From assembly GCA_964454175.1 (NCBI GenBank), contig CAYVSA010000044.1:1-17728 (forward strand): a stretch of DNA of 17,728 nucleotides, read 5' to 3'. The translations under genes were made by a program, and so were the position numbers. This DNA is from an uncultured Pseudomonadota bacterium. Its GTDB lineage: Bacteria > BMS3Abin14. Positions within the stretch are counted from its first letter, which is position 1. The number at the start of each line of letters is the position of its first letter. This document shows, one piece after another, positions 1-17,728 of the stretch. The notes below the pieces were generated by a model. That model was not told the origin of the DNA and searched no databases. It worked only from the letters and a program-made list of their open reading frames with translations.

Positions 1-27
1 ATACTATACCCCCCTATGGCATGTCAA
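1..27 (-). promoter_or_regulatory. sigma70-type promoter firing leftwards out of the window (partial)
   Basis: The minus strand reads TTGACA (27-22) then TGCCATAGGGGGGTATAGTAT to the window edge. The -35 is perfect; the -10 probably straddles the edge. Confidence 0.5.
6..22. promoter_or_regulatory. CsoR/RcnR-family-like operator (ATAC-CCCCCTATG-GCAT)
   Basis: The sequence is ATAC-N9-GCAT with a C6 tract. Characterised CsoR operators are ATAC-N9-GTAT pseudo-palindromes with G/C tracts; this has one mismatch in the right half-site. It sits just downstream of a minus-strand TTGACA. Confidence 0.6.
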
Positions 28-35
28 CCAACTGC

Positions 36-64
36 TTGCTTTTGTAGGTTTTTACTGCTACAGT
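36..64 (+). promoter_or_regulatory. sigma70-type promoter with extended -10 for the 126-305 miniprotein
   Basis: TTGCTT (36-41), a 17-bp spacer, then TACAGT (59-64) preceded by TG at 56-57 (TGnTACAGT). Confidence 0.5.
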
Positions 65-125
65 TGATTCGTAAATAGTTATATTGGTGCATTGCTGGAG
101 GGATCTTTTCTGAAGGAGGCATCTC

Positions 126-305
126 ATGGAAAAAAGAGAAGAAAAGAGCTTATTCAAAAAGATCGGCAGAAACATAAGAAAAACTCTCGATGATCTTAAA
201 GAGGATTCCGTCGGTCATAACCCGACAAAACCTGTCGACTGCTGCAACCCTGATCTGCCCCCTAAAAAGACCGATGACTCGATTGGAAAGAGCAGCAGCC
301 GCTAA
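126..305 (+). CDS. 59-aa DCCNP-motif miniprotein A (putative metal-binding)
   Basis: Not in the ORF track. AAGGAGG precedes the ATG at 126. Manual translation gives MEKREEKSLFKKIGRNIRKTLDDLKEDSVGHNPTKPVDCCNPDLPPKKTDDSIGKSSSR, with TAA at 303-305. It has 20/59 gapless identity to the 5723-5902 product. Confidence 0.85.
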   Translation: MEKREEKSLFKKIGRNIRKTLDDLKEDSVGHNPTKPVDCCNPDLPPKKTDDSIGKSSSR

Positions 306-342
306 CAGATCTAACTGGCAGCCAACCGTCTTGTGTGAGTGT

Positions 343-1158
343 TTATACCGAGTTGGCACCGACCTGCAGACCGTCAAAGCCCTGTGAAGTGCTTCTCCTG
401 GAAAGGATAGCCCAGGCAGCGACCGATAGAGGTACGACAACCAGACTGATCACCTGGCTAGTTGAAAGTGTAACGCCTGAAATTGCAAGAAATCCCCTGG
501 GATCTCCCCTTAAGAACTCCATTGCGAACCTCAGTATTCCGTAGAGAATTCCGTAAGAAGCTATCACCTGACCCTCGAAACGCGACACCTTGCGAATGCG
601 TATCAGAACCACAGCCAGCGCCATGAGCGACAATGATGAGTAGATCTGAACGGGGTGTACAGGAGTTCCGAGAACACCCTGGGCCAGAGACCTGGGGTCG
701 GTGAAAACGACCGCCCATGGCAGGTCCGTGGGCTTGCCGTAGCAGGACCCCGCGAAAAAACAGCCTATTCTTCCTATACCGTGTCCCAGTGCCACTGCTG
801 GAGCAACAGTGTCGGCGGACTTTAAAAGGTCCATTTTCAGGATCCTGGCTGCAACGATAAAGGCAACTGCACCGCCAATTAGTCCCCCGTAGAATACCAG
901 GCCACCTCTCCATATCATGGGGATCTCAAGGGGGTGGTTTGCAAAATACTTGAGGTTAACCAGCACGAAAAGAGACCTTGCGCCGATGATCACACCCACT
1001 AGCGTCAGAACGGCGAGATCGGAAAAAGCGCCCGGGTTCCCGCCGCCTCTCTTGTTAAGATACTCGGCGAAGACAACAGCTGCGATAATACCAAGGGCGA
1101 AAAATACTCCGTAGGTGTGAATGGTCAGAGGCCCAATATTAAAAAGTTCAGGATACAA
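343..1158 (-). CDS. lgt: prolipoprotein diacylglyceryl transferase family protein (variant signature)
   Basis: Multi-TM protein with motifs IHTYG, IWRGGLVFYGG, GRIGCFFAGSCYG, HPVQIY and RFAMEFLRGD. TTG start with a GGAGGAG SD. Confidence 0.9.
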   Translation of the reverse strand: MYPELFNIGPLTIHTYGVFFALGIIAAVVFAEYLNKRGGGNPGAFSDLAVLTLVGVIIGARSLFVLVNLKYFANHPLEIPMIWRGGLVFYGGLIGGAVAFIVAARILKMDLLKSADTVAPAVALGHGIGRIGCFFAGSCYGKPTDLPWAVVFTDPRSLAQGVLGTPVHPVQIYSSLSLMALAVVLIRIRKVSRFEGQVIASYGILYGILRFAMEFLRGDPRGFLAISGVTLSTSQVISLVVVPLSVAAWAILSRRSTSQGFDGLQVGANSV

Positions 1159-1175
1159 TGCTTCTCCTCCCTGTG

Positions 1176-1778
1176 TTAGAGGGTTTCTCCGCTGGCCCTT
1201 ATCTCATCGATCTGCTGATTCGCAGCCTTCCTGAGAGAATCATCTGGATTGGACGAGAGGATCTTGCGGAAATGCTCAAGGGCCGTTTTGTTATCACCCT
1301 TGTTGAACCGGTAAATGTGCCCCAGGAAGTAGTGAGCCTTTAGCTCTTCGGGTCTCAGTCTCAGCACATCCCTGAACCTGGCCATGGAATCGTCAGCCCT
1401 GTTAACCTTGAGATACAGCATGGCAAGGTCAGTCTGAACATGGATGCTGTCAGGGTCAACTTTTAGCGCAGTCTCGAAGATCTTGATCGCCTTTTGGGGC
1501 TGGTTCCCATCATAGTAGATATCACCAAGCTTGATCATGGCATCCATATTTTTCGGATTTTCCTCTATCTGCCTTTTCAGGTCAGCTTCCTGATATGAAG
1601 GGGAATTCCCCATGGGCCCTGCTGGTGTATTGCTGCCTGCCTGCCCGGCCACTACCGGATTGCGGGACGCCTTCAAATGTTTGATACCATTTCCTATGGC
1701 CATCAACGATACAAGGACAAGTATGAGCCAGAAGAAGGAAACAACCACAAATTCCTTCCTGCTTCTAATCGCTTCCAT
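1176..1778 (-). CDS. membrane-anchored TPR protein, CcmI/CycH/NrfG TPR-domain-like
   Basis: N-terminal TM followed by TPR-like helices (AMIKLGDIYY, AIKIFETALKVDP, AHYFLGHIY). Start reassigned to ATG 1778 (GAGGAG SD, 14-bp overlap with the upstream gene). ccm context. Confidence 0.75.
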   Translation of the reverse strand: MEAIRSRKEFVVVSFFWLILVLVSLMAIGNGIKHLKASRNPVVAGQAGSNTPAGPMGNSPSYQEADLKRQIEENPKNMDAMIKLGDIYYDGNQPQKAIKIFETALKVDPDSIHVQTDLAMLYLKVNRADDSMARFRDVLRLRPEELKAHYFLGHIYRFNKGDNKTALEHFRKILSSNPDDSLRKAANQQIDEIRASGETL

Positions 1779-2157
1779 CTTCTGTCTCCTCTTCATCGAC
1801 CTGAGCAGCCTCGTGCGGCAGATCTCCCCGGGCATTGGTCCTGATCTCATCATCTTCATGATAACCGTTTTCATCTTCGGTCTTGAGGAATTCGATATCA
1901 TCCATAATGCCGGCAACTTTCGCCCTGTAATGATCCCTGAGATCTTCGAAGTCCGGCTTGTTGATCTTCATGGAGGCAAACTCAAAATCGATATCCTTTA
2001 GAGCTTTAAGGTAGAGCTTCTTTTCCGCTTCCAACTCGATAATTTCCTCATCCAGTTCAGATTCCTCGTGTGCCCAAACCATCCTGTCGTGGACAAGGGG
2101 CTCAAGAGTGTAGAGCAGGGCCGCCAGGCCCACGATCACAAAGGCAAACACCATCAT
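1765..2157 (-). CDS. CcmI N-terminal-like protein (TM, helical segment, acidic tail)
   Basis: TM followed by LEAEKKLYLKALKDIDFEFASMKINKPDFEDLRDHY, which resembles the helical segment of CcmI N-domains. It lies between ccmH and the TPR gene. SD GAGGAGG. Confidence 0.6.
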   Translation of the reverse strand: MMVFAFVIVGLAALLYTLEPLVHDRMVWAHEESELDEEIIELEAEKKLYLKALKDIDFEFASMKINKPDFEDLRDHYRAKVAGIMDDIEFLKTEDENGYHEDDEIRTNARGDLPHEAAQVDEEETEDGSD

Positions 2158-2159
2158 GA

Positions 2160-2642
2160 TTATCCCTCCTCGATACTTTCAAGTTCATGGTCGATCCTGC
2201 TCTGCATCTCATCGCTTAACAGGTCGTTAGGATAGCCGTCTTCGCCATCCTCATCCTCATCGCCGTGATCAGGAAGTACCCACTTGCGAACGAGAACCAC
2301 CGCAATTCCCACACCGAAGAGCAAACCTACCCACGGGGCGGTGTAGGCGATTATGTTGAAACCCTTTTTAAGGGGAGCAGCCAGGATAGTCTCTCCATAC
2401 TTGGTGAGGTGCCACTGTACTATCTGCTCCTTGCTCTGGCCGTCATCGATCATCCCGCTGATAACCGCTCTCATCTCGTCAGAAGTTCCGCAGGAACAGG
2501 TATTCAGCACCATGGTGCACCCACAGGTACACATCAGTTCGGCCTCGACTTCGGTGGAGGTGAGGCTGTAACCAGTCACCGGCATTGAGAAAACGGCGAG
2601 GATGATAAGGACAGACACAGCTTTTATTTTAGGCGCCCTCAT
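2160..2642 (-). CDS. ccmH: cytochrome c biogenesis protein CcmH/NrfF family (5-Cys variant)
   Basis: Signal peptide, LMCTCGCTMVLNTCSC, MRAVISGMIDDGQSKEQIVQWHLTKYGETILAAP, C-terminal TM (YTAPW) and an acidic tail. Directly downstream of ccmF. Confidence 0.85.
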   Translation of the reverse strand: MRAPKIKAVSVLIILAVFSMPVTGYSLTSTEVEAELMCTCGCTMVLNTCSCGTSDEMRAVISGMIDDGQSKEQIVQWHLTKYGETILAAPLKKGFNIIAYTAPWVGLLFGVGIAVVLVRKWVLPDHGDEDEDGEDGYPNDLLSDEMQSRIDHELESIEEG

Positions 2643-4593
2643 AATGGACCTCTCTTTTCTGCCTTCTGGGGATTATTGCCAGAATACCGCCCAGGACCAT
2701 CACGATACTGCCGATCCAGACCCACACCTGCAAAGGATTAACGGCGGCTTTGAGGGTGATGTCGCGGCCCTCCCCGATAGCAGGCATGGTAATGTAAAGG
2801 TCCTCAACCAGAGTTGAGCGCAGGCTCACCTCCGTGGTTGGCTTGTCGGCCTTCGAATAGAACCTTTTTTCGGGGCTGATTGTTCCCAGGGACTGCCCGC
2901 CCTTGAATACAGCGAGGGTGGCGGTGAGTACATCTCTGTTGTAAAGCTTGTACCTTTTCAGGTCGTCGTACCTGAGCGTATAGGCACCGACTTTCAGTGT
3001 CTGCCCCGTGTTGAGAGTAGCCTGGGTCTCCTTCTTGTAGGCACTTGATCCGGTGATGCCTATTACCATTATCACGACACCCAGGTGGGCGATGAAGCCG
3101 CCGTATCTTCGCCTCATTTTCCACAGAAGCGACGGGAAGGCCAGATACGAAGGCTCACCCGTCAGGCGGCTTCTGGCTCTTGTACCAGTCCAGAACTCCC
3201 TTGCTATGGTAACCATCACAAATATGGACAGGGTAAAGGCGGCAAGTGGATAGAGGCCCCTGATCCCCATTGTGAAAAGCAGGACGGCACCCGTGACTGT
3301 TGCGGCAAGGGGGACCATGAAGTTCTTCTTCAGGTTGTCAGCCGACGCTTTCCGCCATCCTATCAACGGACAGAGTCCCGTTATAAGGATGAGTATGAGA
3401 AACAGGGGCGTATTGACGCGGTTGAAAAAGGGCTGGCTCACCGTGATCTTGTTGCCGGTAAATACCTCCGATATAAGGGGAAAAAGGGTACCCAGCAGAG
3501 TTGAAAATGCGAGCGCAAGAAGTATGACGTTATTGAAGAGGAAAGTGCTCTCGCGGGAAAGGTACGATTCAAGAGAATGTTCCGTCCTCAGGTCCCAGTA
3601 GCTCTCGGCTATGAGATATATGCCCCCGAAAAATGCCGTGGCCATGAAAACCAGGAAGTAGCCGCCAAGGCCGGTAGCACCAAAGTCGTGTACCGACTGC
3701 AGGACCCCGCTTCGCACAAGATAGGTCCCGAAAATTGAGAGCACGAAGGTCAATAGAATAAGCCACATGTTCCAGACCTTCATTATGTTTCTTCTCTCCT
3801 GGATGATGGAAGTGTGGATAAAGGCAGTGGCTACGAGCCAGGGTATGAAGGATGCGTTCTCCACCGGATCCCAGGCCCAGTATCCGCCCCAGCCCAATTC
3901 AACGTAGGCCCACTGTCCCCCCAGGATTATTCCGATACTCAAAAACACCCAGGAAAGCACATTCCAGGTTCTGGTCTTCCTCAGCCACGACTCATCCAGT
4001 TCACCCGCTACCAGTGCAGCTATCGCGTAGGCAAAGGGCACCGAGAACCCTACATAGCCCAAAAAGAGTGTGGGTGGGTGGAAGATCATTCCCGGGTTCT
4101 GAAGCATGGGATTGAGCCCCTGACCGTCCTTGGGGATATAGGGCAGGAGTTCAAAGGGATTCGTAACCGTCACCAGGAGAAACAAAAAGAAGCTCTGAAT
4201 GCCTGCCAGGACAAGGTAAATATACGGTGTCGCTCTCCTGTCCATATCATCCCTGGTGTTGTGAACAACCGCGCTTGTGATAAGGCTCAGGACCAGCGCC
4301 CAGAATAGAAGAGAGCCCTTCTGGCCAGCCCAGAAGGCTGTGAGCCTGTAGAAGATCGGCAGCGCACGGTCGGAATAGGAGGCGACATATTCAACCTGAA
4401 AGTTATTGGAACCGAACAGCAGGACCAGAGCAGTGGAAGCCATCACGGTAAAGAGGGTGACGTTGTGCAGCGATCTCCTGCTGACCAGGAACCACCTTGT
4501 GTCGTTTTTCATTATGCCTGTCAGTATCATGGCAATAGAGCCAAGAGTGAACAGGAATGCGAGCAGCTGTGACAGGGAGCCGAACTGAGGCAT
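2629..4593 (-). CDS. ccmF: cytochrome c heme lyase CcmF/NrfE family
   Basis: WWD motif WGGYWAWDPVENAS, plus WAGQKGSLLFW, GLNPMLQNPGMIFHPP, conserved His in AFIHTS and SVHDF, and C-terminal EDLY...NPLQVWVWIG. Confidence 0.97.
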   Translation of the reverse strand: MPQFGSLSQLLAFLFTLGSIAMILTGIMKNDTRWFLVSRRSLHNVTLFTVMASTALVLLFGSNNFQVEYVASYSDRALPIFYRLTAFWAGQKGSLLFWALVLSLITSAVVHNTRDDMDRRATPYIYLVLAGIQSFFLFLLVTVTNPFELLPYIPKDGQGLNPMLQNPGMIFHPPTLFLGYVGFSVPFAYAIAALVAGELDESWLRKTRTWNVLSWVFLSIGIILGGQWAYVELGWGGYWAWDPVENASFIPWLVATAFIHTSIIQERRNIMKVWNMWLILLTFVLSIFGTYLVRSGVLQSVHDFGATGLGGYFLVFMATAFFGGIYLIAESYWDLRTEHSLESYLSRESTFLFNNVILLALAFSTLLGTLFPLISEVFTGNKITVSQPFFNRVNTPLFLILILITGLCPLIGWRKASADNLKKNFMVPLAATVTGAVLLFTMGIRGLYPLAAFTLSIFVMVTIAREFWTGTRARSRLTGEPSYLAFPSLLWKMRRRYGGFIAHLGVVIMVIGITGSSAYKKETQATLNTGQTLKVGAYTLRYDDLKRYKLYNRDVLTATLAVFKGGQSLGTISPEKRFYSKADKPTTEVSLRSTLVEDLYITMPAIGEGRDITLKAAVNPLQVWVWIGSIVMVLGGILAIIPRRQKREVHYEGA

Positions 4594-4603
4594 AAATTAT
4601 CTC

Positions 4604-5014
4604 CTATTCAGGTGTCCCCTCCTCCACGTACTTGGAGGGGCATTTAGCTAGCAGCACTGAAGCGTTGAACAGGTTTTCTTCCCTGTCGTAAGCGCCTTCG
4701 AGTATGACTTCCACATCTTCCTTGAATGCGTCGGGCATTACTCCATTGTATGCCGCGTTAATGATCTTTCCAGTGTCTTCACTGTCCCTGACAGCAAAGG
4801 TGAGGAGGAGATCTTTCTGGTTGAAGTTGATCGTTCCATCAACTACTTCACCGCTGATCCTGACGGACCTGTTCCCCGAGCCAGCTTTTCCTGCGAGGAC
4901 CTCACTGACAGTCCAGTAGTAAACACCGCTCGTTGAAAGACCCGAAATTACAAGGTAGCTGACAACCAGAACAACTACGGTGACAGCAGCAACGGACCTC
5001 CAGTTCTTCTTCAT
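4604..5014 (-). CDS. ccmE: heme chaperone CcmE, Cys-type (CxxxY)
   Basis: N-terminal anchor, VYYWTVSE, VRISGEV, YNGVMPDAFKE and VLLAKCPSKY. Immediately upstream of ccmF. Confidence 0.93.
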   Translation of the reverse strand: MKKNWRSVAAVTVVVLVVSYLVISGLSTSGVYYWTVSEVLAGKAGSGNRSVRISGEVVDGTINFNQKDLLLTFAVRDSEDTGKIINAAYNGVMPDAFKEDVEVILEGAYDREENLFNASVLLAKCPSKYVEEGTPE

Positions 5015-5047
5015 CCACCAGCTCCGTTTCTGGAATCTGGATCGGCG

Positions 5048-5605
5048 CTATTCGTAGTCGTCATCATCGAGAATGACCCTGTCTTTTTCCCTGCGCCTCG
5101 AGCCCTGCCTTGAACGCTTGCGGTTCCTGGCAGAACTGCGCCTGTTGTTTTTCGAAGAACGGGAATTGCTTCGGCCTCTTTCACGGGAATTCTGCATCAG
5201 CCTGAATCCGGCAAAGAGAAACGCAGCCATCCCGAAGCCGATCAGGAAAATAGCCACAGAATTGGATTTCGAACCGTAGGTCTTGGCAACAGCCCCGGAC
5301 CCGCCTCCGTAGCTCTTTGGTGCTGCGCCAGCATTGACTACCAGCACCGACTCTCCAAAGCGATTCACGAAATCCTCTATGATCTGGTTCTCGGACCAGC
5401 CCTGGGCAACCATTTTTGTGATCTGGGCCCTGTATTCGTCCGACTGGGGGCACTCACAAGCTGTGAGCGTCTCGGTACAAGTACCGCAGCCGCACATAAA
5501 ATTGAGAGTCACACCTGACGCGGTTATGGCAAGGGCCGACACGGGAACCACAAGCATCGACATGACCATAATGAGAATTACAGGTAGATAAGCTCTTTTC
5601 TGCAT
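5048..5605 (-). CDS. second CcmH-like protein (5-Cys) with Arg/Ser-rich C-terminal tail
   Basis: Signal peptide, FMCGCGTCTETLTACECPQS, YRAQITKMVAQGWSENQIIEDFVNRFGESVL, a TM, then a basic tail. Start taken at ATG 5605 (GAGGGT SD); ATG 5644 is an alternative. Confidence 0.75.
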   Translation of the reverse strand: MQKRAYLPVILIMVMSMLVVPVSALAITASGVTLNFMCGCGTCTETLTACECPQSDEYRAQITKMVAQGWSENQIIEDFVNRFGESVLVVNAGAAPKSYGGGSGAVAKTYGSKSNSVAIFLIGFGMAAFLFAGFRLMQNSRERGRSNSRSSKNNRRSSARNRKRSRQGSRRREKDRVILDDDDYE

Positions 5606-5722
5606 TTTGATACCCTCGTTCAGTAGATTTTCTTTAGACATCATCCCGCCATCCTTCGAACCTTCAACCACAACGGACGCGGTGATCATCCATATCATGG
5701 CTGATCAGGTTCGCGGGCCAGC

Positions 5723-5902
5723 TCAGCCGGACTTTAATTTGAGACCGGAAGGCTGTTTCGATTTGGGTGGTACGGGCGGATTGCAGCAGTCAATGGGCCT
5801 GGGCTTGACGGTACTTACAGACTCGTTCTCCAGGTCCTTGAGGAACTTTTTGACTTTTATGCTGACTTCGTCCCAGTAACTGGTTCTGGTTTCAGGATCC
5901 AT
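5723..5902 (-). CDS. 59-aa DCCNP-motif miniprotein B (putative metal-binding)
   Basis: GGGAGGT SD (5913-5907) precedes ATG 5902. Sequence MDPETRTSYWDEVSIKVKKFLKDLENESVSTVKPRPIDCCNPPVPPKSKQPSGLKLKSG; paralogue of 126-305. Confidence 0.85.
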   Translation of the reverse strand: MDPETRTSYWDEVSIKVKKFLKDLENESVSTVKPRPIDCCNPPVPPKSKQPSGLKLKSG

Positions 5903-5906
5903 CCTT

Positions 5907-5988
5907 ACCTCCCGGGACCACACGCGGCCCCCAAAAAATTACGCAGCTGTTACGCCAAACAGATTCTGGAGTTCAGCTGCGGGGAGGT
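5907..5988 (-). promoter_or_regulatory. predicted attenuator RNA structure (anti-SD/SD helix plus two internal hairpins)
   Basis: In the mRNA, ACCUCCC (5988-5982) is complementary to the SD GGGAGGU (5913-5907). CGCAGCUG (5981-5974) is complementary to CAGCUGCG (5949-5942), which is followed by UAAUUUUUU. A GGGGCCG/UGGUCCC hairpin spans 5931-5914. Confidence 0.6.
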
Positions 5989-6218
5989 TTGAAGAAGGTG
6001 TCGGTGTGTTCCCTTTGCACAGCTGCCAGCTCTACCGTGGGAAGAGCCTGGAACTGCATCGGAATGATGAAGAGTGTTATCGTGACAATAAAGGCACAAA
6101 ATGAAAGCAGGCAAGTGGCGCCTGCATCGTGGTTTATAAGCAGATGATGGCCCAAAATGGCCATGACGGAAATTACCATCAGCAGCGTGACAAGCCTGAT
6201 GTGCCTCTTATGCATCAT
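5973..6218 (-). CDS. putative metal-sensing leader/arrest peptide (signal/TM, His, CxxxxC, C-terminal KPPR)
   Basis: 81 aa: basic N-terminus, hydrophobic segment, HH..H, C36-x4-C41, a second hydrophobic segment, ending FFKPPRS. First ORF of the operon; no clear SD. Confidence 0.65.
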   Translation of the reverse strand: MMHKRHIRLVTLLMVISVMAILGHHLLINHDAGATCLLSFCAFIVTITLFIIPMQFQALPTVELAAVQREHTDTFFKPPRS

Positions 6219-6715
6219 AGAGATGGCAGGTTTGTGATTCAGAGCCCTTCTCCCGGTCCGCGAACATTCACCCTGGTTCCTTCAACTCCACTCCGGCTTT
6301 TCTGCAATTTTCATTCCCCATCTTCAAAGTATTATTTTTCCACGGCAGCCGCGAACCTTGCAGGGAGTCGTGGCACAATTCAAGTATCTGAAAAATAAGG
6401 TTTTTATATATTCCTGCCCGAAAATATCGGGTAAATCTCAGGGAAGATCAGCATTTCCCGGATGGCGAACACCCTGAAATGGCTTCCACACAAAAGAGCA
6501 ATATTTGCGCTATAAGCCCCTTTTCATACGGTGATCCATCCTTGTGTATCCTTGCTTTCACAGCATTCAGCAGTACAAGTTGGTTACTGCGTAATTTTGG
6601 CGCAGCTGCTTCAAGGTATCAGTGAAGAGCATTGGATATTCTTCGATCCCGCCATGGACGGGACTCAGGGCCGTGAGCCTGCCAAACGGTTGGAACACTA
6701 GACATTGGACTCTAT

Positions 6716-7453
6716 TTAAAAACCATACAGAACTTTACGGGCTTCATCGGTGTAATTCCTATCCACACCCTCTTCGTAAAGGACCAGGGACGGCTCCTCG
6801 TGTATTGTTTCAACTGCCTTACCTTTGACGGCTTCTACCAGGACGAATGAGGGTGATCTTCCTTTGCGGGGCAGTACTTCGCGCTTCCTTGCGGGGGAAA
6901 AATCATACTTTTTCAGGGCCTCCAGGAGATCATCCAGCCGTTCCGGGAGATAAATCCACGCAGACATACCGCCTTCCCTGACAAGGCTGGCAGCTGCTCT
7001 GGCGAAGTCGTTCACGGTGCCCAGCAGCTCGTGCCGCGCCGCTGCCCTGGCCGGGTCAGGGCTAAGCCTGCCGGAGCCCAGCTTGTAGTAGGGAGGGTTT
7101 GCAACTGCCAGGTCAAATAAGCCGGGTGCTTTTCCCCAGGGAGGGGTTCTCAGGTCTCCGCACAGAAAATGAGCGTTCTTCAGACCACTTAGCGAAGCCC
7201 CTTCAGAGGCTTGCCTGACCAGGTCTGCCTGGACATCAACACCAAGGACACTGCACTCAGGATGGTCGTAGGCGAGCACCAGGCTTACCAGTCCATTGCC
7301 GCAGCCAAGATCTGCAACTTTCTGCCCCCGGGATGGCTTTACGTAGCGGGCCAGGAGGATACCATCCACACTGGCCTTTACACCGGAGCCCGACTGGACG
7401 AGGAAGAGTCCCTCACCAGCAAGCTCGTCGACAACCCGATCCCGCTCTGTCAA
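6716..7453 (-). CDS. tRNA1(Val) A37 N6-methyltransferase-like SAM-dependent methyltransferase (TrmN6/YfiC family)
   Basis: SVDGILLA, the SAM motif VADLGCGNG, NPPYY and ARHE. The TTG start overlaps the rimO stop (TTGA). Confidence 0.85.
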   Translation of the reverse strand: MTERDRVVDELAGEGLFLVQSGSGVKASVDGILLARYVKPSRGQKVADLGCGNGLVSLVLAYDHPECSVLGVDVQADLVRQASEGASLSGLKNAHFLCGDLRTPPWGKAPGLFDLAVANPPYYKLGSGRLSPDPARAAARHELLGTVNDFARAAASLVREGGMSAWIYLPERLDDLLEALKKYDFSPARKREVLPRKGRSPSFVLVEAVKGKAVETIHEEPSLVLYEEGVDRNYTDEARKVLYGF

Positions 7454-8772
7454 ACCCGAACCTTGCCGGTCAGGTCGTGGGTCGAGCTGCCGGTTATCTC
7501 CACATTCACCACATCACCCAGGACCGGGGAGCTGTCAAGGTAGACCACACCGTCCACCTCCGGGGCCTGGCCACGGTGACGCCCGAAGGCCCCATTTTCG
7601 TCAGCTCCTTCCGCCATCACCTTCAGAACCCGACCAACCATGGATCTCAAAAAAGATGCCGACATCTTCTCCTGTTCGGATAACAGGATCTCCATCCTCT
7701 CTCTGGCAAGCTCAACTGGAACCTGGTCCTGGAAGCCGGCCGCAAGTGTGCCTTCCTCCAGGCTGTAGGGAAATACTCCCAGGTGATTGACCTGTCCCGT
7801 TCTCACGAACTCCAGCATCTTCGCAAAATCACTACCTGTTTCCCCCGGGAACCCCGTCATGAGGGTCGTTCTCAGATAAAGTCCCGGAATCCGTTCTCTG
7901 GCCATTGAAATAACATCTCCGGCCCCCGGAGCGCTCCCCCTTCCCATAAGTTCCAGTATTTTTTTCGAAACGTGCTGGAAGGGAATGTCCAGATAGGGAC
8001 AGACTCTGTCATCAGACGCCAATGTTCCCAGAAGCTCCTCGTTCACCCTGGACGGGTGTACATACATAACCCTCAGCCAGTAATCGCCAGGAATCCTGAG
8101 GATCTCGGAAACAAGGTGCGCCAGACTCAGACCATCCCCATCCAGTCCGTATCTTCCCGTGTCCTGGGAAACAAGGGTTATTTCTGAAGTCCCCTCATCA
8201 AGGAGCCATCTGATCTCGTCAGTAATAGAGGAGAGTTCCCTGCTGGAGAACTCCCCCCTGATGCCGGGGATCGTACAATAAGTGCAGTGGTTGGAGCACC
8301 CCTCTCCGATCTTCACATATGCGCGGTGGTAGGGAAAGCTCCGGAGCCGGGCCGGGAAAACCTCTTCTTTTTTCGCAGTCTTCTTCCTCCCGGTCACTGC
8401 CTCCACGACGCCGGCGAGATCGGTCGGGTGCACTACTCCATCGATCTCGGGTACCTGCTCGAGGAGCCTGTCTCCGAACCTGCTCACCATGCAGCCAGTG
8501 ACCACCAGACGCTTTGTGCGGCCCTCTTCCTTGATACGCACGATGGCCATTATTTCGTCCAGAGACTCCGTGATCGCTTCGGTCAGGAAGGCACAGGTGT
8601 TTACGAGCACACAGTCTACATGGTCGAATTCTTCAAGGATGGTGAAACCTTCGGAGGTCAGGTGGGCGAGCATTACTTCGGTATCGACCAGGTTTTTGGA
8701 ACAGCCTAAACTTATTACTCCTATTTTCTTCACTTGCCGCAGAGCCTGTCCAGAGTCCCGATAAGGAGCCAT
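7450..8772 (-). CDS. rimO: ribosomal protein S12 methylthiotransferase RimO
   Basis: UPF0004 cysteines (SLGCSKN, NTCAF, GCMV), radical SAM CSNHCTYC, and QAPEVDG in the TRAM region. Confidence 0.95.
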   Translation of the reverse strand: MAPYRDSGQALRQVKKIGVISLGCSKNLVDTEVMLAHLTSEGFTILEEFDHVDCVLVNTCAFLTEAITESLDEIMAIVRIKEEGRTKRLVVTGCMVSRFGDRLLEQVPEIDGVVHPTDLAGVVEAVTGRKKTAKKEEVFPARLRSFPYHRAYVKIGEGCSNHCTYCTIPGIRGEFSSRELSSITDEIRWLLDEGTSEITLVSQDTGRYGLDGDGLSLAHLVSEILRIPGDYWLRVMYVHPSRVNEELLGTLASDDRVCPYLDIPFQHVSKKILELMGRGSAPGAGDVISMARERIPGLYLRTTLMTGFPGETGSDFAKMLEFVRTGQVNHLGVFPYSLEEGTLAAGFQDQVPVELARERMEILLSEQEKMSASFLRSMVGRVLKVMAEGADENGAFGRHRGQAPEVDGVVYLDSSPVLGDVVNVEITGSSTHDLTGKVRV

Positions 8773-8920
8773 CTATTTTGTTCTCCCGCAGGGCAAGTCC
8801 TCAACGTATTCATATACGCTTCCGGCTTGCGCTTCTGGTCGCGCCTCATATCTGACCCCTTCTCGAAACCCTGCATCAGGCCTTCGGACGGATGATGAAA
8901 AATTTGGGTTGTTGTTTTTC

Positions 8921-8953
8921 ACCTGGAACATGAAACGTGGAACCTGGAACTGG
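8921..8953. repeat. degenerate 7-bp tandem repeat (ACCTGGA consensus), about 4.5 units
   Basis: acctgga/acatgaa/acgtgga/acctgga/actgg, immediately 3' of the lolA stop. Confidence 0.7.
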
Positions 8954-8958
8954 TTCTA

Positions 8959-9609
8959 CTACGGTTCAATAACTTCGACGCCATCTGGTACAGACCACTC
9001 AAAGAGTTTATCGGTGATCTTCACGCCGGTTTTGATGTCAGAAAACCTGATCGTGGTGACATTCCCCAGACGGTGGTAGATGGTGATCCTTTTCAGAAGG
9101 CCCGTTCTGGCCGAAACGAGTATTCCGATCTTCTCATAGGGAGTCTGCTCACCCTTGGGAAGGAGGTCCAGAAAATAACCTCCCTCAGTGTCTTCGCCGC
9201 CAGGCTGAACGTCGAACTGCTCGGTCAGCCCTGTGATCCCTCTCATAAAGGTCGCAGGCCCCATCCTCATCTCCTGGATGGTCATCTCCCTTTTCACCAC
9301 CTGTTTTCTTGATGGAGTATAGATCCAGACGAGATCGTCATTGATTACCACGCTGTGCGGACGCCTTCCCTCGTAGTCCCACCGCATCCGGTCGGGAGGC
9401 AGGAAATAAAGCCTGCCCTCCTCCATGCTGGTTACCCCCACACCGGGCCTGTCCTCGGACTGAACAAAGGCCGCATCCAGGCTCTCAAGGGCCCTGTAGG
9501 CACCCTCCATGAGGTCCAGCACTGCCTTAACTTCGCTGTCAAAGCCCCCGGCCTGTGCCGGTACCGCAAGCAGCAGAGTGACGACAAGGGCCGCCAGGAA
9601 ACGCCTCAT
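8959..9609 (-). CDS. lolA: outer-membrane lipoprotein carrier protein LolA family
   Basis: Signal peptide ending AQA, with AAFVQ, EGRLYFLPPDRMRWDY, VWIYTP and DKLFEWSVPDGVEVI. ATGA overlap with ftsK (conserved synteny). Confidence 0.88.
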   Translation of the reverse strand: MRRFLAALVVTLLLAVPAQAGGFDSEVKAVLDLMEGAYRALESLDAAFVQSEDRPGVGVTSMEEGRLYFLPPDRMRWDYEGRRPHSVVINDDLVWIYTPSRKQVVKREMTIQEMRMGPATFMRGITGLTEQFDVQPGGEDTEGGYFLDLLPKGEQTPYEKIGILVSARTGLLKRITIYHRLGNVTTIRFSDIKTGVKITDKLFEWSVPDGVEVIEP

Positions 9610-11786
9610 TCGACCTCGATCCGTCTCAGAACAGGCCTTGCCTTGGCGCCATCCGGCGGGCCAACGATCCCTTCCGATTCCATCCGCTCCACCATTCTGG
9701 CTGCACGGTTGTAGCCCACCTTGAATCTGCGCTGGATCATTGATGCCGAGGCGTACCCTCTTTCGAAAACGAACTTCAGGACATCGTCATACTTCTCGTC
9801 TTCATAGTGATCATCGCTCGGTTTGGGCGGAGCCTCGTAGTCGAAAAGGTCGTCCCTGTACTCGGGCCTCGCCTGGGCCCTGAGGAAACGCACTGTCCTT
9901 GTCACCTCCTCCTCACTTACGAAGGAACCGTGAACGCGCACCAGACCGGATACGCCCGACTGAACAAAGAGCATGTCGCCCTTTCCCAGCAGCTGTTCGG
10001 CGCCGTTCTGGTCAAGTATGACCCTGGAGTTGGCTTTGTCGAACACTTTGAAGGCGATCCTGCCGATGATGTTTGTCTTGATGCTTCCTGAAATTATATC
10101 GACTGAAGGTCTCTGGGTGCCGATTATCAAGTGAATGCCCGCGGCCCTGGCCATCTGGCCCAGCCGGGCGATGCTCTCCTCCACTTCTCTGGGAGCCGTC
10201 ATCATCAGATCAGCCAGCTCGTCGATGACCACTACGATGTGGGCAAGGTGGGAATCGTCCTCAACCGGCGGTGTTTTTGTGGTGGCCATCTTCTTGTTGT
10301 AGCCATTTATGTCCCGGACCTTGTGGGCCGCAAGCAGCTGGAAGCGCCTTTCCATCTCGGCAACTACCCACCTCAGGGCTGAAGAAGCTTTTTTGGGCTC
10401 CATAACAACTGGTGACAGGAGGTGCGGGATCCCTTCGTAGGGCGACAGCTCAAGCATCTTTGTGTCAACCATGAGGAACCGGACTTCCTTGGGAGTCAGA
10501 TGGAAGATCATGCTGAGTATCATCGAATTGATCGAAACGCTCTTGCCTGTTCCTGTGGCTCCGGCGACCAGGAGGTGCGGCATTGACCCGAGGTCGGCTA
10601 CGAAAGCATCCCCAGACGGGTCCTTACCAATGGCGAGCTTCAGAATACCTTTTGTCATCCTGAAATCCCTGGAGGAAAGGACCTCGCGCAGGACAACCAG
10701 TTCCGGTTCCTTGTTCGGAACTTCTATGCCCACCACAGACTTGCCCGGGATGTGCCTCACAACCCGGACTGCCACGCCCCCCATGGCAAGGGACAGATCG
10801 TCCTCTAACTTGGCGATCTGTGCCAGCTTGGTCCCCGGCGCTGGTTCATATTCAAAAATGGTTATCACCGGCCCCGGGTTAACAGCGGTGACGTGCCCCT
10901 GCACGCCATAGTCCTTGAGTTTTTTCTCAAGGATCTGGGAACGCTTGATCTGCTCCTTCTCGCTTATCGAACCTGTACCTGTTTCCGGAGGATTGAGGAG
11001 CTCCATGGGCGGGAGGATGAAATCGCCTTTGGGCCTGGGGAGAGCTGCGAATTCTTCCTGGGTAGGTTCCGCTTTTTTACGGACCCCGGATTTCTCTGAT
11101 CTTTTTACAACAGGCGGCTGTTTCTTTTCCGACTCCGATTCCCTGACTTTCTGAAATGCCTTGTGGCGCCTTTTTCGTTCCTTGTGGATGGTCACAAGCC
11201 TGCCCGTGCCGGCGAAAACGGCCATCACTCCCCGGCCCAATATCTTGAGGGAGATGTTCGTTGCCATCACGATAGAGACAAATAAACCGGCTACGGCCAG
11301 GATGTAAGCTCCCGGAACGTTCAGAAAACGCACGAAGAATCCCGACAGGATATCGCCCAGAAGGCCGCCTGCCTCCCTTCCTGCCGTACCGATAACCACA
11401 GTCTCCCCTATCTTCAGCTGCAGCAGTACACAGAACGAAAGCATGAAGATAAGGCCGCCGCCGACCCTGAGCATCCAGCTGCCCCAGTTGGTGAGGAAAA
11501 ATCTGGAGACACCCAGAAAAAAGAGGATCAGGGGGATGAGGAATGCCCCCCAGCCAAGGATCTGCAAGAGGAAGTCGGAAAGGTAGGCCCCTACAACTCC
11601 CCCCATATTGCCCACGGCCCCGCCGGTACCTGTACTGTTGAGGGAAACGTCCAGCGGTGAATATGAGACCAGGGCGATGAGAATGTAGAAACCGGCTGCA
11701 GTGAGGAGAATACCAATGATCTCCCTCAACCGGGACTGGACTTTGGAAAGACTTTTCTTTTTCCCTTTTGCCGCGGTTTTTGCCAA
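9606..11786 (-). CDS. ftsK: DNA translocase FtsK
   Basis: N-terminal TM domain, Walker A GATGTGKS, Walker B IDELADLM, TQRPS, LLGKGDML and gamma domain IQRRFKVGYNRAARMVE. TTG start with a GGGGAG SD. Confidence 0.97.
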   Translation of the reverse strand: MAKTAAKGKKKSLSKVQSRLREIIGILLTAAGFYILIALVSYSPLDVSLNSTGTGGAVGNMGGVVGAYLSDFLLQILGWGAFLIPLILFFLGVSRFFLTNWGSWMLRVGGGLIFMLSFCVLLQLKIGETVVIGTAGREAGGLLGDILSGFFVRFLNVPGAYILAVAGLFVSIVMATNISLKILGRGVMAVFAGTGRLVTIHKERKRRHKAFQKVRESESEKKQPPVVKRSEKSGVRKKAEPTQEEFAALPRPKGDFILPPMELLNPPETGTGSISEKEQIKRSQILEKKLKDYGVQGHVTAVNPGPVITIFEYEPAPGTKLAQIAKLEDDLSLAMGGVAVRVVRHIPGKSVVGIEVPNKEPELVVLREVLSSRDFRMTKGILKLAIGKDPSGDAFVADLGSMPHLLVAGATGTGKSVSINSMILSMIFHLTPKEVRFLMVDTKMLELSPYEGIPHLLSPVVMEPKKASSALRWVVAEMERRFQLLAAHKVRDINGYNKKMATTKTPPVEDDSHLAHIVVVIDELADLMMTAPREVEESIARLGQMARAAGIHLIIGTQRPSVDIISGSIKTNIIGRIAFKVFDKANSRVILDQNGAEQLLGKGDMLFVQSGVSGLVRVHGSFVSEEEVTRTVRFLRAQARPEYRDDLFDYEAPPKPSDDHYEDEKYDDVLKFVFERGYASASMIQRRFKVGYNRAARMVERMESEGIVGPPDGAKARPVLRRIEVE

Positions 11787-11944
11787 ATTTCTCCCCGTAA
11801 AACTGTGAAGAACGGGTTAAGTGCCCTTAATCAAAGGACAGAACATCACAGCACCGTAGATCAGGGATCTGGATACCGAAAGTAAGCGATCATTGCTGCC
11901 GGATTCAAGCTTCTATTGCCCCTTTCGATCCAGCTCTGACTGAT

Positions 11945-12730
11945 CTAGAAAAATACCAGAAATACAGAAGAAAGTGAACCGAGTACCAGGCAGTAGGCAG
12001 CAAAGGGAAAGAGCTTTCTGTCTGCCATGACCCGCATGAGAACAGCGATGGAAAGCCATCCTGTCACCGCTGCCGCAGCTGCTCCGGCGGCGTAGGGCCC
12101 AACACTGCCTACGGCTGCCAGGTCACCGGCCTCCAGGGCCAGGGCACCTGCCACCGCAGGCAGAGACAGAAGAAAAGAGAACCGCGCAGATTCTGTCCCA
12201 GAGTATCCCAGGAACAGGGCGGCGCATATGGTGGCACCTGACCTCGAAATACCTGGAACAATTGCGGCAGCCTGGAAAGCCCCGATCAGGATGGCCGCCG
12301 AATAACCCATCCTGGCGATCTTTCGACTGCCTCCCTTCACCCGGGTGGCCAGCAGCAGGAGGAGCCCTGTCACCACCAGTCCAGCAGATGCGACAGCAGG
12401 CGCATGAAAGAGGATCTCAATCCGGTCCTTGAAAAAAACGCCCACGATACCAGCCGGTACGGTACCGGCGACAAGCAGCAGGGGAAGATTCAAGCCTCCT
12501 TCCCTGGGCCGTTTCAGCCCGGCAGCCATTTTCAGGACGTCCTGCCTGAAGTATGCCAGCACGGCTATCAGTGTGCCGCCGTGCAGTAGTACGTCAAAAG
12601 CGGCCGGGGGGCCGCTAAAACCTGGAATAAATGCCTGAGCCAGAACGAGGTGCCCGGAGCTGGAAACGGGGAGAAACTCAGTGAGTCCCTGCACTACCCC
12701 CAGGACAATTGCAGCCGTGTAGCTTTCCAT
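11945..12730 (-). CDS. uppP: undecaprenyl-diphosphate phosphatase UppP/BacA
   Basis: Motifs QGLTEFLPVSSSGHL and PGISRSGAT. TAATG overlap with rnj. Confidence 0.95.
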   Translation of the reverse strand: MESYTAAIVLGVVQGLTEFLPVSSSGHLVLAQAFIPGFSGPPAAFDVLLHGGTLIAVLAYFRQDVLKMAAGLKRPREGGLNLPLLLVAGTVPAGIVGVFFKDRIEILFHAPAVASAGLVVTGLLLLLATRVKGGSRKIARMGYSAAILIGAFQAAAIVPGISRSGATICAALFLGYSGTESARFSFLLSLPAVAGALALEAGDLAAVGSVGPYAAGAAAAAVTGWLSIAVLMRVMADRKLFPFAAYCLVLGSLSSVFLVFF

Positions 12731-14436
12731 TACTCCTCCACTATGACCGTGACAACGCGTGGTTTTTTCTGCAGGGCTTTTTTGTAGATCCTTCTGACGA
12801 GTATTCTTATCTCTTCCTTTATGTCATCCCGATTTACTTTCAGAGCTCTGGACCTTTCCAGGACTTTTTCCACTTCCCCGACGGCTGCCTCATCCAGTCC
12901 TTCTGCCGCATCCTCCATCCCCACTCCTACACTGTGGACCATGGGTTTGAAGGACATTGAACCATCTCCACCGACCCCGGCAACCACCACTACCAGGCCC
13001 TCCCTGGCAAGACGACGCCGGTCACGCAGGAGGTCAGTATCGACATCACCCACAGTCTCACCGTCAACAAGGAGCCTTCCAGCCGCCACAGGTTCTCCCA
13101 TGGATGCCGAACTCTCTGCCAGTTCCAGAACCTGTCCCGGCTCCAGGATAAGTATTCCCTTCGTGGACACGCCGGACCCGGCTGCCAGGTCGGCATTGGC
13201 CCGCATCTGCCTGAAATCACCGTGAACCGGAACGAAAAACTTCGGCCTAAGGGCCTCGATAAACAATTTGATCTCTTCTGCAGAGCTGTGGCCGGAAACG
13301 TGGACCATCTCAGGGCCTCTGGTGACCACCCTGGCACCGCGCCGATAGACCTCGTTGATTATCTGGCCCACTGGCAGTTCGTTGCCGGGAATGGTCCTGG
13401 AAGAGAATATGACGGTGTCGCCCTGTTCAATGGCTATCCTGGGGTGCTCGTCCCTCACAATACGGCTGAGGGCAGAAAGCGGTTCTCCCTGAGTTCCCGT
13501 GGTGAGAAAAACAGCCTTCTTTTTTTCCTTTGCGTCAAGGTCGTCAAATTCAACCAGGGTTCGCGGAGGATAAAGAATGTATCCAAGTTCGCTTGCTGTT
13601 CTGCAGTTCTGAAGGAGTCTTCGGCCCTCCATCAGCACCCTTCGGCCCTGGCTCTGAGCCGTATCCAGGATCATCTGGATCCTGTGGATATGTGAGGCGA
13701 AGGTTGCAATGAACACTCTTCCTTCTGCTCTGGACATTACATCTTCAAGGGCCTTTTTGACATCACGTTCGGAGTTGTTCCAGCCGGGCCTGTCGGCGTT
13801 GGTGCTGTCGGACATGAGAAGCAGGATGCCCTCATCGCCCAGTTCTGTTAAGCGCCCCATGTCCGTTGGATGTCCATCCAGAGGGTGCTGCTCCATCCTG
13901 AAATCACCCGAGTGCAGTACTGTTCCCACAGGCGTCTTCACGCAGAGTGCAGCACTGTCCGGTATGCTGTGCGTCACCCTCACCGGCTCTACGGAAAACG
14001 GGCCGCATTCTATTGTCTGCCCGAAAAGCATCTGTCTCAGATCAGCTTTGCGCACATTTCCGTTATCAGCGCTTTCCTCCAGCCTGTTCCTCGCCATGGC
14101 AAGGGTGAAAGCTGTCCCGTAGACAGGCACGTCGAGCTGCTCCAGGAGATAGGAAACGGCTCCGATGTGGTCATCGTGTCCATGAGTAAGGAATACTGCC
14201 TGTATACTGTCCTCGTTTTCGATAATGTAGGAAAGATCAGGCAATATAAGATCAACACCAGGTAGATTACCTTGTGGGATCTTGACACCGACATCAACCA
14301 CGATCATGGAACCTTCACACTCAAAGACAGTGCAGTTCATCCCGAAGGTGCCGACGCCTCCCAGTGGAATGACTCTCAGACACGTCGGGGCCAGGAGGCT
14401 GGATGGTCCACCACTGTTTTTCAGAAGAGCGCTCAC
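12730..14436 (-). CDS. rnj: ribonuclease J
   Basis: IPLGG, LTHGHDDHIG (HxHxDH), VTHSIPD, HSGDF, GTQGEP, HVSGH and PVHG. Start reassigned to GTG 14436, which overlaps the rsmA stop (GTGA) and has a GGAG SD. Confidence 0.93.
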   Translation of the reverse strand: MSALLKNSGGPSSLLAPTCLRVIPLGGVGTFGMNCTVFECEGSMIVVDVGVKIPQGNLPGVDLILPDLSYIIENEDSIQAVFLTHGHDDHIGAVSYLLEQLDVPVYGTAFTLAMARNRLEESADNGNVRKADLRQMLFGQTIECGPFSVEPVRVTHSIPDSAALCVKTPVGTVLHSGDFRMEQHPLDGHPTDMGRLTELGDEGILLLMSDSTNADRPGWNNSERDVKKALEDVMSRAEGRVFIATFASHIHRIQMILDTAQSQGRRVLMEGRRLLQNCRTASELGYILYPPRTLVEFDDLDAKEKKKAVFLTTGTQGEPLSALSRIVRDEHPRIAIEQGDTVIFSSRTIPGNELPVGQIINEVYRRGARVVTRGPEMVHVSGHSSAEEIKLFIEALRPKFFVPVHGDFRQMRANADLAAGSGVSTKGILILEPGQVLELAESSASMGEPVAAGRLLVDGETVGDVDTDLLRDRRRLAREGLVVVVAGVGGDGSMSFKPMVHSVGVGMEDAAEGLDEAAVGEVEKVLERSRALKVNRDDIKEEIRILVRRIYKKALQKKPRVVTVIVEE

Positions 14437-15236
14437 AGCCTGGCTCCGATGATATTGGATAGCTCGGCGAACTGGCTGACCTCCAGATTCTCGGCACGGA
14501 TCGCTGCCGGCAGATTCATCTTCTCCATGATCAGGGCTAGATCCTGCCTGGAAAGACCGTCGAGACCGGAACTGAGGCTGTTCAGCAGCGTTTTTCTCCT
14601 CTTTCCGAAGGAAGCCCTGACAACCTGAAGTGTGTGCTTCCAATCATCCATATGGCAGGGAGGACTTTCATAAATATCCCACTTCACGAGAACTGAGTCG
14701 ACCTTGGGAGGTGGAAGAAAAACGGTTGGCGGCACCTTCCTTACAAGTTCGGGCTTACCGAACAGCTGGCAGGCAACCGACATTATCCCATACTCCTTGG
14801 TCCCGGGCCGGGCAGTCAGCCTGCAGCCAACTTCCCACTGCATCAGGAAGACAGATCTTGATACCCTTTCCCTCCAGTCCATGATCTTGAATATCACCTG
14901 GGTAGAGACTGAATAGGGAAGGTTGCCCATGACTATCACACGCTGTGATCCTTCCAACAGGTGTCCCCAATCGATCTTCAGTATATCCCCCCTCTCGAGG
15001 CGGAAGTCTTCCTCATGAGCAAAGTCATTTTCAAGCCTGTCCGCAAGACCTCTGTCGATCTCCACACCGGTCACGGTGGCACCGGCTTCCAGTATGGCCC
15101 TGGTGAGCTTTCCCGTCCCGCAGCCGACCTCAAGGACATGGTCGCCCTGTGACAGAGAAGCGGTTCTGACTATAAGCCCCAGAAGGTTTTTATCGTGGAG
15201 AAAATGCTGCCCAAAGGGAGGTTTGATGAGGTTCAC
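14433..15236 (-). CDS. rsmA: 16S rRNA A1518/A1519 dimethyltransferase RsmA/KsgA
   Basis: FGQHFL, VLEVGCGTG, GNLPY, FLPPPKVDS, RRKTLLNSL and RAENL. Confidence 0.96.
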   Translation of the reverse strand: MNLIKPPFGQHFLHDKNLLGLIVRTASLSQGDHVLEVGCGTGKLTRAILEAGATVTGVEIDRGLADRLENDFAHEEDFRLERGDILKIDWGHLLEGSQRVIVMGNLPYSVSTQVIFKIMDWRERVSRSVFLMQWEVGCRLTARPGTKEYGIMSVACQLFGKPELVRKVPPTVFLPPPKVDSVLVKWDIYESPPCHMDDWKHTLQVVRASFGKRRKTLLNSLSSGLDGLSRQDLALIMEKMNLPAAIRAENLEVSQFAELSNIIGARL

Positions 15237-15360
15237 TGAAAGGCACCGGGCTGGCGCAGTGCAGGGATGTCAATTGCGATCATTGTTTCCTGATGTCTCA
15301 AGGGCAAGCCTTTCTGTTAATTCCGGACAGCGTTACCGGCACCATTTCAGTACCGGGCAA

Positions 15361-15390
15361 TTGACAATTACCGGTTCATGCGCTTATAAA
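15361..15390 (+). promoter_or_regulatory. sigma70-type promoter, possibly giving a leaderless transcript
   Basis: TTGACA (15361-15366), an 18-bp spacer, TATAAA (15385-15390), then 6 nt and ATG 15397. Confidence 0.55.
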
Positions 15391-15396
15391 TCCACC

Positions 15397-17358
15397 ATGC
15401 AGCGAAGTTCCCTACACATGGCGAGTTTATACCCCACCGCAGCGGCTCTGGCAATACTGATGGTCCTTGCCGGGCCCATGGCAGGCTCCTCCTTCGGCGC
15501 CGCATCCACCCCCCGATCTGAACGGGAGCAGCTCATGGCCTACCAGGAGGCGGTGAGGCTGTTTCGGGAAGACAGCAAAGCAAATGAAGCCGGGGAGATG
15601 CTGAAGGCTTTCGTTCGCATGCACCCTGAAAGCCCATATGCTGACGATGCGCTCCTGGAGCTTTCCCGCACCCAGGTTTACCTGGACAACAGGCGAAAAG
15701 CCATTTCTACACTGAGGAACATGCTCCACCGCTTCCCGGCCAGTCCCCTGAGGAAGAGGGCATTCATGGAGCTTGGGTTCATGCTCTCTGATGAAGGGAA
15801 GTACCGCAACAGCAACGAAGCATTGGAGAGCGCCCTTTCCCTGGCCCCCTTGCCCGGGGAGAAGTTCCAGGCATTGACTTTAAAGGCTCGAAACCTGGTC
15901 AAGATGAGGAAACGCACCAGTGCGGTGCTCACCGCAGTCAAATCATACAGGACCGCTGGGACGGAAATTATCAGGGAGAAAGCCCGTCAGGTATTGATCG
16001 AAACATCCCTCAGTCTCAAGGACAGGGAGCTTGAAGAGTTGCTGGGCGACACCGACGGGGCCGAGCCAATGGGTGTGGTGGCCATGACACGTGTGGAGCG
16101 GGCCATTGAGAACAAACAGTTCCAGGGAGCGATGAGAGATCTCATGGAACTTCTAGTCGACTATCCGGACCAGGTCACTCGTGACCGTATTGACACAGCC
16201 TACTCCGAGTTGAGGGGCAGGCTCCTGGTCAAAGGCAATACCGTGGGCGTTATTCTACCCCTTTCAGGAAGTTATGCGGTTTACGGTGAGAAGGCGCTCC
16301 AGGGCGTCCTGGCAGCCTTCGGCATCCTCTCGCCTCTAGCCAACGACGAAAATGACATTGAGTTCAAAGTGGTTGTAAAGGATTCCGGAGCAGATCCGAT
16401 GAAGGCATCACAAGCAGCTCGGGACCTTTCAGAATCCGACCAGGTCCTGGCCATAATAGGTCCGCTCTTTTCCCGGACCTCCCAGGCAGCGGTCCGTGCT
16501 GCCACCGAGTCTGGAACTCCCCTGATCTCCCTCTCGGCAGATCCAGCAATTCCAGCCCTGGGAGAGAACATCTTCAGCAGAAGCATGCCTGACATTCAGC
16601 AGGTGAAAGCCCTTACCGAGCTGGTTCACGACCGGTTGTCCATGAGCCGGTTCGCTTTCCTGTACCCGAACAACTCCTACGGGAACGAACTGATGAACCT
16701 CTTCTGGGACGAGGTGGACAAAATGGGTGCGGTGGTCGTCGCAGCCGAAAGTTTTAAACCCGGGAATACGGATTTCGGGCCGCAGATCCGGAAGATGGTA
16801 GGCCTCAACAGGCCACTTACCGAAGAACAGATGATACTTAAAGAGGCAGGAGAGAAGATCGAGTTGGAGCCCGTGGTAGACTTTGATGCGCTTTTCGTCC
16901 CAGCGGATTTTCAAACTGTGGGGCTCCTGGCCCCCCAGCTCGCCTTTTACGATGTTACCGAGGCTCTGCTGTTGGGAACTAACGGGTGGAACAGCCCATG
17001 GGTAATTGAGATTGGCGAACACTATGTGGATGGAGCCATTTTCACCGGTAGTTTCTATCCTGACGCCGAGGACGACAACGTCAGAGAATTCATGCAGCTT
17101 TACTGGCTCACTTTCGGGGAGGACGCTCAGCCACTGGCGGCACAGGCCTACGATGCAGCACTCATCATCCGTAAGGCAGTGGAAGCCGGGGGTGTAAAGG
17201 ACAGACAGTCCCTGGTGAAGTTCATAAATGGTCTTGAGAATTTCCCCTCCGCCGAGGGCGCACTCTCTACCAATGAGGATGGAACGATACTTCAGCGGCC
17301 CTCAATGCTCACCATCAATTCGGGGTTTATCGAGAAATTCAGAGTTGAAGTTGATTAA
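15397..17358 (+). CDS. LpoA/LppC-like penicillin-binding protein activator (N-terminal TPR plus periplasmic-binding-protein type 1 fold)
   Basis: Signal-like N-terminus and BamD-like TPRs (HPESPYADDALL, RFPASPL), then VGVILPLSG, AIIGPLFS, DALFVP and AQAYDA. Start reassigned to 15397 (15418 possible) because the longer ORF overlaps rsmA. Confidence 0.8.
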   Translation: MQRSSLHMASLYPTAAALAILMVLAGPMAGSSFGAASTPRSEREQLMAYQEAVRLFREDSKANEAGEMLKAFVRMHPESPYADDALLELSRTQVYLDNRRKAISTLRNMLHRFPASPLRKRAFMELGFMLSDEGKYRNSNEALESALSLAPLPGEKFQALTLKARNLVKMRKRTSAVLTAVKSYRTAGTEIIREKARQVLIETSLSLKDRELEELLGDTDGAEPMGVVAMTRVERAIENKQFQGAMRDLMELLVDYPDQVTRDRIDTAYSELRGRLLVKGNTVGVILPLSGSYAVYGEKALQGVLAAFGILSPLANDENDIEFKVVVKDSGADPMKASQAARDLSESDQVLAIIGPLFSRTSQAAVRAATESGTPLISLSADPAIPALGENIFSRSMPDIQQVKALTELVHDRLSMSRFAFLYPNNSYGNELMNLFWDEVDKMGAVVVAAESFKPGNTDFGPQIRKMVGLNRPLTEEQMILKEAGEKIELEPVVDFDALFVPADFQTVGLLAPQLAFYDVTEALLLGTNGWNSPWVIEIGEHYVDGAIFTGSFYPDAEDDNVREFMQLYWLTFGEDAQPLAAQAYDAALIIRKAVEAGGVKDRQSLVKFINGLENFPSAEGALSTNEDGTILQRPSMLTINSGFIEKFRVEVD

Positions 17359-17386
17359 GATCAGTTTCTGGTTTCTATTAGACTCT

Positions 17387-17447
17387 ATACCTCGAAACTT
17401 CGACACCTCGATACCTCGATACACATAACACCCACACCCCCACACCC
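17387..17447. repeat. degenerate 8-bp tandem repeats (ATACCTCG-like x4, then ACACCCAC-like)
   Basis: atacctcg/aaacttcg/acacctcg/atacctcg/atacacat, then acacccac/acccccac. Confidence 0.75.
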
Positions 17448-17451
17448 AGCA

Positions 17452-17480
17452 TTGACCATCCTCCACTTCAGAGCTACATT
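17452..17480 (+). promoter_or_regulatory. sigma70-type promoter for the last gene
   Basis: TTGACC (17452-17457), a 17-bp spacer, TACATT (17475-17480). Confidence 0.55.
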
Positions 17481-17555
17481 TCAAGTACACACCGTGGTCT
17501 ATTTCCATCGGGTAAGTTCGATCCGGGCTAAAACATGTTTAAATGTGAGGCAGAT

Positions 17556-17728
17556 ATGGAAGTCAGATCAGTTCTGGAGATGGTTGAGTCTGCCCGTGAC
17601 AGCTCCCATGGCGGCGGGAGTTTCGCCAGAGGCCTCTTTATGGGCCAGCCTGATTTTTACACCGTGTTCCCCTTCCCGGAGCAGCCCGAAGAGGACAGGA
17701 AGGCTGGAGATGCTGTACTGGAGCAGCT
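17556..17728 (+). CDS. acyl-CoA dehydrogenase-like protein (ACAD9/VLCAD/FadE10-like), 5' fragment truncated by the window
   Basis: Not in the ORF track. GAGG SD precedes ATG 17556, and the frame is open to the edge: MEVRSVLEMVESARDSSHGGGSFARGLFMGQPDFYTVFPFPEQPEEDRKAGDAVLEQ. The SFAxxLFxG...FPFP pattern resembles the N-terminus of this family. Confidence 0.65.
   Translation, partial: MEVRSVLEMVESARDSSHGGGSFARGLFMGQPDFYTVFPFPEQPEEDRKAGDAVLEQ

Follow-up and report, generated by a model that had tools for sequence, protein, structure and literature searches.

A conserved small-peptide gene ending in a Pro-Pro motif precedes a structured ribosome-binding site in an uncultivated phylum: a candidate CutF-like leader from a new family

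[quoted passage not shown] CutF, from the cutFOG operon of Rhodobacter capsulatus, ends in GPPPRL followed by the stop codon (bioRxiv 10.1101/2025.02.05.636593). Five filters define CutF-like proteins: they are shorter than 150 aa, they have an N-terminal signal peptide, a Cys/His motif and a Pro-Pro pair among the final 15 residues, and another gene on the same strand begins within less than 100 nt (PMC9973294). CruR (Bp2923) of Bordetella pertussis is a DUF2946 protein encoded by an upstream ORF with a Cys motif and a C-terminal Pro-Pro. This motif governs the downstream genes after the onset of transcription (PMC9426467), and arrest has been demonstrated (PMC12992588). Arrest peptides of the RAPP/RGPP type (ApdA, ApdP, S. 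lividans) are found upstream of genes that include those of metal homeostasis and thiol redox (PMC12992588). The terms 'cytochrome' and 'ccm' do not occur in PMC12992588, and among the matches listed in the arrest-peptide, ribosome-stalling and upstream-ORF literature there is no described case for cytochrome c maturation.

The ORF analyzed here encodes 81 aa and is located at positions 5973–6218 on the minus strand of the window, which is the whole stretch of 17,728 nt that was analyzed. It was recognized from the ORF list, homologues, dN/dS values and an AF2 model, and its product is referred to as the leader. The N-terminus is basic and is followed by a hydrophobic segment; His24, His25 and His30 are present, as are Cys36-x4-Cys41 (positions 6096–6113, minus strand) at the beginning of the second predicted helix and a terminal F-F-K-P-P-R-S-stop, and the distance from Cys41 to Pro78 is 37 residues. 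The N-terminal segment, the His residues, the Cys pair, the terminal motif and the 37-residue distance are as the preliminary description had them. The codons of K77-P78-P79-R80-S81-stop (positions 5973–5990, minus strand) represent the family motif [RK]-P-P-[RK]-x-stop, and those of K77-P78-P79 read AAA CCT CCC (positions 5990–5982, minus strand). There is no recognizable Shine-Dalgarno (SD) sequence within 15 nt of the leader ATG in this genome. The AF2 model (pLDDT 72) shows helices at residues 3–28 and 33–72, both hydrophobic, and a coil tail, and the leader is predicted to be a two-helix hairpin in the membrane. The presence of the second helix suggests such a hairpin and not a cleaved export signal.

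A comparison with CutF shows that four of the five CutF-like features are present, which bears out a likeness proposed earlier; for the fifth, the signal peptide, only the hydrophobic N-terminal helix is seen. The leader is small (81 aa; CutF is 118 aa), P78-P79 is three residues from the end, and both proteins have a C-x3-C or C-x4-C motif of the metal type and PP-R-x-stop at the C-terminus (KPPRS-stop or ERPPRI-stop in the leader family); the N-terminal segment of the leader is a putative counterpart of the targeting segment of CutF. His25, Cys36 and Cys41 make up the Cys/His motif, with a putative role in metal binding. In both systems a same-strand gene follows after a short spacer and its SD is buried in RNA structure, predicted in the case of the leader; in relatives the shielding is weaker and differently built. 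There are also clear differences. The leader has no sequence similarity to DUF2946, it has two predicted membrane helices where CutF has a cleaved, exported domain, and its Pro-Pro is in a 'weak' context, compared with PPP in CutF. Its target would be a 59-aa cytoplasmic Cys-Cys miniprotein (together with ccm genes in this genome) and not a multicopper oxidase, and it is found in a small uncultivated phylum.

Similarity to DUF2946 was not found by any of several approaches. The leader ORF has no Pfam match at E values up to 0.01, and DUF2946 (PF11162) is not among the 25 families listed, of 45 matched, when 33 leader-family members were searched at E values up to 10. A six-frame search of this genome with DUF2946 found nothing at the leader locus, and none of the 16 genomes of the phylum has a match at E values up to 1e-4. 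Alignment with one DUF2946 protein by hhalign gave a probability of 0.18%, and in the Atlas feature search a 'DUF2946 domain-containing' cluster scored 0.84, which is under the level that counts. CruR differs further in its R-A-P-P arrest motif and in the use of Rho-dependent termination, whereas the leader has [RK]-P-P-[RK] and its sole terminator-like element is a hairpin and U-run specific to this genome. The RAPP/RGPP peptides resemble the leader in being small membrane or secreted proteins with a C-terminal Pro-Pro, some with conserved Cys/His and several membrane helices. The leader-family motif is [E/F/D/K]-[R/K]-P-P-[R/K], and neither R-A-P-P nor R-G-P-P is found in any member; Arg or Lys stands before the Pro-Pro and is itself preceded by Glu, Phe or Asp, and the R-[A/G]-P-P or RAPG/RAGP core that defines the RAPP type is absent. 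Monitoring of Sec or YidC in the manner of SecM or MifM was considered and rejected because the downstream gene does not encode a localization factor.

In an E. coli-based table of polyproline contexts, ERPPR, EKPPR, FKPPR, FRPPR and DRPPR are all 'weak' stallers and GPPPR of CutF is a 'strong' one; Asp, Glu, Gly, Asn, Ser or Trp at position +1 would stall better than Arg (PMC5811046). EF-P is encoded in the present genome.

The leader ORF is a genuine gene of an unannotated and narrowly distributed family of small membrane peptides, as judged from its homologues. Among 5.8 billion proteins there are 33 homologues, with a length of about 83 aa. When 1.84 billion representatives were searched exhaustively with an HMM, 16 matched, of which 15 are true clusters, all 70–96 aa in length and all ending in [RK]PP[RK]. 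The dN/dS values are 0.11–0.38 in 10 pairs and 0.48 in one further pair; the ORF is conserved, as the original proposal requires, and under purifying selection. Cys36 and Pro78 are invariant, His25 is invariant or nearly so and Arg80 is nearly invariant. Cys41 is kept in at least 90% of 26 diverse members, and two distant clusters are without the second Cys. In the 33 aligned homologues Cys36, Cys41, Pro78 and Arg80 do not vary. There are no insertions or deletions between C-x4-C and the Pro-Pro in these sequences, so the fixed Cys-to-PP spacing that had been predicted is found, and all but one of these sequences (P-Q) have a P-P pair near the end. The motif is one residue before the stop codon in 39 of 43 distinct sequences. 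Segment 70–81 at the C-terminus is the best-conserved part (mean conservation 0.78), and both helices of the AF2 model are conserved over their full length in the alignment. The closest relative, P0022, is 65% identical and shares 22 of the last 24 residues and 31 of the first 57.

The sampled phylum consists of 16 genomes, the whole set in the search, and at this size searches at the order and the phylum level gave the same result. The leader is present in six of them, and miniprotein-like matches are found in 13 (12 at E < 1e-4). The leader appears decayed in G001, which has P-Q, and in G002, which has neither Cys nor PP. An optional and occasionally decayed gene fits a regulatory add-on. 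A wider profile compared with 401 relatives gave nothing convincing outside the phylum, where matches had E values of 1e-4 or higher and several contained stop codons. A pattern scan of genome contigs gave 35 matches, none confirmed, and a metagenome scan gave four loci, one of which (L040) was judged spurious and rejected because of its high GC content and the lack of a family ORF. Small ORFs with a hydrophobic N-terminus, at least two Cys and a C-terminal PP number 12 in the present genome and seven in the reversed genome, so that such features alone are not significant; among the 12 only the leader ORF looks real. A paralogous leader subfamily adjoins genes of CsoR-type metal repressors (PF02583) in two genomes.

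The gene following the leader (positions 5723–5902, minus strand) encodes a miniprotein; in an alignment of 13 relatives its D-C-C is invariant and its N-P-P is conserved. Its start is at position 5902 and not 5905, which gives 59 aa. At least 139 homologues were found, all unnamed and without Pfam domains. The NCBIfam model NF040898 (CC_mini_metal) matches one of the 13 members at 15.1–15.2 bits (E 0.014–0.015), below the curated cut-off of 30 bits. Next is a CcmH/NrfF-like gene, identified by Pfam matches (positions 5048–5698, minus strand; probable start near 5605), with no U-run terminator between the two, and then come ccmE, ccmF, ccmH, an unnamed ORF, a TPR (CcmI-like) gene and lgt, as assigned by Pfam. 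A second miniprotein paralogue (positions 126–305, plus strand), recognized by alignment and fold, converges on lgt. No leader is found in the 125 nt available upstream of it, and its ribosome-binding site (RBS) is not sequestered (SD pairing probability 0.60, opening energy 2.0 kcal/mol).

The spacer between leader and miniprotein gene is 70 nt here and 55–70 nt in the seven loci measured. The miniprotein gene is 55–70 nt past the leader in six of nine loci with downstream sequence, and in a seventh leader locus the miniprotein copy is truncated or fused. It does not follow the leader in main-family loci G012 and L038 or in the leader paralogues, and in G004 there are 417 nt between the leader and the next gene. 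In two relatives the CcmH-like gene is upstream of the leader. The conserved downstream partner of the leader is therefore the miniprotein gene and not the ccm operon; the preliminary description had named the miniprotein-ccm-lgt operon as the target.

The SD of the miniprotein gene, GGGAGGU (positions 5907–5913, minus strand), is 4 nt before the ATG at 5902. Its exact complement, ACCUCCC, is found within the K-P-P codons (positions 5982–5988, minus strand), and the two are paired in both the minimum-energy and the centroid folds, with an SD pairing probability of 0.999. In an adjacent long, interrupted hairpin (positions 5942–5981, minus strand), seen in the RNA fold, the 5' arm CGCAGCUG consists of the leader R-S-stop codons. 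CGCAGCTG (positions 5981–5974) and CAGCTGCG (positions 5949–5942) are 24 nt apart, and directly after them comes TAATTTTTT (positions 5941–5933), a terminator-like UAAUUUUUU run (positions 5933–5941, minus strand) that is present in the sequence of this genome only. A third hairpin, GGGGCC-GCGUGU-GGUCCC (positions 5914–5931, minus strand), abuts the SD and persists when the 3' end of the leader is masked. The 7-nt complement, the R-S-stop stem and the hairpin next to the SD all occur where they were initially placed, and positions 6010–5890 are predicted to fold into the three-way junction that was postulated, both as minimum-energy and as centroid structure. The junction has an energy of -47.4 kcal/mol (z = -3.16), and only one of 200 dinucleotide shuffles folds as well. 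Rfam shows no match in positions 5000–7000 at E values up to 1. A search of sequencing runs listed no RNA run that contains the locus; the one DNA run listed, with a small share, gave a single contig of 191 nt at positions 5477–5667, which is outside the folded region.

The miniprotein RBS is unusually structured for its genome, as had been supposed. Of 1139 strong-SD ORFs in this genome, 0.7% have an SD pairing probability as high as this, and 0.09% pair as strongly with a partner at least 40 nt upstream. The stretch from SD to AUG has an opening energy of 13.5 kcal/mol, a value that 4.4% of 297 sampled genes attain. Seven leader loci were folded (G000, which is this genome, and G001, G003, G005, G009, L037 and L039). 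RBSs linked to a leader require 13.5, 10.7, 13.3, 7.2, 5.2, 9.8 and 14.7 kcal/mol to open and those of leaderless miniprotein genes 9.6, 2.8, 6.4, 4.2 and 2.0 kcal/mol; the background median is 7.2 kcal/mol. The leader-linked RBSs are the tighter (one-sided Mann-Whitney p = 0.009, with relatives that are not independent).

The means by which the SD is hidden is not the same in all loci. The dominant anti-SD is formed by the PP codons in G000 and G003 only, by the L-L-F codons in G001 and G009, by a local hairpin in G005 and L039, and by a stretch past the stop codon in L037. In four of the seven loci it is inside or adjacent to the stretch that a ribosome on the second Pro codon would cover. 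Anti-SD and SD do not covary in a compensatory way: L037 has CCC CCC against GGAGG and L039 has GGGGG against CCUCCC, and the covariation expected in the preliminary description is contradicted by these uncompensated changes. Synonymous conservation of the PP codons is unexceptional, since 6 of 17 conserved four-fold columns in the codon table are at least 4/5 identical. A ribosome mask at PP or at the stop codon lowers the opening energy by 3.0 kcal/mol in G000, 5.7–6.4 kcal/mol in G009 and 2.5–3.3 kcal/mol in G001, and the SD in G000 is still paired in the masked minimum-energy folds. The release of the SD by a ribosome at the leader end is thus predicted in part: the fall is at least 2 kcal/mol in only three of the seven loci, 1.9 kcal/mol in a fourth, and the effect is no more than 0.7 kcal/mol in G003, G005 and L039.

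The leader may work like the copper-sensing leader peptides CutF and CruR, as the arrangement of the peptide, its terminal motif and the next gene in the sequence suggests. That it is a CutF-like cis-acting leader from a new family, acting on the miniprotein gene, is proposed tentatively and at somewhat less than an even chance. In the model proposed here, the helical hairpin would carry the His/Cys cluster at its outer end, and the tail, in the cytoplasm, would terminate in [RK]-P-P-[RK]-x-stop. A ribosome translating the leader would probably pause at the P-P-R-x-stop end and, in that position, would cover or melt the RNA helices that hide the miniprotein SD; in this genome it would also cover the 5' arm of the terminator-like hairpin. 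In this way the miniprotein, and in this genome the ccm genes transcribed with it, would be expressed in a manner coupled to leader translation. We infer that the nascent peptide may itself modulate how long the pause lasts, through its insertion in the membrane or through the metal or thiol chemistry of its His/Cys site. A more specific form of the model, in which the membrane-inserted leader senses the thiol-redox or metal state of the periplasm and the pause sets both transcriptional read-through and RBS opening for the miniprotein and ccm genes, is unlikely on present evidence.

A different explanation, also doubtful but with an appreciable chance of being correct, is that the leader is a stable accessory membrane protein which, together with the miniprotein and the CcmH-like protein, would for example handle metals or thiols. 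In that case RPPR at the C-terminus would be a contact motif, and the RNA fold would reflect ordinary or incidental translational coupling. Conservation over the whole length, both helices included, with dN/dS of 0.11–0.48, is expected of a stable protein. The helical hairpin is predicted confidently enough, the tight linkage of leader and miniprotein genes is as for partner proteins, and some leaders have no closely following gene (G004) or no miniprotein gene (L038, G012). The motif belongs to the weak class of stallers in E. coli, Arg at position +1 is nearly invariant though better-stalling residues exist, and in three of seven loci a ribosome on the leader is predicted to leave the RBS unaffected. 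It is more difficult to reconcile with a stable protein that most of the phylum does without the leader and yet retains the miniprotein and CcmH-like genes, and that RBSs behind a leader are more structured than leaderless ones. The last residue varies but its distance to the stop codon is fixed, a property of arrest leaders and not of C-terminal recognition motifs.

Two further explanations concern the RNA and both have a low probability. The pyrBI leader of E. coli is a translation-coupled attenuator, and the leader ORF here similarly extends over the 5' arm of a hairpin that has a U-run behind it, where a ribosome at the end of the leader would block the hairpin. The hairpin and U-run may then be an intrinsic terminator or attenuator without peptide sensing, any ribosome that reaches the leader stop close behind RNA polymerase preventing termination and opening the SD, and the peptide would serve another purpose. 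The stem takes in the R-S-stop codons and is followed by UAAUUUUUU, masking the leader end removes 16–19 kcal/mol of structure, and the 70-nt spacer contains nothing that the search recognized as promoter-like. Such an attenuator is improbable, however, as an equivalent hairpin with U-run is absent from the six other folded loci; the terminator part of the original proposal is thereby confined to this genome. UAA stands between stem and U-run, the terminator scan (loop rule 3–8 nt) does not list the site, and the invariant PP-R-x-stop and conserved Cys, which have no counterpart in pyrBI, are left unexplained. An equally slight likelihood is given to the view that, although the leader is a real peptide, both the ACCUCCC:GGGAGGU pairing and the junction arise by chance from a strong SD and Pro-Pro codons and have no part in regulation. 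Of the 424 PP pairs of this genome, 27% begin with CCT, and any such pair gives CCTCC, which makes the core of the anti-SD match cheap. The background median of SD pairing probability is already 0.70, the anti-SD partner varies between loci without covariation, and with the PP codons forced open the SD remains paired at a cost of only 3.6 kcal/mol. Chance accounts less well for the z value of the fold, for levels of SD pairing and long-range pairing that so few genes reach, and for the difference in RBSs between leader-linked and leaderless genes.

If the CutF-like reading is correct, the CutF/CruR principle would have arisen in a family without detectable DUF2946 similarity, and the known range of such sensors would be widened to a different topology and an uncultivated phylum. 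It would also offer a first handle on an uncharacterized family of Cys-Cys miniproteins tied to CcmH-like and lgt genes, and a first indication that cytochrome c maturation may be controlled in this manner. Were the sensing of the periplasmic state also true, this would be the first nascent-chain sensor over a ccm operon, with the CutF principle invented independently. Even if the regulatory reading fails, the leader represents a clean, unannotated family of small membrane proteins with a striking invariant C-terminus.

The leader ORF is 81 aa in length (positions 6218–5973, minus strand) and is separated by a 70 nt spacer from the miniprotein ORF of 59 aa (5902–5723, minus strand). The leader has a Cys36-x4-Cys41 motif plus His24, His25 and His30, and its C-terminus is F-F-K-P-P-R-S-stop, with a distance of 37 residues from Cys41 to Pro78. 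On the same strand, the K-P-P codons include ACCTCCC (5988–5982), an exact complement of the miniprotein Shine-Dalgarno (SD) sequence GGGAGGT (5913–5907). A hairpin formed by CGCAGCTG (5981–5974) and CAGCTGCG (5949–5942), with 24 nt between them, is followed by TAATTTTTT, and a GGGGCC/GGTCCC hairpin is present at 5931–5914. A preliminary description used these elements to propose a ribosome-stalling leader governing a miniprotein-ccm-lgt operon, and all are found in the sequence and ORF list. The CGCAGCTG/CAGCTGCG hairpin is absent from the terminator scan list because the scan's loop rule is 3–8 nt. An Rfam search of positions 5000–7000 gave no match (E up to 1).

Secondary structure modeling of positions 6010–5890 reveals the proposed three-way junction as both the minimum-energy and the centroid structure (-47.4 kcal/mol, z = -3.16; 1 of 200 shuffled sequences folds equally well). 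The miniprotein SD has a pairing probability of 0.999, matched by 0.7% of 1139 strong-SD ORFs in the same genome (G000); pairing with a partner at least 40 nt upstream is matched by 0.09% of these. The opening energy of the SD-to-AUG stretch, 13.5 kcal/mol, is matched by 4.4% of 297 sampled genes. The core of the anti-SD match is cheap, since 27% of the 424 Pro-Pro pairs encoded in G000 have CCT as their first codon. The G000 leader starts with ATG ATG and has no recognizable SD within 15 nt (window 6219–6260, minus strand); the nearest GGGAGAAGGG is approximately 26 nt upstream of the start. AGGAG-type sites precede the ATG or GTG leader starts in most relatives.

Sequence comparisons indicate that the leader ORF is a genuine gene and that its family is new and small. 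A profile search across 5.8 billion proteins yields 33 homologues, all approximately 83 aa long; none carries a name or a Pfam domain. Their alignment has zero indels from the first helix through the end, so the Cys-to-PP spacing is constant, and four residues (Cys36, Cys41, Pro78 and Arg80) never vary. When 1.84 billion cluster representatives were searched exhaustively with an HMM, only 16 hits were obtained; 15 are true leader clusters of 70–96 aa, each ending in [RK]-P-P-[RK], two distant ones having lost the second Cys and retained R-P-P-R. The other hit, a 335-aa repetitive protein, was judged spurious. Exactly one residue lies between the PP motif and the stop in 39 of 43 distinct sequences; the others have 5 (two), 6 (one) or 14 (one). 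Conservation is highest in the C-terminal 12 residues (mean column conservation 0.78); the closest relative matches 22 of the 24 final residues, against only 31 of the first 57. Ten pairs give dN/dS values of 0.11–0.38 and one further pair gives 0.48. The AF2 model (pLDDT 72) shows helices at residues 3–28 and 33–72 and a coil tail; the leader is thus predicted to be a membrane hairpin whose outer turn carries the His/Cys cluster and whose PP tail is cytoplasmic. Its family is confined to one small phylum, where 6 of 16 genomes have it (E up to 0.001), and the profile found nothing convincing in 385 genomes of other lineages. In the related genome G001 P-Q replaces P-P, and G002 has a leader remnant without Cys and without PP.

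A paralogous subfamily with the endings HRPPRA, FERPPEK and LDRPPRI is found at loci L058 (G001, 756–3081), L012 (G004, 1384–2558) and L036 (G009, 157–1859). Its neighbors in G001 and G004 are CsoR-type metal repressors (PF02583); in G009 it sits next to a His/Met-rich protein and an RseC-like gene. These surroundings look like metal islands. The G001 and G009 loci each have one His/Met/Gly-rich protein. The G001 locus also encodes a 71-aa C-x2-C...C-x3-C protein with no Pfam hit, which we take to be a TRASH-like motif.

The gene neighborhoods indicate that the leader's conserved downstream partner is the miniprotein and not the ccm operon. A D-C-C miniprotein gene is 55–70 nt after the leader in G000, G001, G003, G009, L037 and L039, and in G005 only its start remains, fused to other sequence; none follows the leader in G012 (225 nt examined) or L038 (157 nt examined). 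The proposed ccm linkage is not conserved. In G001 and G009 a CcmH-like gene precedes the leader, and the unit ends with the miniprotein; continuation into CcmH-like, ccmE, ccmF, ccmH, TPR and lgt genes is seen in the window only, where no U-run terminator was found 3' of the miniprotein gene. At leader-less loci the CcmH-like gene directly precedes the miniprotein gene. The miniprotein family counts at least 139 homologues, none of them named or assigned a Pfam domain, and miniprotein-like matches occur in 13 of the 16 phylum genomes (12 at E below 1e-4). The NCBIfam model 'LDCC motif putative metal-binding protein' matches 1 of 13 members at E 0.015, below the cut-off.

Several features of these loci are recorded here. 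Two paralogous 59-aa miniproteins (126–305, plus strand; 5723–5902, minus strand), with D-C-C invariant and N-P-P conserved, flank the ccm-lgt block, and across the phylum miniprotein genes adjoin a CcmH-like gene and lgt. The CcmH/NrfF-like paralogues at 5048–5698 and 2160–2642 (minus strand) have an unusual M-C-x-C-G-x-C ... C-x-C cluster; in the former, the cytoplasmic tail is long, basic and rich in Ser and Arg, with an acidic end, D-D-D-D-Y-E, and is kept in relatives as ...DDDLLDDY... In G005 (L005, approximately 1226–1360, minus strand) the miniprotein start M-E-K-R-K-D is followed by sequence resembling the C-terminal portion of a 210-aa secreted protein, which in G003 is encoded after the miniprotein gene. 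The cause is either a deletion/fusion or an assembly join. L005, L037 and L039 (partly L003 and L038) share a conserved block approximately 150–190 nt upstream of the leader start: a promoter-like TTGAC(A/T)-17 nt-TAnnnT pair, a GC-rich hairpin with a T-run, and (A/G)TGATTA approximately 35–45 nt before the start. The block is not alignable with window positions 6219–6420.

The miniprotein ribosome-binding site (RBS) is more structured with a leader than without. SD pairing probabilities at seven leader-linked loci are 0.999, 0.99, 0.974, 0.917, 0.846, 0.827 and 0.602 (six above the 75th percentile of the G000 background), and 0.86, 0.75, 0.64, 0.39 and 0.60 at five leaderless genes. Opening energies are 13.5, 10.7, 13.3, 7.2, 5.2, 9.8 and 14.7 kcal/mol with the leader and 9.6, 2.8, 6.4, 4.2 and 2.0 kcal/mol without. 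One-sided Mann-Whitney p-values of 0.009 (opening energy) and 0.024 (pairing) overstate the case, given that related loci are compared and a single genome supplies the background. The means of closure differs between the seven loci. The main partner of the SD is the PP codons in G000 and G003. In G001 and G009 it is the L-L-F codons, five codons before PP; G005 and L039 have a local hairpin, and in L037 the partner is a stretch 3' of the leader stop. Compensatory anti-SD/SD changes are lacking (CCC CCC versus GGAGG in L037, GGGGG versus CCUCCC in L039), the PP codons show no unusual synonymous conservation, and folds of the six other loci show no terminator-like hairpin with a U-run. With a ribosome footprint masked over either the second Pro codon or the stop, the RBS is predicted to open more easily at some loci: opening energy fell by 3.0 kcal/mol in G000, 5.7–6.4 in G009, 2.5–3.3 in G001 and 1.9 in L037 (at the stop only), and changed by 0.7 or less in G003, G005 and L039. 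In masked minimum-energy folds of G000 the SD is still paired, though more weakly.

Known copper-responsive leaders offer a comparison. CutF is a 118-aa protein with a Sec signal peptide and C-x3-C, which controls cutO through an SD-hiding stem-loop by copper- and EF-P-dependent stalling (PMC9973294; bioRxiv 10.1101/2025.02.05.636593), and its C-terminus is P-E-P-E-G-P-P-P-R-L-stop (bioRxiv 10.1101/2025.02.05.636593). The PP-R-x-stop layout is common to CutF and the leader family. Four of five operational CutF-like filters of PMC9973294 hold for the family; where the fifth asks for an N-terminal signal peptide, the leader model has a hydrophobic helix. CruR, which belongs to DUF2946, carries C-x-x-C and R-A-P-P and works via Rho-dependent termination (PMC9426467); its arrest was demonstrated in PMC12992588. 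No similarity to DUF2946 was detected for the leader family, which also lacks R-[AG]-P-P. EF-P is present in G000. In an E. coli-derived table (PMC5811046), ERPPR, EKPPR, FKPPR, FRPPR and DRPPR are 'weak' and GPPPR is 'strong'.

The initial observation is confirmed, and the leader gene is real. Comparison of the loci indicates that the anti-SD switch in the PP codons, the terminator and the ccm link are not conserved. The leader product may be a stable accessory membrane protein, which is nearly as likely as a regulatory role. The conserved features are the peptide itself, its PP-R-x-stop end, the miniprotein linkage and a tendency to a closed RBS. A CutF-like cis-acting leader is a plausible, if tentative, reading and the best single explanation.
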